A stretch of DNA of 64,000 nucleotides from Escherichia phage a48. Location of the stretch: the sequence record OQ067375.1. The stretch is one strand, 5' to 3'. The position numbers and the translations under genes are program-made. The notes under the pieces are model-generated. The model had not been told where the DNA came from. It did no database searches and worked only from the letters and a program-made list of their open reading frames with translations. Positions 1 to 64,000 of the stretch are shown here, one piece after another. Within the stretch, counting starts at the first letter, position 1, and every line of letters starts with the position of its first letter.

Positions 1-777
1 CAAATACTCTATGCCACCGGGTTTAATATAGTTCCATGTCTGAAACGGATGCGTCTGATATGGATGATATGGATTATAAGGATTAAATCCAGGAGTTCTC
101 CAGGTAGTGTTCCAAGGAAAAGAATCGTTTTTAATCATCTTTTTTATAGCTTTTTTACTATCAAAACTTTCTTTATTTTCCTTCGGTGAAAAAAGCTTAT
201 TTTCTACATCATTCCATGTATAAACTCGCTGAGCAGTTTTTGGAATATTGTCACGCTCTCCTCGAGCCATCCAATAAACAGGAACATTTAATATTTCACT
301 CGCATGATCGCAATGGTGAGCGAGATCGTCAATATAACAAATCACGTTATATTTCTCTTTTGCCTTTTTAAACAACTCTTCTTTTGAAGAATCATGACCA
401 CACATCAGTACTTCTGAGAAGGCACCAGGAAAAAGAGCGTTCAAATTAAATTGACGATTCAGCAGAGCGTCAATAGAATCACCCAATGCTGTAACAGCTA
501 CAAAATTATAATCTTCTTTTAATTTGTTAATTACACACAGAGCATCTTTATATGGAGACAAGTAACGAATAAAATCTGAACGATTGTATTTTTCAATTAG
601 CTTGACGCCAAGTTCTTCGTCACAATTAAAGAGTTTACCTGGAGAAATAAATTTCTCATCCTGGATCATTTTTAAAATATGTTCTAACGGAAGATTATAT
701 TTCTGAGCAAAATAAGGAAGACCTGATTGCCAGCTTAAACATACTCCATCAATATCAGTTAAAATAGTAGGCTTCAT
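1..777 (-). CDS. HAD-like hydrolase family protein (T4 gene 30.2 position); 3' end cut by window edge
   Basis: Unlisted minus ORF; ATG at 777..775 overlaps stop of next ORF (ATGA); N-terminus MKPTILTDIDGVCLSW carries DxDG motif; stays open to coordinate 1. Confidence 0.55.
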   Translation of the reverse strand, partial: MKPTILTDIDGVCLSWQSGLPYFAQKYNLPLEHILKMIQDEKFISPGKLFNCDEELGVKLIEKYNRSDFIRYLSPYKDALCVINKLKEDYNFVAVTALGDSIDALLNRQFNLNALFPGAFSEVLMCGHDSSKEELFKKAKEKYNVICYIDDLAHHCDHASEILNVPVYWMARGERDNIPKTAQRVYTWNDVENKLFSPKENKESFDSKKAIKKMIKNDSFPWNTTWRTPGFNPYNPYHPYQTHPFQTWNYIKPGGIEYL

Positions 778-1238
778 AGAGAGTCTCTTAATAGGTTTAA
801 CACATCAATAAATTCAGCTTCGGTTAGTATTGTATCATCTTTTGTTAGACCACTAGCCATGCTGTGCTTCAAAACTTTTCCTTTCGAGGCTTGTAATGCA
901 TCACGAAAGCCCTTGTTTTGAATCGCTGCTTCAAAATATGCATTTGTGTATAATTCTTTCCACGCCGGGGAGTATCTTGAAAATGGAACTCCAAGCCAGA
1001 AGAGGGTCCCACGGTCCTGAGCTCTAGCATAAGACCTTCCAGCTTGTTGAGCGGCAAGCCCGGATAACCCAAATATACGACGTTGTTGTTCAACGTTTTT
1101 CACCTTGCATCCTTGGAGGAATCCTTCAAGACCTCCAAATTGAATACCATCCATAACGAAAGGCCAATGGGCGAAATTACTTAATGCACATGATGGCCAC
1201 CTAAAATTACTTCTAATCTCTAACTCAGACATTTTCAA
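774..1238 (-). CDS. hypothetical protein (T4 30.3 position)
   Basis: 154-aa ORF in track; translationally coupled to flanking minus-strand ORFs. Confidence 0.5.
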   Translation of the reverse strand: MKMSELEIRSNFRWPSCALSNFAHWPFVMDGIQFGGLEGFLQGCKVKNVEQQRRIFGLSGLAAQQAGRSYARAQDRGTLFWLGVPFSRYSPAWKELYTNAYFEAAIQNKGFRDALQASKGKVLKHSMASGLTKDDTILTEAEFIDVLNLLRDSL

Positions 1239-1431
1239 TGCTTATAATTTCAACATCAGCCCAATGACCATAGTTTGGTAGACGAAATTCAACTGGCCAG
1301 TCACTGCCTTTTTCTAATATAATAGACTCAATTTGTGGTTCTTCATGTTCATCGGTATATGGATTTTTATCTGTTACTTTATATGTGACCTTAATGTACT
1401 GAATTCCAAAAATCTTATTAATTATATTCAT
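1225..1431 (-). CDS. hypothetical small protein
   Basis: 68-aa ORF, overlapping start/stop with neighbours in same strand. Confidence 0.45.
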   Translation of the reverse strand: MNIINKIFGIQYIKVTYKVTDKNPYTDEHEEPQIESIILEKGSDWPVEFRLPNYGHWADVEIISIENV

Positions 1432-1625
1432 ACTAATTCCTTTAATCCGTAGATAGGAGATAATTCATCACCCATACGAAGGTCTTCATTTCCATCTACC
1501 CAAGAAACAATATAAGCCTCTTTTACTTGAACATCTCCCAATTTAAATGCAGGTAAAACCTTAGAAATTAATCCAGGTATACCAACTCCCTTTAATTCAA
1601 CGGTTTGATCTAAAAAGAATTTCAT
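1428..1625 (-). CDS. hypothetical small protein
   Basis: 65-aa ORF, ATGA-type coupling with neighbours. Confidence 0.45.
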   Translation of the reverse strand: MKFFLDQTVELKGVGIPGLISKVLPAFKLGDVQVKEAYIVSWVDGNEDLRMGDELSPIYGLKELV

Positions 1626-1912
1626 TAGAACCTCATCTGAAAACCATGCGATTTAACATTACCTCCACCAATACCAGAAATATTAATTTCGCGCGCAATT
1701 GAAGGGTCAATGTCAATTTCACGATTGAGTTTAGTGATAGCTAAAGTATCGCGCCCATTTACAGTACGAAACTCTAAAGGACAAACCACATCAACGTAGT
1801 TTTTAATCGATTCGCTAGTAGGCTGCAAATGTGCAGGAAGGTCTTTAGGTGCCTTTGAGAAAACCACTTCACAGAAATTTTTGCGGGTGTCAAAATAAGT
1901 AGTCATAAACAT
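1625..1912 (-). CDS. hypothetical protein
   Basis: 95-aa ORF, same-strand operon context. Confidence 0.45.
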   Translation of the reverse strand: MFMTTYFDTRKNFCEVVFSKAPKDLPAHLQPTSESIKNYVDVVCPLEFRTVNGRDTLAITKLNREIDIDPSIAREINISGIGGGNVKSHGFQMRF

Positions 1913-1926
1913 AATATTTTCCTCAG

Positions 1927-1944
1927 TAAGGGGCCGAAGCCCCT
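1927..1944 (-). promoter_or_regulatory. GC-rich tetraloop hairpin (GGGGC-cgaa-GCCCC) in intercistronic spacer
   Basis: Perfect 5-bp GC stem with 4-nt loop between two minus ORFs; no U-run on minus strand, so likely RNA-stability or processing element rather than terminator. Confidence 0.3.
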
Positions 1945-1953
1945 CATTTTATT

Positions 1954-2331
1954 TTAAATATCAAATTCGTTAAGAACTACATCAAAGATTGCTTCAAGAT
2001 GCTCAGGTTTAGCTCTGTTACTCAGAATATGACGAATCCAAGTTTTAACTAAGAGCTTACGATTAACTCCATTCCAGCAAGGATGAGTCCCTAAATCGCG
2101 TTGACGGAAATCATCATCCAGAGCGATTTTAAAGTTGGAACCTTCCATTGTGATTGAAACTGTGATGCCATTTTCAAATCGCATATAAACGTAGTTAGGA
2201 GTCATATACTGTTCAATTTCGCATACTGATCCATTTTGATGTTTCCAAAGGCAGATGGTATCAATAGAACCTGTAATACCATTAGAAACATATTTACGTT
2301 CAAAGTTAATGTAGTTCATTTTATTCTCCAA
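1954..2331 (-). CDS. hypothetical protein
   Basis: 125-aa ORF in track, same-strand context. Confidence 0.45.
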   Translation of the reverse strand: MENKMNYINFERKYVSNGITGSIDTICLWKHQNGSVCEIEQYMTPNYVYMRFENGITVSITMEGSNFKIALDDDFRQRDLGTHPCWNGVNRKLLVKTWIRHILSNRAKPEHLEAIFDVVLNEFDI

Positions 2332-2386
2332 GATGTTTAATTGCGGTACAAGTATATAATATCATGTCCTGTACCAAAGTAAACAA

Positions 2387-2719
2387 TTATTTTACTACTT
2401 TCCAATGCTGCATGTCAAGTTTACCAACTTTTTTCATCTTCTCAATTAAGCGTTCGGCACGTTGGCGAGCTGTAACATAATGCCATTCGCCTAATTCATT
2501 TTGTTCAATTTTTCCAACGATTACTGTATTCAATTCATAAATCCAACCAGTAAAGAAATTATGAACTTGAATTGTAAAGGTGAAATCTGTTCCCATACCT
2601 TCTGTTGTTTCTACTTCAATAATATCACCTTCAACTGCCATTAAGAACCACATAGTTTCATTATATTTACCGTTGAAGCATTTAGTTTTAACTGCAGCGT
2701 TCAGATTAATCGTTTTCAT
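2387..2719 (-). CDS. hypothetical protein
   Basis: 110-aa ORF; early-type promoter 28 bp upstream. Confidence 0.45.
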   Translation of the reverse strand: MKTINLNAAVKTKCFNGKYNETMWFLMAVEGDIIEVETTEGMGTDFTFTIQVHNFFTGWIYELNTVIVGKIEQNELGEWHYVTARQRAERLIEKMKKVGKLDMQHWKVVK

Positions 2720-2746
2720 TTTATTCTCCTTTGTTTGTGTAAGATA

Positions 2747-2777
2747 ATACTATCACAAAGGAACCGTACTGTAAACA
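2747..2777 (-). promoter_or_regulatory. T-even early-type promoter (GTTTACA, 18-bp spacer, TAGTAT)
   Basis: Minus-strand -35 GTTTAC at 2776..2771 and -10 at 2752..2747; same architecture repeated 14 times in window. Confidence 0.5.
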
Positions 2778-2795
2778 ACTTTGTGCAATCTTTGG

Positions 2796-2823
2796 AAAAT
2801 AAAAAGGACTCCCGAAGGAGTCC
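2796..2823 (-). terminator. rho-independent terminator (GGACTCC-ttcg-GGAGTCC + U-run)
   Basis: 7-bp GC stem with tetraloop followed on minus strand by TTTTTATTTT; immediately after stop of 2829..3005 ORF; identical hairpin after soc. Confidence 0.6.
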
Positions 2824-2828
2824 TCAAC

Positions 2829-3005
2829 TTATGCTTTCTGCTTACCAAAACGAGAAGCATCATCTCGAAGAACCGCACGTGCTCGGCGCATGATCTTCTC
2901 AACAGTTTGATTGATACGAGAGTTCGACCCACGCTTGTAGCCAGCGCGTTTAGAATCACCAACTTTCTTTTCAACTGCTTTCTTTGCTTTAGCTTGTTTT
3001 GCCAT
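2829..3005 (-). CDS. small highly basic protein (58 aa)
   Basis: Track ORF trimmed to internal ATG at 3005..3003 (MAKQAKAKKAVEKK...); own terminator directly downstream. Confidence 0.5.
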   Translation of the reverse strand: MAKQAKAKKAVEKKVGDSKRAGYKRGSNSRINQTVEKIMRRARAVLRDDASRFGKQKA

Positions 3006-3322
3006 TATAAATTCTCTTTTAAACGAAAATGCAGGACTTATTGGCATTGCCTGCGCAAGCCCTCAAGGGGAACATAGGTTTTTGGATATTTAACGACCAG
3101 GATAACCATAAACCCGTCATCATACCTTATAGCTCTTATCTGTTGCACACCGTTAGCTTAAAGGTTCCGGGTTCGATTTCTCGAGGATAAGATATATACT
3201 GATGGATATATAGGCCTTGAGGCGTACTCCCGATTGGCCATCACCCCGGGGTAGCATGCACTTGCCGCTATAAGAATAACATTCAAGAGGTACACCGTAA
3301 AACTGCCGGGGTCTTAAAACTA

Positions 3323-3342
3323 TAATGATTCGCAAATCATTA
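3323..3342. repeat. 20-bp inverted repeat TAATGATT-cgca-AATCATTA
   Basis: Perfect 8-bp arms read directly; lies in GC-rich noncoding island downstream of rIII; could be weak rIII terminator hairpin or protein-binding palindrome. Confidence 0.4.
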
Positions 3343-3403
3343 ATCAGACAGTTCGACGGCTCCTCGATTTTAGCTCACACTAAGGCAGTGAATCTCCAAT
3401 AAA

Positions 3404-3652
3404 TTACTTCAGTGTTACCACAAAGTGACGAACTGCTTTTCGTGCAGCAGAAGCCAGAGGCTTAGCATATTTAAGTTCATCTTTTTCCTGAAGCTCAGCA
3501 GCTAATGCAGTTTGAGCAGGATTCAGATGTTTGAAATAACGCAGGATTTCAAGAGCTTCGGCTTCAACATCAATAGATGCGCCATAGTTTTCGTGACCAT
3601 TATTCCATGCGTTTCGTTGCAGTTCAAGAGCGTGTTGTAATTGTTTAATCAT
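3404..3652 (-). CDS. rIII: rIII lysis-inhibition accessory protein
   Basis: 82-aa ORF MIKQLQHALELQRNAWNNGHENYG... matching recalled T4 RIII size and position next to gene 31. Confidence 0.8.
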   Translation of the reverse strand: MIKQLQHALELQRNAWNNGHENYGASIDVEAEALEILRYFKHLNPAQTALAAELQEKDELKYAKPLASAARKAVRHFVVTLK

Positions 3653-3791
3653 TTAAAAATTCTCGTTAGAGATTAAAACTCGGTAGTCACGTTCTTCTGA
3701 ATTTCATCTTCTTTCGACAGATCTCTCAGTTGTAGACTACCACATAGAATTGTTCGGTTAACTTATTATTCCGACACCCAATTCATATTAT

Positions 3792-3799
3792 TATTTATA
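3792..3799 (-). promoter_or_regulatory. late-promoter-like TATAAATA box
   Basis: Exact TATAAATA on minus strand between gene 31 stop and rIII. Confidence 0.3.
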
Positions 3800-4135
3800 T
3801 CACTTATAAAGACACGGAATAGCTTTATAGTGACAGGTAACGAATTTTTGTTTAATTTCTTTTGGCTGCTTAAGACCCAGAGCTACAAAAGGATGCGGAA
3901 CATTTCGAATTTGACCAACTGGAAGAGAAGTCAAATCGCCAACTTCGCAGAAACCTTCAGGAACATCAGGACCGACAGAGTGAACTACACACAGTTCAGG
4001 AACTTCACCTTGAACACGTTTACCGATAATAAGTCCTGATTCTGTAACTTCTTCATCACCGGCTTGTGCAGGTTCAGAAACTAAAATAACATATTCACCG
4101 ACAGCACGAATTGGTAGCTGTTGTACTTCAGACAT
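3800..4135 (-). CDS. 31: gp31 co-chaperonin (GroES analogue)
   Basis: 111-aa [33 protein letters not shown]... matches recalled T4 gp31. Confidence 0.9.
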
Positions 4136-4191
4136 CGTTTTTCCTTTTTGTTAACAGATGAATTAATAATAACAAATAATTCTTAAAGCAT

Positions 4192-4500
4192 TTATTTACC
4201 AATAAATTGGAGCAAATGCTCAACTTTCATACCATTAACGGAAATCAATTTGTCAATAGAAAAACCTCGCCATGCACCAAGCTCAACATCAAATACCGGA
4301 ATCATGTCAGTAGATTCTTTCCGAGTAGATTCAGTCAATTTGCCAGTTTGCATGGTTGGCATAAAGTCCGCGTCGCGAGTACCTTTCATAACACGAATAG
4401 TACCGTCAGACTTTTCAAAAACTACGTTTGAAACACCCATGGACAATTTAGTTTTCAAAATTTCACGAATTGCTACTTTTTGTTCAGTCGTCAGTTTCAT
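4192..4500 (-). CDS. hypothetical protein (31.1 position)
   Basis: 102-aa ORF in track downstream of cd. Confidence 0.45.
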   Translation of the reverse strand: MKLTTEQKVAIREILKTKLSMGVSNVVFEKSDGTIRVMKGTRDADFMPTMQTGKLTESTRKESTDMIPVFDVELGAWRGFSIDKLISVNGMKVEHLLQFIGK

Positions 4501-4737
4501 TTATTTACCTATTACAGTTTTAATATGAGTTGTTCCACGTTCTTTAAGAGTGGAAAGTAATTTTTGGCATTTTTCTAAATCAGATTTCCAACTATATGGT
4601 CTATCAATACAAACCCATTCTGACTTATAATACTGCTTCCATTTAGAGAAAAAATATTTCTTATACTCTACAGCAAATGAAATATTCTCATTAGAATAAG
4701 AACTAATTGCTGTGAGCTGTACCAAACGAAATTTCAT
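4501..4737 (-). CDS. hypothetical protein (31.2 position)
   Basis: 78-aa ORF; start overlaps cd stop. Confidence 0.4.
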   Translation of the reverse strand: MKFRLVQLTAISSYSNENISFAVEYKKYFFSKWKQYYKSEWVCIDRPYSWKSDLEKCQKLLSTLKERGTTHIKTVIGK

Positions 4738-5318
4738 TATTCACCACAGAATTCGTTGATATTTTTCCAGTTTAACTTATTCAAGTTTTTCTTAGGAACA
4801 TTAAACACTTCAATACCTGCATTTCGCAGAATATCATCCCAGCCAGGTTTATTTTTATCGTATGTTTCGCAATAAACCAGTTTTTTAATTCCAGACTGAG
4901 CTATCGCTTTTGCGCAATCCGGACAAGGAGAAAGTGTTACATACATAGTAGCACCTTCAATTGAAGAACCATTTCGTGCAGCAAACAAAATCGCATTTAG
5001 TTCAGCATGAATTTCATTTTTAGATGACCATTCCGAGTGAGCACTACGATGTTCTTTCGCCAAGACAAAGCGATCAGTTGAACCAAATGATACACATTCA
5101 GGCTTATGACCTTGAATGATAGTATGTTTAGGTTTATTCAGCAACCAACCTTGCTCAGCAGCATAATCACAACAGTTCACACCCCCTGCAGGTGAACCAT
5201 TATACCCAGTAGAAATAATACGTCCATTCTTTTCAATTACTGCTCCTACCTTCCAGGAGCAACATTTTGATTCTTGTGATACTAAATATGCAATTTGAAG
5301 TACTGTACTCGCTTTCAT
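4737..5318 (-). CDS. cd: dCMP deaminase
   Basis: 193-aa ORF with cytidine/deoxycytidylate deaminase zinc motifs (HAE...PCxxC: HAELNAILFAA, SPCPDCAKAI). Confidence 0.9.
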   Translation of the reverse strand: MKASTVLQIAYLVSQESKCCSWKVGAVIEKNGRIISTGYNGSPAGGVNCCDYAAEQGWLLNKPKHTIIQGHKPECVSFGSTDRFVLAKEHRSAHSEWSSKNEIHAELNAILFAARNGSSIEGATMYVTLSPCPDCAKAIAQSGIKKLVYCETYDKNKPGWDDILRNAGIEVFNVPKKNLNKLNWKNINEFCGE

Positions 5319-5653
5319 TTCATAATCACCAGATAAGCAGATTTAGCAGTTTCAACACGATAAATTTCGTGACGAAGTTTAGTTATACTTTTAATAACAG
5401 AACTAATTATATTCTGCCCATCTTTAAAGCGGTTTTTCTTATCAATAAAAATTGCACCAACCATCTTTTTGTGAAGCTCAACTGGATACTTCGTCACAAT
5501 AATAGCATCATACACAGAAGGATGAATACTATTCACCAAAGTATCATTCATTAAAGTTATTCTAATGAACTGTGCTGTTTCAGAATCAAGCGCTCTATGA
5601 TCGCCAGTATCATTTTCAAGACAATTATCAATTATATCAGTTAAATTCATCAT
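5315..5653 (-). CDS. hypothetical protein
   Basis: 112-aa ORF, overlap-coupled in pseT-cd early cluster. Confidence 0.45.
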   Translation of the reverse strand: MMNLTDIIDNCLENDTGDHRALDSETAQFIRITLMNDTLVNSIHPSVYDAIIVTKYPVELHKKMVGAIFIDKKNRFKDGQNIISSVIKSITKLRHEIYRVETAKSAYLVIMK

Positions 5654-5886
5654 AGTACGCCATACACCCTTTGTGCTTCAACTAATCCATCAAAATCCAG
5701 TTTAAGATGCGATATTTGATCGCCATCACCTGGATTCACAATTACTAATACTGAACGAGGAGTTTCGGTAATAACACGAACCGATGTTTCGGGAAATCGT
5801 TCAGAAACCTTATTTACTAATTCCTGCGCAAATAGTTTAACTTTTTCTTGGAATTCTTTAACAGTAATTGGTTTTTCACTTAGCAT
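5650..5886 (-). CDS. hypothetical protein
   Basis: 78-aa ORF, overlap-coupled. Confidence 0.45.
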   Translation of the reverse strand: MLSEKPITVKEFQEKVKLFAQELVNKVSERFPETSVRVITETPRSVLVIVNPGDGDQISHLKLDFDGLVEAQRVYGVL

Positions 5887-6407
5887 GTTGATCCCAGCTC
5901 CTTACTTTCAACGTTTTTAACTAATTTGACAGAAACTAATTCAGCATCTTGGGTAATCATTACCGGGCCTTCTTCATACTCTTCAAGATATTCTAGAGCT
6001 TTCTTTTTAGCTTCTTCCTTTGTATCAGTTTGAGCATAGATATAAAACATGCAACCAGTAATACCTACTACTTTCCACTTAATTTCTTTATCAGTTTTAA
6101 TTTCAAATTTACTGACAGAATCATCTTTTTGAACTTCTTCGAAAAAAGAATATTCTAACATATAAGCAATTGAAAATAACGGGCTAACTTTATAGGATTC
6201 ACCCATTATATCAACAGCTTTATACCAACAATCATCAATTTCGCGTTTAATGCTAATAACATTCTTTGCAGGGTCAATTTTTACTTTAAATGAATTTTCC
6301 CCAATAAACTGGGCGATTCGTTTATTAGCCCCGCAAGTTTCATTAAAAATATCTTTATACCCAGTTTTAAAGCGATAAACCTTATCTTCTTCAAACCATT
6401 CGCTCAT
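5880..6407 (-). CDS. hypothetical protein
   Basis: 175-aa ORF; early promoter 30 bp upstream. Confidence 0.45.
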   Translation of the reverse strand: MSEWFEEDKVYRFKTGYKDIFNETCGANKRIAQFIGENSFKVKIDPAKNVISIKREIDDCWYKAVDIMGESYKVSPLFSIAYMLEYSFFEEVQKDDSVSKFEIKTDKEIKWKVVGITGCMFYIYAQTDTKEEAKKKALEYLEEYEEGPVMITQDAELVSVKLVKNVESKELGSTC

Positions 6408-6437
6408 TTCAATTTCCTCATTTGTTTTGGTAGAGCT

Positions 6438-6467
6438 ATAATATCACAACTCTACCGTAAAGTAAAC
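6438..6467 (-). promoter_or_regulatory. T-even early-type promoter
   Basis: -35 GTTTAC (6467..6462), 18-bp spacer, -10 TATTAT (6443..6438) on minus strand. Confidence 0.5.
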
Positions 6468-6469
6468 CA

Positions 6470-6775
6470 TTAAATCGCTTTGAATTCCGCAGTTTGAGAT
6501 TCAAAGCGAATGTCGCCTTTGATAACTAGCTCAGCATCAAGACCGAATACAACAATGATATGCGCGGAACCTGGATACAACGTAATGGCAATAGAATCCA
6601 CCTGGTCTGGAAGCAAAGTGTTCAATACATGAGTCACTTGAGCGTGGATTCGAAGCTCAGCTGCGTTATCAAGTTTTTCAAACATATTATTAGCGATAAT
6701 TTGGCTAAACACTACTTCTACGATTTTAGAGTAAGTCGGAAACATATTTACCTCACATAATTTTCTTCGAGCCAA
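6470..6775 (-). CDS. hypothetical protein
   Basis: 101-aa ORF in track. Confidence 0.45.
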   Translation of the reverse strand: MARRKLCEVNMFPTYSKIVEVVFSQIIANNMFEKLDNAAELRIHAQVTHVLNTLLPDQVDSIAITLYPGSAHIIVVFGLDAELVIKGDIRFESQTAEFKAI

Positions 6776-6940
6776 TCAATAACATCCAAAGCGTTATCAA
6801 AAGTTGCGCCATCTACTTTGTCTTCTGTTTCATAATCAAGAACATCTAGGCCTACTCTTCCGTCAACAATAGGCCATAGACAAAATAGATATTTCTTTTC
6901 TTTTTCAATTTTATCACAAAGACGATAAATCTTTTCTAGG

Positions 6941-6948
<8 letters not shown>
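6748..6948 (-). CDS. hypothetical protein
   Basis: 66-aa ORF in track. Confidence 0.45.
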
Positions 6949-8356
<1,408 letters not shown>

Positions 8357-8360
<4 letters not shown>

Positions 8361-8587
8361 TTATTTTTCTCAACCAATGATTGAATATAATCATGCAGGT
8401 CTTTAGATGCTTTGCCCCACTTATTTTGGTATTCATTTTTAAGATTAGCACGTGATTGAGCTAATAAAACATCATTAGTTGGAGGTAAAGATTCTAATCG
8501 CTGAATCTGGCGTCCATAAATCATTGCAGCCATCTCGGATTCATAAATCAATCCTTTGAGATGTTCAAATTGATGCCATGAAATCAT
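8357..8587 (-). CDS. hypothetical protein
   Basis: 76-aa ORF, overlap-coupled. Confidence 0.45.
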
Positions 8588-8883
8588 TTACATTTATCCT
8601 CTTTTAACTCTTGACGATAATAACATATCATAGTTTTCTGGTCGTGTACATATCGTTTTACATCATTAAGCCAAATACGAAATTCCTGAGAATCTTCAAA
8701 TGGCATACCGACCCAAGCTTTACCATCAATAACTTTAACTTGCCAAGATAATTTAGCTTCGTCATATGACTTTATTTGTACAGGCCAATTAGGATGAACT
8801 GTTTCTTTCTTTACTTCTAGAGGCTTTGTCGAACAACCAACTAGAAGACCAATAGATAATATTACTGCTGATAGTTTAATCAT
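8584..8883 (-). CDS. putative lipoprotein
   Basis: N-terminal signal peptide MIKLSAVILSIGLLVGC with lipobox LVGC. Confidence 0.5.
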   Translation of the reverse strand: MIKLSAVILSIGLLVGCSTKPLEVKKETVHPNWPVQIKSYDEAKLSWQVKVIDGKAWVGMPFEDSQEFRIWLNDVKRYVHDQKTMICYYRQELKEDKCK

Positions 8884-9233
8884 TTAGAAAGGTCCTGGAT
8901 GTCTTCTGCGAACTTGTTGAAGGAGTTGTTGATTTGTTTTTCAACCAATCCTGGCTTATGAGCCACCACATCCGCCTTCTTTGCGTCTTTGCGCAGTTTT
9001 TCATTTTCACGCTCAATAGCAGCAATTGCCTCACGATTTTTATTATTCATCGCATCAATATAATTATACTGAATTCGCAAATTATTTAATGCTAAGGCGT
9101 TTTCATTGGCCGTTTTTGTAATTTCAGTAACTGATGTTTCTAATCTTTCTACCTTATTTTTTAAAATAATAGATGTTCCGCCAAATGCTATTACAAGTAA
9201 TAGCAATCCAGCTGTTGTATTACTTAATTGCAT
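8880..9233 (-). CDS. membrane-anchored coiled-coil protein
   Basis: N-terminal hydrophobic helix TAGLLLLVIAFGGTSIIL followed by charged heptad-like sequence. Confidence 0.45.
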   Translation of the reverse strand: MQLSNTTAGLLLLVIAFGGTSIILKNKVERLETSVTEITKTANENALALNNLRIQYNYIDAMNNKNREAIAAIERENEKLRKDAKKADVVAHKPGLVEKQINNSFNKFAEDIQDLSK

Positions 9234-9730
9234 AAAGTTTTAATAACCTCTATAATATCGTCTTGAGAAAGACCGTTAATTAAAATATGATGTTCAGCTG
9301 GAGATTTAGAAATTTTAAAGCATGCCTCAACATCTTCTGCCATATCCGATGCACTACGATTTGGATTACTAATTCCAAGACGATGCTTTCCAGTCAAAGG
9401 ATTAACGATGATATAGCATTTACAACTATTGATATGAACATTAGGTTGAGTCTGATTAATGAACACTTCACAATCATACTTAGCGAGTTGATTTTCTAAA
9501 AAGACTTTCATCTCCTCAACCGCATCAGGAAGCATATCACGGGCTTGCTCAAGACGACGATTTCGATATTCTTTAATGGTCGTTTTCCGCTTGACTTGCT
9601 TAGCTAAATCTTTCTTAAGATCGGTGATATATCCAACTCGACGATTTCCTTTGAATACAGAAATCCCATCTGTAGTATCACCGTATGCTTCAACGACCAT
9701 TTCAGTAGTAATAAGCTGCAAATCCATCAT
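9224..9730 (-). CDS. alc: Alc-like host transcription shutoff protein
   Basis: 168-aa ORF at T4 alc position between pseT cluster and rnlA; size matches recalled Alc (167 aa). Confidence 0.7.
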   Translation of the reverse strand: MMDLQLITTEMVVEAYGDTTDGISVFKGNRRVGYITDLKKDLAKQVKRKTTIKEYRNRRLEQARDMLPDAVEEMKVFLENQLAKYDCEVFINQTQPNVHINSCKCYIIVNPLTGKHRLGISNPNRSASDMAEDVEACFKISKSPAEHHILINGLSQDDIIEVIKTLCN

Positions 9731-9758
9731 AAAGTCCTCATGTTATGTCAGTAAGACT

Positions 9759-9788
9759 ACTATAACACAACACGAGGGACTTGTAAAC
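9759..9788 (-). promoter_or_regulatory. T-even early-type promoter
   Basis: -35 GTTTAC (9788..9783), 18-bp spacer, -10 TATAGT (9764..9759). Confidence 0.5.
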
Positions 9789-9791
9789 AGC

Positions 9792-11379
<1,588 letters not shown>

Positions 11380-11406
11380 AATAAAATGGGCCTTGCGGCC
11401 CACTCC

Positions 11407-12585
11407 TTAAAAATATTTTTTAAAACTCATCATAACTTTATCATCAACATCATTATCAATCTGTGCTACAAGATAAGATGACAGTTCTACTTCTTGTGGC
11501 GCGGATTGAACATTATCAGAATTAAGATATTCACGAATCCAAGGATATGGATGTTTAACCGGAGCATCGGTAATTGGGCATGGAAGACCACACTGTTTCA
11601 TACGAGATACAGTTAAGTAATCAATAAAGCTCCACATGCTATTTGTATTTAATCCAGGAACATCACCATCTTTAAATAAATGAACTGCCCAATCTTTTTC
11701 TTGACGGTTAACTTCCATGAAAATATCAACTGCTTCTTGTTCACACTCTTGAGCAATTTTAACCCATTCATCGCCATCAGTACCGGATTGAAGCTGACGA
11801 ATAATATATTGGGTGCCTTTAAGGTGAAGCTGCTCATCACGTGCAATGAACTTCATAATCTTAGCATTACCTTCCATGATTTCCATATTCTTATGGAAGT
11901 TAAAGGTACATGCAAAAGATACATAAAAACGAATAGCTTCCAAGGCATTAATAACGTGCAAACAGAGGTAAAGAGATTTCATTAAAGCACGTTTAGCTTC
12001 GGCTTCTTGTTTAATAGCTCGGTTTAAACGAAAGTCGGCATCAGGAGATTCTTTAGCTAGTTCTACAAATTCTTTAGCATTTTCCCATTCACGGGTTTTA
12101 ATCAGAACATCATCATAATAGCGACCGATAGATTCAGCGCGTTTCATAATAGCTTCATCTAATACAATCTCATCAAATACCTTCGATGGATCAGTATAAA
12201 GATTTCGCATGATATGTGTATATGAACGACTGTGAATAGTTTCACTAAAAGTCCATGTAGCAACCCATGTATCAAGGCTCGGGTCTGAAATTAATGACAT
12301 AAGTACAGCAGAAGGCGCACGACCCTGAATGCTATCCAAAAGTGATTGATACTTCAGGTTATTAGTAAAAATATTTTGCTGATACTGAGGAAGCTTATTA
12401 AACTGTGCAGCATCCATCATTAAGTTTACTTCTTCAGGACGCCAAAAAAATGATAAAGATTTCTCAATAAGTTCTTCAAATACTCTATGTCGTTGAATAT
12501 CATATCGAGCTAAACCCAATCCAGAACCAAAAAACATCGGCTCAGTCAAAATATTAACAGGGGATGTATTAAAAACTGTACTCAT
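11407..12585 (-). CDS. nrdB: ribonucleotide reductase small subunit
   Basis: 392-aa uninterrupted ORF with diiron/tyrosyl-radical R2 features; adjacent to nrdA. Confidence 0.95.
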   Translation of the reverse strand: MSTVFNTSPVNILTEPMFFGSGLGLARYDIQRHRVFEELIEKSLSFFWRPEEVNLMMDAAQFNKLPQYQQNIFTNNLKYQSLLDSIQGRAPSAVLMSLISDPSLDTWVATWTFSETIHSRSYTHIMRNLYTDPSKVFDEIVLDEAIMKRAESIGRYYDDVLIKTREWENAKEFVELAKESPDADFRLNRAIKQEAEAKRALMKSLYLCLHVINALEAIRFYVSFACTFNFHKNMEIMEGNAKIMKFIARDEQLHLKGTQYIIRQLQSGTDGDEWVKIAQECEQEAVDIFMEVNRQEKDWAVHLFKDGDVPGLNTNSMWSFIDYLTVSRMKQCGLPCPITDAPVKHPYPWIREYLNSDNVQSAPQEVELSSYLVAQIDNDVDDKVMMSFKKYF

Positions 12586-13223
12586 TTAGAATCCTTAAAT
12601 TTACATTTATCATAATGCCATCTTAAAGCATTGCCTTTATTAACTTTCTTGCCACAATGCGGACAAGGCGGATACTCTGTACCTTGCTTAGTTCTCAAAG
12701 AAATCAAATCACGGGTTTCTTTAGTATGAGGAACATCTCTTGTCGGAGAGATTGTACCATACATCGGATTAAGCACGCCGACTTTAGCAGCAGCTATATT
12801 CTTTTTAGCTTCTTCGGTTTTAGGTTTTCTCATGCGAGCTAAATGCTCTTTGGTAAATTTCCTTCCTTTAAGGGCTCTACTTATCTTTTCTCTGGTTTCC
12901 ATAGAAACTTCACGTCCTATAGCAGCTTCAGATAAACGTCGTCTACCTAATTCATACAGTTGAGAAGAAATTTTATATGAGCGATTTTTACCAGTCAAGC
13001 ACATTAAACCAAAAGCTTTCTTTAATCCTGGGGTGTCATATATTTTACATAAAAGCCAATGAGCTATAAAATGCTCTCTACCTGTTAATTCAACTAAATT
13101 TTCTTTATCATCAGAACCTCCCATGCATTTAGGGACTATATGATGTGTCTCTTTATATTCGGATAAAGGTTCCCGAGCCTGAGCTCGGGAAATTAGGTCA
13201 TTATAGATTTTTTGATAATTCAT
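12582..13223 (-). CDS. mobE: HNH homing endonuclease (MobE-like), free-standing between nrdA and nrdB
   Basis: 213-aa ORF with HNH motif HHIVPKCMGG...ENLVELTGREHFIAHW and C-terminal CxxC zinc finger; same intergenic location as T4 mobE. Confidence 0.75.
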   Translation of the reverse strand: MNYQKIYNDLISRAQAREPLSEYKETHHIVPKCMGGSDDKENLVELTGREHFIAHWLLCKIYDTPGLKKAFGLMCLTGKNRSYKISSQLYELGRRRLSEAAIGREVSMETREKISRALKGRKFTKEHLARMRKPKTEEAKKNIAAAKVGVLNPMYGTISPTRDVPHTKETRDLISLRTKQGTEYPPCPHCGKKVNKGNALRWHYDKCKFKDSK

Positions 13224-15487
13224 TACAATTTACACGCTGCGCAATCATCGGCTTTTGGAGTTTCTATTTCATAATCATCAGTACCAGAACCATCGCGGGT
13301 ATTATGATAATAGAAATTTTTAATGCCATAATACCATCCGTATAGCATGTCATCAATCATTATTGACATTGGAACCTTACCTTTAGGGAAGATTTGGGGG
13401 TCATAATATGTATTCGCTGAAGCTGATTGACATACCCATTTCAACATAATAGCTACCTGTGTAAGATAAGGTTTATTACCTTTCTTAGCTAATTTCCATG
13501 TATAATCATAGAGGTCTATGTTATGTTCAATATTGGGCACGACTTGATTAAAGGAACCCTCTTTTGATTCTTTAACAGAGACTGGTCCACGTGGAGGCTC
13601 GATACCGTTTGTACTGTTAGAAACTTGGGAAGATGACTCACATGGCATAAGTGCTGATAGTGTGCTATTACGGATGCCAAAGAGCTTAAGGTCTTCCCGC
13701 AGCGACGACCAGTCACAAACGTATTTTGGAGCTGCGATTTGGTCAATCTTTTTATTGTACCAGTCGATAGGTAATTCGCCTCGAGACCAACGAGTGTCTG
13801 AATAATATTCGCAAGGTCCTTTTTCTTTGGCGAGCTTAATGGATGCTTTAATGAGTCCATACTGTAATCTCTCAAATAGTTCATGTGTTAAATCGTTAGC
13901 ATCTTCATAAGAAGCAAAGTTACTTGCCAACCAAGCTGCATAGTTAGTAACACCTACACCGAGGTTACGACGCTTTTTAGCTTTTTCTGCTTCAGGAACT
14001 GGATATCCTTGGTAATCCAAAAGATTATCAAGAGCACGAACCTGGACTTCTGCCAATTCATTAATTTTATCTTGGTCTTGCCAGTCAAAATTATCTAGTA
14101 CGAATGCAGAGAGAGTACACAATCCAATTTCAGCATCAGGACTATTCACATCATTTGTTGGAATAGCAATTTCACAGCACAAGTTACTCTGACGAATAGG
14201 TGCCTTTTCACGAATAAACGGAGTATAGTTATTCGTATTATCAATGAACTGTACATAAATTCTTGCTGTTCCTGAGCGTTCAGTCATGAGCAATTCAAAT
14301 AGTTCACGGGCTTTAATACGCTTTTTACGAATATTAGGGTCTTTTTCTGCTGCTTCGTATAATTCACGGAAACGGTCTTGGTCTTTAAAATAAGAATAAT
14401 AAAGCTCTCCACCCATTTCATGGGGACTGAACAAAGTAATGTAATCGTTCTTTCCAAAACGTTCCATCATCAAATCATTCAGTTGAACGCCATAATCCAT
14501 ATGACGAATGCGGTTTTCTTCTACGCCTTTGTTATTTTTCAAAACGAGAAGATTTTCAACTTCCAAATGCCAAATAGGATAATAAGCAGTAGCAGCGCCG
14601 CCACGAATTCCACCCTGTGAACATGATTTAACTGCAGTCTGAAAATGTTTCCAAAAAGGAATAACACCAGTATGACGTACTTCACCCATGCCAATCTTAG
14701 AACCTTCGGCACGAATCATGCCAACATTAATACCAATTCCAGCGCGTTTAGAGATATATTCAACAATTGAAGCGGAAGCCTTATTGATAGACTTCAGCGA
14801 ATCACCTGCCTCAATAACAACGCATGAACTGAACTGTCGAGTCGGAGTACGACAACCAGCCATAATAGGAGTTGGCAATGAAATCTGTCGAGTAGATACT
14901 GCTTCATAAAAACGAATAACATGTTTTAATCTATCAACAGGTTCATCTTGATGCAATGCCATTCCAATAGTCATAAATGCAAACTGTGGAGTTTCATAAA
15001 TTTGACCAGTGGTTTTATCTTTAACTAAATATTTTTCTTTTAATTGCATCGCCCCGGAATAAGTAAATTCCATATCCCGTTCGTGCTTAATTTTTGATTC
15101 TAAAAATGTAATTTCTTCTGCTGAATATTTTGACAACAATTCAGGGTCATATTTACCTTCATTTACACAGTAAGAAATATGGTCAATAAATGAACGTGGT
15201 TCATACTGCCCATAAACATGCTTACGAAGAGCGAACATTAAACAGCGTGCAGCTACATATTGATAATCAGGCTCTTCAACCGAAATAGAATTCGCAGCAG
15301 CCTTAATGACAATAGTCTGAATGTCATCAGTTGTCATTCCATCACGGAGATATGATTTAATATTTTCATATAATTCATAAGGATCTACTGATGTTCCCTC
15401 AGATGCCCAAGATAAAACTTTAATAATTTTTTGCGGGTCAAAGCTCTGAGAAACACCACTACTTTTGATAACATTAATTAATTGCAT
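13223..15487 (-). CDS. nrdA: ribonucleotide reductase large subunit
   Basis: 754-aa ORF, class I RNR alpha with C-terminal redox cysteines (CAACKL). Confidence 0.95.
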   Translation of the reverse strand: MQLINVIKSSGVSQSFDPQKIIKVLSWASEGTSVDPYELYENIKSYLRDGMTTDDIQTIVIKAAANSISVEEPDYQYVAARCLMFALRKHVYGQYEPRSFIDHISYCVNEGKYDPELLSKYSAEEITFLESKIKHERDMEFTYSGAMQLKEKYLVKDKTTGQIYETPQFAFMTIGMALHQDEPVDRLKHVIRFYEAVSTRQISLPTPIMAGCRTPTRQFSSCVVIEAGDSLKSINKASASIVEYISKRAGIGINVGMIRAEGSKIGMGEVRHTGVIPFWKHFQTAVKSCSQGGIRGGAATAYYPIWHLEVENLLVLKNNKGVEENRIRHMDYGVQLNDLMMERFGKNDYITLFSPHEMGGELYYSYFKDQDRFRELYEAAEKDPNIRKKRIKARELFELLMTERSGTARIYVQFIDNTNNYTPFIREKAPIRQSNLCCEIAIPTNDVNSPDAEIGLCTLSAFVLDNFDWQDQDKINELAEVQVRALDNLLDYQGYPVPEAEKAKKRRNLGVGVTNYAAWLASNFASYEDANDLTHELFERLQYGLIKASIKLAKEKGPCEYYSDTRWSRGELPIDWYNKKIDQIAAPKYVCDWSSLREDLKLFGIRNSTLSALMPCESSSQVSNSTNGIEPPRGPVSVKESKEGSFNQVVPNIEHNIDLYDYTWKLAKKGNKPYLTQVAIMLKWVCQSASANTYYDPQIFPKGKVPMSIMIDDMLYGWYYGIKNFYYHNTRDGSGTDDYEIETPKADDCAACKL

Positions 15488-15804
15488 AAGTCCTCAACTT
15501 GAAAATCGTCTTTAAACAGTCGGTTAACTATATGAGCTATTATATCACCATGACACGGCTTTGGTTTACATGTGCATCCTAGCCTCATTCCACGTAAAGG
15601 CTCTAAATGTGCTTTAGTTATTTCTCCGGATTTAATTCGACGTATAAAATCTTTTTTGAATAATTCAATGGCAGCCTCCCGGCTGCCAGCATCTTTACCG
15701 ACGTAATTTCCCCAAAATGTACCACGGTGAATATTAACATCAAAGTCGGATTTATATTTATTCACTACCTGGCATAGACGGCCCGCGCGGTGATAATTCG
15801 TCAT
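15478..15804 (-). CDS. hypothetical Cys-containing protein (nrdA.1 position)
   Basis: 108-aa ORF between td and nrdA. Confidence 0.45.
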
Positions 15805-16021
15805 ATTGTTTTTCCGTTAAAACAGTAATATCATAGTAACAATCAGAAGAAGTTTTAACTGTAGAAATTTTATTATCAAAATACTCACGAGTCATTTTAT
15901 GAGTATAATATTTTTTGCCATAAATGATAATAGGCTGATTTGGTCCTGGAACTTCTAACTCACTTGGGTTAGGAAGTGTAAAAAGAACTACACCAGAAGT
16001 ATCTTTAAATCGTAAAATCAT
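15758..16021 (-). CDS. hypothetical protein (nrdA.2 position)
   Basis: 87-aa ORF. Confidence 0.45.
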
Positions 16022-16044
16022 AAATCCTCACAATTAAATTAAAA

Positions 16045-16356
16045 TTACACCGCCATTTTTCCTTTCAAGACGCCGTGGGACTGATAATCTTTGAGAACGA
16101 AATCTTTAGGCCTGAGTTTAAGAATGTATTCCAATTGTTCTTTAGTAGAAAGATAGCGGAATTTATAAGGCAATCCGCCTATTACCAGTTCACAAAGCTC
16201 TTTAGGTTCACGACGCAAAATTTCTTTACATTGTTCTACGTGATTCATATAGATATGAGTATTACCACCGGAAAATATCAAATCTCCCGGAATAAGATTA
16301 CACATCTTAGCTACAATATGAACTAACGTAGCATATGATGCAATATTAAATGGAAG
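16045..16356 (-). CDS. td: thymidylate synthase, exon 2
   Basis: Encodes LPFNIASYATLVHIVAKMC...; joins in frame to exon 1 giving VFLG|LPFN; total 286 aa. Confidence 0.9.
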   Translation of the reverse strand, partial: LPFNIASYATLVHIVAKMCNLIPGDLIFSGGNTHIYMNHVEQCKEILRREPKELCELVIGGLPYKFRYLSTKEQLEYILKLRPKDFVLKDYQSHGVLKGKMAV

Positions 16357-17372
16357 CACTATGTTCAGATAAGGTCGTTAATCTTACCCCGGAATTATAT
16401 CCAGCTGCATGTCATCATGCAGATCAGACTATATCTCCAACTTGTTAAAGCAAGTTGTCTATCGTTTCGAGTCACTTGACCCTACTCCCCAAAGGGATAG
16501 TCGTTAGGCATTTATGTAGAACCAATTCCATTTATCAGATTTTACACGATAAGTAACTAATCCAGACGAAATTTTAAAATGTCTAGCTGCATCTGCTGCA
16601 CAATCAAAAATAACCCCATCACATGAAATCTTTTTAATATTACTAGGCTTTTTACCTTTCATCTTTTCTGATATTTTAGATTTAGTTATGTCTGAATGCT
16701 TATGATTAAAGAATGAATTATTTTCACCTGAACGATTTCTGCATTTACTACAAGTATAAGCAGAAGTTTGTATGCGAACACCGCACTTACAAAACTTATG
16801 GGTTTCTGGATTCCAACGCCCGTTTTTACTTCCGGGTTTACTGTAAAGAGCTTTCCGACCATCAGGTCCAAGTTTAAGCATCTTAGCTTTAACAGTTTCA
16901 GAACGTTTCTTAATAATTTCTTCTTTTAATGGATGCGTAGAACATGTATCACCAAACGTTGCATCAGCAATATTGTATCCATTAATTTTAGAATTAAGCT
17001 CTTTAATCCAAAAATTTTCTCGTTCAATAATCAAATCTTTCTCATATGGAATTTCTTCCAAAATAGAACATTCAAACACATTACCATGTTTGTTAAAAGA
17101 CCTCTGAAGCTTTATAGAAGAATGGCATCCTTTTTCTAAATCTTTAAAATGCCTCTTCCATCTCTTTTCAAAATCTTTAGCACTTCCTACATATACTTTA
17201 TTGTTTAAAGTATTTTTAATCTGATAAATTCCGCTTTTCATAAATACCTCTTTAAATATAGAAGTATTTATTAAAGGGCAGTCCTACAATTTAGCACGGG
17301 ATTGTCTACTAGAGAGGTTCCCCGTTTAGATAGATTACAAGTATAAGTCACCTTATACTCAGGCCTCAATTA
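16357..17372 (-). mobile_element. group I self-splicing intron (td intron) carrying I-TevI
   Basis: 1016 nt; 5' end on minus strand reads TAATTGAGGCCTGAGTATAAGGTGACTTATACTTGTAATC..., matching the recalled T4 td intron; exon 1 ends in U and intron ends in G. Confidence 0.9.
16504..17241 (-). CDS. I-TevI: I-TevI GIY-YIG homing endonuclease
   Basis: 245-aa ORF MKSGIYQIKNTLNNKVYVGSAKDFEKRWKRH... with GIY-YIG motif, inside td intron. Confidence 0.9.
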   Translation of the reverse strand: MKSGIYQIKNTLNNKVYVGSAKDFEKRWKRHFKDLEKGCHSSIKLQRSFNKHGNVFECSILEEIPYEKDLIIERENFWIKELNSKINGYNIADATFGDTCSTHPLKEEIIKKRSETVKAKMLKLGPDGRKALYSKPGSKNGRWNPETHKFCKCGVRIQTSAYTCSKCRNRSGENNSFFNHKHSDITKSKISEKMKGKKPSNIKKISCDGVIFDCAADAARHFKISSGLVTYRVKSDKWNWFYINA

Positions 17373-17921
17373 ACCCAAGAAAACATCTACTGATCGTTGA
17401 TACCACTGCAAATCCAAATAGCCATTACGCACATTAAACTGATAGAACATATGACAAGGCGGTAATGCCATCTGCTTGAGTTCAGCTGGATTCCATGCTG
17501 AAACAATTTGACGCCTATCATTTGGCAATTTTTTAATACGATCAATAACTTCTATAATTTGGTCTACACCACCAAAATCACGCCACTGTTTTCCATAAAT
17601 TGGACCAAGTTCACCGCTATGGTATCCTAAATCTTTTGCTTGATTTTCGTAATTTTCATCCCAAACTGTTTTGCCTTGGATTAACGAATCATGTTGAATT
17701 AATCGCAAATCATTGACATTTGTGCTTCCCGATAAAAACCAAAGCAGCTCAGCAATGCAAGCTTTCCAGGCGAGCTTCTTAGTTGTTACTGCAGGAAAAC
17801 CTTTAGTTAAATCCCAGCGTAATTTAGTACCGAACAAAGCAATTGTTCCTGTGCCTGTTCGGTCATCGGTTTCGTAGCCATTTTCCAGGATATCTTTAAT
17901 TAAAAATTGGTATTGTTTCAT
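17373..17921 (-). CDS. td: thymidylate synthase, exon 1
   Basis: 183 codons MKQYQFLIKDILENGYETDDRTGTGT... ending ...QRSVDVFLG; track ORF reads 3 nt into intron to a TAA. Confidence 0.9.
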
Positions 17922-17966
17922 TTAGTACCTTATATAAATTATAATACATTTTATGAAGCTAAATAA

Positions 17967-18314
17967 TCAATACGGTTTAGCATCAAATTTTCTCTCAATT
18001 TCAGGCGTGAAATATAATTCTTTACCGCGTTTGGAAAAGCGACCAATAATATGATAATTATTCTCATCAAACGTGATATTACCAATATCCATAGCTTTCA
18101 ACCAAATATCGATATTTCTATCCAGCTTTATGTCAAAATTCCAATACGGTGAACTATTACCGAAAATACTGCAAGCGGATTCAGTGAAACAACTGCTATA
18201 AATCTTGTCTTTAGGAACTACTAATTGATAGACACCTTTAATAAACTGAGGACCCTGCCACTTTGGCTGTTTCGTGTCTTTTTCTAATAGAATAGGGTAA
18301 TAATTAAAATTCAT
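17967..18314 (-). CDS. hypothetical protein inserted between frd and td
   Basis: 115-aa ORF filling a 412-bp gap between frd stop and td start. Confidence 0.5.
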   Translation of the reverse strand: MNFNYYPILLEKDTKQPKWQGPQFIKGVYQLVVPKDKIYSSCFTESACSIFGNSSPYWNFDIKLDRNIDIWLKAMDIGNITFDENNYHIIGRFSKRGKELYFTPEIERKFDAKPY

Positions 18315-18333
18315 ATTTCCGCCACGTGTTATT

Positions 18334-19160
<827 letters not shown>

Positions 19161-19171
19161 ATTGCCTCCTA

Positions 19172-19504
19172 TTAAAAAGGATCAGTAACATATCCGCTAG
19201 CTTTAATCATTTTAATTAACGTTAACATTCCTTTGTTAACTGCTCGTGAGATTTCATCAAAAACTTCATCACTAAAAAGTTCTAACACGCCCTTCTGAAC
19301 TTTTAATTTACAGCCAACAATTTCTTCATCGCCTACAGTAAATTCATTACCACCAATTCCACCGAAAAACTTAATTACACCAGTTAACTGTCTTCCACGA
19401 GAATATGGGTCGTGTGATAAAGTAATATGAGTCACCCCGGGTACAGTTTTAAATTGGCAGCGAATATTTACTTGTGAAATTCCAATTACATGAATGTCAG
19501 ACAT
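19172..19504 (-). CDS. hypothetical protein
   Basis: 110-aa ORF. Confidence 0.45.
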   Translation of the reverse strand: MSDIHVIGISQVNIRCQFKTVPGVTHITLSHDPYSRGRQLTGVIKFFGGIGGNEFTVGDEEIVGCKLKVQKGVLELFSDEVFDEISRAVNKGMLTLIKMIKASGYVTDPF

Positions 19505-19514
19505 AATATTTTCC

Positions 19515-19757
19515 TCAAATAGACTTTTTCACAATTTTCCAATCAGCTTTAAACTGATCGACGTCAGAGTGATAAATCCAAAATCCTGCGCTTTCACCGT
19601 CTTCATAAAGCGGACACCCATCACATTCATCTTCCCATCCCATGCCACGTAAAAGGTGTTCAGCTTTTTCAACAAGTTCAGAATCTTTACCGATGATATT
19701 AAAATACCATTTACCTCTAACTTCTGAATCTTTGATGCTCTGGCGTTGTAATCTCAT
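19515..19757 (-). CDS. hypothetical protein
   Basis: 80-aa ORF. Confidence 0.45.
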   Translation of the reverse strand: MRLQRQSIKDSEVRGKWYFNIIGKDSELVEKAEHLLRGMGWEDECDGCPLYEDGESAGFWIYHSDVDQFKADWKIVKKSI

Positions 19758-19866
19758 TTTATTCTCCTTAGCAAGCTTTAATCAAAAGATATAAACAGAC
19801 CAACATAACTGCTGCCATAATATAAGGTGCGAACATTTTCTTTTCTCCATTAGTTTTGATAGGGTA

Positions 19867-19896
19867 ATAGTATCACACTACTACCCTTCTGTAAAC
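19867..19896 (-). promoter_or_regulatory. T-even early-type promoter
   Basis: -35 GTTTAC (19896..19891), 18-bp spacer, -10 TACTAT (19872..19867). Confidence 0.5.
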
Positions 19897-20261
19897 TACT
19901 TTTTGAAAGTTTTTCGCAAAAGTTCAATGATTTCATCTACATTGTTTTCGTCAACAATGCAGTGAATTTTTGTTACGCCAGAAACTTTGTCTTTGACTTC
20001 ATCTTCTTCAGAAGTCGGTTCTTTATACTCACGAAAACAATGAAATTCGTCTTCACAAACGTTAAAGTAAAAATGCTTTCCATTTGCGCATTCAATGTGT
20101 TTTATTACTCTAAATCCATCAACAAAGAAAGCTTCTTTAACTTCAAACCATCCGCCATTTTCTTGAATAATTTTAACTATTGCTGAATTAGAACGTGGGC
20201 GATAATTAATAAATGTATCAATAAGTCTTGGAACAAGTTCATACTTTTTACCGATATACAT
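19896..20261 (-). CDS. hypothetical protein
   Basis: 121-aa ORF. Confidence 0.45.
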   Translation of the reverse strand: MYIGKKYELVPRLIDTFINYRPRSNSAIVKIIQENGGWFEVKEAFFVDGFRVIKHIECANGKHFYFNVCEDEFHCFREYKEPTSEEDEVKDKVSGVTKIHCIVDENNVDEIIELLRKTFKK

Positions 20262-20305
20262 TATGTTTTCCTCATTTTAACGGGGCTGTAATAGCCCCTT
20301 GATAA

Positions 20306-20536
20306 TTATTGTTCAATCAATCCCATGTAAAATTCTGCGTCTTCAGAATCCATACCATCACAATATTCATTAGCCATAAAGCGGGTGAGGTCTTCAAGAG
20401 GACCTTCAATGACAATAGAAAAATTGCAATAATTGGGATCATCGTGAATACTTGTGATACTAAGTTCAGGATAACGATTACGAATAATTTCTTCGATATA
20501 TTCAAAATCAACGATGTCAATATCAACTTTAGCCAT
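20306..20536 (-). CDS. hypothetical small acidic protein
   Basis: Track ORF trimmed to internal ATG 20536..20534 ([13 protein letters not shown]...); upstream part of track ORF is translated promoter/terminator sequence. Confidence 0.45.
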
Positions 20537-20579
20537 ATTATTTTCCTCTTTAATTATCAGCAGTATTGCCGATAGTTGT

Positions 20580-20609
20580 ATAGTACCATGGAAGGACAAG
20601 GATGTAAAC
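20580..20609 (-). promoter_or_regulatory. T-even early-type promoter
   Basis: -35 GTTTAC (20609..20604), 18-bp spacer, -10 TACTAT (20585..20580). Confidence 0.5.
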
Positions 20610-20630
20610 AGTTTTGTGAAAAAATTTTTG

Positions 20631-20660
20631 AAATAAAAAAAGGGGACCTCTAGGGTCCCC
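20631..20660 (-). terminator. rho-independent terminator downstream of gene 32
   Basis: GGGGACC-ctaga-GGTCCCC stem followed on minus strand by TTTTTTTATTT. Confidence 0.65.
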
Positions 20661-20682
20661 AATTAATTAGTAATATAATCTG

Positions 20683-21591
20683 TTAAAGGTCATTCAAAAG
20701 GTCATCTAGGTCCGTGTCATCAGCACTAGATGAACTGCCAGAGCTTGAGCTCATAAAATCATCTTCAGTTTTTGTTTTGAAGTCATCAACATTGAATGCA
20801 TCCAAATCATCAGCAACTTTATCAGCTTTCTTAGCGGCAGTTGCAGCGGCACCACCCATTGCAGCAGTTCCCATAACTTGACTGAACTTAGTGCTCAGTT
20901 CTTCAAATGATTTGAATTTATCTTTAGAAGTCATTTCAGAAAGGTCAACCATTTGTTCGAACAGTTCTTTCTGGAAAGATTCATCGTCAATGTTTGGAAT
21001 CGCAGATTGATTCAGGAATTTAGATTCGTCGTAGTTACTAAAACCAGAAACTTGTTTAACTTTCAGTACAAAGTTAGCACCTTCCCACGGGCAAGTTACA
21101 TCAACCGGAGTTTCACCCATTTCAACATCAACTGCAATCATTGCATTGATTTTATCCCAGATTTTCTTACCGAAACGATATTTAAATACTTTACCTTCGT
21201 TTTCTGGAGCAGCTGGGTCTTTTACAACAAGAATGTTAGCCCAGTAAGAAGTTTTACGTTTAACAAGACTGTACTCTTTATTGTCAGTGTTGTACAGATC
21301 ATTTTTACTGATGTACTGACATACTGGGCAAGAATCGTAATCACCGTGGGTAGATGAGCAATTTTCGATATACCATTTACCGTTTTTCTTGAAACCGTGA
21401 TTTACAAGAATTGCGAATGGTGCTTGTTCATCATTTTTAGACGGAAGAAAACGAATTACTGCTTGACCGTTACCCGCATTATCGAGTTTCAGTTTCCACT
21501 CGCCTTTATCTTCAGAAGAAAAACCACCTTTATTTCCAGCCAGTTTAGCCATTTGTGCAGCGAGTTCAGCAGTAGATTTACGTTTAAACAT
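20683..21591 (-). CDS. 32: gp32 single-stranded DNA-binding protein
   Basis: 301-aa [25 protein letters not shown]... with acidic Ser-rich C-tail [22 protein letters not shown]. Confidence 0.95.
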
Positions 21592-21690
21592 TTTTATTTC
21601 CTTTTTAATTTAATTAACAGTTGGTGCTATGACGATGTATGACCTCATAGCTGGTCAGTGAGATAATTATAATCTATTTATAATAAGCAA

Positions 21691-22344
21691 TTAATACTTG
21701 CAAGATTTCACAGTTTCAATGAAAACATTTTTAGCTTTCTGTGAATCAATATTTAAAATTTTTCTATAAGCTTTTAACTTTATAGAATAATTGTTCCAAA
21801 CTAAATTATCAGTCTGTTCATCATGTTTATCAATTATATTTAAAAACGAATCAAGCAAGATAAACGTTTCAAACGAAATTATATTCGATTGAAGTAGTTT
21901 AAAAATATAACTTGATTGAACTTTTGGATTATACTCAAAGATTTCTTTAAAAGCAGAAACTTCAACTTTTTTACTAAAATAATAGATATTCCTAATATCT
22001 TCTTCAAATTTAAATTTAACTTGCTTTAAGCGACCGATATATTCACGATAAAATACTAATGCATCAGCGTCAGAGATATCACCAATCCAAGCATCTTGAT
22101 TAGCTACAAGATTGCTAATAAAAATTAAAGTTAATTCTTTTAATTTATACTTTTCTGATAGCTTTTGGAAAAAATACTTATCCCTTCGCTTTTGATAAGC
22201 GGCATCAGACACCCGCATGCACCAATTATACTTAATAACATCATACTTTCCATTCATATGTTGTTTTATCATTAAGTATAATTTATAAACTGATTTACCA
22301 TCAATGTATCTTTCACCACCAGCAGGCATGCGGAGTTTAATCAT
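21691..22344 (-). CDS. 59: gp59 helicase-loading protein
   Basis: 217-aa ORF at position between 32 and 33; size matches recalled T4 gp59. Confidence 0.8.
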   Translation of the reverse strand: MIKLRMPAGGERYIDGKSVYKLYLMIKQHMNGKYDVIKYNWCMRVSDAAYQKRRDKYFFQKLSEKYKLKELTLIFISNLVANQDAWIGDISDADALVFYREYIGRLKQVKFKFEEDIRNIYYFSKKVEVSAFKEIFEYNPKVQSSYIFKLLQSNIISFETFILLDSFLNIIDKHDEQTDNLVWNNYSIKLKAYRKILNIDSQKAKNVFIETVKSCKY

Positions 22345-22679
22345 AGTAGAAAATCTAATGTATTAGTTTTTTCACAACGAACAACAGAAGGACGTAAAAG
22401 ATTTTCGTCAATGGCTTCTGACTGAATTTTTTCAATTATACCCGAAGGAATAAATTTAGCAAATTGAGTTTCAGGAATAGAGTTTTCTTCCAAGAATGCT
22501 GTCGTAGCTTCAAGATAACTCATTCCAAACTCTTCTACCATTTTTTCAATGATAAATCCATTTTCTTGACGATCGAGAAGCTTTGCTATTTCATCCTTTT
22601 CTTTCTTGATTGAAAGTTCTTTTTCTGAAAGACCGGTCTCATCGACCGGACGAATATCATTTAGAGAAAACTGTGTCAT
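22341..22679 (-). CDS. 33: gp33 late transcription co-activator
   Basis: Trimmed to MTQFSLNDIRPVDETG... (112 aa); position 59-33-dsbA. Confidence 0.75.
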   Translation of the reverse strand: MTQFSLNDIRPVDETGLSEKELSIKKEKDEIAKLLDRQENGFIIEKMVEEFGMSYLEATTAFLEENSIPETQFAKFIPSGIIEKIQSEAIDENLLRPSVVRCEKTNTLDFLL

Positions 22680-22926
22680 AAAGTTCAACTACCTCTTCAG
22701 TTTCAGCTTCAAACACATCACGGTTATCTTTATGATACAAAGCTAATAGACGATTAAACATCTTACCATCAACGCCAAGTTCATCTTTAGCACGAATTCG
22801 AATATCTTTAATCAGTTCATTATAACCGGAAATTTTCAGTTTATGATCAGATGCTTCTTTAATAAATTTAGCCAAGTCTTCGCCATGGATAGCTTCATCA
22901 AATTCAACCATTTCTTTTTTAGCCAT
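22657..22926 (-). CDS. dsbA: DsbA-like dsDNA-binding protein
   Basis: 89-aa ORF MAKKEMVEFDEAIHGEDLAKFIKEASDHKLKISGYNELIKDIRIRAKDELG... at T4 dsbA position. Confidence 0.7.
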   Translation of the reverse strand: MAKKEMVEFDEAIHGEDLAKFIKEASDHKLKISGYNELIKDIRIRAKDELGVDGKMFNRLLALYHKDNRDVFEAETEEVVELYDTVFSK

Positions 22927-22934
22927 TATTCACC

Positions 22935-23852
22935 TCAAAATTCATTAATGCTATTAGTTAATTTAGAAAGACCCGCTTTTACAAAATATGAATAAATTTT
23001 GCCACGCGGTGGTAATTTATATGAATTATAGTAATTCACAATGTTTGAAGCAATATTATCAGGAATATAATCAAAATCAATTAGAACTAAATTTTCTTTA
23101 TAACGATTATATTCAGATTCTGTGAGAAGCACCTTAGCTTGCTCACGGTCATTAGCAATAGCTTCAACGATTGAAGTTTTCATTGAAGGAGTTCGTTCAC
23201 CTTCAACTCTGGTAAACCAAAAGTCAGATCGTACTTTAACTGAAGCAACGTTATCCTTTTTGTCGCCCTTAAGGATTTTAGTCATACAGTCAATTTCAGC
23301 AGAACCGCTTTTAATTTTAACCCATTTCTTATGCATTGGTGACCATTGCTTAACATTTGGGTATTTATGAAGCTGTGTAAAGTCACCATCCGATGAAATG
23401 ATTAAAATCTTGTGTCCTTCTAAAGAGAACTTTTTAACAAGAACAGCAATGTGGTCATCTGCTTCATACTTATCAATATCCATAACAATGTATGGCATAT
23501 AAGCTTTCAATTCATCTATAACTTTATGGCTGGATTCAAAATAACCTTCCCAGTCCCAAGTAGATTCTTCTCGTGCTTTTCCACGGTTTTTCTTGTAATA
23601 GTAAGCGAAATCACGACGCCAGTATCCAGATTTCGCGTTATCAATACACAGCACAATTTTAGTGTATCCAAGCGTTTTTGCTTTTTTGACATTAAACTTA
23701 ATTGAGTTCAATATCAAATGACGAACCATCGATAAATTAATTTTTTCTTTATCTGGGAAGTTTACCAGAGCAGTTGAAAGAGCAATTTGACTAAAGTCAA
23801 TAAAGCAAATTCCTTCTTTGTAATCTTCATCCAGCATCATTTCTAAATCCAT
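22935..23852 (-). CDS. rnh: RNase H (5'-3' exonuclease, FEN-like)
   Basis: Trimmed to MDLEMMLDEDYKEGIC... (305 aa) as recalled for T4 RNase H. Confidence 0.9.
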   Translation of the reverse strand: MDLEMMLDEDYKEGICFIDFSQIALSTALVNFPDKEKINLSMVRHLILNSIKFNVKKAKTLGYTKIVLCIDNAKSGYWRRDFAYYYKKNRGKAREESTWDWEGYFESSHKVIDELKAYMPYIVMDIDKYEADDHIAVLVKKFSLEGHKILIISSDGDFTQLHKYPNVKQWSPMHKKWVKIKSGSAEIDCMTKILKGDKKDNVASVKVRSDFWFTRVEGERTPSMKTSIVEAIANDREQAKVLLTESEYNRYKENLVLIDFDYIPDNIASNIVNYYNSYKLPPRGKIYSYFVKAGLSKLTNSINEF

Positions 23853-23914
23853 ATGAACCTCGTTCAATTAGTGAGATTTCTATTATATACTATCTAAATC
23901 TTAAAGTAAACAGG

Positions 23915-23922
23915 TATAAATA
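23915..23922 (+). promoter_or_regulatory. late promoter TATAAATA for tail-fibre gene 34
   Basis: Exact TATAAATA 35 nt upstream of gene 34 ATG, with SD GGAGCC between. Confidence 0.5.
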
Positions 23923-23956
23923 CTTATTATTGAAAACACAATAGGAGCCCGGGAGA

Positions 23957-26900
23957 ATGGCCGAGATTAAAAGAAAGTTCAGAGCAGAAGATGGTCTGGA
24001 CGCAGGTGGCGATAAAATAATCAACGTAGCTTTAGCTGACCGTACCGTAGGAACTGACGGTGTTAACGTTGATTACTTAATTCAAGAAAACACAGTTCAG
24101 CAATATGATCCAACTCGTGGATATTTAAAAGATTTTGTAATCATTTATAATAATCGTTTTTGGGCAGCAACGGATAATATTCCAAAACCTGCTGGAAATT
24201 TTAATAGAATTCGTTGGAAAGCATTACGTACTGATGCCGTATATACAACCGTATCATCTGGACCATATCAATTAAAATCCGGAGAAGCAATTTCAGTAGA
24301 TACATCAGTTGGCAATGACATTGAGTTTACTTTACCACCTTCTCCGCTTGATGGAGAAACCGTAATAATTCAAGATATCGGTGGAAAACCTGGCATAAAT
24401 CAGGTTAAAATAAATTCTTCAAATCAGAGTATTGTCAATTTTAGAGGTGAACAGGTACGTTCAGTTTTAATGACTCATCCAAAGTCACAGATGATATTCA
24501 TTTTTAATAATCGTTTGTGGCAAATGTATGTTGCTGATTATAGCAGAGAAGCTGCGATTGTTACTCCATCGACTGCGTATCAAGCACAATCTAATGATTT
24601 TATCGTACGTAGATTTACTTCTGCTGCACCAATTAATGTTAAACTTCCGAGATTTGCTAATCATGGCGATATTATTAATTTCGTTGATTTAGATAAACTG
24701 AATCCACTTTATCATACAATTGTTACTACATACGATGAAACGACTTCAGTACAAGAAGTTGGAACTCATTCCATTGAAGGCCGTACATCGATTGACGGTT
24801 TCTTGATGTTTGACGATAATGAGAAATTGTGGAGATTGTTTGACGGGGATAGTAAAGCACGTTTACGCATTATAACAACTAATTCAAATATTCGTCCAAA
24901 TGAAGAAGTCATGGTATTTGGTGCGAATAATGGAACAACCCAAACAATTGAGCTTCAGCTTCCGACTGATATTTCTGTTGGTGATACTGTTAAAATTTCC
25001 ATGAATTACATGAGAAAAGGACAAACAGTTAAAATCAAAGCTGCTGGTGAAGATAAAATTGCTTCTTCAGTTCAATTGCTGCAATTCCCAAAACGTTCAG
25101 AATATCCGCCTGAAGCTGAATGGGTAACAGTTCAAGAATTAGTTTTTAATGGTGAAACTAATTATGTACCAGTTTTGCAACTTGCTTATATAGAAGATTC
25201 TGATGGAAAATACTGGGTTGTACAGCAAAACGTTCCAACTGTAGAAAGAGTAGACTCTTTAAATGCTTCTACTAGAGCAAGATTAGGCGTAATTGCTTTA
25301 GCTACACAAGCTCAAGCAAATGCTGATTTAGAAAATTCTCCGCAAAAAGAATTGGCAATTACTCCAGAAACGTTAGCTAATCGTACTGCTACTGAAACTC
25401 GCAGAGGTATTGCAAGAATAGCAACTACTGCTCAAGTAAATCAGAACACCACATTCTCTTTTGCAGATGACCTTATCATCACTCCTAAAAAGCTGAATGA
25501 AAGAACTGCTACAGAAACTCGTAGAGGTGTCGCTGAAATTGCTACGCAGCAGGAAACTAATACAGGTACTGATGATACTACAATCATCACTCCTAAAAAG
25601 CTTCAAGCTCGTCAAGGTTCTGAATCATTATCTGGTATTGTAACTTTTGTATCTACCGCAGGAGCTACTCCAGCTTCTAGTCGTGAATTAAATGGTACGA
25701 ATGTTTATAATAAAAACACTAATAATTTAGTTGTTTCACCTAAAGCTTTGGATCAGTATAAAGCTACTCCAACGCAACAAGGCGCAGTAATTTTAGCAGT
25801 TGAAAGTGAAGTAATTGCTGGACAAAGCCAAGAAGGATGGGCAAATGCGGTTGTAACGCCAGAAACGTTACATAAAAAGACATCAACTGATGCAAGAATT
25901 GGTTTAATTGAAATTGCTACACAAAGTGAAGTTAATACAGGAACTGATTATACTCGTGCAGTCACTCCTAAAACTTTAAATGACCGTAGAGCAACTGAAA
26001 GTTTAAGTGGTATAGCTGAAATTGCTACACAGGTTGAATTCGACGCAGGCGTCGACGATACTCGTATCTCTACACCATTAAAAATTAAAACCAGATTTAA
26101 TAGTACTGATCGTACTTCTGTTGTTGCTCTATCTGGATTAGTTGAATCAGGAACTCTCTGGGACCATTATACCCTTAATATTCTTGAAGCAAATGAGACA
26201 CAGCGTGGTACACTTCGTGTAGCTACACAAGTTGAAGCTGCTGCAGGAACATTAGATAATGTTTTAATAACTCCTAAAAAGCTTTTAGGTACTAAATCTA
26301 CTGAAGCACAGGAAGGTGTCATTAAAGTTGCAACTCAGTCTGAAACTGTGGCTGGAACGTCAGCAAATACTGCTGTATCTCCAAAAAATTTAAAATGGAT
26401 TGTGCAGAGTGAACCTACTTGGGCAGCTACTACTGCAATAAGAGGTTTTGTTAAAACTTCATCTGGTTCAATTACATTCGTTGGTAATGATACGGTAGGT
26501 TCAACACAGCCATTAGAATCATATGAGAAAAATGGTTATGCAGTATCACCATATGAATTAAATCGCGTATTAGCAAATTATTTGCCATTAAAAGCAAAAG
26601 CTGTAGATAGTAATTTATTAGATGGTCTAGATTCGCTCCAGTTCATTCGTAGGGACATTGCACAAACAGTTAATGGTTCACTAACCTTAACCCAACAAAC
26701 GAATCTGAGTGCCCCTCTTGTATCATCTAGTACTGCTACATTCGGTGGATCAGTTTCAGCAAATAGTACATTAACTATTTCTAATACTGGAACGGCAACT
26801 CGTCTGATTTTTGAGAAAGGACCTCAAACTGGAACAAACCCAGCTCAAACGATGACAGTCAGAGTGTGGGGAAATCAATTTAGTGGGGAATCAGACACAA

Positions 26901-27826
26901 CACGTTCTACCGTATTTGAAGTTAGTGATGAAACGTCTAGTCATTTTTATTCTCAGCGTAATAAAGCTGGAAATATAACATTTAATATCAACGGTACAGT
27001 AACACCGATAAATGTTAATGCTTCAGGAACATTGAATGCAAATGGTGTAGCAACATTTGGTAATTCAGTCACTGCAACTGGTGAAATTATTTCTCGAAGC
27101 GCAAATGCTTTCCGTGCTATTAACGGAAATTATGGTTTCATTGTTCGCAATGATGGATCAGTAACGAATTTTATGCTTACTGCATCGGGTGATCAGACTG
27201 GTGGATTTAATGGATTGCGTCCTTTAGCTATTAATAATGCATCTGGCCAAGTAACGATTGGTGAAAGCTTAATCATTGCAAAAGGTGCTACTATAAGTTC
27301 AGGCGGTTTAACTGTTAACTCGAGAATTCGTTCTCAAGGTACTAAAACTTCTGATTTATACACTCGCGCGCCAACATCTGATACAGTAGGATTCTGGTCA
27401 ATTGATATTAACGATTCAGCCACTTATAATCAATTCCCTGGTTATTTTAAAATGGTTGAAAAAACTAATGAAGTGACTGGACTTCCATATTTAGAACGCG
27501 GTGAAGAAGTTAAATCTCCTGGTACATTGACTCAGTTTGGTAACACGCTTGATTCTCTTTACCAAGATTGGATTACTTATCCAACAACTCCAGAAGCGCG
27601 TACCACTCGTTGGACGCGTACATGGCAGAAAACCAAAAACTCTTGGTCAAGTTTTGTTCAGGTATTTGACGGAGGTAACCCTCCTCAACCTTCAGATATA
27701 GGAGCAATCCCATCTGATAATGGAATAATAGGTAATCTTACTATTCGCGATTTCTTGCGAATTGGTAATGTTCGCATTATTCCTGACCCAGTGAATAAAA
27801 CTGTTAAATTTGAATGGATTGAATAA
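23957..27826 (+). CDS. 34: gp34 long tail fibre proximal subunit
   Basis: 1289-aa ORF, first of plus-strand fibre operon; internal ~40-aa repeats. Confidence 0.95.
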   Translation: MAEIKRKFRAEDGLDAGGDKIINVALADRTVGTDGVNVDYLIQENTVQQYDPTRGYLKDFVIIYNNRFWAATDNIPKPAGNFNRIRWKALRTDAVYTTVSSGPYQLKSGEAISVDTSVGNDIEFTLPPSPLDGETVIIQDIGGKPGINQVKINSSNQSIVNFRGEQVRSVLMTHPKSQMIFIFNNRLWQMYVADYSREAAIVTPSTAYQAQSNDFIVRRFTSAAPINVKLPRFANHGDIINFVDLDKLNPLYHTIVTTYDETTSVQEVGTHSIEGRTSIDGFLMFDDNEKLWRLFDGDSKARLRIITTNSNIRPNEEVMVFGANNGTTQTIELQLPTDISVGDTVKISMNYMRKGQTVKIKAAGEDKIASSVQLLQFPKRSEYPPEAEWVTVQELVFNGETNYVPVLQLAYIEDSDGKYWVVQQNVPTVERVDSLNASTRARLGVIALATQAQANADLENSPQKELAITPETLANRTATETRRGIARIATTAQVNQNTTFSFADDLIITPKKLNERTATETRRGVAEIATQQETNTGTDDTTIITPKKLQARQGSESLSGIVTFVSTAGATPASSRELNGTNVYNKNTNNLVVSPKALDQYKATPTQQGAVILAVESEVIAGQSQEGWANAVVTPETLHKKTSTDARIGLIEIATQSEVNTGTDYTRAVTPKTLNDRRATESLSGIAEIATQVEFDAGVDDTRISTPLKIKTRFNSTDRTSVVALSGLVESGTLWDHYTLNILEANETQRGTLRVATQVEAAAGTLDNVLITPKKLLGTKSTEAQEGVIKVATQSETVAGTSANTAVSPKNLKWIVQSEPTWAATTAIRGFVKTSSGSITFVGNDTVGSTQPLESYEKNGYAVSPYELNRVLANYLPLKAKAVDSNLLDGLDSLQFIRRDIAQTVNGSLTLTQQTNLSAPLVSSSTATFGGSVSANSTLTISNTGTATRLIFEKGPQTGTNPAQTMTVRVWGNQFSGESDTTRSTVFEVSDETSSHFYSQRNKAGNITFNINGTVTPINVNASGTLNANGVATFGNSVTATGEIISRSANAFRAINGNYGFIVRNDGSVTNFMLTASGDQTGGFNGLRPLAINNASGQVTIGESLIIAKGATISSGGLTVNSRIRSQGTKTSDLYTRAPTSDTVGFWSIDINDSATYNQFPGYFKMVEKTNEVTGLPYLERGEEVKSPGTLTQFGNTLDSLYQDWITYPTTPEARTTRWTRTWQKTKNSWSSFVQVFDGGNPPQPSDIGAIPSDNGIIGNLTIRDFLRIGNVRIIPDPVNKTVKFEWIE

Positions 27827-27834
27827 GAGGTATT

Positions 27835-28950
27835 ATGGAAAAATTTATGGCAGAGTTTGGACAAGGATATGTCCAAACGCCATTTTTATCGGAAAGCAAT
27901 TCAGTAAGATATAAAATAAGTATAGCGGGTTCTTGCCCGCTTTCTACAGCAGGACCATATGTTAAATTTCAAGATAATCCTGTAGGAAATCAAACATTTA
28001 GTGCAGGTCTTCATTTAAGAGTTTTTGACCCTTCTACGGGAGCATTAGTTGATAGTAAGTCATATGCTTTTTCTGCTTCAAACAATACAACATCTGCCGC
28101 TTTTGTCAGTTTCATGAATTCTTTGTCAAACAATAAACTTGTTGCTATATTAACTAGCGGAAAGGTTAATTTTCCTCCTGAAGTGGTATCTTGGTTAAGG
28201 GGAGCAGGAACTTCAGTTTTTCCATCAGATTCAGTATTGTCAAGATTTGACGTGTCATATGCTGCTTTTTACACTTCTTCTAAAAGAGCTATCGCATTAG
28301 AGCATGTTAAACTAAGTAATAGAAAAAGCACAGATGACTATCAAACTATTTTAGATGTTGTATTTGATAGTTTAGAAGACGTCGGAGCGACAGGATTTCC
28401 AAAAAGAACTTATGAAAGTGTAGAGCAATTCATGTCAGCAGTTGGTGGAACTAATAACGAAATTGCGCGATTGCCAACTTCAGCTGCTATAAGTAAACTT
28501 TCTGACTATAATTTAATTCCTGGTGATGTTCTTTATCTTAAAGCACAGTTATATGCTGATGCTGATTTACTTGATCTTGGAACTACAAACATATCCATTC
28601 GTTTTTATGATGCATCAAATGGATATATTTCCTCTACCCAAGCTGAGTTTACTGGGCAAGCTGGGTCTTGGGAATTAAAAGAAGATTATGTAGTTGTTCC
28701 TGAAAATGCAGTAGGATTTACGATATACACACAGAGAACTGCACAAGCGGGTCAAGGCGGTATGAGAAATTTAAGCTTTTCTGAAGTATCAAGAAATGGC
28801 GGCATTTCAAAACCTGCCGAATTTGGCGTCAATGGTATTCGCGTTAATTATGTCTGTGAATCGGCTTCACCTCCAGATATAATGGTACTTCCTACACAAG
28901 CCTCTTCTAAAACTGGCAAAGTGTTTGGGCAAGAATTTAGAGAAGTTTAA
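27835..28950 (+). CDS. 35: gp35 long tail fibre hinge connector
   Basis: 371-aa ORF immediately downstream of 34. Confidence 0.9.
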   Translation: MEKFMAEFGQGYVQTPFLSESNSVRYKISIAGSCPLSTAGPYVKFQDNPVGNQTFSAGLHLRVFDPSTGALVDSKSYAFSASNNTTSAAFVSFMNSLSNNKLVAILTSGKVNFPPEVVSWLRGAGTSVFPSDSVLSRFDVSYAAFYTSSKRAIALEHVKLSNRKSTDDYQTILDVVFDSLEDVGATGFPKRTYESVEQFMSAVGGTNNEIARLPTSAAISKLSDYNLIPGDVLYLKAQLYADADLLDLGTTNISIRFYDASNGYISSTQAEFTGQAGSWELKEDYVVVPENAVGFTIYTQRTAQAGQGGMRNLSFSEVSRNGGISKPAEFGVNGIRVNYVCESASPPDIMVLPTQASSKTGKVFGQEFREV

Positions 28951-28953
28951 ACT

Positions 28954-28980
28954 AAGGGAGCCTTTGGGTTCCCTTTTTCT
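28954..28980 (+). terminator. rho-independent terminator after gene 35
   Basis: AAGGGA-gcctttgggt-TCCCTT hairpin followed by TTTTTCTTT on plus strand. Confidence 0.5.
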
Positions 28981-28981
28981 T

Positions 28982-28989
28982 TATAAATA
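28982..28989 (+). promoter_or_regulatory. late promoter TATAAATA for genes 36-37-38
   Basis: Exact TATAAATA 24 nt upstream of gene 36 ATG. Confidence 0.5.
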
Positions 28990-29012
28990 ATATTAAAATA
29001 AAGGGGCATATA

Positions 29013-29663
29013 ATGGCTGATTTAAAAGTAGGTTCAACTGTTGGTGGATCTGTCATTTGGCATCAAGGAAATTTTCCATTGAATTCAGCCGGTGACGATG
29101 TACTCTACAAATCATTTAAAATATATTCAGAATATAATAAACCACAGGCAGCTGATAACGATTTCGTTTCTAAAGCTAATGGTGGTACTTACGCCGGTCC
29201 AATTACTATTAATTACGGGGTGAATAGTTATCTTCAATTAAGTAATAATGAAACCCCTATCCGAATTCGTTCTGGTGGCGGCACTGGTAATACTCTTGTA
29301 GTTGGCGGCTCTTCCGGTGGTATTAGTTTTAGACCTGCAGGTAGTGAAATCACTACTGGACAAATTACTATTACGCCAGAAGGTTTGACAACATTTACCA
29401 GGGCTGTAACGGCTCCATCGGTAACTGTTACATCTACTCCTTCCGCAGCATCTGATGTTACTCGCAAAGATTATGTTGATGGAGCAATAAATACTGTTAC
29501 AGCAAATGCAAACTCTAGGGTATTACGCTCTGGAGACACTATGACAGGAAATTTAACTGCGCCAAACCTTTTTTCACAGAATCCTGCATCTCAACCTTCA
29601 CACGTTCCACGATTTGACCAAATCGTAATTAAGGATTCTGTTCAAGATTTCGGCTATTATTAA
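29013..29663 (+). CDS. 36: gp36 long tail fibre distal connector
   Basis: 216-aa [26 protein letters not shown]... Confidence 0.9.
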
Positions 29664-29671
29664 GAGGACTT

Positions 29672-32617
29672 ATGGCTACTTTAAAACAAATACAATTTAA
29701 AAGAAGCAAAACTGCAGGTCAACGTCCTGCTGCTTCAGTATTAGCCGAAGGTGAATTGGCTATAAACTTAAAAGATAAAACAATTTTCACAAAAGATGAC
29801 TCAGGTAGTGTTATAGAATTAGGTTTAAAATATGGAGGAACTATAAATGGGTCTTTAGAGGTTACAGAAAATATAACTGGAACTTTAATTGGAAATTCTA
29901 GCACAGCTACTAAATTGCAAACACCTAGGAAAATTAATGGTATATCTTTTGATGGGTCAAAGGACATTACCTTAACTCCATCTGACATAAATGTCAATAG
30001 CAAAACATTTATAAAAAATAATGGCGAATTACCTACTGATGCTAATTTAGATACGTATGGGCCCATTGAAGAATATCTTGGTGTTTGGTCGAAATCTACT
30101 TCAACAAATGCGCAACCAGCAAATAAATTCCCAGAAGAAAATGCCGTAGGTGTACTAGAAGTGTTTGTGGCCGGCCAATTTGCTGGCACTCAGCGTTATA
30201 CTGTAAGATCTGGTAACGTCTATATTCGTTCCTTATCTGCTAAATGGAATGGCGTCGATGGTCCATGGGGTGTGTGGCGTAATGTTCAAGCGTCAACTCG
30301 TCCACTTTCACGAACGATTGACCTTGATAGCTTGGGAGAATTAGAACATTGTGGCTTATGGCGAAACAGTTCAAGCGCAATCGCATCATTTGATCGCCAT
30401 TATCCAGAAGAAGGATCAGCCGCACAAGGATTTTTAGAAATATTTGAAGGTGGTTTATACACGAGAACTCAGCGTTATACTACCCGCATGGGTATGGTTT
30501 ATACTCGTTGTCTCGCTGCTGCATGGGATGCTAGTGCACCTAAGTGGGAGGAATGGAAGCAGGTTGGTCATGGCACACCAGCGACTTTCTATGATGGAGA
30601 TCTGAATGATTTTAAAACTCCCGGGTTATATAATATTTTAGGCACTGATGCCGTTATTAACTGTCCTACAGGTGAAGGTTTGCCGACTGTTATTGTTGGT
30701 TTGCTGGAAGTTAAACAGCGTGCTTCTGGCGGTGCTATTTTCCAACGTTTCACTACCGCAGGAACGGGTGCAACTACTCGCGATCGTATTTTTGAGCGTG
30801 CATATACTGGTGGTGCGTGGGGTGCATGGAACGAAGTATATACATCTTATTCTCTGCCAATTACTTTGGGTATGGGTGGTATTAAAGCTCAATTAGCGGA
30901 GTTAGATTGGCAAACCTTTGATTTTGTCCCTGGTAGTATGTTTAGTGTTCCTTTGAACAAAATAAAGAATATGCCAGCAAATATGGATTGGGGCACGATT
31001 GATGGAAACCTGGTTATGTTTTCCGTTGGTCCTAGCGAACACACTGGCACAGGACGTACTGTTCAGGTTTGGCGCGGTACTGTATCCCAGACAAACTACC
31101 GTTATTTCGTTGTTCGTATCGCTGGTAATCCAGGAAGTAGGACTAATACTTGTCGCCGTGTTGTTCTTGAAGACGGATCACATACTTGGACTGCTCAACA
31201 AAACTTTAGGGGATTGCTGAATATCACTGCTGCTGTTAATCTTGGTGCTAATCAGAAAATTTCACTTGCTCCAGGAGCATATATTCAAGCCCCTGCTAGC
31301 GGTTCTGGTTCTAATACTTACGCAAATCAGAATATTACCATTGCGCCATTATATCAGGCTATTGACGATTCAAATAAAAACCAGTTTGCGCCAATTGTTA
31401 AACAGAAAAATACTGTAAGTAATATCACCTTTGCCACTGGTATGGCTATAGGTACATCCGAATATAAGATCATTGCTCAGGGTGATTTATCCGCTGATGG
31501 AACAGCAGATGGGTTAAAACAGTGGACTTTCATGCCGTCAGGTTATTTTAAATCTCCAGGGCGTGTATATGTCGGTGATGCGTTCCTTAATACAGATGGT
31601 AATATTGCCGGTTCAATCTGGAATAAATATAACAATGCGACAAATTTAGATGCTGCCTTGAATACTCGCGTAGGTAAAGGCGGTGATACGATGACAGGTC
31701 GGTTAACAATCAATGCACCTAATGATTCTATTGTATTATCAACGACTGCTAGTAATTCTTTGCATATTCGTGGTGACATAGACGGGACTGGTAACTGGTA
31801 TATTGGTAAGGGTGGTGCTGATAATTCGCTAGCATTTTATAGCTATGCTTCTCAGGCGGCAGTACATATCACAAACAATGGTGAGATTGCGTTAAACCCG
31901 CAAAATACCGCAATGGTTAACGTTAACCGTGACCGTGTACACATTAACGGTTCTGGATGGATTGCTAGACAACCGGGTGATTGGGTCAACCAATGGCGAG
32001 TAGAAGCTCCATTATTCGTTGATCATGGTTATGTTTCACAGGATTGTTATTATCCTATTCTTAAAGCAAGAAGCGTTATAACCAATCAAGGATATAGCAC
32101 CGCTGTTGACTTTGGTATGCGTCGTATTCCATCACAGTGGGGGCAAGCAATCATTCGTGTCGGATCCACGGAGGCTTCTCCTGATGCTGGACACCCACAA
32201 GCTGTGTTTGAATTCCATCATGATGGATTCTTTTATACACCAGGAAATGGTAGCTTTAGCGATGTGTATATTCGTTCTGACTCCCGTCTCAAGATTAATA
32301 AAGAAGAATTAGAATATGGAGCGGTCGAAAAAGTTTGCCGACTGAAAGTTTATATTTACGATAAAGTTAAGTCTATTAAAGACCGTAGTGTTATTAAACG
32401 TGAAGTTGGTATTATTGCTCAGGACCTTGAAAAGGAATTACCGGAAGCTGTATCTAAAGTTGAAGTTGATGGATCTGATGTTCTGACAATTTCTAACTCT
32501 GCTGTGAATGCTCTTTTAATTAAGGCTATTCAGGAAATGAGTGAAGAAATTAAAGAATTGAAAACGCCTCTCTTTACTAAAATTGCTCGCAAAATTAGTA
32601 AATATTTTAAATTCTAA
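29672..32617 (+). CDS. 37: gp37 long tail fibre distal subunit with C-terminal intramolecular-chaperone-like domain
   Basis: 981-aa ORF; N-terminus conserved with gp34/gp36 type fibres; C-terminal ~110 aa contains SDSRLK motif and coiled-coil tail. Confidence 0.9.
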
Positions 32618-32653
32618 CAACAAGGGGGAAATGCCCCCTTTGGAGTATAAATT

Positions 32654-33436
32654 ATGGCAGTAGTTGGTGTTCCTGGTTGGATTGGAAGTTCAGCCGCAAA
32701 TGAAACAGGACAGCGCTGGATGAGTCAAGCGGCTAGTCAATTAAGATTGGGTGTTCCTTGCTGGATGAGTCAATTTGCAGGTCGCTCACGAGAAATTATT
32801 CACACGCTTGGAGCAGACCATAACTTCAATGGTCAATGGTTCCGAGATAGATGTTTTGAGGCAGGTAGTGCACCTATAGTGTTTAATATTACAGGTGATT
32901 TAGTATCATATTCTAAAGATGTTCCTTTATTCTTCATGTACGGAGATACACCAAATGAATATGTTCAGTTAAATATACATGGCGTAACGATGTATGGACG
33001 TGGCGGTAATGGTGGTAGCAATAGTCCTGGCTCAGCTGGAGGTCATTGTATTCAAAACGATATTGGTGGGAGACTAAGAATTAATAATGGTGGAGCTATT
33101 GCTGGCGGCGGTGGCGGCGGTGGCGGCGGATATTATTCTCCTTTTTCACAAATGAGATTAACCTTTGGCGGTGGTGGTGGGCGTCCGTTTGGTGCACCTG
33201 GCGGATCTATTGATATGCAATCAGGCGCAACTGCTGGTACTATTTCTGCACCTGGCTCAGGATCCGTGAATGGTATCTATAATGGTGGAAACGGTGGTGA
33301 AGTAGGTTCCGCGGGAGGTAGATGCAATATTCGCGGTCAAGGATCTGAATATAATGGCGGCGCTGCTGGTTATGCTGTCATAGGGTCTGCTCCAACGTGG
33401 CAAAATGTTGGAGCAATATATGGTCCAAGAGTATAA
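32654..33436 (+). CDS. 38: gp38 receptor-recognising adhesin (T2-type, glycine-rich motifs)
   Basis: 260-aa ORF with poly-Gly blocks ([38 protein letters not shown]) separating variable segments. Confidence 0.85.
33104..33130 (+). repeat. (GGC/GGT)9 simple-sequence tract encoding Gly9 in gp38
   Basis: ggcggcggtggcggcggtggcggcgga read directly. Confidence 0.8.
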
Positions 33437-33466
33437 TGTGAATAAATACCCTTAAAAGGAGGGTCT

Positions 33467-34123
33467 ATGGCAGCACCTAGAATATCATTTTCGCCCTCTG
33501 ATATTCTGTTTGGTGTTCTAGATCGCTTGTTCAAAGATAACGCTACCGGGAAGGTTCTTGCTTCCCGAGTAGCTGTCGTAATTCTTTTATTTATGATGGC
33601 GATTGTTTGGTATAGGGGAGATAGTTTCTTTGAGTACTATAAGCAATCAAAGTATGAAACATACAGTGAAATTATTGAAAAGGAAAGAAATGCACGCTTT
33701 GAATCTGTCGCCCTGGAACAACTCCAGATAGTTCATATATCATCTGAGGCAGACTTTAGTGCGGTGTATTCTTTCCGCCCTAAAAACTTAAACTATTTTG
33801 TTGATATTATAGCATATGAAGGAAAATTACCTTCAACAATAAGTGAAAAATCACTTGGAGGATATCCTGTTGATAAAACTATGGATGAATATACAGTTCA
33901 TTTAAATGGACGTCATTATTATTCCGACTCAAAATTTGCTTTTTTACCAACTAAAAAGCCTACTCCCGAAATAAACTACATGTACAGTTGTCCATATTTT
34001 AATTTGGATAATATCTATGCTGGAACGATAACCATGTACTGGTATAGAAATGATCATATAAGTAATGACCGCCTTGAATCAATATGTGCTCAGGCGGCCA
34101 GAATATTAGGAAGGGCTAAATAA
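33467..34123 (+). CDS. t: holin T
   Basis: 218-aa ORF with single N-terminal TMD (VAVVILLFMMAIVW) and large periplasmic domain; position after 38. Confidence 0.9.
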   Translation: MAAPRISFSPSDILFGVLDRLFKDNATGKVLASRVAVVILLFMMAIVWYRGDSFFEYYKQSKYETYSEIIEKERNARFESVALEQLQIVHISSEADFSAVYSFRPKNLNYFVDIIAYEGKLPSTISEKSLGGYPVDKTMDEYTVHLNGRHYYSDSKFAFLPTKKPTPEINYMYSCPYFNLDNIYAGTITMYWYRNDHISNDRLESICAQAARILGRAK

Positions 34124-34396
34124 TTATTTGTTCGTATACATTTCTAGATATCGATATACACCCTCAAAACCCTCGTTGAATTCATCGATGAGGGTTTTCT
34201 TATCTTCTTGGGTTAATTCAGAAACAATTTTACGGAATAAATTCTGATTTAATTTTCTACCTTCATGCGTTACTCCAATCTCATTCAGAAATGCAATAAA
34301 ATTAGCACGATTTTCAACAATATCTTCTCTGGAAAATTTAATCAAAATAGATGCAACAGTAATAATTTCACGAACTGTATCAATGTTTTTATTCAT
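34124..34396 (-). CDS. asiA: anti-sigma70 factor AsiA
   Basis: 90-aa ORF MNKNIDTVREIITVASILIKFSREDIVENRANFIAFLNEIG... convergent with t. Confidence 0.9.
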   Translation of the reverse strand: MNKNIDTVREIITVASILIKFSREDIVENRANFIAFLNEIGVTHEGRKLNQNLFRKIVSELTQEDKKTLIDEFNEGFEGVYRYLEMYTNK

Positions 34397-34427
34397 TAAC
34401 TATACCACTCAATTAGTTGACTTTGTT

Positions 34428-34457
34428 ATAATATCATCAGACACTTGATTTGTAAAC
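34428..34457 (-). promoter_or_regulatory. T-even early-type promoter upstream of asiA
   Basis: -35 GTTTAC (34457..34452), 18-bp spacer, -10 TATTAT (34433..34428). Confidence 0.5.
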
Positions 34458-34557
34458 TGGTCTGTGTTATTTTCTTCAAAAATTTTTTCTACGAATTCCT
34501 TGAACGACTCACGTTCCTGAGCTGCATTATGCTCGATTACCATTTCAAGATTATGAC

Positions 34558-34836
34558 TCATTCGAAATAATCTTCAATTTCGTAATCATGGACATAAATC
34601 ATTATAGTTTTTAATATATCATCAATACTTTTTCCTGGAGCTGGAATTACGTAAAAATATCCTGCTTTTGAGAGGTCTTTATAAGTTCCAATCAAGAAAT
34701 CGTTATTCTCAAGATGTAGTTCTTCAACTAATTCATTGACAATTGAATGGTATAAATTTGGTAGAAACTTATATAGCTTTTCTAGAATATCAATTTTGAT
34801 TGTATATTGAACCACAGATTGAGAATCAATAATCAT
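34558..34836 (-). CDS. arn: Arn anti-restriction (McrBC inhibitor) protein
   Basis: 92-aa acidic ORF MIIDSQSVVQYTIKIDILEKLYKFL... at T4 arn position. Confidence 0.8.
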   Translation of the reverse strand: MIIDSQSVVQYTIKIDILEKLYKFLPNLYHSIVNELVEELHLENNDFLIGTYKDLSKAGYFYVIPAPGKSIDDILKTIMIYVHDYEIEDYFE

Positions 34837-34919
34837 AGACCTTCCCCTTATGTTTCTGTTTGCGATTAGATTCTTTAAACACTTTCTTCTTATCCTTATG
34901 AACAGAAGCTTTATTAAAA

Positions 34920-35138
34920 TTATGCTTTGCGACTAAATTGTTCATAGTGCTGAATTACCTCTCTTAAACATTTGCATGTGAATGAAAACTTTTTAGCTAC
35001 ACCACATTCAAATATATGTTCTCTTAAATCACGTGTATCAGTATATCCCATCTCAACAATAAAATGCCTTATTAGATTTTTATCTTTATCATTGAGAGAA
35101 TTAAAATAATCAGATTTTGAATTAATTTCCCTGGCCAA
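34920..35138 (-). CDS. hypothetical protein
   Basis: 72-aa ORF with CxxC...C...C pattern. Confidence 0.45.
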   Translation of the reverse strand: MAREINSKSDYFNSLNDKDKNLIRHFIVEMGYTDTRDLREHIFECGVAKKFSFTCKCLREVIQHYEQFSRKA

Positions 35139-35418
35139 ATTGAATCACCTTCAGTTGACGTTTTAGCTCTTTTATCATCTCTTCGTTCATCGCAATATAA
35201 AGATCGCGTAAAGCAGGTTTTATCATTCCATTTATTGGGGAACTAAATGGGCATACATAATCTTTTCCTACGAGCTTTTTAGTGAATTCCATATCACAAA
35301 ACTGAAATGCAGGTTCATTTGTATAAATTCCCCAATTAGTTGACATCATTTTATTGGCATATTCCAACGCCTGGATTTGATTCTTAATTCCATCAATTTG
35401 AAACTTTTTAATATTCAT
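35122..35418 (-). CDS. hypothetical protein
   Basis: 98-aa ORF. Confidence 0.45.
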   Translation of the reverse strand: MNIKKFQIDGIKNQIQALEYANKMMSTNWGIYTNEPAFQFCDMEFTKKLVGKDYVCPFSSPINGMIKPALRDLYIAMNEEMIKELKRQLKVIQFGQGN

Positions 35419-35885
35419 TAGTAAAGGTCCTCAGAGTAAAGTTCTTTTTCACTACCACCACGTTCAATACGCACTTGTCCAGCGTAAGTTGCAATAATCA
35501 TTGCTTCTTCACGTGTCCAGTAATTGCTATACTGGTCAATAAATCCTTGGTCTTCACCACAAACATGGTCTGATACAAGTTTATCACTTACCTGGTCAAG
35601 AACTTCAGCCATATCTTTAGAATAATGACGAGCACCAGGAATAACCAGAGTCCCACCATCTTTTAACTTAAAGCGGTTGGCTGCACACACAATTCGACGT
35701 TGATATTTTTCATTATTGTTCCAATGAGCTACTTGCCAACAGATTTCAGGAACCTCTTCTAAAACATCCTCTTCCGTATATTCGGTGTAGTCGCCATAGG
35801 CCTGTAATTTAGCTGCTAGACTTTCTGGAGTTTCACGTAATAAAGCCAGGTCTAATAATTCAAGACGCTCTTTGAAGGTTTTCAT
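35418..35885 (-). CDS. hypothetical protein
   Basis: 155-aa ORF, ATGA-coupled. Confidence 0.45.
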
Positions 35886-36037
35886 TTGGTTTCCTCAACA
35901 CTTTTAATTTTTATAGCTTGTTTAGAACTTTCAAAGCATTGACAATATACTCTTACCGCATCAAACTGGTTGGCCGCTTTAAGATGGACTACACCTTCGC
36001 CGTTATAAAATTCTACGACAATTTTAAATGTTTTCAT
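35882..36037 (-). CDS. hypothetical small protein (50 aa)
   Basis: Unlisted [54 protein letters not shown]; ATGA overlaps at both ends. Confidence 0.35.
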
Positions 36038-36363
36038 TTAAACCATCCTTTAATACGTTGCCATAAAGTTTTCTGTTGAGCTTTGTTAACACCAATTGAA
36101 CGAATAACTGGTTGAGATTCCTGAAATTCTTTATAATCAGCAAGGTAAATTTCGTAAGCTGCATCCGTAAATGAACTTATCGCTGCCATAAAATTATTGC
36201 GAATACCTACTGGAGCATCTTTACTTTCACGAATAATCATGTATTTACCAGTCTTAATCTTTACGATAGTTCCAAGATAAGCTCCATGGTACCAGATGTC
36301 CCAACCCTCTTGAGTAGGTTCTACACAACGACGAAGTTCATTGACAATTTCTAACTTGTTCAT
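36034..36363 (-). CDS. hypothetical protein (motA.1 position)
   Basis: 109-aa ORF directly downstream of motA. Confidence 0.45.
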   Translation of the reverse strand: MNKLEIVNELRRCVEPTQEGWDIWYHGAYLGTIVKIKTGKYMIIRESKDAPVGIRNNFMAAISSFTDAAYEIYLADYKEFQESQPVIRSIGVNKAQQKTLWQRIKGWFK

Positions 36364-36373
36364 TATTTATTCC

Positions 36374-37009
36374 TCACAGTTCAGATGCTACAGTGATTAC
36401 AGCTTCAATGTTTTCTGCCGAGCGTTTAATGTCAAGATACACATTACCGTTTTTAGCGATTTTACATGACATTCCGATATCAGTAAATTTCTGAATATGA
36501 TGTTCCATCATTTTGTATCCAAAAATTCGCATATTTCCATTATTGTTAATTTCAAAATTACGAATTCCGTGAGTGCGTTTTTCTAAAATGGCAAGATAAT
36601 TACTACGATAAGTTTCAACCTTTTTAAGAACAAATCCATTTTCATCTAAAAGTTTTAACATGAGGTCTTTATCTTCTTCCATATCAGAAGTAATTTCGCG
36701 AGCTTTACGAGTTGCTCGTTTTTTTAGCAGTTCCGGAGCGTTTTCCTGTGCGTATAAAGTTGCTGCATTTGAAATAATATCCTGAGCTTCACCAGTAATG
36801 ATTAATCCATCACCAGATTTCTCCACCAGGCCTTTTTTAATCAATACCCCAATATTACTATTAACTACTGCATTACCTAAATCTGGATGCACCTCACGAA
36901 CTTCTGCGGCTGTAATGAAATCTTTCTTAGCAATGGTAATTAAAATCGCAGCAGTTTTTTCATTCAGAACATCGTTAGAAGCTTTGATGATGTAAGTTAC
37001 TTTAGACAT
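36374..37009 (-). CDS. motA: MotA middle-transcription activator
   Basis: 211-aa ORF MSKVTYIIKASNDVLNEKTAAILITIAKKDFITAAEVREVHPDLGNAVVNSN... Confidence 0.9.
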   Translation of the reverse strand: MSKVTYIIKASNDVLNEKTAAILITIAKKDFITAAEVREVHPDLGNAVVNSNIGVLIKKGLVEKSGDGLIITGEAQDIISNAATLYAQENAPELLKKRATRKAREITSDMEEDKDLMLKLLDENGFVLKKVETYRSNYLAILEKRTHGIRNFEINNNGNMRIFGYKMMEHHIQKFTDIGMSCKIAKNGNVYLDIKRSAENIEAVITVASEL

Positions 37010-37046
37010 TTTAATCTCCGTTTCAGTTCATTTATTTGATAGTTGT

Positions 37047-37076
37047 ATAGTACCATAAAGCTTTATGCTTGTAAAC
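37047..37076 (-). promoter_or_regulatory. T-even early-type promoter for motA
   Basis: -35 GTTTAC (37076..37071), 18-bp spacer, -10 TACTAT (37052..37047). Confidence 0.55.
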
Positions 37077-37096
37077 CGTTTTGTGAAAAAAATTTT

Positions 37097-37127
37097 AAAA
37101 TAAAAAAGGGAGAGCCGAGGCTCTCCC
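37097..37127 (-). terminator. rho-independent terminator downstream of gene 52 cluster
   Basis: GGGAGAGCC/GGCTCTCCC stem followed on minus strand by TTTTTTATTTT. Confidence 0.6.
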
Positions 37128-37132
37128 TAAAA

Positions 37133-37282
37133 TTACTGCATGACTGTGATAACTGTCATGATAACACGTTGAATTCCGAACGCAAGAAGACCTCCTGCTA
37201 CGGCTGGAACAACGCCTAAACCCGTCAGTAAAATGCTACCAGATACTAATGCAGCGCTTGTAATACCAATGAATGGACTCAT
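37133..37282 (-). CDS. small hydrophobic membrane peptide (49 aa)
   Basis: Unlisted ORF MSPFIGITSAALVSGSILLTGLGVVPAVAGGLLAFGIQRVIMTVITVMQ; ATGA overlap with gene 52 stop. Confidence 0.4.
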   Translation of the reverse strand: MSPFIGITSAALVSGSILLTGLGVVPAVAGGLLAFGIQRVIMTVITVMQ

Positions 37283-38607
37283 TTGATTTCCTCTAAATCT
37301 TTGGTGTATTCGGTAACTACATCAGTAGTTTTCCAATATTCGTTTTCTTCTTTTTTAGCTTTAGCTTCTTCAGCAAGTTTCTTTGCTTCGTCGGAAGTCA
37401 TATGAAAAATATTCATTCCGACTAGTTTATCAACATAAGAAGAATACATATCAATTTTAGAAAGTTCTTCGGTCAGTTCTTTGCGAGTTTTACCCTGCAC
37501 AACAATTTCACCTGAAATTACTTTCTTAATGAAATGTGCCTTGGCAAAGGCTAAACGAAATGCTGATTCAGTTTCTTTGATTTTGTTATCAATTCGTTTT
37601 TGGACATAAGTTTTACGAACTTCAACAAAGTCTTTAATTAAATCAACTACGTTATCGTAAACTTGCAGCTTTCCTTTCTCATTAATGACTGTAATATTCT
37701 GAGAACGACGCTCAATCAGTCCGAAGTCTTTCATAATTTTTGCATGGCGTTCTTCTTCATTATCGCTCAAAGAGTATTCTTTTCGGAATTTAACTTTGAA
37801 TCCAAAACCATGCTCACCACAAGCATCATCCCATGTAATGAAGCCTTTATCTTCAAGTGGGTCTAAGATTTTACTCACATAAGTTTCACGATCATACTTA
37901 TACGGAATCTCAGTGATATGCATTTGAGTTCGTGAAGTAAACTTATATGTTCCACGAATTTCATATTGCCCATCAATTTCAACGACTTCACCACGAAATT
38001 CTGGGAATTCTACCTTCGGTTTAGTTACTTTCTTTCCTTGAAGAGCTTGCAGTACAGCTTTCTTAACAGAAGAAACACTATGAGGAAGAATGTAAGTTGC
38101 ATAACCAGTTGCAATACCGGAAACGCCATTAAGAAGAACAGTAGGAATAACAGGCAAATAGAAAGCAGGCGGAATGTGTTCTTTATCTTGATGTACCGGA
38201 GCATATTCAGTATCTTTATATACGTTATAGAAATTTTTACTTACACGAGCAAAAATATAACGACTTGCTGCTGCCTTTTGGACAGTACGAGAACCAAAGT
38301 TTCCTTGACCGTCTAACAGAGGAAAGTTATTATTCCAAGTGTTAGCCATCAAAGCACCTGCGTCTTGCGCAGAGTTTTCACCATGATGATATCCAAGGTC
38401 CGCTACACCACCTGCGATAGAAGCGAGCTTATGAAACTTATCTTTATTTCCTCGTGCCAAATCAAGAGCTCGAGCAATAACAAATCGTTGAACTGGCTTA
38501 AATCCGTCAATCATATTTGGAATGGCACGATTTTCAACCGTGTACATAGCATAAGCCAATGCTTCATTATCAATGATACTTTTTAAATCACGATTATTCA
38601 GTTGCAT
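37279..38607 (-). CDS. 52: gp52 DNA topoisomerase II medium subunit
   Basis: 442-aa ORF MQLNNRDLKSIIDNEALAYAMYTVENRAIPNMIDGFKPVQRFV... GyrA-like breakage-reunion domain. Confidence 0.9.
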   Translation of the reverse strand: MQLNNRDLKSIIDNEALAYAMYTVENRAIPNMIDGFKPVQRFVIARALDLARGNKDKFHKLASIAGGVADLGYHHGENSAQDAGALMANTWNNNFPLLDGQGNFGSRTVQKAAASRYIFARVSKNFYNVYKDTEYAPVHQDKEHIPPAFYLPVIPTVLLNGVSGIATGYATYILPHSVSSVKKAVLQALQGKKVTKPKVEFPEFRGEVVEIDGQYEIRGTYKFTSRTQMHITEIPYKYDRETYVSKILDPLEDKGFITWDDACGEHGFGFKVKFRKEYSLSDNEEERHAKIMKDFGLIERRSQNITVINEKGKLQVYDNVVDLIKDFVEVRKTYVQKRIDNKIKETESAFRLAFAKAHFIKKVISGEIVVQGKTRKELTEELSKIDMYSSYVDKLVGMNIFHMTSDEAKKLAEEAKAKKEENEYWKTTDVVTEYTKDLEEIK

Positions 38608-38611
38608 AAAT

Positions 38612-38752
38612 TTACCATACTAGTGAATGTAGTGCCATAATAACATCAGAAATGAAAAGCACGACTTGAATTAATCCGAACATTATTCCGTAATATAATG
38701 CTATCAATAAAATAGCAAGGGCTAATGAATAGCCCAAGATTTTCTTAATCAT
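38612..38752 (-). CDS. small hydrophobic membrane peptide (46 aa)
   Basis: Unlisted ORF MIKKILGYSLALAILLIALYYGIMFGLIQVVLFISDVIMALHSLVW; stop 5 nt before gene 52 ATG. Confidence 0.4.
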   Translation of the reverse strand: MIKKILGYSLALAILLIALYYGIMFGLIQVVLFISDVIMALHSLVW

Positions 38753-38903
38753 TAGTAGATAACAACACAAATGTTAAATATGCACACATACCCTGAGCTA
38801 AAGCTTGCGAAAACACACTGCTGGCATCAATCAGGATAGTTAAAACACATGCTACTATCCAACAAATAAATGAAATAACTCCTAATAATTTTGCGATATT
38901 CAT
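38745..38903 (-). CDS. small hydrophobic membrane peptide (52 aa), Ac-like
   Basis: Unlisted ORF MNIAKLLGVISFICWIVACVLTILIDASSVFSQALAQGMCAYLTFVLLSTND; size and position (between stp and 52) fit recalled T4 ac. Confidence 0.45.
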   Translation of the reverse strand: MNIAKLLGVISFICWIVACVLTILIDASSVFSQALAQGMCAYLTFVLLSTND

Positions 38904-38910
38904 ATTTTCC

Positions 38911-38991
38911 TCACTGGCGTCCGAAGACGCCTTTAGTTTTAAGATTATTACGATAGAACTGCATCACATGTTCGTTATGGAAATTACTCAT
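38911..38991 (-). CDS. stp: Stp 26-residue peptide
   Basis: Unlisted [29 protein letters not shown]; ATG overlaps ndd stop (TAATG); length and position as recalled for T4 Stp. Confidence 0.7.
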
Positions 38992-39449
38992 TAATATGCC
39001 TGCAAAACAAATTTAAAGTTATCAGCCAACATACGGTTCATTTCTTCAAGTGTTTGATACTCAGAATGATGATTACGAGTAAACGCTAAAGCTAACTGTC
39101 CTTTTCCAAATCCCGTCGTCAGAGGTTTCATCTTAGAAGCAGGCAGATAAAATACTGTGTATACCATATTGTTATTTGCAATAGTACGTGCAAGCTGAGA
39201 CCGACGTTGACGAATATGACTTAGAACTGCACTGAATCCTTGCTTAGAACGCTGATTACCTACATAAAATCGTGCAGACACACATGGATTACTAAATGGA
39301 CGACCATCTAATTTACTTACTAAAAAATAAAATCCAGGTTTAGATAAAATATCTTTATGCGGAGTTCCCAAAAACCACTCACCACCCTTGATTGTACCAA
39401 TAACAGTAGCGCCTGCATTATTCAGATCAGTAACAGTCATGTATTTCAT
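38991..39449 (-). CDS. ndd: Ndd nucleoid-disruption protein
   Basis: Trimmed to [33 protein letters not shown]... (152 aa) with SD AGAGGAAA. Confidence 0.8.
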
Positions 39450-39507
39450 ATTAATTTCCTCTAAATTATTTTCTACTCCAAGGCCACATGAATACGCGGC
39501 CATTAAA

Positions 39508-39723
39508 TTAATCGTCGCAGTCGACGCTCAATTCCCAAAACTCTTCTACTGTATAAGTTTCAGTATCATTTTCAATACAGAAACGTTCATTACTATTATT
39601 TGCTAAAGTAGCATTAACTGTCGGTTTCTCGCTAGTGCTCTTAAGAGGTGAAATACGAATTAACTGATCACCGTTATCTAAACAGAAAATTTCACCAACT
39701 TTTACATCTTTAAAACTTTTCAT
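39508..39723 (-). CDS. hypothetical protein
   Basis: 71-aa ORF. Confidence 0.45.
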
Positions 39724-39731
39724 AATTCACC

Positions 39732-39839
39732 TCAAGGAGTATAAAATCCAAATGCAGTTGTTGACCATCCCATCCAATATGGGAAATTTGCACCAATGTA
39801 AAACATGAGAATATAAAACCAACCACTCAGCAAATTCAT
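39732..39839 (-). CDS. small aromatic/hydrophobic peptide (35 aa)
   Basis: Unlisted ORF MNLLSGWFYILMFYIGANFPYWMGWSTTAFGFYTP; ATGA overlap upstream. Confidence 0.3.
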   Translation of the reverse strand: MNLLSGWFYILMFYIGANFPYWMGWSTTAFGFYTP

Positions 39840-40057
39840 CATTTTACACCATTCCAAATTGTTTCAACCACAGATTTTAAACCATTTTGATGAATATCCA
39901 TTCCGACTACCGCCATCAAATAGATTCCAACTACAACTGAACCTAAGGCAAAAATCAGCATGAAAATGAATAAAGCCGGAAAAATATTATCGAAAAACCA
40001 TTCAATAAATGTAAAAGCACTGCGTTTACGCTTCATATTTTCCTCACATAAATCCAA
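39839..40057 (-). CDS. small membrane protein
   Basis: 72-aa ORF with hydrophobic core FPALFIFMLIFALGSVVVGIYLMAVVG. Confidence 0.4.
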   Translation of the reverse strand: MDLCEENMKRKRSAFTFIEWFFDNIFPALFIFMLIFALGSVVVGIYLMAVVGMDIHQNGLKSVVETIWNGVK

Positions 40058-40157
40058 AGTAAACGTTTAATACATCAATCATTAAAACGATTGGGAATAT
40101 GCTCAAAACTATTAGTATTATAACTACATTCCATATAGCTTTAATAATCTTTTTCAT
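40044..40157 (-). CDS. small membrane peptide (37 aa)
   Basis: Track ORF trimmed to ATG 40157..40155 (MKKIIKAIWNVVIILIVLSIFPIVLMIDVLNVYFGFM); upstream part is translated promoter. Confidence 0.35.
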   Translation of the reverse strand: MKKIIKAIWNVVIILIVLSIFPIVLMIDVLNVYFGFM

Positions 40158-40185
40158 TTTCTGTTCCTCCGTAGTTGATAGGGTA

Positions 40186-40215
40186 ATAGTACCACGGAAG
40201 AACAGTCTTGTAAAC
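40186..40215 (-). promoter_or_regulatory. T-even early-type promoter
   Basis: -35 GTTTAC (40215..40210), 18-bp spacer, -10 TACTAT (40191..40186). Confidence 0.5.
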
Positions 40216-40222
40216 AACTTTT

Positions 40223-40321
40223 TTAAAAATATTCGTAATAAATGTGAATACCAACTACTACCGCTGAAACCTGTGCAACCCACCACGCACAAGCAATAAG
40301 TACAGAATTTAAAATTTTCAT
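40223..40321 (-). CDS. small hydrophobic peptide (32 aa)
   Basis: Unlisted ORF MKILNSVLIACAWWVAQVSAVVVGIHIYYEYF. Confidence 0.3.
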   Translation of the reverse strand: MKILNSVLIACAWWVAQVSAVVVGIHIYYEYF

Positions 40322-40404
40322 AATAACCTCATTACAAAAGTAAATGTTAAACAAATTACTGGAATACTAATTAACCAAACAAAACACCACCACAGTGAAC
40401 TCAT
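40318..40404 (-). CDS. small hydrophobic peptide (28 aa)
   Basis: Unlisted ORF MSSLWWCFVWLISIPVICLTFTFVMRLL; ATGA overlaps at both ends. Confidence 0.3.
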   Translation of the reverse strand: MSSLWWCFVWLISIPVICLTFTFVMRLL

Positions 40405-40664
40405 AGTTCAATCTCAGCGATTTTCATTTCATTACTATTAATAGCCTCTTTAAGACTATCTGAAAGAATTACATTCCAGTGGTCATTCATATGACCATTA
40501 ACTAAGCGTGTAATTTCTTCAGGAGTTGAAAAATAAGGCTGATCAGACTCCCAATGCGATAATCCTAAGCGAGTATAAATCATGCCTTCATCATCGCTAG
40601 AATATTCAACTGACACAAACTCATCAGTTATTTTATGCTTAGCATAATAAAATTTAAATTTCAT
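40401..40664 (-). CDS. hypothetical protein
   Basis: Track ORF trimmed to ATG 40664..40662 (MKFKFYYAKHKITDEF...); upstream part is translated promoter. Confidence 0.45.
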   Translation of the reverse strand: MKFKFYYAKHKITDEFVSVEYSSDDEGMIYTRLGLSHWESDQPYFSTPEEITRLVNGHMNDHWNVILSDSLKEAINSNEMKIAEIEL

Positions 40665-40698
40665 TTTACTCTCCAAATCCGTATTAGTTGATAGTTGT

Positions 40699-40728
40699 AT
40701 AGTACCACGGTCCTTGTGGTATGTAAAC
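40699..40728 (-). promoter_or_regulatory. T-even early-type promoter
   Basis: -35 GTTTAC (40728..40723), 18-bp spacer, -10 TACTAT (40704..40699). Confidence 0.5.
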
Positions 40729-40744
40729 CGTTTTGTGAAAATTT

Positions 40745-41302
40745 TTAAATGGAAAGATACCATCCGTTGTAGTTGCTTTTTCTTACAACCTTACGAAGGT
40801 CTTCTCTATCACCGATGAACTTCGGAGTGTACTGGATGACACCTGGGTGAATTTCTTTAGTGTTGAATATAATTATACAGTCAGCGACCTGATGATTCAG
40901 AATGGGCCCTAGATTTATTCCAGAACCGTATGGATACTCTCCGCTGCATCCTGTTGTTACAGAAATCCAACGCGAGTCAGTTTGATGTGTCTTAACTTCT
41001 ACACGAAGCCCGCAGTATCTTGGATGCGCCAATACATCCCATGCGTATGTATACGGGTCATTAACATCCTCTTGGCCTTTGTTAACATACCCGTTTAGCC
41101 AATCTGCTACAAAAAACTCTGCGTACACCGCGATACGACATCTTTCAATAACTTCTGCTTTATCCTGGTTCGGGTTTTGTTTTAAAGAGTATCTTGCTGT
41201 ATCAGCAATTTTGACCTTCATTTCACTAGTCAAGTCACTGTTCGATAGGGTAAATGTCGGAATCTGAAATAGTCTCTGTAACCCCGGATTCGTTTTCTGC
41301 AT
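40745..41302 (-). CDS. denB: endonuclease IV
   Basis: 185-aa ORF at T4 denB position downstream of rIIB; size matches recalled DenB; true start may be internal (see findings). Confidence 0.75.
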   Translation of the reverse strand: MQKTNPGLQRLFQIPTFTLSNSDLTSEMKVKIADTARYSLKQNPNQDKAEVIERCRIAVYAEFFVADWLNGYVNKGQEDVNDPYTYAWDVLAHPRYCGLRVEVKTHQTDSRWISVTTGCSGEYPYGSGINLGPILNHQVADCIIIFNTKEIHPGVIQYTPKFIGDREDLRKVVRKSNYNGWYLSI

Positions 41303-41564
41303 TTAAACTTTCCTTTTTACCACTAAGATAAGCGTTATACACTTTAAGAGTACCATAGTAAATTCGATCATTTTCATCTAAAGAATTACGATCAAGTTCA
41401 TCGAGATTCTTTTTGCCCATGACTATAACATCATTGCAGTAAAGAACTCCAAGTTTTTCATGCCCAAACTCGAATTTATTGCAGTACACAATATTAGCGT
41501 AATGATTACCATGTAGAGAAATTTCTTTTATGTCGGTGTCACCGATATTCATACAATAAATCAT
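41235..41564 (-). CDS. hypothetical protein
   Basis: 109-aa ORF; 3' end overlaps the 5' end of the denB ORF by 68 nt. Confidence 0.4.
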   Translation of the reverse strand: MIYCMNIGDTDIKEISLHGNHYANIVYCNKFEFGHEKLGVLYCNDVIVMGKKNLDELDRNSLDENDRIYYGTLKVYNAYLSGKKESLNAENESGVTETISDSDIYPIEQ

Positions 41565-41573
41565 AATTTACCT

Positions 41574-41595
41574 TAAAACAAAAGGGCCGAAGCCC
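41574..41595 (-). terminator. GC tetraloop hairpin with U-run (putative terminator)
   Basis: GGGCTTCGGCCC hairpin followed on minus strand by TTTTGTTTT. Confidence 0.45.
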
Positions 41596-41599
41596 TTAT

Positions 41600-41794
41600 T
41601 TATTTGAATTGTTCAATTCTTTTCTCTAGACATTCAGCATAAGATTTCATTGAGATGAACTGTGAAAGTAGCAATTCTTGCTCAACTGCACTAACTGTTA
41701 GAAACTTTGCGCTTTCTAAAAATTTGCTCAGTGCATTAATTTTGAGCATTAATTGATCGTATTCTTCTTTTACTCGTGCTTGATAACCTAACAT
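41600..41794 (-). CDS. hypothetical protein
   Basis: 64-aa ORF directly downstream of rIIB. Confidence 0.45.
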   Translation of the reverse strand: MLGYQARVKEEYDQLMLKINALSKFLESAKFLTVSAVEQELLLSQFISMKSYAECLEKRIEQFK

Positions 41795-41822
41795 AATTTT
41801 CCTTAGTTAAGGGCCGAAGCCC

Positions 41823-42761
41823 TTATTTAAATTGTTCAGTAACGTCTTCAACTACTTCGTATTGGCAGGTACGCATTTTAGCATCGTTGTAATCAATCGG
41901 AATTGATACTACATCACGCGGATGTACTTTAACTTTTACAACTCGGCTGGTTGAACTGCCAAAGTGACGAATATAAGATTTAGAACATACATGCAGACCA
42001 CGAGAACAAGTTTGTGTATCATCGTCATTCACACGAGTACGTGGCATTTTAACTACTTTACCCGGACTGTTATCAAAGGTGTTTGAGTGACAGTCAAAGT
42101 AGTTGTCACGAACTACTTTCCAAGCATAGAAGTAACCATCTTCGGTGATTTCAATATCGTTTGCTACCAAGAAATCAAAGAGTCGAGATACTGCTTTTTG
42201 GCTTGGGTTTTCCAGCAGATTTTCCAAGAACGGAAAATAAAATTCAAAGTTTTCGCCTTTTTCCATCGAGTCAAGAATACGATCAACCAAACCAGACCGC
42301 AATTCAATATTTTGATAGAACAAGCTTCCACCTTCAATTCGAACATCGCCGGAAATATATTTTTCAACAGCACGGCGAACATTAATTTTTTGTGCAGCTT
42401 CTTCCAGCTTATCCGCTACAAGCAGATTAAGAATTTCCTGGAAGTTTGAATGAGTATTAGGAGTTGCGTTATAAGTTACACCATCGACAGTAATCGAAAT
42501 GAATTTTTTAGATGCATTCCAAATAATGTCAGATTTAGCAACTGGAGCAATAACTGCATCGCTATTAACTTTAACTGTAATATCACCACTAATAGTAACT
42601 TTAGGGCGTTTAGCTTCTTCAGCATTTTTCAAAACACGACGGATTGTGTCAACCGATACACCTTGCCAATCAGCCAATTCCTGTTGAGTGTAATTACCAC
42701 TTGAATACAGTTTAACAATTTCAGCTTGTTCGTTTTTGGTCAGGCATTTAATATTGTACAT
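41823..42761 (-). CDS. rIIB: rIIB rapid-lysis/Rex-exclusion protein
   Basis: 312-aa ORF MYNIKCLTKNEQAEIVKLYSSGNYTQQELADWQGVSVDTIRRVLKN... Confidence 0.95.
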   Translation of the reverse strand: MYNIKCLTKNEQAEIVKLYSSGNYTQQELADWQGVSVDTIRRVLKNAEEAKRPKVTISGDITVKVNSDAVIAPVAKSDIIWNASKKFISITVDGVTYNATPNTHSNFQEILNLLVADKLEEAAQKINVRRAVEKYISGDVRIEGGSLFYQNIELRSGLVDRILDSMEKGENFEFYFPFLENLLENPSQKAVSRLFDFLVANDIEITEDGYFYAWKVVRDNYFDCHSNTFDNSPGKVVKMPRTRVNDDDTQTCSRGLHVCSKSYIRHFGSSTSRVVKVKVHPRDVVSIPIDYNDAKMRTCQYEVVEDVTEQFK

Positions 42762-42772
42762 AATTTTCCTTA

Positions 42773-44950
42773 TTAGGCCGCAAGGGCCTTCATAGTTTTA
42801 GCGATTTGGGAAACTTCATCATCACTTAAAGAGTTGCGATAACCGATGAAGTCGGAAACAATACGGAATTTCTTGGTAAACTCAGCAACCATTTTATCAC
42901 TGTTTTTTGAAGCATTATTTGATAATACATCAAAAAGATTAGTTACTGTCCAGATGTCATGACCGATGGTATCTTTTCCACCATTAAAATATACACCGCG
43001 CAATGAACTAACTATATTAGCGAGTCGTGTATATTCTTCAGAAACTTCATCTGTACTGAAGTACTTCATCATAAAATCTAGTTCAGGATGCTTGATAATT
43101 TTATCAATATATCGTTGAGCTGAACTTGAATAACCTACGTACTTATCATAATCTACATCATCAAAAGCATCTACATATAAATCACGCAAAGCTTCAAAAA
43201 TACATTGGCACTGACCAAGCTCTTTTACCTTTTTCTGCAAAAGCGGACGAATAACATAAAATTCATTAATGCCAATAAGATTAGCCATACGAATCAAAAT
43301 ATTCATAGATGGATGACAAAGAGATGTAGTACCATCCATAGAGAAAATATAAGAACGATGCATATACGCTACATAACCAGTAATTTCATCTGCTTCTGAT
43401 GTGAGCGTAAACAGTTCCTCTTTTTCCCATCGCCCATCTTTAATTTCAAACTTAAATGCTGTAGCAGCTTTAGGACGAGGAGCTTTACTTTTAACTACCT
43501 TTGGAATATAGCTTTTAACTAAAGCTTCAATTTCTGACAAATAATGAATGTTAACTTCATCACTTTCAAACATCGCCATAATATCAGGAAGTAAATCAAT
43601 CTGCGATTCTACTTCTGGATTAATAAACAGAAGACGCTCATTGTGATGAATATTCAAAGTGTTATTAAATTCACTATCATCTAACGCATGTGCTAATCCA
43701 CGGACAATATTAACACGATTTTTAATATTATCAATAACGATATTAATTTTTGTTGCATTAATACCAAACAGACGATAACTTGATGCAACGGCTGAAGTTT
43801 CATGACTTTGCTTAATGCGCTTCAGTCGAGGGTCAAGATTTACTTCATACACAACTCCTGCATTACATAACTTACTGTCAGGTTCAAACATGCTCTGCAT
43901 CTTCTTATATGACAGATTTTTAGTCGTGAATTTGACTGAATTACTAATCATATAATCTCGAGCAGAATACCCCATCTTCATCAATTCACGATATGTGTGA
44001 CGAGGAGATGTAGATTCTTTAAATCGTTTTACATCTTCATTAAATGCTTTCTCACTGAGTTCTTTAACACGCTCAATAATATTTTTACGAGTACGATCGT
44101 CTAATGAAAGAGCTTCGCGTGATGGAGCAATATCAAGTGAACCCATTGGAAACTTAATGTAATTCACTTCATTGCGAATGCTTAGCCAGTTACGGTCTCT
44201 AATAACACCATCGATAGGATAAACAATACCGCCATAGATAGCATATAATCCACCACGATCTGGCCAGTATCTTTCTGGATTTACGCCATAATAATCATCA
44301 AAATCCGGAAAATAATCAATTTCGCGGTCAAGACCATTAATGATAGCCAAATCTTTGAATGGTCGCATGATATAAGAAACTTCATAAGCAAAGTTTCTAA
44401 AGTCTTTTTCTTCAACTGGAACTACGATTTCAATACCAGTTTTATCATCTGGACCCATTTCTTTTACGAATGTAGGTTTAATCTGTGGACCATCACCATC
44501 CATGTAAGCTACATAACCACGAATTTCACCTTTATGATACGAAGTAATACTAAACGTATCAGTATAACTAAACGGAGATTTAGAACCTAAACCAAATCCG
44601 CCAATAAAGTCATTAGATTCAGCTTTAGATGAACTGAAGTATGAATTATACAGACCAGGAGAATTATCATCACCCTGAATATCAAAATCACTCATACCCG
44701 GACCAAAATCTCGGCAAACAAATCGCGGGTCTAATCGTCCTGGAACTTGAATGATAAATTTTTCAGGATTTCCATTGAGAGCATGGGCATCAATCATGTT
44801 AGTAATCAATTCACGAACTACTGCGCGAATCTTGTTTGTATACAAATCAGATGACAGAATTTTAAATACTTTAGGAGATGCTGTGATGCTAAATGCTTTT
44901 GATTTAGAACCATTACCAAGAATTGTTTCTTTTTCAGTAGTGATAATCAT
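42773..44950 (-). CDS. rIIA: rIIA rapid-lysis/Rex-exclusion protein
   Basis: 725-aa [40 protein letters not shown]... Confidence 0.95.
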
Positions 44951-44960
44951 AATTTCCTCA

Positions 44961-45164
44961 TTAATTCATATTACGCTTAATAACTTCAGCAACTTCTAGT
45001 AGTTCATCTTTAGTTGCAGTGTCGGATTGAATTTTATCTCTAATATCTTTAAAGCGGTTTTTAAATTCTTCGGCTTCTCCCATATCAAAAAAGCGTTGAA
45101 TGATTCTATATTCTCGATGAACTGCTTTATCAAAAAGTTCTAAATTTACTTTATATGATTTCAT
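44961..45164 (-). CDS. hypothetical protein (rIIA.1 position)
   Basis: 67-aa ORF; early promoter 26 bp upstream. Confidence 0.5.
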
Positions 45165-45189
45165 TTCAATATCCTCATTTACTCAATTA

Positions 45190-45219
45190 ATTATACCACA
45201 TCCTTGTGGTAAAGTAAAC
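45190..45219 (-). promoter_or_regulatory. T-even early-type promoter
   Basis: -35 GTTTAC (45219..45214), 18-bp spacer, -10 TATAAT (45195..45190). Confidence 0.5.
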
Positions 45220-47039
45220 TACTGGCTCATCCATTCTTTACGAAGGTCAGCATTATCTCCCATGAGCATTTCAAAAAGCTCTTTCCAGTTCTCAGGAAGT
45301 TTAACAACATCATATACTGGGTTTTGAATCATCTCACGATATTCAGATTTTTCCAAAGAGCCAAGTCCTTTAATATAACGGATGCTATGTTTAGGTAGAG
45401 CATCTTTGGCACTCTCATATTCAGCGACTGTATAAAACCATTCTTGTTTTTTACCGACCTGAGCGATGATTACAGGAGTTTTGACAAAGCGAATTCTTCC
45501 TTGCTCAAACAATTCTGGCCAATTACTAAAAAATCCGAGCAGAGAAGGATAAATGCTTCCTAGACCATCATGGTCAGCATCAGTCATAATAGCGATATTA
45601 TGATAATTCAAGTTTTCGGCTTTTTCACCAAGAACTAATCCAGTGATTGCGCAAATATCAAACAGTTCTTTGTTTTTAAGCATATCAGCATATGACATAC
45701 CCCAGCTGTTAAGAACTTTACCGCGTAATGGATAACCACCATGAAGTTCTTTATCACGAACATCAATAAGATATCCGATAGCCGAATCACCCTCAGTTAA
45801 GAATAATGTAGTATCAGCATCTTTACCGCAAAGATTCGCTTTGATATGTTTATGAACCTTAGCTTTAGAAGCCTTTTTAGCTGCTTTAGTTTCTGCTGCT
45901 TTTTCTGCCGCCAATTTACGAGCCAAAGCAGCTTCAATAATCGGCATTAGAATTGCTTCATTATTTAGAATAGCACGTGAAATCTTTTTAGCATCAAGCT
46001 GAATATGACTACGGATTTCACCAAATGGAGAAGTCAAACGCTCTTTAGTTTGAGAATCAAATCGCATGTTTTTCATATCACGGACAAACATAACGATAGT
46101 CAAACATTCTTTAACGCGTGCTTTAGTCACATCAATTTTGAACTTACGTTTGATTTGTGGAATAAGGTCTTCACAAATATCATCCATAACACAGTCAATG
46201 TGATGGCCACCATTCTTAGTGTGAATGTTATTAACATAAGTTAATTGACGAAAACCATCCGGTGAACGACCAACCGCAATAGAACAATTTTCTTGTTCTT
46301 GAACAATAGCATGTTCATCATACTGTCGTGCATATTTCTTAAAATTGCCCTGAACCTTTTTACCATTAAAGGTAAATTGAATATCAGGATAAACTACCGC
46401 AAGTGTCTGGAGACGATCTAGTGTAATGTCAAGATAAACTTGGGACAGCTCATTAGTTTCAAATGACATAAAATCAGGAATGAAAGTAACACGAGTTCCT
46501 TTCCATTTTCCAGGAATATCTTCCCATGATTTATTTTCCATGCCGTTTGAACAACGAACTACAATATTATTTTGACCATCGCCAGTTTCACCGACAAACA
46601 TCACAGAAAAAATGTTAGTTAAACTAGAACCAACACCATTCATACCGCCAGTGACGCGCTCTTTGTCATCACCAAAGTTACCACCTGCTTTTGGAATAGT
46701 CCACGCAGCAACAGGACCAGGAATTTCTTCACCGGTAGGTGTCTTAACCATCGCTTGTGGAATACCACGACCGTTATCTTCAACTGTTACTTGATTGTTT
46801 TTAATAGTAACATTAATTTTATTTGCGAATTTAAACTTAGTACGAATACCTTCATCTACTGAGTTATCGATAATTTCATCAATAAGCTTAACAAGACCAG
46901 GTACATACTGAACACTTTCCCATTTACCAAACAGAAAGCGCTCATGCATTTCATTAGCTGAAGAGCCAATGTACATGCCGCTACGCTTTTTGATATGTTC
47001 AATATCGCTCAGAATTTTAATTTCATTCTTAATCATCAC
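45219..47039 (-). CDS. 39: DNA topoisomerase II large (ATPase) subunit, unsplit
   Basis: 606-aa continuous GyrB-like ORF (GHKL ATPase and TOPRIM regions) covering what T4 encodes as genes 39 and 60. Confidence 0.9.
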   Translation of the reverse strand: MMIKNEIKILSDIEHIKKRSGMYIGSSANEMHERFLFGKWESVQYVPGLVKLIDEIIDNSVDEGIRTKFKFANKINVTIKNNQVTVEDNGRGIPQAMVKTPTGEEIPGPVAAWTIPKAGGNFGDDKERVTGGMNGVGSSLTNIFSVMFVGETGDGQNNIVVRCSNGMENKSWEDIPGKWKGTRVTFIPDFMSFETNELSQVYLDITLDRLQTLAVVYPDIQFTFNGKKVQGNFKKYARQYDEHAIVQEQENCSIAVGRSPDGFRQLTYVNNIHTKNGGHHIDCVMDDICEDLIPQIKRKFKIDVTKARVKECLTIVMFVRDMKNMRFDSQTKERLTSPFGEIRSHIQLDAKKISRAILNNEAILMPIIEAALARKLAAEKAAETKAAKKASKAKVHKHIKANLCGKDADTTLFLTEGDSAIGYLIDVRDKELHGGYPLRGKVLNSWGMSYADMLKNKELFDICAITGLVLGEKAENLNYHNIAIMTDADHDGLGSIYPSLLGFFSNWPELFEQGRIRFVKTPVIIAQVGKKQEWFYTVAEYESAKDALPKHSIRYIKGLGSLEKSEYREMIQNPVYDVVKLPENWKELFEMLMGDNADLRKEWMSQ

Positions 47040-47105
47040 TTATCCTCGTTTGGTTTCGGGAATATTATACTCCGGTAATCATAAAGCTAAAGGCCCGAAG
47101 GCCTT

Positions 47106-47366
47106 TTATTTAAAACGGATAGTCGAATCCTTAAAGAACAGCCCAGAACACACGGTTCCTTCTACTTTCTGCCCGGTAGGTCCAATAGCACGAAATCCAG
47201 TATGTTGGAAATCATTTTCAGAGCAACCGAACCAGTTATATCCAGTGATTTCAATATTAGTAAAACCACTTGAAGACAAAACTTTGGTTGCATTATCAGC
47301 ATCAGTACATCCTACTAAAGACACTACTAATACTAATGCTGCGATAGAACGATTAATATATTTCAT
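47106..47366 (-). CDS. putative lipoprotein
   Basis: Signal peptide MKYINRSIAALVLVVSLVGC with lipobox LVGC. Confidence 0.5.
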   Translation of the reverse strand: MKYINRSIAALVLVVSLVGCTDADNATKVLSSSGFTNIEITGYNWFGCSENDFQHTGFRAIGPTGQKVEGTVCSGLFFKDSTIRFK

Positions 47367-47370
47367 AATT

Positions 47371-47742
47371 TCACTTAAATTTAATGGCTTGAAGGAGACT
47401 AATAATTCTCAAGCGACTTCCTTCATCTTTAACTGTAAAAGAAAGAGGGTCACCAGATTTCATAGTGATAGTGCATTCAAAAGCAAAACCTTCGGGAACT
47501 TCTTCGAAGAAGTCAAATTCTTCATCATAAATTAGAACATTACTCTGAAAACTGTGAAGAATTTTTCCGTCATTTCCAGATGCTGTACTAATCATTGTAA
47601 CATTATTACCTTTCATATCTTCAACGATAAATTCGCTTGTAGATATTACAGCATTAATAGAACCATTCCTATAAATAGCAGAAAATAGATATTTCTTTTC
47701 TTCACCTTCGCGAATGCGATATTTCTTACCGATTTTAAACAT
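47371..47742 (-). CDS. hypothetical protein
   Basis: 123-aa ORF. Confidence 0.45.
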   Translation of the reverse strand: MFKIGKKYRIREGEEKKYLFSAIYRNGSINAVISTSEFIVEDMKGNNVTMISTASGNDGKILHSFQSNVLIYDEEFDFFEEVPEGFAFECTITMKSGDPLSFTVKDEGSRLRIISLLQAIKFK

Positions 47743-47744
47743 AA

Positions 47745-47921
47745 TTACCCTTTAAGTAAGTCGTAAAATCCGCCATTCACATGCTTAGGGGCAGAGACTA
47801 ACCGAATAGCAATCCGATGACAATCAGGACATACATCAGTATCTCTTTCAGAAATTTTCTTGATTTTTTCGTATTCTTTTGCGCAGTCTTTTGATTGACA
47901 TTTATAATCATAAAGCGGCAT
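47745..47921 (-). CDS. small zinc-ribbon-like protein (58 aa)
   Basis: Unlisted ORF MPLYDYKCQSKDCAKEYEKIKKISERDTDVCPDCHRIAIRLVSAPKHVNGGFYDLLKG with two Cys pairs. Confidence 0.4.
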   Translation of the reverse strand: MPLYDYKCQSKDCAKEYEKIKKISERDTDVCPDCHRIAIRLVSAPKHVNGGFYDLLKG

Positions 47922-47923
47922 AA

Positions 47924-48337
47924 TTATTCCTTAAAGTGAGCTTTCAACATCTGATACAAGGACCATGCCTGTTCATCATTTTCAATAGTAACTTTCATTA
48001 CAGGGAATTTAGATTGATCAGTTATCGGTGCAGATTCTTCCTGCTCTTCAGCTGCCTGGTATGGATTTTCAACTTCATTAAAGAATTCAGCTTCATTCGA
48101 TGAAAGCCAAATAAAATCTTCATCCAAAATATCTTTACCAGAAGATAGTACTAAATTTCCAGCAAATGACATAATTTTAATAGGACGCCCAAGAGCATCC
48201 ACATCTAAAATTTTAAAAGGGTGCATACCTAAACGGCGTGCATAGATTCCGTTATCAGTATGGTCTTTAATAAAATTTTCTTGAGCTTGTTTATTTTTAA
48301 ATTGATACCATTTATTAACTTCAAATTTAATAGCCAT
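47924..48337 (-). CDS. hypothetical acidic protein
   Basis: 137-aa ORF. Confidence 0.45.
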
Positions 48338-48555
48338 TAATAAATTTCCTTCCAGTAAGTTGTGCCATCTTCAGTGATTTCACGAAATACACCGTAAATT
48401 GGTTGTTTATCCCCAACCTTTTCATACACATAAACCGAAGTCAAGTGAGTAAACTTAGCAGTGTGTTCCTTTTGAACTACTACCAAATCTGGATCGAATA
48501 ATACATCTTCAAATTCATCATTAGTGCAATTCTGAACAATTTTACGTTTCATCAT
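48337..48555 (-). CDS. hypothetical protein
   Basis: 72-aa ORF. Confidence 0.45.
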
Positions 48556-48726
48556 AATTTCCTCATTAATTGAACATTGGAGCGATGCGTTTCAGAAGAG
48601 TATCAGCGCACCTTTAACGAATTATCCATTTTATTCTTCAAGTTGTTTTCTGTATCAGTAGTTGATATTGATATAGTACCATAATCAACTACTGATGTAT
48701 ATAGTTTTATGAAAAAATTTTAAACT

Positions 48727-49218
48727 TTATGCATAGCGAGCTTTGCTGTAGTGTTTAATCCAACTTTCAGGAATGACTTTGTATGTTCCTAAAAATACCG
48801 CGTTGTATAACTTAACGCCATCTTCTACCCATTGATCAGTAATGTATGCACACATAGCGCGAGTACGCTGAGGAAGTGGTTGTCCACCTTCGGTAAATTC
48901 AAACTCATAAGGAGCAATGAACTTGATAGCTTGACCAAGTTTCCACTTAAAGTCTACACCTACATGCGAAGTATCAATCGTTTCAATTCCTTTAGCAGGA
49001 ACAGCTTTCAAAAACGCAGGCTCAAGAAATTTCCATCGAACATAACCAAACTGGGGCTTAGACATTCCATCTTTAGCAATGATACGTACTTTTACTTCAG
49101 AATCTTCATCTTTAACACCGTGTTTAAGCTGAATGCTTACAACTTCGACCAATTTTCCTGCTGCTTTAGAACGGGATTTATCAGATACACGAGCAATTTC
49201 ACCGATATTAATATTCAT
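48727..49218 (-). CDS. MotB-like protein
   Basis: 163-aa ORF; size and location fit recalled T4 MotB; C-terminal segment shared with next ORF. Confidence 0.5.
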   Translation of the reverse strand: MNINIGEIARVSDKSRSKAAGKLVEVVSIQLKHGVKDEDSEVKVRIIAKDGMSKPQFGYVRWKFLEPAFLKAVPAKGIETIDTSHVGVDFKWKLGQAIKFIAPYEFEFTEGGQPLPQRTRAMCAYITDQWVEDGVKLYNAVFLGTYKVIPESWIKHYSKARYA

Positions 49219-49291
49219 AATTATCTCTCACTTGTTAAAAAGATTTTATACTCCACAGGACCATTATACTCTGGTCCCAAGAGTTTGTAAA

Positions 49292-49840
49292 CTAGCTTAC
49301 ACGAACATTAATCACTGCGCTACGAGGAACTACAGAGTATTCTCCAGCATGAACTACGTTCAGAAGTTCAACACCATCTTCAATCCACTGGTCTGTTACC
49401 CAACCACAGATAGGATTATCAAAAGGACGACGGATAGACACAGCAGCACACAACAGGTCTGTAGGGTCTTGTTCTTCAACTTCTTGGAACAGGATGAACT
49501 CATCTTCATAAACCAGGTTTTTCTTTATTTTGTTATTATCTAACCGGCGACCGTGGATGACGTAAGATTTGTCAAACCACTCACTTTTGGCAAATTCTTC
49601 AACAATAAATTCGCCTTCGCCAAAAACATCAGTCAGAGTTTTATGACCAGAAATCAAGGCATTAGTTTTAATTTTAGGTTCAACCAGTTTGTAGGTTTTG
49701 CCGATTTCAATAGCGGTAGTCATAGTAGGTTCCTTAATTTCCAGTGGTTTAACAGGGCATACATAAGTGCTTACAACATCAAAATCAATCAGTTTAGCTA
49801 CCGGATTTGGTATGTATTCAGGATTATAATTAAATTTCAT
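49292..49840 (-). CDS. paralogue of preceding MotB-like protein
   Basis: 182-aa ORF; C-terminal ICGWVTDQWIEDGVELLNVVHAGEYSVVPRS aligns with MCAYITDQWVEDGVKLYNAVFLGTYKVIPES of 48727..49218. Confidence 0.5.
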   Translation of the reverse strand: MKFNYNPEYIPNPVAKLIDFDVVSTYVCPVKPLEIKEPTMTTAIEIGKTYKLVEPKIKTNALISGHKTLTDVFGEGEFIVEEFAKSEWFDKSYVIHGRRLDNNKIKKNLVYEDEFILFQEVEEQDPTDLLCAAVSIRRPFDNPICGWVTDQWIEDGVELLNVVHAGEYSVVPRSAVINVRVS

Positions 49841-49842
49841 AA

Positions 49843-50343
49843 TTATCTCATTTCAATAAAATCTACGAGTTCAGCATGCGATTTGCGGAACATTACTTGG
49901 TGCCCACCAATGATAACTTCATCTTCAGGAACTTCGTATACAGCGAGATAAAATCCTTTAGAAGATAATTCTTCCCGCTCTTCTCGTGTGAACCATCTCA
50001 TCATATCATATTCACTAGCGAAAGCAAAATGATAAAGACCTATAAACCATCCTGGAATATGATATTCTACTCCAACATAATCTTTCTTGAACTTAGTATT
50101 AATTACTATATTAGCGTTTTTAACTAATAGTTTATCTTCGTGTGGTAAAGGAATTCTTTTATTATTATCGCTGTGATGCATAAAATTAGGTCTGTCATAA
50201 CCTACGTGTAATAGCCACTCTTCGCTCCATGAATCTATTATACTCCTGTACGGCGTTATTTGAACACAAAGATTTCGACGTATTGTTATAGCATCTTCAT
50301 AATCAAGAATACTAAACGATGATTCAACACGATAAATTTTCAT
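49843..50343 (-). CDS. hypothetical protein
   Basis: Track ORF trimmed to ATG 50343..50341 (MKIYRVESSF...); early promoter upstream. Confidence 0.45.
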   Translation of the reverse strand: MKIYRVESSFSILDYEDAITIRRNLCVQITPYRSIIDSWSEEWLLHVGYDRPNFMHHSDNNKRIPLPHEDKLLVKNANIVINTKFKKDYVGVEYHIPGWFIGLYHFAFASEYDMMRWFTREEREELSSKGFYLAVYEVPEDEVIIGGHQVMFRKSHAELVDFIEMR

Positions 50344-50370
50344 TTTATTATCCTCAGTAGCTATGGTGTT

Positions 50371-50400
50371 ATAATACCACAACTAACCGAGGAAGTAAAC
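50371..50400 (-). promoter_or_regulatory. T-even early-type promoter
   Basis: -35 GTTTAC (50400..50395), 18-bp spacer, -10 TATTAT (50376..50371). Confidence 0.5.
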
Positions 50401-50406
50401 AACTTT

Positions 50407-51090
50407 TTATCGTTTTGTTGGAAGAGATAGAGGATCGCAATCTTCCTCTGACGGAGCATCTTCAAGACCCATAGCATATCGCAAAGCATACTTCATCATC
50501 AGAATATCTTTCGCACAGTCATGAATAGAATCATGCGCAACGAATCCATCTAAAGTTCCTTTTGGAAGAGGACACGTGGTCATATCACGAACAAGCAGAA
50601 GTGCTTCAATTCTGGTACGAATATCACGCTGATTCCAGAATTTACATGGTTCTAACTTAAATGTGTCAAGCTCATTCTCAGAAACACCATTAAGACGTTG
50701 AATATCACGAATGAGATCGACTAAAATTGGAAAATCAAACGACATTCCACGGCACCAGCCTTGAGATTTCCAAGGATCGATATTATGTGCATTGATGTAA
50801 TCATTAAATTTTGCAATACCATCGATGGTGCTTACATCTTCATCTGATGGTGCAATATTTTTTCGAGCTTCAGGAGACTGATTTTTCCACCATTCGATAG
50901 TGCTTTTAGTAAAAAGACGATGTCCTTTTTGGCTTTTTAAATCAAATTTGATTTTAATGCCGCGTGAAACTAATTCATCAAATGTTTCAACTACTTCTGG
51001 GTTAGGGTCAAAAGCAATTACAGCTAAATCAATAACAGCTGCTTTTTCACCACTTCCCATTGTTTCAAAATCTATAATAAAATCAAACAT
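50407..51090 (-). CDS. dexA: exonuclease A (DEDD 3'-5' exonuclease)
   Basis: 227-aa ORF MFDFIIDFETMGSGEKAAVIDLAVIAF... with DxE exonuclease motif. Confidence 0.9.
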   Translation of the reverse strand: MFDFIIDFETMGSGEKAAVIDLAVIAFDPNPEVVETFDELVSRGIKIKFDLKSQKGHRLFTKSTIEWWKNQSPEARKNIAPSDEDVSTIDGIAKFNDYINAHNIDPWKSQGWCRGMSFDFPILVDLIRDIQRLNGVSENELDTFKLEPCKFWNQRDIRTRIEALLLVRDMTTCPLPKGTLDGFVAHDSIHDCAKDILMMKYALRYAMGLEDAPSEEDCDPLSLPTKR

Positions 51091-51347
51091 TAAATTTTCC
51101 TTGCTAAATCGCGAATTTGACCTACAGTATAGTCTTGAATATAAACTTTATTAATAGGTTCATCAATAAATTTTGCCATAGATTCAATATCTTTTTGCAT
51201 CTCTTCAAGACTGTATATTATCTTTAAAGCTTTTTCGCGAATAGTAATATTTTCAGGACCTGGATTTTCTTTAATGACAGCTTTAACATTTGTCATAAGA
51301 GATTTAAACTGGTACCAACTCAACTCAATCATTAATAATCGCCTCAT
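51090..51347 (-). CDS. hypothetical protein
   Basis: 85-aa ORF; similar pattern to next ORF. Confidence 0.45.
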   Translation of the reverse strand: MRRLLMIELSWYQFKSLMTNVKAVIKENPGPENITIREKALKIIYSLEEMQKDIESMAKFIDEPINKVYIQDYTVGQIRDLARKI

Positions 51348-51585
51348 AAAGATATCTAATTTCGCCTAAAACGTAATCATTGAATGTAACAGTTTTCACT
51401 TCACCACAAAAGAATTCTAACGCAATTAAATCTCGTTCAATTTCTTCTAATTGAAGCATCAACTTACTAGATTCAATTTTTACAGTTTCACGATTTTTAC
51501 CATGAGCAATTTCATAAATTTCGCTAACTTTATCCTGAAGAAGATAAAACTGATCTTTAGTTATTTCCACGAATAGCTTCCTCAA
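51325..51585 (-). CDS. hypothetical protein
   Basis: 86-aa ORF. Confidence 0.45.
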   Translation of the reverse strand: MRKLFVEITKDQFYLLQDKVSEIYEIAHGKNRETVKIESSKLMLQLEEIERDLIALEFFCGEVKTVTFNDYVLGEIRYLYEAIIND

Positions 51586-51817
51586 ATTTAATTAGTAATT
51601 TACAGACACTTTCATCTAGTGTAATTACCGTATCTGTATTACTGTGATATGATTGTTTTTCAATTCGTTTAATTGCTAATATAGTATCACTTATAAGATA
51701 AAGCTTATGAAGGAGCTCAGCTCCTGTTATCATAACATTAAGATTATCTTGCTTATTAGTATGCTTCCTTATACCATCTATTAGACGATTTAAATATTTT
51801 GAATTGATGTTAATCAT
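51557..51817 (-). CDS. hypothetical protein
   Basis: 86-aa ORF downstream of dda. Confidence 0.45.
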   Translation of the reverse strand: MININSKYLNRLIDGIRKHTNKQDNLNVMITGAELLHKLYLISDTILAIKRIEKQSYHSNTDTVITLDESVCKLLIKFEEAIRGNN

Positions 51818-51823
51818 ATATCC

Positions 51824-53143
51824 TCACACATAAAATACGTCATAACGACCACGGGTAACACCAACATAAAGAAGTTGTTGAGCCAATTCAGCATCTGCAT
51901 AATGAATACAAGGCGTATAAATGAAAGCACGGTCTACAGACATACCCTGAGCTTTATGGAATGTTGATGCAGGAAGTGCTTTCACTTTACTAAACTGTGA
52001 TTTAGCATCCCAAAAATCACTCCACGGAGCTTTTCCGCCTTTGTTCCAATTTTTATAAGTTTCTGCCGTTTTACCTAAAAATAAGTTAAACTTATACAGC
52101 TCTTCATCAGATGAAATTATTTTAATCTTTTCACGATAATATTCGTCATCGCCGTAAGTTTCTACTGTTAAATCCCAATGACGAATTAGATATTCTCCAG
52201 AAACACCACGAGCTTTAACAAATGTTGATGTATACTCTGCTTCTATAATACGAACTAATTGTCCGTTATTAAAAATAATTTCTGACACAGGCTTTCCATC
52301 AATTTTATATGTTTTAATTAATGGTTCCTGCATTACAATAATTTCACCAACGATAAAATCTTTATCAGTTTCAAAAATCTTTTTGCGAATAATGCTATTT
52401 AACTTATCAACAGATTTATTCGTAAATGCCATTACGCGATTTTCAAACAAATCGTCTAGTGATTTTACGATTGAAAAATAATTTACCATAAAATCGCGTA
52501 AAGCGGTATCACCAGTAAATCCACGTACTCCATGCCCGTCAACAACTTTATCATAAATCCACTTACCGTTGCGAACATCAGTAGCTACATCAATAATAGG
52601 AGCATTACTGCGTTTAACTTCAGTGAGTTCACACTGATAAAAATCTTTATGTGTAAAGAATGGACTGATATAAGCAGTGTTTTCTCCTGGGTCAACAGGT
52701 CTAATTTGCTTATTATCGCCTATTCCAATTATAGTACACCAAGGTGGAATAGTTGAAAGCAGAATTTTAAATAGCTTTCTATCATACATTGACACTTCGT
52801 CGCAGATTAATACCCTGCATTTAGCTAAATCTGGTACTTCCTTCTGTTCAAAAAGAACGTTTTCTTCATACGTAACTGGGTTAATTTTAAGAATACTGTG
52901 AATAGTACTCGCTTCTTTCCCCGACAGTTTTGAAAGAATCTTTTTAGCTGCATGTGTAGGAGCTGCTAAAATAATACCAGTTTCACCCGTAGATATTAAA
53001 GCTTCAATGATGAACTTAGTAAGAGTAGTCTTACCAGTACCAGCAGGTCCATTAATAGTTACATGATGTTTCTTTTCTTTAATAGCCCTCATAACGATGT
53101 TAAAGGCATTTTTCTGGCCTTCTGTCAAATCATCAAATGTCAT
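51824..53143 (-). CDS. dda: Dda DNA helicase (SF1)
   Basis: 439-aa ORF with Walker A GPAGTGKTT. Confidence 0.95.
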   Translation of the reverse strand: MTFDDLTEGQKNAFNIVMRAIKEKKHHVTINGPAGTGKTTLTKFIIEALISTGETGIILAAPTHAAKKILSKLSGKEASTIHSILKINPVTYEENVLFEQKEVPDLAKCRVLICDEVSMYDRKLFKILLSTIPPWCTIIGIGDNKQIRPVDPGENTAYISPFFTHKDFYQCELTEVKRSNAPIIDVATDVRNGKWIYDKVVDGHGVRGFTGDTALRDFMVNYFSIVKSLDDLFENRVMAFTNKSVDKLNSIIRKKIFETDKDFIVGEIIVMQEPLIKTYKIDGKPVSEIIFNNGQLVRIIEAEYTSTFVKARGVSGEYLIRHWDLTVETYGDDEYYREKIKIISSDEELYKFNLFLGKTAETYKNWNKGGKAPWSDFWDAKSQFSKVKALPASTFHKAQGMSVDRAFIYTPCIHYADAELAQQLLYVGVTRGRYDVFYV

Positions 53144-53451
53144 CGGAAAGTCCCTGCAATTGGAATACTAACAATACGCCCAGTATCTAGAATTCGTTGA
53201 TATAATCTTTGTGTATCTACATCAGGCTTAACATGTTTAACTTCTATTTTATTAAACCAAAACTTGCGTGGAGTCTCAACTAGTCTTGGAATTCCCATAC
53301 CTAAAGCTAGTTTATATTGGTCTTTGAGAGTAGTAAAAACTCTATCAGCAATCTCTCTTTCAAAAAACACAGCAGGACGATGTTCATCAAGTGGAACTGG
53401 CGCCGTAAATCCGTCTTTGTCTCGGTAAACTATCGCATACACATAAACCAT
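53140..53451 (-). CDS. hypothetical protein
   Basis: 103-aa ORF, ATGA-coupled to dda. Confidence 0.45.
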   Translation of the reverse strand: MVYVYAIVYRDKDGFTAPVPLDEHRPAVFFEREIADRVFTTLKDQYKLALGMGIPRLVETPRKFWFNKIEVKHVKPDVDTQRLYQRILDTGRIVSIPIAGTFR

Positions 53452-53452
53452 A

Positions 53453-54199
53453 TTATCCTCGGATAAGTTTAAAAATTGAACAATTTAGCGGGTATCCTCT
53501 TTTCAGTTTAAGTTTATCAATAAAAGACAAGTTTTGATACCGCTCTACACCTTGAATAATTTTATCACACATATCATATTGCATTTCTGCTTCTGACAAC
53601 TTTTTCACAATTTTCCAATCCGAGCCTTTAAGAAGAACGTTCAGTTTAACAACTTCAGCGCCTTCTGCTATGCGAGAACCATCAATACGAGCTTTAAGTG
53701 CTATAATTCTTAGCTTAATGTCAGAGGTCTGTTTTGATTTAGAAAGCTGAGAAATGTGTTCAATTCGATTTTCACGCTTTTTCTGTATAGCTTTAATTTG
53801 ATTATAAGTCTTTTTGATTTTAGCCCATTTCTTTTCATCTAAATTTAGTTTATGAACTTTTTTCGCAGATGAACGACCAATTCGCAAAGCAAATAAATCC
53901 CGTTTTTCAATCAACTCTTCTAAAGTATAATCAGAACGAAATGTATTATACTTTTTCTTTACTGCAATAACATTCCCTTTAATGTATCCAATGTTATTAT
54001 CAAAACGTTCTAATGATAATTTCTCTCCTTCAATACGATTATCAAAAGGTTCTCCTGAATAGGCACAAACTTTTTGATCTAAAATATTCTTAATGTAATT
54101 GAAGTCTAAGTTAAAATCTTTAGAACGTCTTTTTGCAGATGCCTGAGTGTGCTCTAAACGACGTTTAATTTTACGAATTTGATTATTAGACAGTTTCAT
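53453..54199 (-). CDS. Srd-like protein
   Basis: 248-aa basic ORF at T4 srd position between dda and modA; size close to recalled Srd. Confidence 0.5.
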   Translation of the reverse strand: MKLSNNQIRKIKRRLEHTQASAKRRSKDFNLDFNYIKNILDQKVCAYSGEPFDNRIEGEKLSLERFDNNIGYIKGNVIAVKKKYNTFRSDYTLEELIEKRDLFALRIGRSSAKKVHKLNLDEKKWAKIKKTYNQIKAIQKKRENRIEHISQLSKSKQTSDIKLRIIALKARIDGSRIAEGAEVVKLNVLLKGSDWKIVKKLSEAEMQYDMCDKIIQGVERYQNLSFIDKLKLKRGYPLNCSIFKLIRG

Positions 54200-54234
54200 A
54201 TTTTTCTCACATCTTACGGACGATTGACTACTAT

Positions 54235-54264
54235 ACTATAACATTTTTACCTTGGCTTGTAAAC
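54235..54264 (-). promoter_or_regulatory. T-even early-type promoter
   Basis: -35 GTTTAC (54264..54259), 18-bp spacer, -10 TATAGT (54240..54235). Confidence 0.5.
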
Positions 54265-54320
54265 AATTTTATGAAAAATGCTTCAAAAATTTCATGGTAT
54301 AATGAATCTAAGTCCTTCCA

Positions 54321-54923
54321 TTATAGATTAAATCCTTCAAAATCAAGAGTATAGATAGTGTATGTTGAATACTTTTTATACTCATATCTATCTGCAATTC
54401 TAAATACACTTCCAGCTGGTATCATTACTTCTTGTTCATCTGAAACTAATTCCATATTACGATAACGATGGCTATCCGGAAACTTAAAGTTTGGATTGTA
54501 TTCTTTACAGCGCAGAGCTTTTATAGCATACTCCTGGAAATTGAATACCATAGGAGCTTTGAATTCAAAAATAACTTGTGTGTTATACTCTAAACCGGAA
54601 GCAAAATGTAGAGCTATATTTTTATCATATGAAGCTGATACGACTTTATCAAATGTAATAATATCAATTCCTTGATTTAATACTTGTTTAGTCTCAGCTG
54701 GAACACCTCTCCAAAGAGGTTTATCGTTTGGTTCCAAACGAGATTTGATTATTTCATTTAACCAAGTATGGTCATCTGGTTTATTAGTAATACAATGAAT
54801 TAAAAGTTCAATTTCAGATAAATTAAACCCTTCAGAAAGTAATTCTTCACGAATAGAAGCACGCACCGATGCATCCATTGATTTTATTTTAAAATCTTTT
54901 AGTTGCATTACTGAGTATTTCAT
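54321..54923 (-). CDS. modA: ModA ADP-ribosyltransferase
   Basis: 200-aa ORF with ART-like R (LWRG), S-x-S (SAS) and ExE (EQEVMIP) motifs. Confidence 0.75.
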   Translation of the reverse strand: MKYSVMQLKDFKIKSMDASVRASIREELLSEGFNLSEIELLIHCITNKPDDHTWLNEIIKSRLEPNDKPLWRGVPAETKQVLNQGIDIITFDKVVSASYDKNIALHFASGLEYNTQVIFEFKAPMVFNFQEYAIKALRCKEYNPNFKFPDSHRYRNMELVSDEQEVMIPAGSVFRIADRYEYKKYSTYTIYTLDFEGFNL

Positions 54924-55543
54924 TCAACTACCTCAATATCATATACTTTAAATGTTCCAAATGAATCGTGTAATTTTTCTTTTGAAATAGAAGTTATTCT
55001 ATACTTTCCAATTGGAATCATCCATTCTTGTTCACGCACAATCATCATTAAGTTATCAGTACGCTCTGAATCTAATCCATCAGTATCTTCATACGTGTAC
55101 TTAAACTCAGTATTAGGAGAAGAAAGTATAATATCGCTGATATGGTCAGAATAATTAAAAGCTTTATTAGTTTTTAAGCGAAGTATTATTTTAGTAAAAT
55201 ATTCAGCGTAAGAAAAAGAACATGCTGTGAACAAACTAGTAGTAAATGAATCTACTCTATTCGTTGAAAACACTTCTCCAACTTGTAAATCTTTAATAAG
55301 TTCTTCTGTTGATTTTGATATACCACGATATAACTGATAAGGAGATTTAGTTAAATGCTTTTTAATGATTTTATTCAACTGCCTATGAAGAGCTTCATTC
55401 TTTTTGGCTTCCATACATTGCCAAAGAACTGACTGCTCAAAGTCAGTAAATTTTTCACAGACCTTTTTATACATATCATATTGAAAATCAACGCTTTCAG
55501 CTTTTATAGATAACTGTTCAACATCTGCAAGATTAATAATCAT
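54920..55543 (-). CDS. modB: ModB ADP-ribosyltransferase
   Basis: 207-aa paralogue of ModA with LYRG and EQEWMIP motifs. Confidence 0.75.
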   Translation of the reverse strand: MIINLADVEQLSIKAESVDFQYDMYKKVCEKFTDFEQSVLWQCMEAKKNEALHRQLNKIIKKHLTKSPYQLYRGISKSTEELIKDLQVGEVFSTNRVDSFTTSLFTACSFSYAEYFTKIILRLKTNKAFNYSDHISDIILSSPNTEFKYTYEDTDGLDSERTDNLMMIVREQEWMIPIGKYRITSISKEKLHDSFGTFKVYDIEVVE

Positions 55544-55569
55544 GATAGCCTCCGTATACTTCAGAAGCT

Positions 55570-55599
55570 ATCATATCATCGTTAGAAAGGAAAGTAAAC
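55570..55599 (-). promoter_or_regulatory. T-even early-type promoter
   Basis: -35 GTTTAC (55599..55594), 18-bp spacer, -10 TATGAT (55575..55570). Confidence 0.5.
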
Positions 55600-55610
55600 A
55601 ACTTTTTGAA

Positions 55611-55793
55611 TTATTTTGCCCAAGGAGCCCAAGGCGGAGGGTCAAGATGGTATGAAGCTAGTTCTTCTAGAAGAGCATCTGGGGCTTCAATTCCATAATT
55701 CTGTAATACTATACGGTACTCTTTCTTATAATCACTAGAATCATTCTGGATATTCGTAGAATGATTATCTTCTAACATCTCAAATAAATCCAT
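55611..55793 (-). CDS. hypothetical acidic protein
   Basis: 60-aa ORF. Confidence 0.4.
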   Translation of the reverse strand: MDLFEMLEDNHSTNIQNDSSDYKKEYRIVLQNYGIEAPDALLEELASYHLDPPPWAPWAK

Positions 55794-55801
55794 ACTAATT
55801 C

Positions 55802-56272
55802 CTAGCGATAAAAACCAAATTGACGATTAGCTTCAATAATCTTTCTTTCTTCTTCGGACATTCTCCAGCGTAGTCCAACATCAAAATGAGCCCAGACCAT
55901 CTTAACAAATGCATTTATATCTTTAATATCTTCAATAATGAATGTTTTACTTTTCGAAGGTTGACTCGCTAATTTAACTTTATCATCTTCAAACAGGTCA
56001 AAAAGACCATATTCATGAGCTCTTTTATAGCCTTTAATAGTTAAAGCTTCAGAAGAAGAAAACGGTGAATCAGTATTCTGCAAAATATCTTCAGTATGCT
56101 TTATAATTAGAATAACATTTTCTGGATATTTTCTTTCTTTTATATCTTCAATTAAAAAATCCGGATTTTCTGCTAAAGGAATAATTAATGAGCATTTTTT
56201 ACCAAGAGTATTTACTGATTTACCTTCTTTAGACATAAATTCTATTGAATAATGTTTTGCTACTTCAATCAT
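55802..56272 (-). CDS. hypothetical protein
   Basis: 156-aa ORF. Confidence 0.45.
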
Positions 56273-56425
56273 GCGATTTCCTTTTGCCTACTAATGGACC
56301 GTCAGGAATTTTGTTTTCCTGGATATATTTCTCATTTTCTTCCATCATTTTACTACCGATTTTAAGAAGCAAATCCATTGCTTCATTTGCTTTAGCTTTA
56401 GCCTCTTCTAATATCATATCTCTGT

Positions 56426-56629
56426 TCACGATTTATCCCCATAGATGTCTCTCATTAATTTAAGCGCTGAGCGTTCTAATTTCTTTTCTTTCTCAGCACT
56501 AATCATTGATTTCATCCATTCTTCCGATTCGTTCTGCATTTCTTTATTTGCTTGTTCAACCCAACCATCATCAATATACATCGAGTTTGGTCTATTGAAC
56601 CATTCAAGCATCTTCTTCAGAGCTTTCAT
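56426..56629 (-). CDS. hypothetical protein
   Basis: 67-aa ORF. Confidence 0.4.
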
Positions 56630-57101
56630 TTGTTTTACCTAAAACAACAGTAGGAGCATCATCAAATTCATGAATTTTGAGCAAATTTGGATGTAAACTA
56701 TTCCATACAGAAGAAATAAAGTATGATAAAGCATCTTCACTCGCAATTATAAATTTATTTCCTTTATCTATTTTCCAACTATATACTGAATCGTACGAAT
56801 AAAAAGATAAAGGTTTATTATTATATTGTTCTGCGCTAACATTAATGTATTCTGATTTAGTAAATGCTTCAATTGCTCTAAACGGAATATTTGGTACAGT
56901 TTCAATAATACCAATCTTTTTAAGTTTTATTTCAGCATCTTCTGGAACTGGCATTGAAACGAAATTTTCTACGAGATACATTGGGTCACAATAACCCTTA
57001 TCAATCATTACTGCTACGGTAATTGGAACGTCTTTAGCAAACGACAAACTATTACTGCTAATATACATTTCAAACAAAATCGCTTCCATAATTTTCCTCA
57101 A
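56604..57101 (-). CDS. hypothetical protein
   Basis: 165-aa ORF. Confidence 0.45.
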
Positions 57102-57439
57102 TCACAAGATGTAGATGAACAACTAGAATCACAAGAACTTCCACATGAATCGCCCGTCCATACATGAACAGGAACATTAGTATCATATGAATCAGAACTA
57201 GACTGTGTATTCTGTGTGTTAGATGATGCAGTAGGTGTTGACCAGCGCCAAGGATTTTTATAATATTCTTGGGCTTCTTCATAAGTCATAGTAACTGCTT
57301 CTACTGTTCCATCTCCCATATAAACATATTCAACTACAGTTAAAGGAAGGTAGTCATTTGAAATAGGAACTACACCTTCTCCAGGAGTCGTAGAGAAAAA
57401 ATCCGTAAAGAAACTTTTAAACCAATTAAAGATAAACAT
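57098..57439 (-). CDS. hypothetical protein with Cys/Ser-rich C-terminus
   Basis: 113-aa ORF ending [18 protein letters not shown]. Confidence 0.45.
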
Positions 57440-57645
57440 TACAAAAAGCCTCTCTTGAATTCGACTTGCTTCTCACCATAATCATATCGAATTTCTGCAT
57501 TAAATTCGACAGAACCATCTGCGTACATCATAAATGAATGCACAACAACTTCTGTAGACCATGGTTGCAGTTCATATTTCTTCATTACATGCCGTGAAAT
57601 GATAATATCTAAATCTTCATTTGGTTTAATCCAACGATTTAACAT
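57439..57645 (-). CDS. hypothetical protein
   Basis: 68-aa ORF; early promoter upstream. Confidence 0.45.
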   Translation of the reverse strand: MLNRWIKPNEDLDIIISRHVMKKYELQPWSTEVVVHSFMMYADGSVEFNAEIRYDYGEKQVEFKRGFL

Positions 57646-57671
57646 AGTGCTCTCCTCTATAAGATAATTCT

Positions 57672-57701
57672 ATTATACCATACTCGTTTTGGAAAGTAAA
57701 C
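57672..57701 (-). promoter_or_regulatory. T-even early-type promoter
   Basis: -35 GTTTAC (57701..57696), 18-bp spacer, -10 TATAAT (57677..57672). Confidence 0.5.
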
Positions 57702-57710
57702 CATTTAAAT

Positions 57711-57735
57711 GAAAAAAGGACTCCCGAAGGAGTCC
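57711..57735 (-). terminator. rho-independent terminator downstream of soc
   Basis: GGACTCC-ttcg-GGAGTCC hairpin followed on minus strand by TTTTTTCATTT; same stem-loop sequence as at 2806..2823. Confidence 0.6.
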
Positions 57736-57741
57736 TTGAAT

Positions 57742-57987
57742 TTATTCACCAGTTACTTTCCACAAATCTTCATTTGCAGCAATCCATTCAGTACGTTGAT
57801 TTTCTTCATATACTGTAGAATAGGCTGCTTTTTCTGAAGGGAATGTCTGATAATGAGCACCAGAAATTTTGTGAACGTCAGAATAAAGAGGGAAAGCTAC
57901 AGAAATTTCCTTTCCTTCAATTTTCTTATTTCCATCTAATTTTTGCTCAAATGTTTTAATATTAACATAACCGCGAGTACTAGCCAT
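57742..57987 (-). CDS. soc: Soc small outer capsid protein
   Basis: 81-aa ORF MASTRGYVNIKTFEQKLDGNKKIEGKEISVAFPLYSDVHKISGAHYQTF... Confidence 0.9.
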   Translation of the reverse strand: MASTRGYVNIKTFEQKLDGNKKIEGKEISVAFPLYSDVHKISGAHYQTFPSEKAAYSTVYEENQRTEWIAANEDLWKVTGE

Positions 57988-58003
57988 GTAATTCTCCTTT
58001 TAT

Positions 58004-58213
58004 TTAAATTACATGATTATTTATAATAAATTCTCGCGGAACGTTAAAATACCCGATTTTAGTTAATATAACAACATCGCCGTTAATAATTACCGGAGAA
58101 TAATCTTCTGGAGCATTAAATTTCCAATGGGCTCTAATATTATATCCATCAGAACCAAATGCTCGAGTAGCTGGTCTCCCAGCTTTTTGCCATGCGTAGA
58201 AATCAAATTTCAT
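58004..58213 (-). CDS. hypothetical protein
   Basis: 69-aa ORF between soc and 56. Confidence 0.45.
   Translation of the reverse strand: MKFDFYAWQKAGRPATRAFGSDGYNIRAHWKFNAPEDYSPVIINGDVVILTKIGYFNVPREFIINNHVI
58018..58025 (-). promoter_or_regulatory. late promoter TATAAATA for soc
   Basis: Exact TATAAATA on minus strand 31 nt upstream of soc ATG with SD AGGAG between. Confidence 0.45.
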
Positions 58214-58404
58214 TTTGAATGCTCTATAATTAATTTTAAAGCTTCTTCACTGACAAAAATTTCGTCAGGACCTTCTATAACTTCAACCATACGAAGTTGA
58301 TTAGTTAAGAGCTCACATACGAGCTCCTTGTTATAATCTTTAAATAGCTGGTCAATACGTTTCTTATGGGCTTTCTTAAGCTGACGCTTATTTAAACGAG
58401 CCAT
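58210..58404 (-). CDS. hypothetical protein
   Basis: 64-aa basic ORF, ATGA-coupled. Confidence 0.45.
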   Translation of the reverse strand: MARLNKRQLKKAHKKRIDQLFKDYNKELVCELLTNQLRMVEVIEGPDEIFVSEEALKLIIEHSK

Positions 58405-58922
58405 TAATAACCTCGGTCTTGACGAGCGAAGTTTTCAGCATTTTTCAGGTAATAAAGTTTAAAGATTTCTTCAGCTGACATTCCAAGAGCAATAAATTTA
58501 TTCATGAAAAAGTGAAATTGGTCAATCAGTTCAAATTTAATTTCAAGCTGATCTTCAGGAGATAAATCTTGAATTTTCTTGGATTGCATTTCAGAATAAC
58601 GTTTCTTCCAAGGTTTCCATACAGCAGAAGCTTCTTTTTCACCATTACTCATACCACCAAGAGAAGTATATAGTTCGCGAGTTTCATCTGCGATATAATC
58701 GTCTTGGTTTCGCAACCAAGCAAGAACTTCTCCTGCGGTTTCAAGTGAATCAGGATGACGATTTGTTTCTGGTTTATCATTAGCCAAACGAATCTGTAAA
58801 TGCCGCTGCATATCAAGCATAACCTGCAGTGGGTCAATATTGTGCATAATATTCTCAGCATATGCACGATTTGCTTTATCAACACCTTCGATCAAATGAG
58901 CACATTCATTAAAGTAAGCCAT
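58404..58922 (-). CDS. 56: dCTP pyrophosphatase (dCTPase)
   Basis: Trimmed to ATG 58922..58920 (MAYFNECAHLIEGVDKANRAYAENIMH...) with SD AAAGGAAA; 172 aa, MazG-like; position next to soc. Confidence 0.8.
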   Translation of the reverse strand: MAYFNECAHLIEGVDKANRAYAENIMHNIDPLQVMLDMQRHLQIRLANDKPETNRHPDSLETAGEVLAWLRNQDDYIADETRELYTSLGGMSNGEKEASAVWKPWKKRYSEMQSKKIQDLSPEDQLEIKFELIDQFHFFMNKFIALGMSAEEIFKLYYLKNAENFARQDRGY

Positions 58923-58993
58923 TATTTTTCCTTTCAATTCATGGGTTAGTAGATTAATTATACAATAAATATATAAAGCAATAAGGAGGACAT

Positions 58994-59050
58994 ATGGTAC
59001 AAAAATTAATGGCACTTGTTAATGCCATAAAAGGTAATAAAAACGTATAG
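58994..59050 (+). CDS. plus-strand mini-ORF (18 aa) with strong Shine-Dalgarno
   Basis: AAGGAGG at 58983..58989 then ATG 58994; MVQKLMALVNAIKGNKNV; may be regulatory or not expressed. Confidence 0.25.
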   Translation: MVQKLMALVNAIKGNKNV

Positions 59051-59067
59051 CTTTTACTATTTCTGCT

Positions 59068-59193
59068 ATGGTAGGAATTTTACTCTGGAACTTTATTCTA
59101 TCACCTGTTGCAATTGCGCATGGTATTAATATTCCAGTAGTTACTCTTGATACATTTGTAGATTTAGCATTTGCTTTAGTTGGGTTGATTTAA
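59068..59193 (+). CDS. plus-strand hydrophobic mini-ORF (41 aa)
   Basis: MVGILLWNFILSPVAIAHGINIPVVTLDTFVDLAFALVGLI; no clear SD; stop overlaps gene 61 stop on opposite strand. Confidence 0.25.
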   Translation: MVGILLWNFILSPVAIAHGINIPVVTLDTFVDLAFALVGLI

Positions 59194-60218
59194 ATCTTAG
59201 CATATTTAGATAGCCGCATTTTAGCCATCAACCCCTGGGCAATATTATTTTTCATATATTCCATAATTTGTTCAGGGGTTGCACCTTCCTTTCTAATCAT
59301 ATCATTGACATCTTTTGATTTCCAGGGAGATTTATCCCAAAACATAACCCTTTCTCCTGCATCAACTAATTTAGTCATTCGTTTGATAGTGTCAGGGTGA
59401 CGAGGTTCATTATCTAAAACCCACACTCGTCTATCTTTAAATGGAACAACTTCTAGGTCTAATTGACCACCTGTAATAGCTATACCATTTTCAATAAAAA
59501 GTGAATCTATAGGTCCTTCTAGAACATATACATCACCATCTTTAACTCGTTCAACACCGTAAATTTTTGTTGCCTCAGGATAAGCTTTAATGGTGATATA
59601 TTTTTGAGGAGCATCTTTCTTTAATGCACGTCCTTGAAAAGACTCAGCTTTTCCATTAGCATTATAAATTGGAATAACAAGACGAGGCTCAGAAATTTCC
59701 TTTTTGTATGTTCCCGGTGCTATACTATTAACTAATTTAGGCCATTCGGTTGTAAACCAAAGATATTTCCATTTATCCTTTGGAATACAACGAGCTTTTA
59801 CATATTTTATAATTGGATGGTCTTCCGCCAGTTTATCTAATCTAATGCATGACGGAAGAGATTTAATTATTTTCTTCTCAGGTTGTTTAGGAAGTTCTTT
59901 AGGTTTTTCTACTGGACGACTTTTACCTTTTTCTTTTCTTATTTCAAAGATATACTCACGATATAAATCAGGTTCAAACTCCTTTAAATATATTCCGATT
60001 GGTGCATGATAGTTACAGTTATAACAATGAATATTTCCTTCATTATTATCACCATAATACCATCCACGGGCTTTATTTTGGTCGGTTTTTGAATCTCCAC
60101 AAACAGGGCATCTAAACCGTAATTTAAAAGTTGAACTATTATTTACTTGTGTGAATTTAGGTAAATGAGCTAGCGCCCGGTATGCAAACTCATTATCAAT
60201 CCAAGGTATTGATGACAT
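59190..60218 (-). CDS. 61: gp61 DNA primase
   Basis: 342-aa ORF with N-terminal zinc ribbon (CPVCGDS...CYNC) and TOPRIM core. Confidence 0.95.
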   Translation of the reverse strand: MSSIPWIDNEFAYRALAHLPKFTQVNNSSTFKLRFRCPVCGDSKTDQNKARGWYYGDNNEGNIHCYNCNYHAPIGIYLKEFEPDLYREYIFEIRKEKGKSRPVEKPKELPKQPEKKIIKSLPSCIRLDKLAEDHPIIKYVKARCIPKDKWKYLWFTTEWPKLVNSIAPGTYKKEISEPRLVIPIYNANGKAESFQGRALKKDAPQKYITIKAYPEATKIYGVERVKDGDVYVLEGPIDSLFIENGIAITGGQLDLEVVPFKDRRVWVLDNEPRHPDTIKRMTKLVDAGERVMFWDKSPWKSKDVNDMIRKEGATPEQIMEYMKNNIAQGLMAKMRLSKYAKI

Positions 60219-60220
60219 TT

Positions 60221-60385
60221 TTACTCTTCTTTTTCTTTAGATTCCTCTTTTTTCTTTTTAGGAATCTGTTCAGGACCTTTATTTACTACAGCGCCTGACG
60301 TTGTTCCAGTAGAGATATTTTCAGGATTACCACCTGAATCTCCAGCGACCATATCTTCTTTGATAAATTCTTTAAACGTTTTCAT
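60221..60385 (-). CDS. hypothetical small protein (54 aa; 61.1 position)
   Basis: Unlisted ORF MKTFKEFIKEDMVAGDSGGNPENISTGTTSGAVVNKGPEQIPKKKKEESKEKEE; ends 3 nt upstream of gene 61 ATG. Confidence 0.4.
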   Translation of the reverse strand: MKTFKEFIKEDMVAGDSGGNPENISTGTTSGAVVNKGPEQIPKKKKEESKEKEE

Positions 60386-60386
60386 A

Positions 60387-61013
60387 TTAACCTCTATTCA
60401 TAAAAGCATTAAAAATTTGGTCATCAATAGAAACATTCACTTTAGACTGTTTTTCTGATGGTAATTCATATCCACATATTACAATTTTATGATCAATATC
60501 AAAATACACAGAAGCAATATGATTAATGATGTTTTCAGTAAAGTCTAAATCAACATCAATATCTTTTTGACCACAGCCCAAAGGATAAATAATGCGAGTA
60601 ATTCGATTATCTTTAACAAAGATTCCACCGATATACTCTGTGCTGCGTTCAAAGTCTACACGCCGACGAAATGAAAAATATTCAGGCTCTTTATGAGCTC
60701 GGCTCATAGGACACAACGAGTAACTAGAATAAGAGATGTCAAATCCTACGCCTTCAATATGAGCCAAATTATCATGATTAAACCAATTATAATCGTACGC
60801 CAAGTCCATTAGATTATAATATGTGAAAGGCACCGGATTAACATCACTAGTCGCAAGCATGTAATTAGCAACTGCTATAATTTCGTTGTTTTTAACGAAT
60901 ACAAACCGCGATTGATGCGAATGACCTGGACCTGCGCTTTCACGATTAATGATATAACACTGGGCACCTTTATATTTGTACGTGTCTTTGCACTTGTGCA
61001 TTTGATAAAGCAT
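60387..61013 (-). CDS. hypothetical protein (61.2 position)
   Basis: 208-aa ORF between 61.1-like ORF and sp. Confidence 0.5.
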   Translation of the reverse strand: MLYQMHKCKDTYKYKGAQCYIINRESAGPGHSHQSRFVFVKNNEIIAVANYMLATSDVNPVPFTYYNLMDLAYDYNWFNHDNLAHIEGVGFDISYSSYSLCPMSRAHKEPEYFSFRRRVDFERSTEYIGGIFVKDNRITRIIYPLGCGQKDIDVDLDFTENIINHIASVYFDIDHKIVICGYELPSEKQSKVNVSIDDQIFNAFMNRG

Positions 61014-61306
61014 TATTCACCTACCACTTCAGCGATGATATTTTTATTATTGAAGTTTTTATCGCAATACAAAACATAATTATACTGCATTACACCACCA
61101 GACTTAAGCTGTTTTTGTACTTCAGCTTTCATTTCAGGACGATCACGCTCAACGATATTCATAATATCCGCTTCAATTTGAGTTTCAACCTCAGTCTGAT
61201 CTGCAGTCATAGACCACTCACACAAATCTTTATCATAACCTGCCATAGCAGGCTGAGCAGTACAAGAAGCCAAAGCAAAAATTGCAGCAAAAACAAATTT
61301 TTTCAT
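61013..61306 (-). CDS. sp: Spackle periplasmic protein
   Basis: 97-aa ORF with cleavable signal peptide MKKFVFAAIFALASCTAQPAMA. Confidence 0.75.
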   Translation of the reverse strand: MKKFVFAAIFALASCTAQPAMAGYDKDLCEWSMTADQTEVETQIEADIMNIVERDRPEMKAEVQKQLKSGGVMQYNYVLYCDKNFNNKNIIAEVVGE

Positions 61307-61364
61307 GATAATCTCCTCAGTAGTTTATGTTTATAATAGTATCTCAATTTCCAACAAAAGTAAA

Positions 61365-61619
61365 CTATTTTATTTCCTCAAGTTCGTTAATCAATAAAAG
61401 TTCTCTGACGCTAAAAACAAAGAAAAATGTGTTCCCATCAACCAGAGCATGACCGCTAATAGAACACCCTCTGCGGAATTTAGAAACTTCACAATCTAGA
61501 ACTGTAAAGGGTTTTAATCCTATGACTTTAGCTGTGCGTCTATTCAGTTCACAACCACTTGCGAATTTTTCCAAATCTTCTTCTGATTTAAACTGATATT
61601 CTCTATTAACTAGCATCAT
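61365..61619 (-). CDS. hypothetical protein
   Basis: 84-aa ORF; early promoter upstream. Confidence 0.45.
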   Translation of the reverse strand: MMLVNREYQFKSEEDLEKFASGCELNRRTAKVIGLKPFTVLDCEVSKFRRGCSISGHALVDGNTFFFVFSVRELLLINELEEIK

Positions 61620-61650
61620 TTTCTTTTCTCCGCGATTAGCTGATAGAATT

Positions 61651-61680
61651 ACTATAACACAACTCTATCAGCTTGTAAAC
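61651..61680 (-). promoter_or_regulatory. T-even early-type promoter
   Basis: -35 GTTTAC (61680..61675), 18-bp spacer, -10 TATAGT (61656..61651). Confidence 0.5.
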
Positions 61681-61682
61681 TA

Positions 61683-61925
61683 CTATTTTACTAGCATCAA
61701 TAACTGTTTCTCTAGCTTAACGATCTTACGAAAGTATCTTTTGCATTGACGAATCTGCCGTTTCGTAGGACGTACAACAAACTTAATAAATTCCACTCGA
61801 CCAAATGGAGGGCTTTCTTCTGCTGGAATATCTAACACCAATTCCCATGTATCCGCAATAAGTGCTTTGAATTGAGTATTTTTCCTGACGTTATACGGAG
61901 TAGGTTTAAATAAAACAATATGCAT
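61683..61925 (-). CDS. hypothetical basic protein
   Basis: 80-aa ORF. Confidence 0.45.
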   Translation of the reverse strand: MHIVLFKPTPYNVRKNTQFKALIADTWELVLDIPAEESPPFGRVEFIKFVVRPTKRQIRQCKRYFRKIVKLEKQLLMLVK

Positions 61926-61926
61926 A

Positions 61927-62109
61927 TTATCCTCGGCAATCTACTTCACATACTTTCTTGTCATCAATGAAAGCTTTAACTAATGCTTTATTAACTTCAG
62001 CATATTGAGTAGTAGCCCATTGAACGTCATCTTTCATCATTGTGATTTCTTTAGTAAACATGCTTTCATTCTTAAACCACCCCATAAAAACTACCTTTAC
62101 TAATTCCAT
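61927..62109 (-). CDS. dmd: Dmd-like antitoxin (61.5 position)
   Basis: 60-aa ORF immediately downstream of gene 41 and early promoter; size and position as recalled for T4 Dmd. Confidence 0.55.
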   Translation of the reverse strand: MELVKVVFMGWFKNESMFTKEITMMKDDVQWATTQYAEVNKALVKAFIDDKKVCEVDCRG

Positions 62110-62138
62110 AACAATCTCCTCATTTAACCAACAAGACT

Positions 62139-62168
62139 ACTATACCATAGTCTTGTCAGCTTGTAAAC
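62139..62168 (-). promoter_or_regulatory. T-even early-type promoter
   Basis: -35 GTTTAC (62168..62163), 18-bp spacer, -10 TATAGT (62144..62139). Confidence 0.5.
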
Positions 62169-63595
62169 TAAAATTTTAATTCATTTGCCAAAGCATCTAA
62201 CTGAGCTCGAGTGGATTCATTTCTTTGATAGCGATTCTGCTCAGCCTGAATCTGTTGTGAACCTGCTACTTCACTCACTTCAGTTGGAGTAGAATCTTGT
62301 TCAATTTCTACCCATTTTTGATTTCCTTTTTGAACACCCATCAAAAACTTATTCCACTTATTCTTATCACCATATCGTGATTTGATTTGCTTAATAAGTT
62401 GTTGTTCAGCAGCTGCTAGCTCCTCGGTTTCAATGACCGCAAGCATAAAATCAGCTGTTGCTGGAAGACCAGCAGATTCTGCAATATCGCTCATGTTAAC
62501 ATCGGAAGAATCCCAAGCCTGTTTACCAACCTGAGCTGCAGTCCAAAGAACAGTTTCGGTTTCAACAGCCAGAGCACGCAATTCCTCTGCGATAGCTTTA
62601 ACAGTTGTGTAACTATTTTCTGAATAAACTCTAATGCGGCAAGATTTACAAATACCTAGATAGTCGACAATAATGATTGTTGGAACAAAATTCTTCTTGA
62701 GCTTTAATTCATTTAAAAGTGATCGAAATGTATTAGCGTCTGCTCCACCAGTAGGATATTGCTTAACGATTAAACGACCAAGGGTAGATTTCTCACGCCA
62801 TTTTTCCATTTTTCCTTTATACTCAGCGTAAGAAATATGTCCATCATCAATATCGTCAAGAGAAACATCGAGCATGTTAGCATCAATACGTTTAGCACAG
62901 ACTTCTTCTGCCATTTCCATGGAGATATAAAGAACGTTATGACCAAGCTGCAAATAATCTGCTGCTAATGAACAAAGTCCTAATGATTTACCAACGTTAA
63001 CGCCAGCCATTAAAACGTTCAGTGTTCCAGTCTCAGCTCCGCCTTTAGTAATTTTGTTTAGAATTCTGAGTTTAAATGGAACCTTACGAGCTTTATTCAT
63101 ATAAGATAGCCAACGCGCTTCATAGTCATCCATCCAATCATGACCAACGTAGCTATCAAATGAAATTGATAATGCTTGGCGCATGATGTCAGGAATAGCA
63201 CCTACATCTGGCATTTTCTTATTTCGTTTTTCCGGAGGAAGCTCAGCATTAGTTTGAATTTCGATTATTTTAGACGTAGCATTAAACATCGCCCTTTGTT
63301 GAACATATTTTTCTGTTTCTTTTACTAACCAGCTGTGGTCTTCTGGAGAATCAGCCAGTTTTGAAATAAGTGTTTTTACACCAGAATATTCTGTTTCAGT
63401 AAATGAACTATTTTCTAATGCAACATTTAACGCATTAATAGATGGAACGCTATGATACTCATTAACATGAGATTTAATTAATTTGAATGTATTTTTAGCT
63501 GGACCACTTTCAAAATATTCTGAATCCATATATGGCCAAACTTTTGAAAAATAAGCTTGATCAAATATAAGATGAGAAAGAATAATTTCTACCAC
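62168..63595 (-). CDS. 41: gp41 replicative DNA helicase (DnaB-like)
   Basis: 475-aa ORF MVEIILSHLIFDQAYFSKVWPYMDSEYFESGPAKNTF... with Walker A GVNVGKS. Confidence 0.95.
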   Translation of the reverse strand: MVEIILSHLIFDQAYFSKVWPYMDSEYFESGPAKNTFKLIKSHVNEYHSVPSINALNVALENSSFTETEYSGVKTLISKLADSPEDHSWLVKETEKYVQQRAMFNATSKIIEIQTNAELPPEKRNKKMPDVGAIPDIMRQALSISFDSYVGHDWMDDYEARWLSYMNKARKVPFKLRILNKITKGGAETGTLNVLMAGVNVGKSLGLCSLAADYLQLGHNVLYISMEMAEEVCAKRIDANMLDVSLDDIDDGHISYAEYKGKMEKWREKSTLGRLIVKQYPTGGADANTFRSLLNELKLKKNFVPTIIIVDYLGICKSCRIRVYSENSYTTVKAIAEELRALAVETETVLWTAAQVGKQAWDSSDVNMSDIAESAGLPATADFMLAVIETEELAAAEQQLIKQIKSRYGDKNKWNKFLMGVQKGNQKWVEIEQDSTPTEVSEVAGSQQIQAEQNRYQRNESTRAQLDALANELKF

Positions 63596-63604
63596 ACTTA
63601 CTCC

Positions 63605-63943
63605 TTAAAAGAATTTAAACTTTTTCTTTGACCTTTTATTAAATGCATCTTGTAGTTGCATTGTAATACATTTTTCTACATGAGGAGCTAACTCAGCTTT
63701 TCTTTCTTGGTCAAGAACAGCAAAGTCCATTACGACTTTTCCATCAACCCAATCTAATTTTGTCACATACACAATGTGTGTAGAACCATCTTCTAGTTTA
63801 ATGACAATCTCCTGGATAACATTTTCCATAGCGGATTTAATTATCTTAAGAGACTCATTAAAAAGACGTTCTTTTCTTTCTTCTTCCCCCTCCGAAGAGG
63901 GGGATTCATCGATAATTTCTAAATCTAAATCATCTTTACTCAT
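63605..63943 (-). CDS. 40: gp40-like protein
   Basis: Track ORF trimmed to ATG 63943..63941 (MSKDDLDLEIIDES...), which sits inside the last codons of uvsX; position between uvsX and 41. Confidence 0.6.
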   Translation of the reverse strand: MSKDDLDLEIIDESPSSEGEEERKERLFNESLKIIKSAMENVIQEIVIKLEDGSTHIVYVTKLDWVDGKVVMDFAVLDQERKAELAPHVEKCITMQLQDAFNKRSKKKFKFF

Positions 63944-64000
63944 TAAATTCTTCCATATCACTTAACTGCTCGAGGTCAGTTTCTAAATCAGCTGCTGATT
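63936..64000 (-). CDS. uvsX: UvsX recombinase, 3' end only (5' end beyond window)
   Basis: Minus frame open from window end, encoding ...ISADLETDLEQLSDMEEFNE then TAA at 63938..63936. Confidence 0.7.
   Translation of the reverse strand, partial: SAADLETDLEQLSDMEEFNE

Follow-up and report, generated by a model that had tools for sequence, protein, structure and literature searches.

The gap between the lysis-timing gene rIII and the gene 30.9 of Escherichia phage a48 (positions 3048-3403) is composite. Its core is formed by a discrete RNA element about 150 nt long, which occupies positions 3123-3276 and is read on the minus strand. In our cautious judgement, this core is probably an uncatalogued structured RNA, which most likely is self-contained and perhaps binds a partner. 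All positions refer to the window, i.e., the whole stretch of 64,000 nucleotides that was analysed. The element is situated in sense orientation inside the gene 31-rIII-30.9 transcription unit, and the locus comprises the following features:

3404..3652, minus strand: rIII (82 aa), co-oriented gene upstream of the element; an open reading frame that over 400 homologous records label rIII
3372..3397, minus strand: "Motif A", GGAGAUUCACUGCCUUAGUGUGAGCU, directly 3' of the rIII stop codon, in the flanking spacer outside the element
3323..3342, minus strand: AU-rich 8-bp hairpin, UAAUGAUU-UGCG-AAUCAUUA, followed by UAGUUUU, in the flanking spacer outside the element
3123..3276, minus strand: structured RNA element (covariance-model match), with its helical body from 3126 to 3274
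2829..3005, minus strand: 30.9-like small basic protein (58 aa, MAKQAKAKK...), encoded by the co-oriented gene downstream of the element; PHROG 1427
2804..2825, minus strand: intrinsic terminator 3' of 30.9, annotated as a terminator in fPS-65

Reading on from the element, the terminator at 2804..2825 is the first strong one encountered, and a consensus scan placed neither promoter-like nor terminator-like sites in the rIII-30.9 spacer. From position and strand, we infer that the element would be transcribed and perhaps processed. Within the flanking spacer, the AU-rich hairpin is kept in short-form phages that lack the element, and a 27-nt version of Motif A is identical in VR26 and two PKM Grimontviridae phages.

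Concerning its fold, the element is matched by the covariance model R1 with 187.6 bits (E = 2.6e-46) as the sole copy in the 64-kb window, and eight helices have comparative support. P1 closes the element and opens onto a linker-free four-way junction. One arm of this junction consists of P1a, a conserved internal loop, and P2, the adjoining arm is P3, and both are joined by a 6-bp kissing interaction between L2 and L3. The third arm, P5, terminates in a three-way junction with the GNRA hairpin P4 and the short stem P6, which bears a conserved 15-nt loop. The single parts are:

3267..3274, minus strand: P1 5' strand, CUUAUAGC, paired with 3126-3133
3264..3266, minus strand: P1a 5' strand, GGC, paired with GCC at 3213-3215; start of the P2 arm at the four-way junction
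3256..3263, minus strand: J1a/2, a single-stranded block, AAGNGCAU, opposite CYYAWG (3216-3221); invariant columns in alignments A4 and A6
3247..3255, minus strand: P2 5' strand, GCUACCCCG, paired with 3222-3232
3238..3243, minus strand: L2 kissing strand, UGAUGG, forming the pseudoknot with L3 (3200-3205)
3222..3232, minus strand: P2 3' strand, CGGGAGUACGC, with a bulged A and a bulged C left over in the P2 pairing
3207..3212, minus strand: P3 5' strand, UAUAUA, paired with 3193-3198
3200..3205, minus strand: L3 kissing strand, CCAUCA, paired with L2 (3238..3243)
3186..3192, minus strand: P5 5' strand, UCUUAUC, paired with GAUAAGA at 3134-3140
3173..3184, minus strand: P4 hairpin, UCGA-GAAA-UCGA, with the GNRA tetraloop at 3177-3180
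3147..3172, minus strand: P6 (ACCCG / CGG-U-GU, with a bulged U) and its 15-nt loop L6 (GAMCC, a variable hexamer, GCUAA)
3141..3146, minus strand: J6/5 block, GCAACA; invariant columns in the alignments
3126..3133, minus strand: P1 3' strand, GCUAUAAG, paired with 3267..3274

The helices change by compensation, and the junction and loop nucleotides are invariant. P1 exhibits double changes at seven of its eight pairs (e.g., CAAACAGC/GCUGUUUG in PKM.Lu.22.1 and AUAAUC/GAUUGU in Cronus), and P2, in which 5 to 7 of 9 pairs covary, is wholly replaced by CGGAU/AUCCG in EcS1, by CUCUA/UAGAG in Serratia phages, and by GCAUCAA/UUGAUGC in fHe-Yen9-01. P1a is unchanged in 26 sequences and compensated to GGU/ACC in fHe-Yen9-01. 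Covariation is found at 4/6 pairs of P3 (100% of cells paired), at 4/7 pairs of P5 (99.5% of cells paired), and at 3/4 pairs of P4, the loop of which is GAAA or GUAA in most members, while P6 exhibits compensated changes from A-U to U-A in Cronus and from G-C to A-U in fHe-Yen9-01. The kissing interaction, a pairing that was never included in the covariance model, is 100% paired in all 26 of 26 sequences and covaries at three of its six pairs, with the variants YGAUGG/CCAUCR, AAUGA/UCAUU, and UAUGG/CCAUA. A further tertiary pairing (UGCA-UGCA) between J1a/2 and J6/5 was considered and rejected: its flanking positions vary without compensation, and U141 fits P6 better. A GGCC-GGCC contact was likewise considered and, at the present diversity, not adopted.

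In alignment A4, which was built with MAFFT only and from sequence alone, 96.5% of 1246 cells are paired, compared to 30-43% with slid partners, and compensatory double changes are found at 27 of the 48 pairs. None of 500 shuffles reached any of five measures, a control that overstates significance because the sequences are related; more weight attaches to the slid partners and to the recurrence in several independent lineages. Diversity is modest, with about eight clearly distinct lineages, all of them phages of Enterobacterales. RNAalifold independently recovers P1, P1a, P2, P3, P4, P5, and P6 and scores the sense strand at -39.6 versus -32.2 for the antisense strand. Read in minus-strand sense, the helices contain 21 G·U pairs and no A·C pair, which marks the minus strand as the functional one, and the tetraloop is a GNRA loop only when read on this strand. 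A single-sequence fold exhibited no extra stability over shuffled sequences (z = -0.8 for the minus and -0.6 for the plus strand).

A sequence-only reading of the gap had described it as non-coding, GC-rich, and palindrome-bearing, and this description was confirmed, with all listed features found at or near their expected places:

3244: palindrome CCCCGGGG
3254: palindrome GCATGC
3213 and 3236: pair of GGCC
3180: palindrome CTCGAG
3170, plus strand: T-loop-like GGTTCGATT
3323-3330/3335-3342: perfect 8-bp inverted repeat with a 4-nt loop

The GC content of 3048-3403 is 0.444 versus 0.355 for the 64-kb window, at the 98.4th percentile of 356-nt windows. The gap contains 11 six-base palindromes versus 5.5 +/- 2.3 in shuffles, 2% of which reach 11, and eight-base palindromes are not enriched in it. 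Most of the palindromes are accounted for by the RNA helices: CTCGAG corresponds to the P4 hairpin, the plus-strand complement of which comprises CTCGAG and part of GGTTCGATT; the GGCC pair corresponds to P1a and the L2 kissing strand; and GCATGC straddles the boundary of J1a/2 and P2. The palindrome CCCCGGGG is peculiar to phage a48 and is an accident of one substitution in loop L2, since relatives carry CCCCGAGG instead. Of the suggestions made for the gap, a structured non-coding RNA is strongly supported, but only for the central 150 nt or so and on the minus strand; a regulatory region is conceivable, and ordinary diverged intergenic sequence, the contrary expectation, clearly does not describe a conserved covarying fold.

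The gap holds no credible open reading frame, as had also been noted; the longest (60 aa, TTG start, 3153-3335 minus) is unconserved. Each of the six reading frames carries at least one stop in every one of 23 element homologues, so that the element is non-coding. A small protein-coding gene, as annotated in some records, was rejected on these stops in 23/23 members together with indels of 1, 3, and 7 nt between members. In the records examined, the element is either unannotated or bears spurious "hypothetical protein" frames, and annotators should no longer call open reading frames over it.

Across five genera, nucleotide identity amounts to 79-94% in the element, 71-76% in rIII, and 52-68% in the next 100 nt. 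Only the core of the gap remains alignable across genera; part of its high identity could stem from recent exchange rather than from selection. The copies in EcS1 and fHe-Yen9-01 have diverged to about 70% identity and retain the fold. Altogether, the element is found in 407 phage records and in 20 of 48 IMG/VR rIII loci; its carriers include fPS-65, U115, VR26, JS10, and, on Klebsiella, JD18 and KP15. Outside T4-like phages, it occurs in PKM.Lu.22.1 of the Grimontviridae, an unrelated family, between an SSB-like gene and an ECF sigma gene. Sister phages differ in its presence or absence within Tequatrovirus, Dhakavirus, Tegunavirus, and Grimontviridae. When compared with the regions downstream of rIII in other T-even phages, as had been suggested, the element proved to be precisely absent in T4, and its fold is conserved where it is present. 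A clean indel also marks its absence in RB6, phi92, and PKM.Hi.22.6; at the element-free junction of T4, CTCTTGAATGT passes directly into ATGATGACG. At the insertion in PKM.Lu.22.1, seven nucleotides are replaced and none is duplicated. In some phages, the site of the element is occupied by other inserts, and small hairpin modules of other kinds shuffle within the rIII-30.9 spacer. The element is an accessory cassette and, away from its usual site, follows a different, unrelated gene in a phage family that is itself unrelated.

Searches of bacterial genomes and plasmids were negative. BLAST against 5,426 E. coli genomes and 72,556 plasmids gave no match to the element, and two pattern scans of 185,579 species genomes yielded no copy of it. 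A metagenome scan returned 53 loci, 40 of them chance matches in GC-rich coding sequence and 13 ordinary T4-like contigs, and added no diversity.

The covariance-model searches that had been proposed (tRNA, group I intron, Rfam) were carried out, and none of the families matched. With Rfam 15 (4227 models, among them all riboswitch, ribozyme, group I/II intron, RNase P, 6S and Y RNA classes), no match was obtained within 3048-3403 at E <= 10 (1101 nt searched), the whole 64-kb window gave no match at gathering score, and a search of 186 nt at E <= 10 retrieved only 18-25-nt fragments of snoRNA C boxes, located in the flank. Other permissive Rfam matches nearby were the terminator after 30.9, which resembles sRNA terminators, and a C-box-like AUGAUGA in the flank. 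Full-text literature searches and a term search within PMC10690425 found no description of the element. Several specific candidates were set aside as well. A group I intron was rejected since there is no Rfam Intron_gpI match, the element is intergenic and of about 150 nt, and its element-free flanks do not constitute an interrupted gene. Words shared with E. coli rnpB (GTGCAACAGA, GATGGCC, CAAGGCC, and GAACCCGG; 7- to 10-mers) are not collinear, and local alignment to rnpB scored 20, inside the range of shuffles (mean 16.5, maximum 24), which speaks against RNase P RNA. A resemblance to the SAM-I riboswitch (CUUAUC...AGAUAAG, CCCGGAACC) was dropped because Rfam gave no SAM match. A stimulator of programmed read-through or frameshifting for rIII was considered because the element starts 2-8 nt past the stop codon in Merlin, Cronus, and PKM.Lu.22.1; it was rejected, as Tequatrovirus and Jiaodavirus have about 110-125 nt between stop codon and element, and none of the reading frames is open.

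Among phage-encoded RNAs, the T4 stable RNAs rnaC (species 1) and rnaD (species 2) and other orphan phage ncRNAs are comparable to the element in being structured, 120-150 nt long, and dispensable in some relatives. There are, however, differences: the element is situated in the rIII-30.9 spacer rather than in the tRNA cluster, is absent from T4, and exhibits no similarity to rnaC or rnaD in sequence or structure. With filters off, R1 found no match over T4 70908-71171, and its best score in the T4 6-kb region was 10 bits, within coding sequence. The PeSL cassettes, reportedly described by Arbiol, Comeau and Krisch in 2010, are said to combine an early promoter with a simple stem-loop and to be mobile in T4-type phages. 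Equally to these, the element is a short non-coding module in plastic intergenic regions that recombines via conserved flanks, whereas it differs from them in being an RNA of 150 nt with several helices and a pseudoknot, and in having no promoter-like site.

As to its mode of action, the element would function on its own as a folded RNA, whether still part of the mRNA or once processed, with the invariant junction nucleotides forming a binding pocket or an active site. A self-contained RNA is most likely because the element works in different flanks, has no fixed neighbouring gene, and has no matched expression platform. Our leading guess is a partner-binding RNA, i.e., a decoy, sponge, or antidote against a host or phage protein or a small molecule, and such binding would give the element an accessory role in host interaction or counter-defence. 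Our preference among binder, ribozyme, and switch draws on arguments from context.

A small ribozyme is the next most likely explanation after a partner-binding RNA, although in itself an unlikely one. Such a self-cleaving or RNA-processing ribozyme would cut the 31-rIII-30.9 mRNA, in which the element is embedded, and would uncouple the stability or translation of the flanking genes. By analogy, the linker-free four-way junction, the conserved internal loop, and the tertiary loop-loop contacts between arms may correspond to those of several small ribozymes, among them the natural hairpin ribozyme and the four-way twister-sister, in which the four-way junction is likewise perfect. The element is also modular, restricted to phages, and tied to no particular gene, in accordance with four-way-junction ribozymes, which are likewise modular, are found in mobile or viral settings, and lack a constant gene partner. 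Unlike them, however, it is single-copy and always in sense orientation, it contains no recognisable cleavage-site motif, such that no candidate cleavage site can be named, and with about 150 nt it exceeds most self-cleaving classes. Furthermore, the Rfam models for hammerhead, twister, twister-sister, pistol, hatchet, hairpin, HDV, and glmS were all unmatched, even at E <= 10 on 186 nt.

Ranked below the ribozyme, and likewise improbable, is a riboswitch-like cis-regulator, in which a ligand-sensing aptamer in the rIII-30.9 spacer would tune read-through at the hairpin and U-tract that directly precede the ribosome-binding site of 30.9 and, in PKM.Lu.22.1, would modulate the terminator before the sigma-factor gene. 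The lysine riboswitch and, in smaller form, the purine riboswitch possess a covarying closing P1, a multi-way junction with invariant nucleotides, and an L2-L3 kissing interaction of roughly 6 bp; the lysine riboswitch measures 150-180 nt and has a five-way junction. The anatomy of the element is aptamer-like in the same respects (a variable, covarying P1, a multi-helix junction with invariant nucleotides, and kissing arms), with an internal loop in one arm and a similar size. Moreover, it invariably has sense orientation and an intergenic position, a terminator-like hairpin follows it in both contexts, and in PKM.Lu.22.1 the P5/P1 3' strand (AGAGGCUG) is predicted to be partly complementary to the 5' arm of the terminator (CAGCCCCUCU). 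On the other hand, the element has a four-way and a three-way junction, and neither Rfam Lysine or Purine nor any other riboswitch family was matched. The downstream genes are inconsistent and unrelated (30.9 versus an ECF sigma factor), and the distance to them varies between about 70 and 190 nt. Since the downstream hairpins are the same in element-free T4 and PKM.Hi.22.6, the element lacks an expression platform coupled to it.

Selfish or neutral DNA, i.e., a MITE-like or recombination-shuffled spacer cassette that is similar among phages through recent horizontal exchange and has no RNA function, is very improbable. It would agree with the presence/absence polymorphism among sister phages, with the 8-bp terminal inverted repeats of the element, and with the other inserts and shuffling hairpin modules at the same site. 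The mobile-element remnant that had been suggested for the gap holds insofar as a presence/absence cassette is exchanged among phages; its terminal inverted repeat, however, is a covarying RNA helix. A MITE or other transposable element was rejected, as neither of the two independent insertions shows a target-site duplication, and only one copy was found in the window or at each locus. Neutral DNA is largely refuted by the covariation itself: substitutions are overwhelmingly compensatory in eight helices including the pseudoknot, the G·U over A·C pairs single out one strand, and the diverged copies in EcS1 and fHe-Yen9-01 keep the fold. A decayed tRNA or tRNA-like remnant, suggested earlier on the strength of the T-loop-like motif at 3170 and in line with the four-arm junction layout and with the neighbouring spacer that phi92 has inside its tRNA cluster, is hardly credible. 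ARAGORN predicts neither tRNAs nor tmRNAs anywhere in the window, and Rfam gives no tRNA or tmRNA match at E <= 10. The motif lies on the non-functional plus strand, opposite the 3' strand of P4 and the 5' strand of P6, and the corresponding RNA positions covary freely (UCGA, UCGG, UCAG, UCUG). Furthermore, the phi92 copy is without the element, and there is no relation to T4 rnaC or rnaD.

Although few genomes have been studied as intensively as those of T4-type phages, the RNA-family catalogues searched do not contain the element. It is conserved beyond the neighbouring protein gene, yet dispensable in T4. Its four-way junction, its covarying pseudoknot, and its many invariant unpaired nucleotides together bear the signature of a specific binder or catalyst, and exchange between phage families that share hosts is the pattern of accessory host-interaction and anti-defence genes. 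We consider it conceivable, if still tentative, that the element represents a new class of functional RNA in T-even-type phages (a small ribozyme, a ligand sensor, or an RNA-only module for counter-defence or host manipulation), a 150-nt cassette that spreads between unrelated Enterobacterales phages and has been overlooked because T4 lacks it. Four lineages offer natural pairs of phages that carry and lack the element, which makes it directly testable. If a role in host interaction or anti-defence holds true, the element would constitute a rare case made of RNA alone, whereas a ribozyme or a sensor would add a new class.

The spacer between rIII and 30.9 carries an element of around 150 nt, which appears to constitute a new RNA family, widespread in T-even-type phages of Enterobacterales and missing from T4. 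The source phage is T4-type (genus Tequatrovirus), and window positions 2700-3800 share 99.7% identity with Yersinia phage fPS-65 and with the Escherichia phages U115 and MLP2. The locus is organized as follows:

3800-4135, minus strand: gp31
3404-3652, minus strand: rIII
3123-3276, minus strand: the element (core)
3060-3070, 3095-3118 and 3031-3054, minus strand: hairpins 3' of the element, with equivalents in retrieved loci L003, L008, L009, L082 and L083
2829-3005, minus strand: 30.9, coding for a basic protein of 58 aa
2804-2825: intrinsic terminator 3' of 30.9, the first strong terminator of the transcription unit

The sequence-only reading had singled out the gap 3048-3403 (356 bp) as a GC-rich, palindrome-dense island lacking credible ORFs, an observation that is real and more than chance. 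Its GC content is 0.444, compared with 0.355 for the window (98th percentile), its ORFs are short and unconserved, and all of the named palindromes are found (CCCCGGGG at 3244, GCATGC at 3254, GGCC at 3213 and 3236, CTCGAG at 3180). Palindromes of six bases are enriched (11, where 5.5 are expected; a count of 11 is attained in 2% of shuffles), whereas those of eight bases are not. Concerning the gap's boundary, the mechanical ORF 2829-3047 (minus strand) opens at an ATG further upstream (3047) and comprises 72 aa; in homologues, T4 30.9 and fPS-65 g206c among them, the annotated protein has 58 aa and begins at the ATG at 3005 (MAKQAKAKK...), such that the true noncoding gap is around 398 nt long (3006-3403), not 356.

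When divergent copies of the element are aligned, changes cluster at paired positions and are compensated. The explicit model comprises seven helices (P1, P1a and P2 to P6) and a kissing interaction between loops L2 and L3:

P1: 8 bp, opening into a four-way junction without unpaired linkers
First arm, base: P1a, 3 bp, followed by an asymmetric internal loop whose nucleotides are invariant (AAGNGCAU opposite CYYAWG)
First arm, tip: P2, 9 bp and one invariant bulged A, capped by the 14-nt loop L2
Second arm: P3, 6 bp, capped by the 8-nt loop L3, the kissing partner of L2
Third arm: P5, 7 bp, ending in a three-way junction
Three-way junction, first branch: P4, 4 bp, with a GNRA loop
Three-way junction, second branch: P6, 5 bp and one bulged U, capped by a 15-nt loop (GAMCC, a variable hexamer, GCUAA)
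Three-way junction, linker: invariant GCAACA

RNAalifold predicts the same helices without manual input. In the test alignment A4 (MAFFT, sequence-only, 26 distinct sequences), standard pairs occupy 96.5% of 1246 cells, whereas sliding the 3' partners by 1-3 columns leaves 30-43%; 27 of the 48 pairs exhibit changes on both sides, and none of 500 shuffles matched the observed value on any of five measures. Entire helices are exchanged: P2 is CCCCG/CGGG in the window, CGGAU/AUCCG in EcS1, CUCUA/UAGAG in Serratia phages and GCAUCAA/UUGAUGC in Yersinia phage fHe-Yen9-01, and P1 is CUUAUAGC/GCUAUAAG in the window and CAAACAGC/GCUGUUUG in PKM.Lu.22.1. The short and otherwise invariant P1a and P6 are validated by compensatory changes in fHe-Yen9-01 (GGC/GCC to GGU/ACC and CCG/CGG to CCA/UGG, respectively). 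The kissing loop joins UGAUGG (3238-3243) to CCAUCA (3200-3205); it is paired in all sequences and covaries at three of its six pairs (YGAUGG/CCAUCR, AAUGA/UCAUU, UAUGG/CCAUA); since pseudoknots cannot enter a covariance model, this pairing is an independent confirmation. In EcS1 (element at 1756-1918 of locus L111), the GGCC following the L2 kissing strand is lost and the loop of P6 has gained a 7-nt insert containing UAUGGCC, which may, in this one sequence, represent a relocated tertiary contact.

The RNA sense is assigned to the minus strand, as the helices contain 21 G·U and no A·C pairs, the P4 loop is of GNRA type (GAAA or GUAA) on this strand only, and RNAalifold yields -39.6 for the sense and -32.2 for the antisense direction. 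Together, these comparisons show a conserved, strand-specific RNA fold with a pseudoknot. Of the origins offered in the sequence-only reading, a structured noncoding RNA was right for 3123-3276 on the minus strand, with its conserved and compensated helices, and a tRNA remnant was wrong: ARAGORN finds neither tRNA nor tmRNA genes in the 64-kb window, and the T-loop-like GGTTCGATT, indeed present at 3170, is, given the strand, the antisense of the P4 3' strand and the P6 5' strand.

The covariance-model search proposed at the same time gave no relevant family in the gap: Rfam 15 (4227 models) exhibited no gap match at E <= 10 on 1101 nt, no relevant match on 186 nt, and no family at gathering score in the entire 64-kb window. 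The T4 stable RNAs rnaC and rnaD were rejected, the covariance model matching neither, as was RNase P RNA, for which word matches were neither collinear nor significant; a resemblance to SAM-I was dropped for want of support from the Rfam search. A protein-coding origin was likewise rejected, no frame being open across the element in any member. Several public records nevertheless carry spurious "hypothetical protein" ORFs across it, one of them labelled "1,4-alpha-glucan branching enzyme". Full-text searches of the literature found no description of the element, although an earlier one may exist, and a term search of a 2023 survey of structured RNAs in viruses and phages (PMC10690425) did not bring up the element.

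Comparison with the rIII-downstream regions of other T-even phages indicates that the gap is composite. Among 50,697 phage records searched by BLAST, 993 match part of the gap, only 179 its full 356 bp, and 407 contain the core. T4, RB6 and many other Tequatroviruses possess a spacer of around 245 bp, whose sequence aligns with the two outer parts of the window's gap, the middle piece of around 150 bp being missing. This middle piece is the only part recognisable in other genera, whose flanking spacer is unalignable. Core identity is 90-95% in Jiaodavirus, Karamvirus, Kanagawavirus and Marfavirus phages, 83.4% in Moonvirus phage Merlin, where the scored stretch is longer, and 74-84% in Roskildevirus, Muldoonvirus and a Karamvirus record deposited as an Aeromonas phage; the fHe-Yen9-01 copy was detected by the covariance model only (106 bits). 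Of 48 rIII loci retrieved from IMG/VR, 20 contain the element, always just downstream of rIII. BLAST found no match in 5,426 complete E. coli genomes or 72,556 plasmids, two pattern scans of one genome per species (185,579 bacterial and archaeal species) found nothing, and a metagenome scan returned T4-like contigs only, plus chance matches in GC-rich genes. Judged by these searches, the element is not host-derived.

Identity of the element to the window is 93.5% in KP01, 94.2% in Merlin, 92.8% in Q7622, 82.0% in PS2 and 79.1% in Cronus, while in these phages the coding sequence of rIII beside it reaches 71-76% and the next 100 nt of spacer 52-68%, near the level of unrelated sequence. The most diverged copies (EcS1, fHe-Yen9-01; around 70%) keep the whole fold. 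The combination, in several lineages, of invariant loops with compensated stems points to purifying selection on the RNA and not to recent exchange alone.

The distribution shows cassette-like behaviour, sister phages differing in presence and absence in four lineages: Tequatrovirus (present in the window phage, absent in T4, RB6 and wV7), Dhakavirus (CLBP2 with, WG01 without), Tegunavirus (fHe-Yen9-01 with, phiR1-RT and TG1 without) and Grimontviridae (PKM.Lu.22.1 with, PKM.Hi.22.6 without, flanks 98% identical). The insertion site (junctions 3128/3129 to 3281/3282) lies between the conserved anchors CTCTTGAATGT and ATGATGACG and holds 2 nt in T4, the 150-nt element in the window, unrelated stretches of 46-52 nt in wV7 and WG01, and nothing in STML-198; by its contents, it is a cassette hotspot. 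In PKM.Lu.22.1 (a 76-kb phage), the element replaced seven nucleotides, duplicating none; it follows the stop codon of an SSB-like gene (protein ending in DFDDDCPF), precedes the terminator of this gene, and has an ECF sigma-factor gene downstream. The neighbouring genes are thus not conserved, whereas sense orientation inside an operon is.

Phage phi92 (NC_023693, Justusliebigvirus, no T4 relative) contains at 2872-3297, within its tRNA gene cluster, a 3' fragment of a T4-type rIII with the short-form spacer (window 3048-3128 plus 3282-3530; around 99% identity), suggestive of a very recent transfer between families; the same match is seen in phiWec187 and A6-6. A 27-nt motif, AGGTGATTCGCTACCTTAAGTGCGGCT, able to form a small hairpin (CRCU-NCCUU-AGUG), is identical in Gaprivervirus VR26, directly past the rIII stop, and in both PKM phages, beside the insertion point, element present or not; a diverged version is situated at window 3372-3397 (minus strand). 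In Kanagawavirus-type loci (L010, L016), the element is directly preceded on its 5' side by a hairpin GUUGCC-GNRA-GGCAAG; in Marfa, this hairpin is found on the 3' side, which suggests shuffling of small RNA hairpin modules within the spacer.

Concerning expression, a consensus scan placed no promoter-like or terminator-like sites between rIII and 30.9, and in Merlin and Cronus the element begins 2-8 nt past the rIII stop codon, leaving no room for a promoter; the element would be made as part of the rIII mRNA. The 8-bp inverted repeat of the sequence-only reading is present (3323-3330/3335-3342) and forms on the minus strand an AU-rich hairpin with loop UGCG, followed by UAGUUUU and kept in short-form phages and phi92. 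It may serve as a weak terminator of rIII or as a processing site; the terminator scan missed it because it lacks G-C pairs. Between the element and 30.9, all genera exhibit the same architecture: a small hairpin ACCCYUNRGGG, then CUUG(C/A)G, a long hairpin and a U-rich tract right before the 30.9 ribosome-binding site. Hairpin and U-rich tract, which may be an attenuator, are kept with or without the element.

The element is judged to be a self-contained module working through its tertiary fold, since it would function in either of two unrelated settings, phages without it have the same downstream hairpins, and no gene travels along. Three modes of action are ranked, their order being a judgement. 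First place goes to a specific binder, acting on a host or phage factor as decoy, sponge or antidote, second place to a small ribozyme, and third to a riboswitch-like attenuator of read-through into 30.9. The specific binder is preferred because the evolutionary pattern resembles that of accessory host-interaction and counter-defence genes: the element is dispensable in T4, polymorphic between sister phages, common to unrelated phages that share hosts, and under strong constraint wherever it occurs.

Follow-up and report, generated by a model that had tools for sequence, protein, structure and literature searches.

The gene 37 locus

The stretch of DNA analysed here (the window) comprises 64,000 nucleotides of Escherichia phage a48 (OQ067375.1) and carries the T-even long tail-fibre block on its + strand. 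According to the open reading frame list, this block encodes gp34 (23957-27826), gp35 (27835-28950) and gp36 (29013-29663), followed in its distal part by gp37 (29672-32617), gp38 (32654-33436) and the holin t (33467-34123). The product of gene 37 matches PHROG 1699, the 'long tail fiber protein distal subunit' (E = 6.5e-204), and PHROG tail-fibre families also align across its C-terminal tail. The features within gene 37 that are needed for the first part of the analysis are the following:

29672..32617, + strand: gene 37, precursor of the long tail fibre distal subunit, 981 aa, 107.0 kDa (open reading frame list)
32276..32614, + strand: whole intramolecular chaperone domain, residues 869-981, 113 aa, 12.9 kDa, pI 8.9, predicted to be released
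32276..32452, + strand: Peptidase_S74 core, residues 869-927 (PF13884 match)

Sequence comparison identifies the phage as a Tequatrovirus that is T6/RB14/PST-like rather than T2-like. The g37-g38 region shares 99% DNA identity with Tequatrovirus LF73P1, ES19, ES21 and the Yersinia PYps phages (PYps15T), and about 96% with PST. At the protein level, a 133-residue query covering gp37 residues 849-981, and thus including the chaperone domain, is 100% identical to RB14 and 98.5% identical to T6.

Residue 869 of gp37 is a serine encoded by TCT at 32276-32278, and translation in frame gives S-D-S-R-L-K for residues 869-874. A prior reading of the letters alone (hereafter the sequence-only reading) had placed SDSRLK at the opening of the last ~110 residues of gp37. 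This is correct, as S869 to the end of the protein makes 113 residues, and the interval 32276-32617 corresponds exactly to this segment plus the stop codon. The short motif itself says little: SD...K occurs in 17% of composition-preserving shuffles of gp37 (SD.RLK in 0.07%), and the gp37 of T2 (AP018813) contains a second, irrelevant copy, SDTGIK at residue 1199, 44 residues upstream of the real start of its S74 domain. The bare SD...K is therefore weak and non-diagnostic; we dropped it as evidence, and the claim must rest on domain-level evidence.

The C-terminus of gp37 is a Peptidase_S74 domain

The S74 domain family was defined for endosialidases, and its first crystal structures were released in 2010. 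The sequence-only reading had noted that SDSRLK resembles the autoproteolysis site of intramolecular chaperones and had suggested a profile search against this family. That search bears the resemblance out: Pfam PF13884 (Peptidase_S74, 'chaperone of endosialidase') matches residues 869-927 with E = 4.4e-11 and 43.3 bits, against a curated gathering score of 22 bits. The alignment spans positions 1-57 of the 58 in the profile, with profile position 1 falling on S869 itself.

A profile built from homologues and run against all PDB sequences retrieved the gp37 of phage S16 (6f45_A, E = 3.5e-24), a putative tail fibre (8jov, 4e-14), the ICA of MyRF (7dc3, 1.3e-8) and the CIMCD of GA-1 (3gud, 0.01). 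The crystal chain of the last of these, the GA-1 neck-appendage chaperone, starts at SDERHK and is thus the released fragment. With the single sequence as query, 6f45_A was a marginal match (E = 5e-4), and the profile version was needed to reach MyRF and GA-1; T5 pb1 and the K1F endosialidase were reached through fold comparison only. An AlphaFold2 monomer model of the domain (pLDDT 85.8) has the intramolecular chaperone (IMC) topology, with an alpha/beta hairpin, a beta-hairpin 'tentacle' and a long C-terminal helix. Segment 869-981 of gp37 thus qualifies as a bona fide C-terminal intramolecular chaperone domain (CIMCD), assigned to S74 in MEROPS and to Peptidase_S74 in Pfam.

The Ser/Lys dyad and the terminal position of the domain are conserved

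A word-indexed homologue search returned 20 mostly fragmentary proteins, too shallow a sample for conservation statistics, and we accordingly scanned 1.84 billion cluster representatives exhaustively with HMMER, which gave 2,921 clusters at E <= 0.001. The conservation alignment was made from the best 150 of these 2,921 clusters, which are diverse homologues. Among these 150, the residue equivalent to S869 is serine in 149, the single exception being a cysteine, and both Asp870 and Lys874 are present in all 150. Further into the domain, G913 and A916 are invariant in the best-homologue alignment and Q917 is retained in 147 of the 151 aligned rows. The junction that precedes the serine is also conserved among the best 150 of 2,921 clusters (D864 in 118, V in 126, Y in 100, I in 113 and R868 in 116). 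The S74 domain ends no more than 15 residues from the C-terminus in 140 of the same 150; in gp37 it lies at the extreme C-terminus and runs up to the stop codon.

Three homologues depart from the common pattern. In P0136 the nucleophile serine is replaced by cysteine (RCDARLK), and this protein may be a Cys-nucleophile variant. P0131 has two tandem S74 domains (SDERFK at 369 and SDKRLK at 473). P0067 is a 1070-aa fibre with a P2-type N-terminus and an internal S74 domain (EVYTR|SDARLK at S746), downstream of which lie, in frame, a T4-gp37-type Collar and a His-rich needle ending in ...NIAFNYIVRLA. If its domain self-cleaves, this puzzling chimera would lose its receptor-binding tip together with the chaperone. 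Neither these oddities nor the basic tail described below change the verdict on gp37.

Prediction of the cleavage site

The residues around the junction, and the part of gp37 that would remain on the fibre, are located as follows:

29672..32275, + strand: predicted mature gp37, residues 1-868, 94.1 kDa, ending in ...SFSDVYIR (cut placed from S16 and from the prediction for fPS phages)
32261..32275, + strand: D864-V-Y-I-R868, final strand of mature gp37, predicted to serve as the docking surface for gp38 when exposed (docking role from PMC7917993)
32276..32278, + strand: codon TCT of S869, predicted nucleophile and first released residue (P1'), from conservation and equivalence to T5 Ser1264
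32291..32293, + strand: codon of K874, predicted to act as general base in the Ser/Lys dyad at a distance of five residues from the serine, from conservation and T5 spacing

S869 is the first residue of the domain and K874 lies five residues downstream, as do Ser1264 and Lys1269 in T5 pb1. In that protein it is the Thr1263-Ser1264 bond that is cut, Lys1269 activates Ser1264, and the serine departs as part of the chaperone fragment, which is also the case in K1F (PMC4690869). Cleavage of the T5 domain occurs on recombinant expression in E. coli and is blocked by the S1264A substitution (PMC4690869). The final 113 residues of S16 gp37 are described as autocleaved between two serines (DLNVS^SDRRIKK), whereby the gp38 docking site is exposed (PMC7917993). 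For the near-identical gp37 proteins of the fPS phages, Salem et al. predicted the cut at DVYIR^SDGRLKI (PMC7917993), a junction that differs from DVYIR|SDSRLK of the window by a single G to S replacement at 871.

Since S16, T5 and K1F are all cut immediately before the conserved serine, the cut is predicted at R868|S869. The sequence-only reading was thus right to locate cleavage at SDSRLK, and needs correcting in that the cut would precede S869, which, judging from these homologues, would leave with the chaperone. By strong inference, gp37 would be split into residues 1-868 (94.1 kDa) and 869-981 (12.9 kDa). Autocatalysis, a chaperone role and cleavage prior to gp38 binding are likewise what the homologues lead one to expect.

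In T5, cleavage is coupled to correct folding of the trimer by Arg1250 of the neighbouring chain and by Asp1239 (PMC4690869). No obvious counterpart of this Arg/Asp 'folding sensor', shared by T5 and K1F, could be mapped by sequence in gp37: position -14, equivalent to T5 Arg1250, is occupied by Tyr855, and the fibre domain ahead of the junction shows no sequence relationship. R868 (P1) and D864 (P5) are the conserved residues near the cut within this fibre class.

Alternative explanations

We consider our whole explanation, in which an S74 chaperone cleaves itself at R868|S869, is released and gives way to gp38 capping, to be very probably right. One other reading takes SDSRLK as a random match at the end of an ordinary fibre protein. 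The frequency of SD...K in shuffled gp37 (17%) and the unrelated second copy in T2 would suit such a coincidence, but the E-values of 4e-11 to Pfam and 3.5e-24 to S16 gp37, together with 2,921 homologous clusters, do not; the Pfam match, the PDB profile search and the fold comparison refute it, and we assign it a negligible probability. In another reading the tail is removed in trans by a host or phage protease, not by Ser869/Lys874 autocatalysis, and its likeness to S74 reflects a chaperone or trimerisation role only. The secondary accounts of the classical T2 work are silent on whether a protease was named (PMC7917993, PMC3157838), and the T5/K1F sensor residues have no counterpart identified by sequence upstream in gp37. 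Invariance of exactly the dyad residues over 150 divergent homologues is nevertheless hard to explain without catalysis, the T5 pb1 domain cleaves itself in recombinant E. coli and ceases to do so when its serine is changed to alanine (PMC4690869), and autocleavage is described for S16 gp37 (PMC7917993). A trans-acting protease is accordingly very unlikely.

Equally improbable, in our estimation, is retention of the S74-like domain on the virion fibre, where it would form a structural part of the tip, with gp38 binding elsewhere or alongside. P0067, in which an internal S74 domain is followed by a further receptor-binding tip, offers a precedent of sorts, so that C-terminal release is not the sole conceivable architecture. 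Against retention in gp37 stand the Ser, Asp and Lys catalytic positions, which are intact and near-absolutely conserved, and the near-identity of the junction with the published predicted site of the fPS phages (PMC7917993). Moreover, T2/T6 gp37 is reported to be cleaved prior to capping (PMC3157838), and S16 gp38 to dock on a surface exposed only after IMC cleavage (PMC6851490, PMC7917993).

The C-terminal helix and a basic extension

Two features occupy the distal part of the chaperone domain:

32495..32566, + strand: C-terminal helix with heptad pattern, residues 942-965 (model helix 94-130)
32567..32614, + strand: 16-residue basic amphipathic extension, residues 966-981, past the usual domain end (alignment gaps)

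The long helix of the AlphaFold2 model corresponds to gp37 residues 942-978 and bears a 3-4 hydrophobic repeat at about 946-963, with N-L-I-M-I-L at the a/d positions. In the T5 pb1 structure, the chaperone forms a central trimeric coiled coil (PMC4690869), and the C-terminal helices of gp37 are expected to do the same. The coiled-coil-like tail proposed from the letters alone thus stands as a helix with a heptad pattern, but not as a separate 'tail', being instead an integral part of the IMC fold.

The sole unusual part of the gp37 chaperone is the extension at 966-981, which is basic and aromatic and has a hydrophobic moment of 0.52. Most homologues lack it: at positions 970-981, between 90 and 141 of the 151 rows in the alignment are gapped, and homologues stop a median of 4 residues past the aligned domain. 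T6 and the window differ at 2 of the 17 positions of 965-981 and nowhere else in the chaperone domain, which suggests weak constraint on this segment. Similar Pro-aromatic-Lys tails occur in a few unrelated S74 members, P0116, P0123 and P0152 (TPWYKKVYRKLFN, KPWWKKILGL). That the tail confers an extra function, on the chaperone trimer after release or on the precursor before cleavage, would be speculative and, in our judgement, very improbable; candidate roles would be transient membrane association in fibre assembly or a signal for fast degradation of the spent chaperone.

The adjoining gp38 adhesin

Directly downstream of gene 37, the window encodes an adhesin with a Gp38_N attachment domain and a glycine-rich specificity domain, as expected for a fibre tip of the T2/T6/S16 type:

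32654..33436, + strand: gene 38, T2/T6-type monomeric adhesin predicted to cap processed gp37 (PF05268, E = 3e-72; PF21721 Gp38_N, E = 1.3e-20)
32654-32779, + strand: gp38 N-terminal attachment domain, aa 1-42, with W9, W22 and W37

In the crystal complex of S16, the interdigitated domain of gp37 receives gp38 at its base, and three gp38 tryptophans insert into pockets on the gp37 end (PMC6851490). W22 and W37 of the window's gp38 align with tryptophans in T6, T2 and S16-like gp38; W9 aligns with a tryptophan in T6 and T2 and with an asparagine in the S16-like protein. The docking surface is reported to be exposed only once the IMC is cleaved off (PMC7917993).

Between the stop of g37 (32617) and the start of g38 (32654) lies a hairpin rich in G+C (32625-32638; GGGGG-AAAT(G)-CCCCC) with A/T on either side, situated just upstream of the g38 Shine-Dalgarno sequence GGAG. 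It was flagged as a terminator on the minus strand only, and we do not consider it a canonical terminator because just three T follow the stem on the + strand. The hairpin may serve in mRNA stability or in translational coupling.

Proposed model of fibre-tip maturation and its implications

By analogy with the homologues, maturation of the fibre tip would proceed as follows. The chaperone domains would bring three nascent gp37 chains into register and trimerise through their C-terminal helices as a coiled coil, so nucleating the folding of the distal, beta-structured end of the fibre. After correct folding of the trimer, K874 would activate the hydroxyl of S869, which would attack the R868-S869 bond in every chain, and the 12.9 kDa fragment 869-981 would dissociate. 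This would uncover a new C-terminal fibre face that ends in ...DVYIR868, on which the helical N-terminal attachment domain of one gp38 would dock via W9, W22 and W37. Given cleavage and gp38 docking, the infectious tip would consist of (gp37 1-868)3 plus one gp38, and not of the encoded 981-residue protein.

The gp38 docking face would thus form only once gp37 is cut. For annotation, virion gp37 would end at R868 rather than at residue 981, and constructs for fibre expression or gp38 swaps must retain the 113-residue chaperone. The self-cleaving chaperone tail of gp37 is already known and is textbook biology for T6-like phages; some GenBank records label homologues 'chaperone of endosialidase' or 'peptidase_S74 domain protein', and the cleavage site of near-identical gp37 proteins has been in print since 2021 (PMC7917993). 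Overall, domain identity, the T2 control described below and the adjoining gp38 adhesin support the cleavable intramolecular-chaperone module put forward in the sequence-only reading, with small corrections.

Comparison with known systems

The gp37 proteins of T2, T6 and the S16-like phage all carry the S74 domain. Along the protein, gp37 of the window is a mosaic with respect to T6: the two proteins are mostly 96-100% identical across residues 1-450 (76% at 51-100), only 12-70% across about 500-800 (about 31169-32071) and 94-100% across 801-981. This pattern suggests that the distal shaft was exchanged by recombination, with the chaperone and the gp38-docking end conserved.

In T2 gp37, PF13884 matches from S1243 (E = 3e-15), with the junction NVYIR|SDIRLK and a 99-residue tail. 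The sequence-only reading had linked its proposal to the processing of T2 gp37, and the same domain and junction are indeed found there; the phage itself, however, is T6/RB14-like and not T2. T2 gp37 differs from that of the window in its length (1341 aa), in an overall identity of about 30% and in a chaperone without the basic tail, and the N-terminal subtype of T2 gp38 is also different. Drexler, Riede and Henning reportedly described the proteolytic processing of T2 gp37 in 1986 (J Mol Biol 191:267). The S74 domain at S1243 provides a molecular explanation for this reported processing. The later account of Trojet et al. has T2/T6 gp37 cleaved and then capped by gp38 (PMC3157838, citing Drexler, Riede and Henning 1986).

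S16 resembles the window in having a distal fibre subunit with the g37-then-g38 order, in the profile match at E = 3.5e-24, in the 113 residues released, in the S-D-x-R-x-K start and in the exposure of a gp38 docking face as a consequence. The structure of S16 gp37 (the 6F45 construct) and its autocleavage are reported to have been described by Dunne et al. in 2018 (summarised in PMC7917993 and PMC6851490). The differences lie in the P5-P1 residues (DLNVS versus DVYIR), in a domain identity of about 30-35% and in the extra 16-residue basic tail of the window's protein. The S16-like Gelderlandvirus CGG4-1 has its S74 domain at S636, with the junction DVYIR|SDRRAK, and shares the DVYIR of the window.

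T4 gp37 presents the reverse domain pattern. Pfam and motif scans found no PF13884 match and no SD...K in it, but Collar and Phage_fiber matches instead; T4 gp37 has its own needle tip, with gp38 acting as a chaperone.

The K1F endosialidase (3GW6), T5 pb1 (4UW8) and GA-1 (3GUD) share with gp37 the dyad with five-residue spacing, the C-terminal position of the domain, the C-terminal helix for a trimeric coiled coil and a cut N-terminal to the serine, the cut in gp37 being predicted. Identity with the window's domain is 9-20%, the beta-hairpin 'tentacles' of the latter are much shorter, and the preceding mature domain is unrelated. In K1F, T5 and GA-1 the matured tip itself binds the receptor or substrate, whereas in the window the cut would make a docking site for a separate adhesin. 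The ICA of MyRF, the myelin regulatory factor (7DC3), belongs to a eukaryotic membrane-bound transcription factor in which cleavage frees a transcription factor, as opposed to the maturation of a fibre in gp37.

Follow-up and report, generated by a model that had tools for sequence, protein, structure and literature searches.

A T6-like gp38 tip adhesin in Escherichia phage a48 and in-frame length variation around its central polyglycine motif

Gene 38 of Escherichia phage a48 (sequence record OQ067375.1) encodes a T6-like gp38 adhesin of the long-tail-fibre tip, i.e. a receptor-recognising protein. Comparison with related genes marks the DNA of its second glycine-rich motif (GRM2), together with the similar run of the third (GRM3), as a hot spot at which length changes in frame. 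The gene product is a known protein of a known family and is identical to a published one; what is new here is the modest observation of such a hot spot within it. We think it fairly probable that in-frame changes in the GRM2 region of this T6-like adhesin arise by slippage or recombination, are usually selected against, and are recovered on hosts that lack the receptor, where they alter host range. The link of length change to host range is circumstantial. In the following, "the window" denotes the whole stretch of 64,000 nucleotides that was analysed.

Gene 38, its product and its neighbours

Taken in its entirety, the window belongs to a Tequatrovirus, has 35.5% G+C and is about 98% identical over 24 kb to its best matches among deposited phages. 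Gene 38 occupies positions 32654..33436 of the plus strand, on which all the features described below are located; it starts with ATG and codes for 260 amino acids, exactly as the initial annotation had it. Glycine makes up 23% of the residues. Two Pfam families were found in the product, Gp38_N (PF21721) at residues 1-42 (1.3e-20, 73.5 bits) and GP38 (PF05268) at residues 47-260 (3e-72, 243 bits), in both cases against a cut-off of 25. A HMMER comparison of the sequence with the PDB matched the gp38 proteins of phage PP01 (9V85, 7e-79) and of phage S16, the latter in complex with gp37 (6F45_D, 6e-50). The AlphaFold model, for which 54 homologues served as input, has a mean pLDDT of 88.4, and Foldseek returned the same two structures as the sole significant PDB matches (9v85_C, E = 1e-25; 6f45_D, E = 7e-22; TM 0.78-0.87). 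The model displays a three-domain fold that consists of an N-terminal attachment domain, a beta-helix and a putative polyglycine-II sandwich. These results bear out the earlier description of the product as a tip adhesin that belongs to the T2/T6 family of gp38 and in which glycine-rich motifs alternate with hypervariable segments (HVS).

The gp38 of phage T4 is a chaperone of 183 amino acids. The Pfam scan of the present reading frame gave adhesin families only and no T4-type assembly chaperone, which is absent from the virion, and the two types of gp38 are unrelated according to published papers.

The exact protein is already public on 19 contigs, including Yersinia phage fPS-65 and Escherichia phage APTC-EC-2A, so that relative to these there is no protein difference at all. 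The gp37-gp38-holin order is likewise shared with them, and at the DNA level gene 38 has 99.9% identity to fPS-65 and JK23. The identity to T6 gp38 is 93% over the full length. Judging by the fPS-65 protein, which has the same sequence, and by work on T6 and S16, we infer that the product is located at the fibre tip of the virion and binds the receptor.

The N-terminal attachment domain (residues 1-42, 32654..32779) corresponds to Gp38_N and has conserved tryptophans at positions 9, 22 and 37, among which W9 and W22 are invariant in the 54 homologues. In the S16 structure the tryptophans of this domain dock onto the gp37 trimer at its tip (PMC6851490). The DNA of the same region contains internal repeats that encode GVPGWIG/GVPCWMS and WMSQ. 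Elsewhere in the protein, the invariant columns of the 54 homologues form clusters at G115-G120, G152-G156, G173-G176 together with P178, and G218, and the variable segments lie between them.

Upstream of gene 38 lies gene 37 (29672..32617), which encodes the distal half-fibre protein of 981 amino acids with Pfam matches to gp37_trimer and, at residues 869-927, to Peptidase_S74; gp36 is located further upstream. The last 113 amino acids of gp37 (about 32276..32614) correspond to the C-terminal intramolecular chaperone and have the same length as in S16. They are preceded by DVYIR at residues 864-868, i.e. by the DVYIR^S motif, at which Salem et al. predicted autocleavage, with exposure of the surface where gp38 docks, in the fPS phages and S16. 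Autocleavage after DVYIR868 is predicted to expose the gp38 docking tip here as well. The downstream neighbour is the holin gene t (33467..34123; Phage_holin_T, 1.9e-117), and the gp37-gp38-holin t order was kept in all related records examined. A stem-loop can form at 32621..32642 (-14.7 kcal/mol, z = -1.7), in the short interval that separates the stop codon of gp37 from the Shine-Dalgarno sequence of gp38 (GGAG, 32642..32645); here a pattern scan gave a terminator-like signal, and this solely on the minus strand. A TATAAAT directly before the ATG of gene 38 was weighed as a possible T4 late promoter but discarded, since it adjoins the start codon and a leader would find no space.

The variable segments were compared with adhesins of known receptor. 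HVS2 of the protein is of the T6 type (its T6 counterpart is YYSPFPQMRLTF), which falls in the Tsx class. The gp38 genes of the BASEL phages KarlGJung and Paracelsus are 99.7% identical to the gene in the window, and these phages are reported to have Tsx as their primary receptor (with reference to Maffei et al. 2021). The members of the T6-like group (T6, RB3, RB5, RB14 and PST) have the same set of HVS motifs as the a48 protein and only a few HVS residues differ; every T6-like adhesin tested by Trojet et al. uses Tsx on E. coli. By its likeness to the Tsx adhesins, the a48 protein is thus predicted to be of the Tsx-binding T6 type. The earlier label "T2-type" is appropriate for the architecture of the protein and not for its specificity, which is T6-like. 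According to Trojet et al., a Tsx homologue is missing from Y. pseudotuberculosis, and the changes Q167R and M168I in HVS2 and G208I in HVS3, as found in PST, give T6 efficient plating on Yersinia. Yersinia mutants resistant to fPS-65 map to the biosynthesis of the LPS inner-core heptose, so on Y. pseudotuberculosis the fPS-65 protein depends on the heptose region of the inner core; we note that this phage infects Yersinia with an unaltered Gly9 allele and a gp38 identical to the one studied here.

The central glycine tract as protein and as DNA

There are two pure glycine runs in the protein, at residues 151-159 and 172-176. The first is GRM2 (33104..33130) and the second is the Gly5 run of GRM3 (33167..33181), which is followed by RPFG. 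Between them lies HVS2 (residues 160-171, 33131..33166), which by alignment to PP01 is the equivalent of the distal receptor loop B. GRM1, with the sequence GRGGNGG, is found at residues 115-121 (32996..33016), and its G115, R116, G117, G118 and G120 are invariant in the 54 homologues.

In S16 gp38 the glycine-rich motifs are ten left-handed polyglycine-II (PGII) helices, which pack as a sandwich of three layers whose ends carry the hypervariable segments as short loops (PMC6851490). One of the helices, described there as "helix 3; 151-GGGGGGGG-158", is the central helix, with a saturated hydrogen-bond network (PMC6851490). In PP01 the receptor loop B (Q161-V170) comes right after the run G151-G158. 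In the HMMER alignments Gly151-159 of the window's protein falls on G151-G158 of both S16 and PP01; these two proteins share the three-domain fold and the location of the run, and they differ from the present protein in having eight glycines instead of nine and different loops, both binding OmpC. The AlphaFold pLDDT is 97 for residues 151-160 and 82 for the subsequent HVS2 block. The glycines 152-156 are invariant across the 54 homologues, and in T6 a deletion of GRM2 yielded no viable recombinants. Gly151-159 is accordingly predicted, by homology, to be the central PGII helix (helix 3) of the sandwich core that leads into loop B. The initial annotation had spoken of glycine-rich loops. Since the glycine runs are ordered PGII helices in S16 and PP01, and the pLDDT reaches 97 here, this reading is wrong; the receptor loops are the variable segments.

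At the DNA level the tract had been described as (GGY)9 at 33104..33130. The nine glycine codons are present in frame from codon 151 (GGC GGC GGT GGC GGC GGT GGC GGC GGA), i.e. eight are GGY and the last is GGA. Tandem Repeats Finder detected 3.0 copies of the 9-bp unit TGGCGGCGG at 33103..33129 with 100% matches and a score of 54; in other words, the tract contains three perfect copies. The repeat exceeds chance expectation: besides GRM2 there is no other (GGN)6 in the 64-kb window, and none occurred in 100 dinucleotide-preserving shuffles. The codon GGC accounts for six of the nine GRM2 codons as opposed to 13% of the glycine codons in the other long reading frames of the window (binomial P = 2.8e-4). 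The same tendency is seen across 23 gp38 genes, in which GGC makes up 54% of the GRM2 codons versus 18.5% of those elsewhere in gp38. GRM3 is a partial direct repeat of GRM2: GGCGGTGGTGGTGG is 86% identical to GGCGGTGGCGGCGG, the longest match in the window is 14 nt, and the two runs are 36 bp apart. In the CM8-like background this match is longer than in the window. The diversity of third codon positions was 0.27 in the tract versus 0.10 per site, a comparison of 5 sequences only that is confounded by four-fold degeneracy.

Length variants in related phages and their hosts

The suggestion that the tract could change length in frame agrees with what is seen between near-identical genes, where the direct step is the 9-bp unit; on the other hand, Gly9 is nearly fixed in nature. 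PYps14T and AV121, whose genes are 98-99% identical to that of the window, have exactly four copies of TGGCGGCGG and hence twelve glycines (Gly12). PYps32T also has 12 GRM2 codons, one of them mutated to Val, in a CM8-like background whose relatives have nine. Larger changes involve the HVS2 cassette. PYps47T carries a 54-bp duplication that results in the order G9-HVS2-G6-HVS2-G5, and Yersinia phage ZN18 carries a 51-bp duplication with the order G9-HVS2-G5-HVS2-G5. The latter is independent of the former, as it resides in a different synonymous background, and the closest E. coli phage relatives of ZN18 have a normal gene 38 of 783 bp. One GRM3 glycine is lost in D5505. GRM3 is an end point of the HVS2 duplications as well as of HVS2-deleted forms, which were found in short-read Logan assemblies, in one case beside a truncated gp37. 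A chimera from an E. coli assembly (P0034) has gp38 joined to another fibre segment exactly at GRM2. Taken comparatively, these cases point to the GRM2 and GRM3 runs as a hot spot. A literature search on slippage in gp38 gave nothing specific.

Such alleles are rare. In 95 parsed representatives of the family the glycine run has nine residues in 49, eight in 37 and fewer in 9. Six contigs from metagenomes and IMG/VR share these flanks and all six have nine codons, and a pattern scan of bacterial genome contigs for the tract gave no match. A synthetic two-copy DNA query retrieved no two-copy GRM2 allele from 50,697 phage records. Neither 18 synthetic variants with Gly3 to Gly18 in two backgrounds nor HVS2-duplicated and HVS2-deleted constructs in the S28G background had an exact match among 15 billion proteins; this collection also lacks the real PYps14T protein, therefore the absence of the synthetic variants is weak evidence. 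Gly9 is overwhelmingly dominant, which argues that the length of the tract is under strong constraint.

Two pairs of sibling phages allow the variants to be viewed in nearly constant backgrounds. PYps14T and PYps15T have 0 substitutions in the 40 kb around gene 38, i.e. the copy number changes between four and three with identical flanking sequence. The only differences in that region are two in-frame indels, both in gene 38: the 9-bp unit, and a 3-bp deletion in PYps15T that removes N210 of HVS3, three residues from the equivalent of the PST change G208I. The two genomes differ by 10 bp in length, 12 bp being due to gp38; one or more further small indels must therefore lie in the 127 kb beyond the 40 kb compared. 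The published host ranges of this pair are similar, PYps14T (Gly12) lysing 78 and PYps15T (Gly9) 85 of 128 Y. pseudotuberculosis strains. PYps32T and PYps47T were compared as whole genomes (165,733 and 165,778 bp) and showed two differences only, one synonymous C/T change in the capsid vertex gene and the GRM2/HVS2 region. The corresponding host ranges are 87 and 52 of 128 strains. In other words, the two phages are isogenic at the protein level outside the GRM2/HVS2 segment, yet they are 35 strains apart in host range, which is circumstantial evidence for a role of this segment. In the paper describing the PYps phages the 15-amino-acid insertion was remarked on by the authors and left unanalysed.

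As all members of the two pairs have derived alleles, the length of the tract alone cannot be credited with any effect. In PYps32T and PYps47T the candidate causes are confounded, these being the tract length, the loop duplication and the Gly-to-Val change. AV121 and its closest genome, G4500, were considered as a third pair and rejected, as G4500 has a different type of gp38.

The length changes are unevenly distributed between hosts. Among the matches listed, a GRM2/HVS2 length change is present in four of six Yersinia isolates that have this type of adhesin (PYps14T, PYps32T, PYps47T and ZN18; the HVS3 indel is found in one more, PYps15T) versus one of about 43 phages of E. coli or Shigella, namely AV121 (Fisher P = 3e-4), a small and ascertainment-biased sample of top-ranked matches which includes sibling, i.e. 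non-independent, phages. We regard the enrichment of length variants among Yersinia isolates as a lead rather than a result.

Origin and possible role of the variants

One could take the tract as purely structural, i.e. as PGII helix 3 with an incidental repeat in its coding sequence. The rare variants would then be neutral, mildly deleterious or artefacts of the laboratory or of assembly, and the HVS residues alone would set host range. We consider this rather unlikely as the whole explanation. It is in line with a run that is almost invariantly Gly9 or Gly8, with the inviability of the GRM2 deletion, with the published mapping that places specificity in the HVS loops and with the similar host ranges of PYps14T and PYps15T. 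The source of the HVS2-deleted forms, short-read assemblies with a truncated gp37 in one case, also fits. However, variants are present in finished genomes, which independent groups in Germany and Denmark produced, and in ZN18, and they are always in frame; they are the sole coding differences between siblings that are 35 strains apart; and they cluster in phages whose isolation host lacks Tsx. We hold it possible, with some reservation, that the runs of glycine codons serve mainly as homology patches for the exchange of HVS cassettes between co-infecting phages, slippage being secondary. The model of glycine-rich motifs as homology patches is published (Tetart/Krisch), at least six HVS2 types that are unrelated to each other sit next to the same Gly9 run, and the HVS2 duplications, the deletions and the P0034 chimera all have their junctions in GRM2 or GRM3. 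The enrichment of GGC in GRM2 mentioned above points in the same direction. On the other hand, codon identity between divergent gp38 genes is 0.50 and 0.34 in the glycine-rich motifs versus 0.63 in the N-terminal domain, i.e. it is not raised and gives no sign of selection on the nucleotide sequence itself. What seems to be conserved in these motifs across divergent gp38 genes is composition, not sequence. Moreover, the match between GRM2 and GRM3 in the window is a short one (14 nt, at 86%), and the +9-bp alleles and the sibling differences need no second parent. Slippage and recombination between phages are not mutually exclusive.

Low-complexity glycine runs are often flexible linkers, and the length of the present tract does vary. 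Nevertheless, it is most improbable that the glycine blocks act as flexible loops or linkers whose length directly tunes the receptor-binding surface: 6F45 and 9V85 contradict it with ordered PGII helices and their saturated hydrogen-bond network, as do the high pLDDT of residues 151-160 and the invariance of glycines 152-156 noted above.

In the reading that we favour, in which slippage or recombination changes the GRM2 region of a T6-like adhesin, a gp38 monomer would cap the gp37 trimer once the C-terminal chaperone of gp37 has been cleaved off, and the host would be recognised via five distal loops made of the hypervariable segments. The +9-bp (Gly12) alleles probably arose by replication slippage of the 9-bp unit, and the 51-bp and 54-bp cassette duplications may be due to out-of-register pairing or recombination between GRM2 and GRM3. 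Single-codon losses are also among the known in-frame changes that may be attributed to one or the other process. A PGII helix has three residues per turn and a rise of about 3.1 Å per residue. One 9-bp unit, i.e. three glycines, would thus add one full turn (about 9 Å), which would keep the hydrogen-bond register and shift loop B by about 9 Å at most. The duplications would double loop B instead of displacing it. The variants would usually be counter-selected, hence the near fixation of Gly9, and would be recovered under selection on a host without the normal receptor, e.g. Yersinia, where the host range would change. A single out-of-register deletion between the two glycine runs could turn the PYps47T allele into that of PYps32T, though it is equally possible that the order was the opposite or that the two alleles arose independently. 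An AlphaFold model of PYps47T gp38 kept the fold with the first copy looped out and a pLDDT below 50 at 153-170, and is uninformative on function. A stronger claim, which we find doubtful, is that GRM2-HVS2-GRM3 is a built-in cassette for in-frame variation, in which the central PGII helix is repeatedly lengthened by whole turns or loop B is duplicated, and that such rare variants, already present beforehand, let Tsx-dependent coliphages jump to hosts lacking Tsx, such as Y. pseudotuberculosis. If it were true, evolvability would be part of the reason why the codon repeat persists.

Two known systems resemble the one described here. A small adhesin domain of T4 gp37 is said to have been duplicated in phages with an expanded host range, in work attributed to Tetart and colleagues in 1996. 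There too a short recognition segment at the fibre tip is copied in tandem and in frame and is tied to an altered host range; the protein is a different one, gp37, the gp38 of T4 being only a chaperone. In bacteria, simple-sequence contingency loci are short tandem repeats in surface-recognition genes. The likeness lies in a repeat copy number that shifts between very close relatives. GRM2 differs in having only three copies with one length strongly favoured, and since its repeat unit is a multiple of three it does not, unlike the contingency loci, produce an on/off frameshift.

In most T-even phages host range is determined mainly by gp38, which is also a target in the engineering of therapeutic phages. 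Polyglycine blocks in such sequences should be read as rigid scaffolding and not as linkers. The length of the helix or the number of loop copies may offer a practical handle for retargeting gp38. Public genomes already hold natural near-isogenic pairs, PYps32T/PYps47T and PYps14T/PYps15T, in which the coding changes are in frame and located in or beside the tract or, in PYps15T, in HVS3. The same loop cassette was duplicated in two independent Yersinia isolates, PYps47T and ZN18. A tandem duplication is also found in another glycine-rich motif: PYps55T, which is from the same zoo collection and has a gp38 of the other subgroup, carries a repeated GGQ inside GRM1.

Duplication and loss of sequence at the glycine motifs

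The hypervariable segment HVS2 of gp38, the tip adhesin of the long tail fibre, lies between two glycine-rich motifs, GRM2 and GRM3 (window 33131-33166). In two Yersinia phages this cassette is duplicated in frame, i.e. by 51 bp in ZN18 (L010, IMG/VR UViG_2974787500, Yersinia phage vB_YepM_ZN18, MN716856 43980-44813) and by 54 bp in PYps47T (L025 20001-20837). The ends of both duplications are the glycine runs of GRM2 and GRM3, and the two events are independent. Both carriers were isolated on Y. pseudotuberculosis; the gp38 gene of their nearest E. coli phage relatives has one copy of HVS2.

Smaller in-frame changes were seen in two phages of the same zoo collection whose gp38 is of another subtype than that of the window. 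The gp38 of PYps55T (L027 4168-4977) has a tandem duplication of GGQ within GRM1 and one additional Ser behind GRM2, and that of PYps35T (L026 3997-4782) is missing QYGN from HVS3, a later hypervariable segment. In-frame indels recur at the glycine motifs of gp38 or at sites adjoining them.

We also found gp38 forms in which HVS2 is wholly missing and GRM2 abuts GRM3 (P0022, P0023, P0026 and P0109, from Logan/ENA assemblies; L041 1501-2217). The gp37 encoded on the contig of P0022 is only 477 aa long. These forms could be genuine deletion mutants or collapsed assemblies; we note that T6 with an HVS2 deletion could not be recovered (Trojet et al.).

A chimera and biased codon usage at GRM2

A gp38 chimera of 303 aa (P0034, L042 4001-4912) was found in the E. 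coli assembly GCA_031535085.1, contig ABMKHH010000064.1. Its N-terminal part comprises the gp38 N-terminal domain and the beta-helix through GRM2 (..AIAGGGGGG), while the remainder is an unrelated segment ending with a Peptidase_S74 chaperone that carries the motif DVYIRSDRRLKI. The fusion point is exactly within the glycine tract. The surroundings of the gene differ from the T-even phage context, and upstream of it lies a gene for a 1140-aa fibre protein with Gp34_trimer and S74 domains.

Codon usage in GRM2 was counted in window 33104-33130 and in the homologous run, over 23 gp38 genes (loci L001-L040). GGC accounts for 54% of the Gly codons in GRM2, versus 18.5% in the rest of gp38 and 13% in the window, i.e. 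it is strongly over-used across the gp38 family. The order of GGC and GGT varies among otherwise near-identical genes (CCTCCTCCA, CCCTCTCCA, CCCTCCCCA, CTTTCTCCA).

The gp37/gp38 junction and its surroundings

The gp37 protein (window 29672-32617) ends in a C-terminal intramolecular chaperone of 113 residues (Peptidase_S74), directly preceded by DVYIR (aa 864-868, window 32261-32275). In gp37 this motif is the published predicted autocleavage site, and cleavage there would create the tip on which gp38 docks. A stem-loop (32621-32642; 8 bp, -14.7 kcal/mol, z = -1.7) follows the stop codon of gp37 and precedes GGAG, the ribosome-binding site of gp38. TATAAAT (32646-32652) directly adjoins the start codon of gp38, which makes it improbable as a late promoter of gene 38.

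Past holin t, the small minus-strand ORFs at 34124-37009 are the usual T-even early region and are unremarkable; collinear PYps records label their equivalents as anti-sigma factor (AsiA), anti-restriction nuclease (Arn) and MotA.

The representative of the 90% cluster of gp38 (P0001, NCBI PJZ22119.1) bears the label 'receptor-recognizing protein [Bacillus cereus]'. Its gene is on a 171.5-kb contig, almost certainly the genome of a T-even phage that lies within a bacterial assembly and has the wrong label.

Follow-up and report, generated by a model that had tools for sequence, protein, structure and literature searches.

The interval between ndd and gene 52 of Escherichia phage a48 carries the three small genes stp, ac and 52.1, and the last codons of stp form a stable C(UUCG)G tetraloop hairpin. 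The window, that is the whole stretch of 64,000 nucleotides analysed here (sequence record OQ067375.1), is almost certainly a stretch of a Tequatrovirus (T4-like) genome whose ndd-gene 52 interval holds these known genes. Judged by sequence, their naming is a correct re-identification of long-known T4 genes and no discovery, since the same three have stood in the T4 reference annotation for decades; no result of the analysis spoke against it. The genes and their neighbours are the following.

38991..39449, minus strand: ndd, nucleoid disruption protein, upstream neighbour (PF06591, E = 2.5e-94; 96.7% identical to T4 Ndd)
38911..38991 (stop included), minus strand: stp, 26 aa (PF08133, phrog_6763 and identity to T4 Stp)
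38745..38903, minus strand: ac, 52-aa hydrophobic membrane peptide (phrog_2501 and T4 Ac match)
38612..38752, minus strand: 52.1, 46-aa predicted two-helix membrane peptide (PF24129 and T4 gp52.1 match)
37279..38607, minus strand: gene 52, topoisomerase II medium subunit, 442 aa, downstream neighbour (PF00521, E = 1e-76; nearly identical to T4 gp52)

A 501-nt query from the region matched 564 phage records, nearly all of them T4-like phages of Escherichia, Shigella and Yersinia, and the best match, at 99.6% identity, was the Tequatrovirus vB_EcoM_OE5505; the region is that of a T4-like phage. When the window was compared with T4 positions 126000-168903 by megablast, the two were colinear at 90-98% identity, known variable spots excepted, and the gene order 52.1, ac, stp between gene 52 and ndd is also that of the T4 record NC_000866. 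The ndd open reading frame (ORF) has either 152 or 170 aa (38991..39449 or 38991..39503, minus strand). A preliminary description of this DNA had reported three ORFs of fewer than 60 aa between ndd and gene 52, and they lie on the minus strand exactly where it placed them. Its further statement that an ORF track had missed them is true, but the 60-aa cut-off alone accounts for it; in the equivalent T4 stretch, roughly a dozen further annotated genes are likewise shorter than 60 aa.

The 26-aa product had been proposed to be Stp, a proposal for which a mismatch with the T4 sequence was named as one form of counter-evidence. The two peptides were compared and no mismatch was found, all 26 residues being identical to those of T4 Stp (NP_049878, T4p267, UniProt P62765), while the genes are separated by two synonymous nucleotide differences and nothing else. 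Moreover, the peptide aligns with Pfam PF08133 (Nuclease_act, anticodon nuclease activator) over positions 1-26 of 26 with 75.3 bits against a cut-off of 25, it matches phrog_6763 (E = 4e-21), and its gene occupies the T4-like position between ndd and ac. T4 also agrees with the window in the overlap of the stp start with the ndd stop, in the hairpin and in the Shine-Dalgarno sequence downstream of it. Stp is hydrophilic (GRAVY -1.03). With 26 residues only, it has no solved structure; a PDB sequence search with Stp and Ac gave no match at E values up to 10, and an NCBIfam search returned noise only, far under the cut-offs.

Likewise, the assignment of the 52-aa product to Ac, made earlier from its size and position, was borne out. 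Against T4 Ac (NP_049877, T4p266, UniProt P18924; 51 aa) the peptide differs by the substitution C24L and an extra residue, Thr50, leaving 50 of the 51 aligned residues identical, and it matches phrog_2501 (E = 4.3e-24) over residues 1-51; no Pfam model exists for Ac. The gene fills the slot between stp and 52.1, as in T4, with the same 8-nt overlap with 52.1 and the same hydrophobic two-helix layout. The difference in length (52 aa as opposed to 51 in T4) is shared, Thr50 being present in most sampled relatives as well, whereas Leu24 sets the window apart from T4 and from every sampled relative, all of which have Cys. As a separate observation, Leu24 goes back to a +1/-1 indel pair that falls within the three bases 38832-38834 and occurs in no sampled relative.

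The third gene, 52.1, encodes 46 aa when counted from its ATG, and 52 aa if counted from an upstream TTG. Its product shares 43 of 46 residues with T4 gp52.1 (NP_049876, T4p265, UniProt P18922; 46 aa), with which it also agrees in length and gene position, and the three substitutions (A14I, V17I and V23I) are all conservative; the same allele is common to U115 and OE5505. It covers positions 1-46 of 46 of Pfam PF24129 (DUF7396) with 78.3 bits against a cut-off of 27, and the PHROG profiles matched by the small genes include phrog_3595, alongside phrog_6763 and phrog_2501. Both Ac and gp52.1 had been described as almost entirely hydrophobic, and by the values obtained here they are strongly so: Ac has a GRAVY of +1.44, 65% hydrophobic residues, three charged residues and hydrophobic stretches at residues 4-25 and 38-49, and gp52.1 a GRAVY of +1.80, 70% hydrophobic residues and likewise three charged ones.

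ORFs of this size require some caution. When all ORFs of at least 20 codons were read on both strands, 41 of at least 20 aa were obtained in 3 kb, and frames of 20-50 codons are very common in this AT-rich DNA; an ORF of 26-52 codons is not in itself above chance, whereas the homology, the pN/pS values and the excess of C(UUCG)G hairpins described below are. One could take the interval between ndd and gene 52 for a non-coding spacer in which three frames happen to be open; this idea draws on the abundance just described, on gene finders that made no call for stp or 52.1 (notes in the RB32 record) and on the lack of any recorded proteomic detection in T4. Against it, all three products hit curated families with scores far beyond the cut-offs, an ATG-initiated stp frame of 25-27 codons is found again in six or more unrelated phage groups, and published genetic and biochemical work exists on the identical T4 peptide. 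Furthermore, pN/pS (Nei-Gojobori) lies between 0.07 and 0.15, with 0.056/0.818 for stp against the Kagunavirus siphovirus K1ind2 (ratio 0.07), 0.019/0.181 for ac against T4 (ratio 0.10) and 0.080/0.547 for 52.1 against the Gaprivervirus VR7 (ratio 0.15), values which show purifying selection on all three genes. Chance open frames, which we consider to have practically no prospect of being the explanation, are ruled out by the comparative data.

The junctions between the genes are tight, as had been noted before, and the overlaps and 4-7-nt spacings can be read from the sequence. The stop of ndd and the start of stp share one base (TAATG, 38991), 7 nt lie between the stp stop and the ac AUG, ac shares 8 nt with 52.1 (AUGAUUAA), and 4 nt separate the end of 52.1 from the AUG of gene 52. 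One signal lies at the junction of stp and ac.

38909..38912, minus strand: Shine-Dalgarno sequence of ac, GAGG, read from the sequence, 5 nt before the ac AUG

The stop codon of stp (UGA, 38911..38913) overlaps this Shine-Dalgarno sequence within UGAGG (38909..38913). From this arrangement we infer translational coupling across the stp/ac/52.1 junctions. The three genes would be read leftward on an early or delayed-early polycistronic mRNA; in T4, the stp, ac and 52.1 transcripts have been classed as early (PMC9697503, supplement file 4). The same T4 omics data give 'NA' for stp, ac and 52.1 where neighbours such as ndd carry a protein class (PMC9697503), entries which are read as no proteomic detection and which are expected for very short or hydrophobic products. 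A literature search for a T4 ribosome-profiling data set found none.

Annotation of these genes is patchy. In the RB32 record, stp and 52.1 carry the remark 'not predicted by GeneMarkS or Glimmer', and in the closest relative of the window stp is omitted and 52.1 shortened. Of 37 T4-like records with a stp of 92% identity or more, taken as a spread sample, 32 have nothing annotated at stp except ndd with its one-base overlap. The lesson for annotation is that stp and 52.1 are lost under a 60-aa cut-off and, according to the RB32 record, also by GeneMarkS and Glimmer.

As regards function, most of what can be said of Stp comes from T4. The T4 peptide relieves restriction by EcoprrI and EcoR124I and not by type IA enzymes, and EcoR124I, which lacks PrrC, is still inhibited by it (PMC3014915). 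It is argued that Stp acts on the type IC enzyme and not on PrrC directly, because EcoprrI and EcoR124I are relieved and the type IA enzymes are not. Loss-of-function mutations in T4 stp cluster at residues 4-14, and removal of the last eight codons reduces the activity just moderately (PMC3014915); residues 4-14 and the conserved N-terminal 18 residues are all present in the peptide of the window. The literature on the identical T4 peptide supports a predicted role of the window's Stp in both type IC inhibition and PrrC activation, the inhibitory mechanism being still described as unknown in a 2025 review (PMC12707154).

Stp would be a cytoplasmic peptide acting on the type IC restriction-modification enzymes of the host (EcoprrI, EcoR124I) and blocking DNA restriction. 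In a prr-carrying host, the disturbance caused by Stp would unmask the latent PrrC bound to EcoprrI, which would then cut tRNA-Lys in the anticodon loop, and the cut would be undone by polynucleotide kinase and RNA ligase 1, the former healing the tRNA-Lys ends left by Stp-activated PrrC and the latter resealing them. Stp, Pnk and Rnl1 each belong to the delayed-early products in T4 (PMC3014915), and the genes of both repair enzymes were located in the window.

7141..8040 (sense codons only), minus strand: pseT, polynucleotide kinase/phosphatase (tblastn with T4 Pnk residues 1-301, 92.4% identity)
9795..10916 (sense codons only), minus strand: rnlA, RNA ligase 1 (tblastn with T4 Rnl1 residues 1-374, 99.2% identity)

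Since stp and the genes of Pnk and Rnl1 are all encoded there, the phage side of the Stp/PrrC conflict, the biology of which is a textbook case of phage-host conflict, is complete in the window. The role of stp for the phage itself is a matter of interpretation. We lean towards regarding it as an anti-restriction gene directed against type IC enzymes, with PrrC activation as the counter-move of the host, a reading which recasts the function of Stp and leaves the identification of stp unaffected. The inhibition of EcoprrI and also of the PrrC-less EcoR124I argues for it, as do the annotation 'type IC restriction inhibitor' used by one group and the presence of Stp family members in many siphoviruses. 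Set against this is the modification of T4 DNA, which carries glucosyl-hydroxymethylcytosine and already resists type I enzymes, so that the added benefit for a T4-like phage is unclear. Ocr, ArdA and Arn are likewise small proteins made early by phages to put a host restriction enzyme out of action; Stp resembles them in this respect and differs from them in having just 26 residues, and one of them is encoded in the window.

34561..34836: arn, small anti-restriction protein Arn

Relatives of Stp were sought by tblastn against phage records and with degenerate DNA patterns. Stp-like peptides with the core [FWH]HN[EG]H[VI]MQ[FWL]YR, mostly unannotated, were observed in several siphovirus genera, namely in Kagunavirus (K1ind2), Drexlerviridae (ZL19, XT34) and Skatevirus (seszw), as well as in Klebsiella and Salmonella siphoviruses, and the core was also present in 38 metagenome contigs. 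All tested examples score above the PF08133 cut-off, at 35-70 bits. No match to the core pattern was obtained among 185,579 species representatives of bacteria and archaea, and at this stringency there is no evidence of prophage or bacterial Stp copies.

For ac, the name 'Ac acridine resistance protein' misleads, because the intact gene gives sensitivity and its loss gives resistance. Deletion of ac makes T4 acriflavine-resistant, while infection with the intact gene is acriflavine-sensitive; E. coli is rendered sensitive to acriflavine when it expresses ac, and interference of Ac with AcrAB-TolC efflux is proposed in a 2025 preprint (10.1101/2025.06.30.662393). Ac would be a small protein of the inner membrane, and acridines would build up in infected cells when it is present. 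Among the relatives of the phage, the ac slot was observed to be polymorphic, with at least four dissimilar alleles; two alleles stand in tandem in vB_Eco_Geo, and one T2 record has a nonsense codon in the slot.

The coding sequence of stp contains an RNA hairpin, reported in the preliminary description and recovered here in the same place.

38916..38931, minus strand: C(UUCG)G tetraloop hairpin GGCGUC-UUCG-GACGCC with a 6-bp stem (-10.0 kcal/mol, z = -4.3)

Codons 21-25 of stp, together with the first base of codon 26 (GVFGRQ), make up the hairpin, which ends 12 nt before the ac AUG. It is the local 16-nt structure that stands out, the fold of the 131-nt context being unremarkable (z -0.5). 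Counting stems of 5 bp or more, the window has eight C(UUCG)G hairpins on its minus strand, which is the transcribed early-gene strand, and none on the plus strand, against 0.2 in mononucleotide shuffles. Six of the other seven start at or right after a stop codon, that is at cistron boundaries; the seventh is situated close to the 5' end of an ORF, the PHROG match of which starts at residue 10, and may be upstream of the true start. Three of the others also precede an AUG by 12-17 nt, with a Shine-Dalgarno sequence in between. The stp hairpin is the sole one of the eight that lies wholly within sense codons; its location is not intercistronic. Nothing in the window matched Rfam at the gathering cut-off, and so the stp hairpin falls in no curated RNA family.

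According to Tuerk et al. (1988), as far as they are quoted in a later article (PMC8948821), CUUCGG hairpins are especially abundant in T4, chiefly between genes. Measured by what that article relates of them, the stp hairpin resembles the T4 mRNA hairpins in its C-G-closed UUCG loop, its restriction to the transcribed strand and its place at the 3' end of a cistron before the next AUG, and differs from them in lying wholly inside sense codons. It would belong to the very stable C(UUCG)G class that punctuates T4 early mRNAs at cistron boundaries, with the stp frame running through it.

Comparison with related phages adds to this picture. The cassette hairpin-NNN-UGAGGAAAA(U/C)AUG is present in all T4-like haplotypes sampled whose Stp tail is of the GVFGR type, whichever ac allele lies downstream. 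In these phages the 16 nt of the hairpin remain paired between flanks that differ on either side (ACU AAA, ACC AAA, AUU ACC or UUA ACU upstream; CAG, UAA, CUG or CCU downstream). The only changes observed within it are a UUUG loop in VR7, a U.G wobble in UPEC07 and, in the 25-aa variants ending in UAA, a G.U wobble; the variants fold at -8.3 to -10 kcal/mol. In ECP52 the loop is inverted to CGAA, turning FG into RR. In T2-type phages the Stp tail reads NFGILGFKK instead and forms no hairpin. Kagunavirus-type siphoviruses retain GVFG in the codons GGR GUG UUU GGA, also with no hairpin (0 kcal/mol), which indicates that the Stp tail is under selection at the protein level where the hairpin is absent. 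As an RNA element, the hairpin appears to be a lineage-specific overlay. Covariation within it comprises no double compensatory change and few independent events (two synonymous ones in five codons).

Judging by its position and its class, the stp hairpin most likely acts on the stability or the processing of the mRNA from its place immediately 5' of the ac ribosome-binding site, and two other explanations have to be weighed against this one. The hairpin may be a functionless by-product of the codons for the GVFGRQ tail, which we regard as rather unlikely. The Kagunavirus-type phages, in which the peptide tail is itself selected in other codons and no hairpin forms, speak in favour of a by-product, and the two synonymous events in five codons are few for gauging constraint. 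On the other side stand the eight C(UUCG)G hairpins expected at 0.2 in shuffles, all of them on the transcribed strand, the placement of six of the other seven at cistron boundaries and of one near the 5' end of an ORF, the pairing that persists in T4-like phages between variable flanks, and the merely moderate decrease of Stp activity when the last eight codons are lost.

Far less probable is a transcription terminator, either of the early transcript or of a plus-strand antisense RNA. On the plus strand, the hairpin is followed by TTTAGTTTTA, a terminator-like pattern; this T run, however, corresponds to K-T-K codons and is missing in VR7 and UPEC07, and there is no plus-strand gene nearby, the nearest one, t, ending about 4.8 kb upstream. 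On the minus strand, the sequence after the hairpin is AGUGAGGAAAAUAUG, which lacks a U run, and ac, 52.1 and gene 52 lie directly downstream. An intrinsic (Rho-independent) terminator on the transcribed strand was rejected because the minus-strand tail, AGUGAGGAAAAU, has no U run. The stability or processing element remains the preferred reading of the stp hairpin.

A broader proposal, which we put forward tentatively and consider doubtful as a whole, is that the stp-tail hairpin has a dual use and, with the UGAGG cassette, borders a hypervariable ac slot, the RNA structure, rather than what the peptide does, setting the codons of the largely dispensable tail and Stp being a general anti-type-IC peptide. 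If this were true, the cassette would control the stability or translation of the downstream gene or act as a recombination joint, the ac slot would be a hypervariable slot for small membrane peptides with the cassette marking its 5' edge, and Stp would be common to myoviruses and several enterobacterial siphovirus genera, mostly unannotated. The siphovirus Stp-like peptides, the polymorphic ac slot and the coding hairpin are possible seeds for small follow-ups.

A second hairpin lies further downstream, inside codons 6-12 of 52.1.

38719..38735, minus strand: hairpin GGGCUA-UUCAU-UAGCCC, followed by UUGCUAUUUU

By pattern it is terminator-like on both strands, and it is annotated as an ARNOLD terminator in MK373785; in VR7 and UPEC07 its stem is kept and its loop changed.

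The window contains eight C(UUCG)G hairpins, each with a stem of 6-9 bp, while shuffled sequences give 0.2; all eight lie on the early-gene (minus) strand, with none on the other. Six of the seven hairpins other than the one in stp are placed at cistron boundaries, and in four of the eight, stp hairpin counted, a Shine-Dalgarno sequence and AUG follow within 12-17 nt. One of them precedes a 109-aa ORF located between denB.1 and denB, and a further stem-loop with a different loop occurs within 52.1.

Hairpins and associated ORF in the window
1927..1946, minus strand, C(UUCG)G hairpin
2804..2825, minus strand, C(UUCG)G hairpin
38719..38735, minus strand, hairpin GGGCUA-UUCAU-UAGCCC, inside codons 6-12 of 52.1
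38916..38931, minus strand, C(UUCG)G hairpin, in stp
41238..41564, minus strand, 109-aa ORF, phrog_2237 (function unknown)
41582..41597, minus strand, C(UUCG)G hairpin
41808..41825, minus strand, C(UUCG)G hairpin
47089..47106, minus strand, C(UUCG)G hairpin
57716..57737, minus strand, C(UUCG)G hairpin
63885..63904, minus strand, C(UUCG)G hairpin

The 52.1 hairpin is followed by UUGCUAUUUU, and the MK373785 record annotates it as a terminator. Two Gaprivervirus phages, VR7 and UPEC07, keep its stem, with both synonymous changes located in the loop. The stp hairpin has an intact stem in phage ECP52 (locus L026), where the loop at codons 23-24 is inverted from TTCG to CGAA, turning the Stp tail GVFGRQ into GVRRRQ; this has the appearance of a template-switch event at the palindrome. 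An additional T in the ECP52 record joins ndd to stp as a fusion. In Gaprivervirus-type phages (loci L024 and L009), stp lacks the fusion to the ndd stop and has a different sequence upstream, and the UPEC07 annotation includes an in-frame extended Stp of 52 aa (L024 623..781).

The slot 3' of stp (window 38745..38903) is occupied by at least four dissimilar hydrophobic alleles, also represented at loci L005, L006, L021, L022 and L025 of other records, which start with MNIAKLLG, MKFVHGIAFF, M[VI]ILVFIEL or MTSVFSF. Two of these alleles are carried in tandem by vB_Eco_Geo, and in one T2 record codon 11 of ac is a TAA stop. Residue 24 of Ac is Leu in the window (38832..38834) and Cys in all sampled relatives. 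Across 501 nt, the window departs from OE5505, the closest relative (99.6%), only by the insertion of one base and, two bases away, the deletion of another, which together turn coding-strand TGT into CTG; the explanation is a compensated frameshift or else a sequencing artefact.

Compared with the window, T4 lacks the stretch of ~200 bp holding the 109-aa ORF. Conversely, ~600 bp of T4 (138457-139058), overlapping the I-TevIII ORF (T4 138593-138886) inside the nrdB intron, are absent from the window.

Window intervals of the nrdB, td and tail-fibre entry in the T4 comparison
11909..11912
13059..17924
29805..33442

The td region, intron and I-TevI included, aligns with T4 without breaks, yet an Rfam gathering scan of the whole window reported no family. 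For genes 37 and 38 of the distal tail fibre, megablast gave no match to T4. Pnk (7141..8040) has only 92% identity to its T4 counterpart, whereas the nearby Rnl1 (9795..10916) reaches 99%, and the divergence of the tRNA-repair genes from T4 is mosaic.

Siphoviruses also carry Stp-family peptides, which are 25-30 aa long and contain the core HNEH[VI]MQ[FWL]YR; the carriers are Kagunavirus, Drexlerviridae (Braunvirinae, Nouzillyvirus), Skatevirus, and Klebsiella and Salmonella phages.

Stp-family peptide loci in other records
L004 2495..2572, minus strand, Stp-family peptide of K1ind2
L027-L031 and L033-L070, further Stp-family peptides

A search of bacterial genome representatives gave no matches to these peptides. 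Most of those in siphoviruses are unannotated, and the PF08133 cut-off was passed by all seven Stp-family peptides tested.

Follow-up and report, generated by a model that had tools for sequence, protein, structure and literature searches.

The 267 bp (58923-59189) that separate gene 56 from gene 61 in Escherichia phage a48 (OQ067375.1) are a compact conserved module and not a deletion scar. The window, by which we mean the whole 64,000-nucleotide stretch of DNA analysed here, is a segment of a Tequatrovirus (T4-type) genome, and with high confidence we read its 56-61 interval as a T6-type junction without dam that carries putative divergent promoters and a frameshifted copy of the small gene dam.1, in a phage that very probably encodes no Dam. 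The dam-less arrangement is in itself ordinary, being the commonest state among sequenced T4-type coliphages and that of classical T6.

The genes follow one another as soc - soc.1 - soc.2 - 56 - dam.1(+) - 61, and the slot that in other phages may separate dam.1 from the gene 56 promoter is empty. On the minus strand, a MotA-box middle promoter (TTGCTTTA, 11 nt, TATAAT) followed by a ribosome-binding site would drive gene 56. On the plus strand, a late-promoter-like AATAAATA and a strong AAGGAGG would serve the 66-codon dam.1, predicted to encode a small membrane protein, and the loss of one A from a run of six would end dam.1 translation after 18 codons. The features concerned are listed in Table 1.

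Table 1 Features at and around the 56-61 junction, in window coordinates.
Feature	Position	Strand	Basis or remark
soc	57742-57987	-	Beyond gene 56 and two small ORFs
soc.1-type ORF, 69 aa	58004-58213	-	DUF7422 (E=4e-46); T4 segF slot
soc.2-type ORF, 64 aa	58210-58404	-	T4 segF slot
Gene 56 (dCTPase/dUTPase), 172 codons	58404-58922	-	ORF list; dCTP pyrophosphatase annotation in 98-99% identical relatives
-10 hexamer TATAAT of putative gene 56 middle promoter	58957-58962	-	Homologue of the T4 P(M)16.53 -10 (X01416)
Late-promoter-like AATAAATA	58964-58971	+	7/8 match to T4 late promoter TATAAATA
MotA box TTGCTTTA	58974-58981	-	11 nt upstream of the -10 hexamer, read from sequence
Shine-Dalgarno AAGGAGG of dam.1	58983-58989	+	Anti-SD pairing -11.9 kcal/mol
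dam.1 5' fragment, 18 codons then premature TAG	58994-59050	+	Codons 1-16 identical to the relatives' intact 66-aa protein
Weak terminator-like hairpin (8 bp, 3 GC pairs), then T-run	59009-59028	-	Consensus scan
A5 run, site of 1-nt deletion	59039-59043	+	Alignments: A6 in close relatives, AAGAAA in T4
dam.1 3' fragment, codons 26-66 of the intact gene	59068-59193	+	Transmembrane helix, W-N...P...G motif; PHROG 2024 E=2.2e-19
Gene 61 (DNA primase), 342 aa	59190-60218	-	ORF list, relatives, T4 comparison
Gene 41	62168-63595	-	ORF list, T4-type segment

The minus strand of the window reads gene 41, dmd, 61.4, sp, 61.2, 61.1 and gene 61 towards the junction, and the stop codons of gene 61 and dam.1 share the four nucleotides TTAA, tail-to-tail. 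A preliminary description of this DNA had placed the gene 56 start, the gene 61 end and the gap between them correctly, as the sequence and the ORF list agree, and had likewise described the AAGGAGG, the ATG and the two plus-strand ORFs of 18 and 41 codons just as they stand, the latter being the longest ORF in the gap by the ORF list. Its statement that the gap has no minus-strand ORF holds for meaningful ORFs, none of those on that strand being conserved or annotated among relatives, but there are mechanical ones of 24 and 20 codons, and gene 56 can be extended at its 5' end to a GTG start. The terminator-like hairpin follows the gene 61 stop at a distance of approximately 160 nt and is antisense to codons 6-12 of dam.1; with one such site found against 0.6 expected in the consensus scan, it is only suggestive. 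Elsewhere in this region, AV122, T-01, T2 and Shinka have an additional ORF of approximately 110-120 codons that either lies between 61.1 and 61.2 or replaces 61.2 (the AV122 copy lies at 21985-22341 of locus L014), which is absent from the window (60383-60431) and from T4.

The closest classical counterpart of the junction is T6 (MH550421.1), which has the same gene order and strands, soc - T6ORF029 (soc.1) - soc.2 - 56 - dam.1 - 61, a 56-61 gap of 268 bp and 96% identity to the window over 2.6 kb, and like the window lacks both dam and segF. T4 (NC_000866) shares with the window genes 56, 61 and soc, a dam.1 preceded by ATAAATA and a Shine-Dalgarno sequence, and a MotA-box/-10 promoter upstream of gene 56. 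It differs by a cassette of approximately 0.9 kb between the gene 56 promoter and dam.1, comprising dam, the early promoter P(E)17.40 and a 21-codon DpnII-like remnant, and by segF between 56 and soc; its genes run from 61 (17935-18963) across a 309-bp gap to dam (16846-17625), 56 (16270-16785), segF (15606-16280) and soc. We found no segF, a GIY-YIG homing endonuclease gene, in the 56-soc slot of the window, which instead holds soc.2-type and soc.1-type ORFs, as in T6 and RB69-like phages.

Thus dam does lie between 56 and 61 in T4, as the preliminary description had stated. Gene 69, which it placed there as well, does not: in the T4 record X01416 ('gene 69 spanning an origin'), gene 69 extends from the present gene 56 start through segF, and so corresponds to today's gene 56 plus segF, downstream of dam and between dam and soc. 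The remark that gene 69 is lacking here is right in so far as segF is absent, but the slot in question is 56-soc and not 56-61.

The two plus-strand ORFs of the gap, previously taken for separate elements, are the two halves of a single 66-codon ORF that has lost one A. When this A is restored, the ORF encodes exactly the protein that SholemSchwarzbard, AV122 and others have in their annotation, a gene named dam.1 in T6 and RB69ORF029w in RB69, and it matches the family PHROG 2024 (unknown function) with E=1.4e-31. The context of the run is GGTAATAAAAAACG in close relatives, GGTAATAAGAAACG in T4 and GGTAATAAAAACG in the window, and in an alignment of the gap with those of close relatives and with the T4 dam-61 gap the lost A is the single difference of consequence. 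The 41-codon piece starts at an internal Met without a Shine-Dalgarno sequence (+1.3 kcal/mol). Because translation ends after 18 codons and the remaining 41 codons have no ribosome-binding site, the dam.1 protein is most likely not made here. What had been suggested as a small antisense element at the junction is thus a frameshifted copy of a conserved protein gene.

The family to which this copy belongs is widespread. A tblastn search with dam.1 matched 698 phage records, 688 of them at a coverage of at least 80%. Within Tequatrovirus, pS is 0.09-0.24 and pN 0-0.03, giving a pN/pS of 0-0.13 (about 0.1), and variable sites are distributed over the three codon positions as 7/2/13; dam.1 is a real protein gene under purifying selection. 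In T4, an intact dam.1 ORF occupies 17738-17938 on the plus strand of the dam-61 gap and is unannotated in RefSeq, so that a conserved small protein gene is missing from the list of T4 genes in that record. In other genera the orthologue shows 46-56% identity, or 31% in the case of Karamvirus, and has the same length and the same position, convergent with gene 61. RB69ORF029w and the rest of PHROG 2024 likewise lie between 56 and 61, convergent with 61, encode 63-70 aa with one predicted transmembrane helix and share with the window protein the invariant W-N, P and G residues; RB69ORF029w differs in being approximately 50% identical to the Tequatrovirus protein, and the window copy in being frameshifted. 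The latter keeps the plus-strand position characteristic of the family, between 56 (or dam) and 61 and tail-to-tail with 61, whereas in place of an uninterrupted ORF of 63-70 codons it has pieces of 18 and 41.

A profile search of 1.84 billion representative proteins yielded 20 relatives of dam.1, 19 of them 33-82 aa long and one a 445-aa outlier, and none of known function. Scans of Pfam and NCBIfam gave no significant family for dam.1 or its orthologues, a Foldseek search of the AlphaFold2 model against BFVD returned same-family members only, and we found no paper on this ORF in the literature on T4 dam, gene 61, late promoters, T4 Ribo-seq/small proteins or 'dam.1'. Residues W32, N33, P38, G44, P48 and G64 are invariant or nearly so. 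The AlphaFold2 model (pLDDT 79) has helices at residues 2-12, 16-42 and 52-63, and a transmembrane segment at 21-41 has been predicted for RB69ORF029w (Nolan et al. 2006). Together, these predictions suggest a small membrane protein that begins with an amphipathic helix, followed by a basic patch, a single transmembrane helix bearing the invariant W-N...P...G motif and a short C-terminal helix.

The 71 bp between gene 56 and the dam.1 ATG appear to hold two overlapping, divergent promoters. T4 middle promoters, which depend on MotA and AsiA, are defined by a MotA box, (a/t)(a/t)(a/t)TGCTT(t/c)A, located 11-13 bp upstream of a TAnnnT -10 element, and the minus strand of the gap conforms to this definition with ATTGCTTTA, a spacing of 11 nt and TATAAT (58981-58957), after which comes the gene 56 ribosome-binding site. 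A MotA box and -10 element upstream of gene 56 are also found in T4, RB69 and Gaprivervirus, and in RB69 a middle promoter, Pm:16038, has been predicted at the equivalent place with a score of 21.6 (Nolan et al. 2006 supplement). The motif would accordingly place gene 56 under middle control, with a predicted transcription start near 58950 on the minus strand. In relation to T4 P(M)16.53, the MotA box and the TATAAT -10 stand equally far upstream of gene 56 and the -10 regions are homologous, but farther upstream, MotA box included, the window and T4 sequences are not homologous; unlike in T4 P(M)16.53, the MotA-box region here overlaps the promoter and ribosome-binding-site region of dam.1.

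On the other strand, the late-promoter-like AATAAATA would be read against the consensus TATAAATA, at -13 to -6, of T4 late promoters (gp55/gp33/gp45). It stands 22 nt before the dam.1 ATG, with a putative late start near 58977. Of 12 loci from three genera, 11 have an ATAAATA at 16-22 nt before the dam.1 ATG, and in phages with dam this motif accompanies dam.1 rather than gene 56; the whole plus strand of the 64-kb window contains just 10 copies of ATAAATA. The first T of the consensus is missing in every genus examined, a position (-13) that is reported to be conserved only poorly, as A or T, among T4-like phages (PMC1524935), and no late promoter was predicted upstream of RB69ORF029w (Nolan et al. 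2006). Late expression of dam.1 is plausible.

The suggestion that the junction may hold an origin of replication survives as an argument by homology: the gap carries the gene 56 MotA-box promoter, whose T4 counterpart is linked to oriA. The T4 RefSeq record (NC_000866) puts oriA at 16763, just within gene 56 at its 5' end, and names the gene 56 transcript as the oriA primer; the corresponding promoter is P(M)16.53 in X01416. A review states that a nearby MotA-dependent promoter transcript may prime oriA (PMC3016281). From this annotation and that one sentence, a similar link may be drawn for the window.

Consistent with the absence of dam from the locus, tblastn with T4 Dam (259 aa, DPPY motif) found no homologue either in the gap or in the rest of the 64 kb of the window, with chance matches only (E >= 2.2). 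A second Dam-like methylase, from T4_ev240, is also absent from the window (tblastn; E >= 0.03 for both Dam queries). The direct methylase search, by homology to these Dam queries, covered 64 kb of an approximately 167-kb genome. As a proxy for the remainder we used the complete genome of the dam-less relative vB_Eco_T-01, in which positions 1-125 kb, comprising everything outside the window-equivalent region, contain no Dam-like tblastn match and no annotated methyltransferase. The phage very probably encodes no Dam, as had been proposed from the junction. T4 dam is non-essential. The T4_ev240 gene (263 aa, 33% identical) lies between nrdA and nrdB, a slot that in the window is occupied by a mobE-like HNH/NUMOD3 homing-endonuclease-like gene (213 aa, 12582-13223, minus strand) and in T-01 is empty.

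We also considered whether avoidance of GATC tracks the loss of dam, and rejected this. The window contains 79 GATC sites against 213 expected, an observed-to-expected ratio of 0.37 that is the lowest of all 4-bp palindromes, but the ratio is 0.36 in dam+ T4 and 0.36-0.39 in the dam-less phages T-01 and AV122, and since these values are much the same the depletion is independent of dam.

The missing dam is no peculiarity of this phage. A 76-nt query that ran from the gene 56 leader across the junction to the dam.1 ATG identified the dam-less junction in 322 GenBank phage records, including RB18, RB33, PP01, HY01 and ECML-134, and in 218 of these at an identity of at least 99%, while a T4-type Dam at 90% identity or more is found in approximately 182 records. 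The higher figure of 339 of 528 records at a coverage of at least 80% is unusable as a dam-less count, BLAST pieces having been joined across insertions of up to approximately 1.4 kb. Beyond the genus, a dam-less 56-61 interval with a plus-strand small ORF occurs in RB69 and another Mosigvirus, in three Gaprivervirus phages and in one Karamvirus.

What lies between the gene 56 promoter and dam.1 is polymorphic: the slot is empty in most phages, T6 and the window included, and holds dam alone in T4. In T2, Shinka and an IMG/VR locus it holds dam together with a gene of 181-186 aa directly upstream (1496-2041 in L027, 2325-2885 in L017 and 1844-2401 in L008, respectively), which is weakly DpnII-like (PF04556, E=0.0045, below the cut-off). 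Of this gene T4 has kept, just upstream of dam, only a remnant of 21 codons from the 3' end, 95% identical (L002 4649-4711). The T-even dam may thus derive from a cassette of the GATC restriction-modification type. In Gaprivervirus vB_EcoM_RZ (L013), dam.1 and gene 61 are separated by an inserted gene for a 249-aa HNH endonuclease (2372-3121), another sign that the 56-61 interval may be an insertion hotspot.

These comparisons bear on an account built on the preliminary description, in which dam, together with gene 69, was recently deleted and the gap was left with two independent small elements or a non-coding antisense or origin element. That dam occupies this very site in T4 and T2, and that both ORFs exist mechanically, speaks for it. 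Yet Mosigvirus, Gaprivervirus, Karamvirus and T6 share the dam-less layout and the junction is at least 99% identical in the 218 records, which points to a long-standing, stable state and away from a recent deletion; the 56-61 interval never held gene 69/segF; and the DpnII-like remnant in T4 suggests a cassette that was acquired and then eroded. This remnant and the dam-less outgroup genera favour a gain of the dam cassette in part of the genus over its recent loss in this phage, the direction of change being deduced from the comparison. As for two separate elements, both ORFs line up, one after the other, along a single 66-aa protein and the second lacks a ribosome-binding site, and against a non-coding element stand the codon-position pattern and pN/pS, which show protein coding. 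We consider the deletion account highly improbable. For annotation, the two small ORFs are best entered as one disrupted dam.1, the missing dam should not be read as a deletion, and segF/gene 69 belongs across gene 56.

A more serious question is whether the missing A exists in the phage at all, or is a homopolymer error of sequencing or assembly that conceals an intact 66-codon dam.1 and leaves everything else unchanged. A 1-nt loss in a run of six A's is a typical error site, the run is intact in 424 of 426 related records, and dam.1 is under purifying selection. On the other hand, in 26 kb compared with AV122, coding regions are not enriched in homopolymer indels and contain no other that breaks the frame, which mildly favours a real mutation; the A5 allele recurs in two independent records of different backgrounds, Shinka (dam+ and with the DpnII-like gene) and T-01 (dam-less); and T6 carries a separate lesion, an ATG to ATT change of the start codon, so dam.1 appears to tolerate damage. 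T6 and the window are in this respect mirror images, the former having an intact A-run but an ATT start and the latter an ATG but the truncating deletion. We accordingly give an error a substantial chance, though well short of an even one. Programmed frameshifting or transcriptional slippage at the A5 run was rejected as a further explanation, five A's being too few for slippage and the run being in frame in 424 of 426 relatives. The T6 record annotates its gene (L026, approximately 1732-1932) from Met6, as a protein of 61 aa.

On another reading, dam.1 may be a functional late membrane protein that is conditionally dispensable and has been knocked out repeatedly, as the A5 run in three phages and the ATT start in T6 would suggest, and the window would then be a natural dam.1 null; we regard this as possible but rather unlikely. 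Were it true, dam.1 could be a holin-like or a lysis- or exclusion-modulating peptide conserved across enterobacterial T4-like phages, whose transcript would extend, in antisense, into the 3' end of the primase gene. As a working hypothesis, held about as tentatively, dam.1 might act late in infection as a small membrane protein with a modulating role in lysis or envelope functions.

A narrower proposal, that dam.1 is a late, lysis-related holin-like or antiholin-like small protein whose loss would alter lysis timing, seems to us doubtful. Distant members match PF11351 GTA_holin_3TM weakly (E=0.03-0.1) and the 'holin' families PHROG 3427 (E=5e-4) and PHROG 11161 (E=0.012), some GenBank and UniProt records name the protein 'holin', the upstream motif resembles a late promoter, and homologues in E. 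coli prophages lie approximately 1.5 kb from a phage lysozyme gene. However, all of these matches fall below curated cut-offs (at best 15.3 bits against 24.8) and involve only 2-3 of 19 members, while the T4-type members and the window protein give no holin match; the prophage homologue sits outside a canonical holin-endolysin-spanin cassette, and Foldseek recovered nothing beyond the family itself. T4, moreover, already has a well-defined holin in gene t.

The prophage homologues, proteins of 70 aa, were found at 5001-5213 of E. coli chromosomal contigs (L019-L022), where each is the last prophage gene beside host genes of the yegD/alkA type; a GIY-YIG gene accompanies the Phage_lysozyme gene at the distance given above. 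Gaprivervirus VR26 (L010) carries two tandem paralogues of the dam.1 family (2495-2692 and 2701-2901), the second of which ('MGTLFYQIWKL...WNLLVVPIAATQG') is the subtype that occurs alone in Klebsiella T4-like phages.
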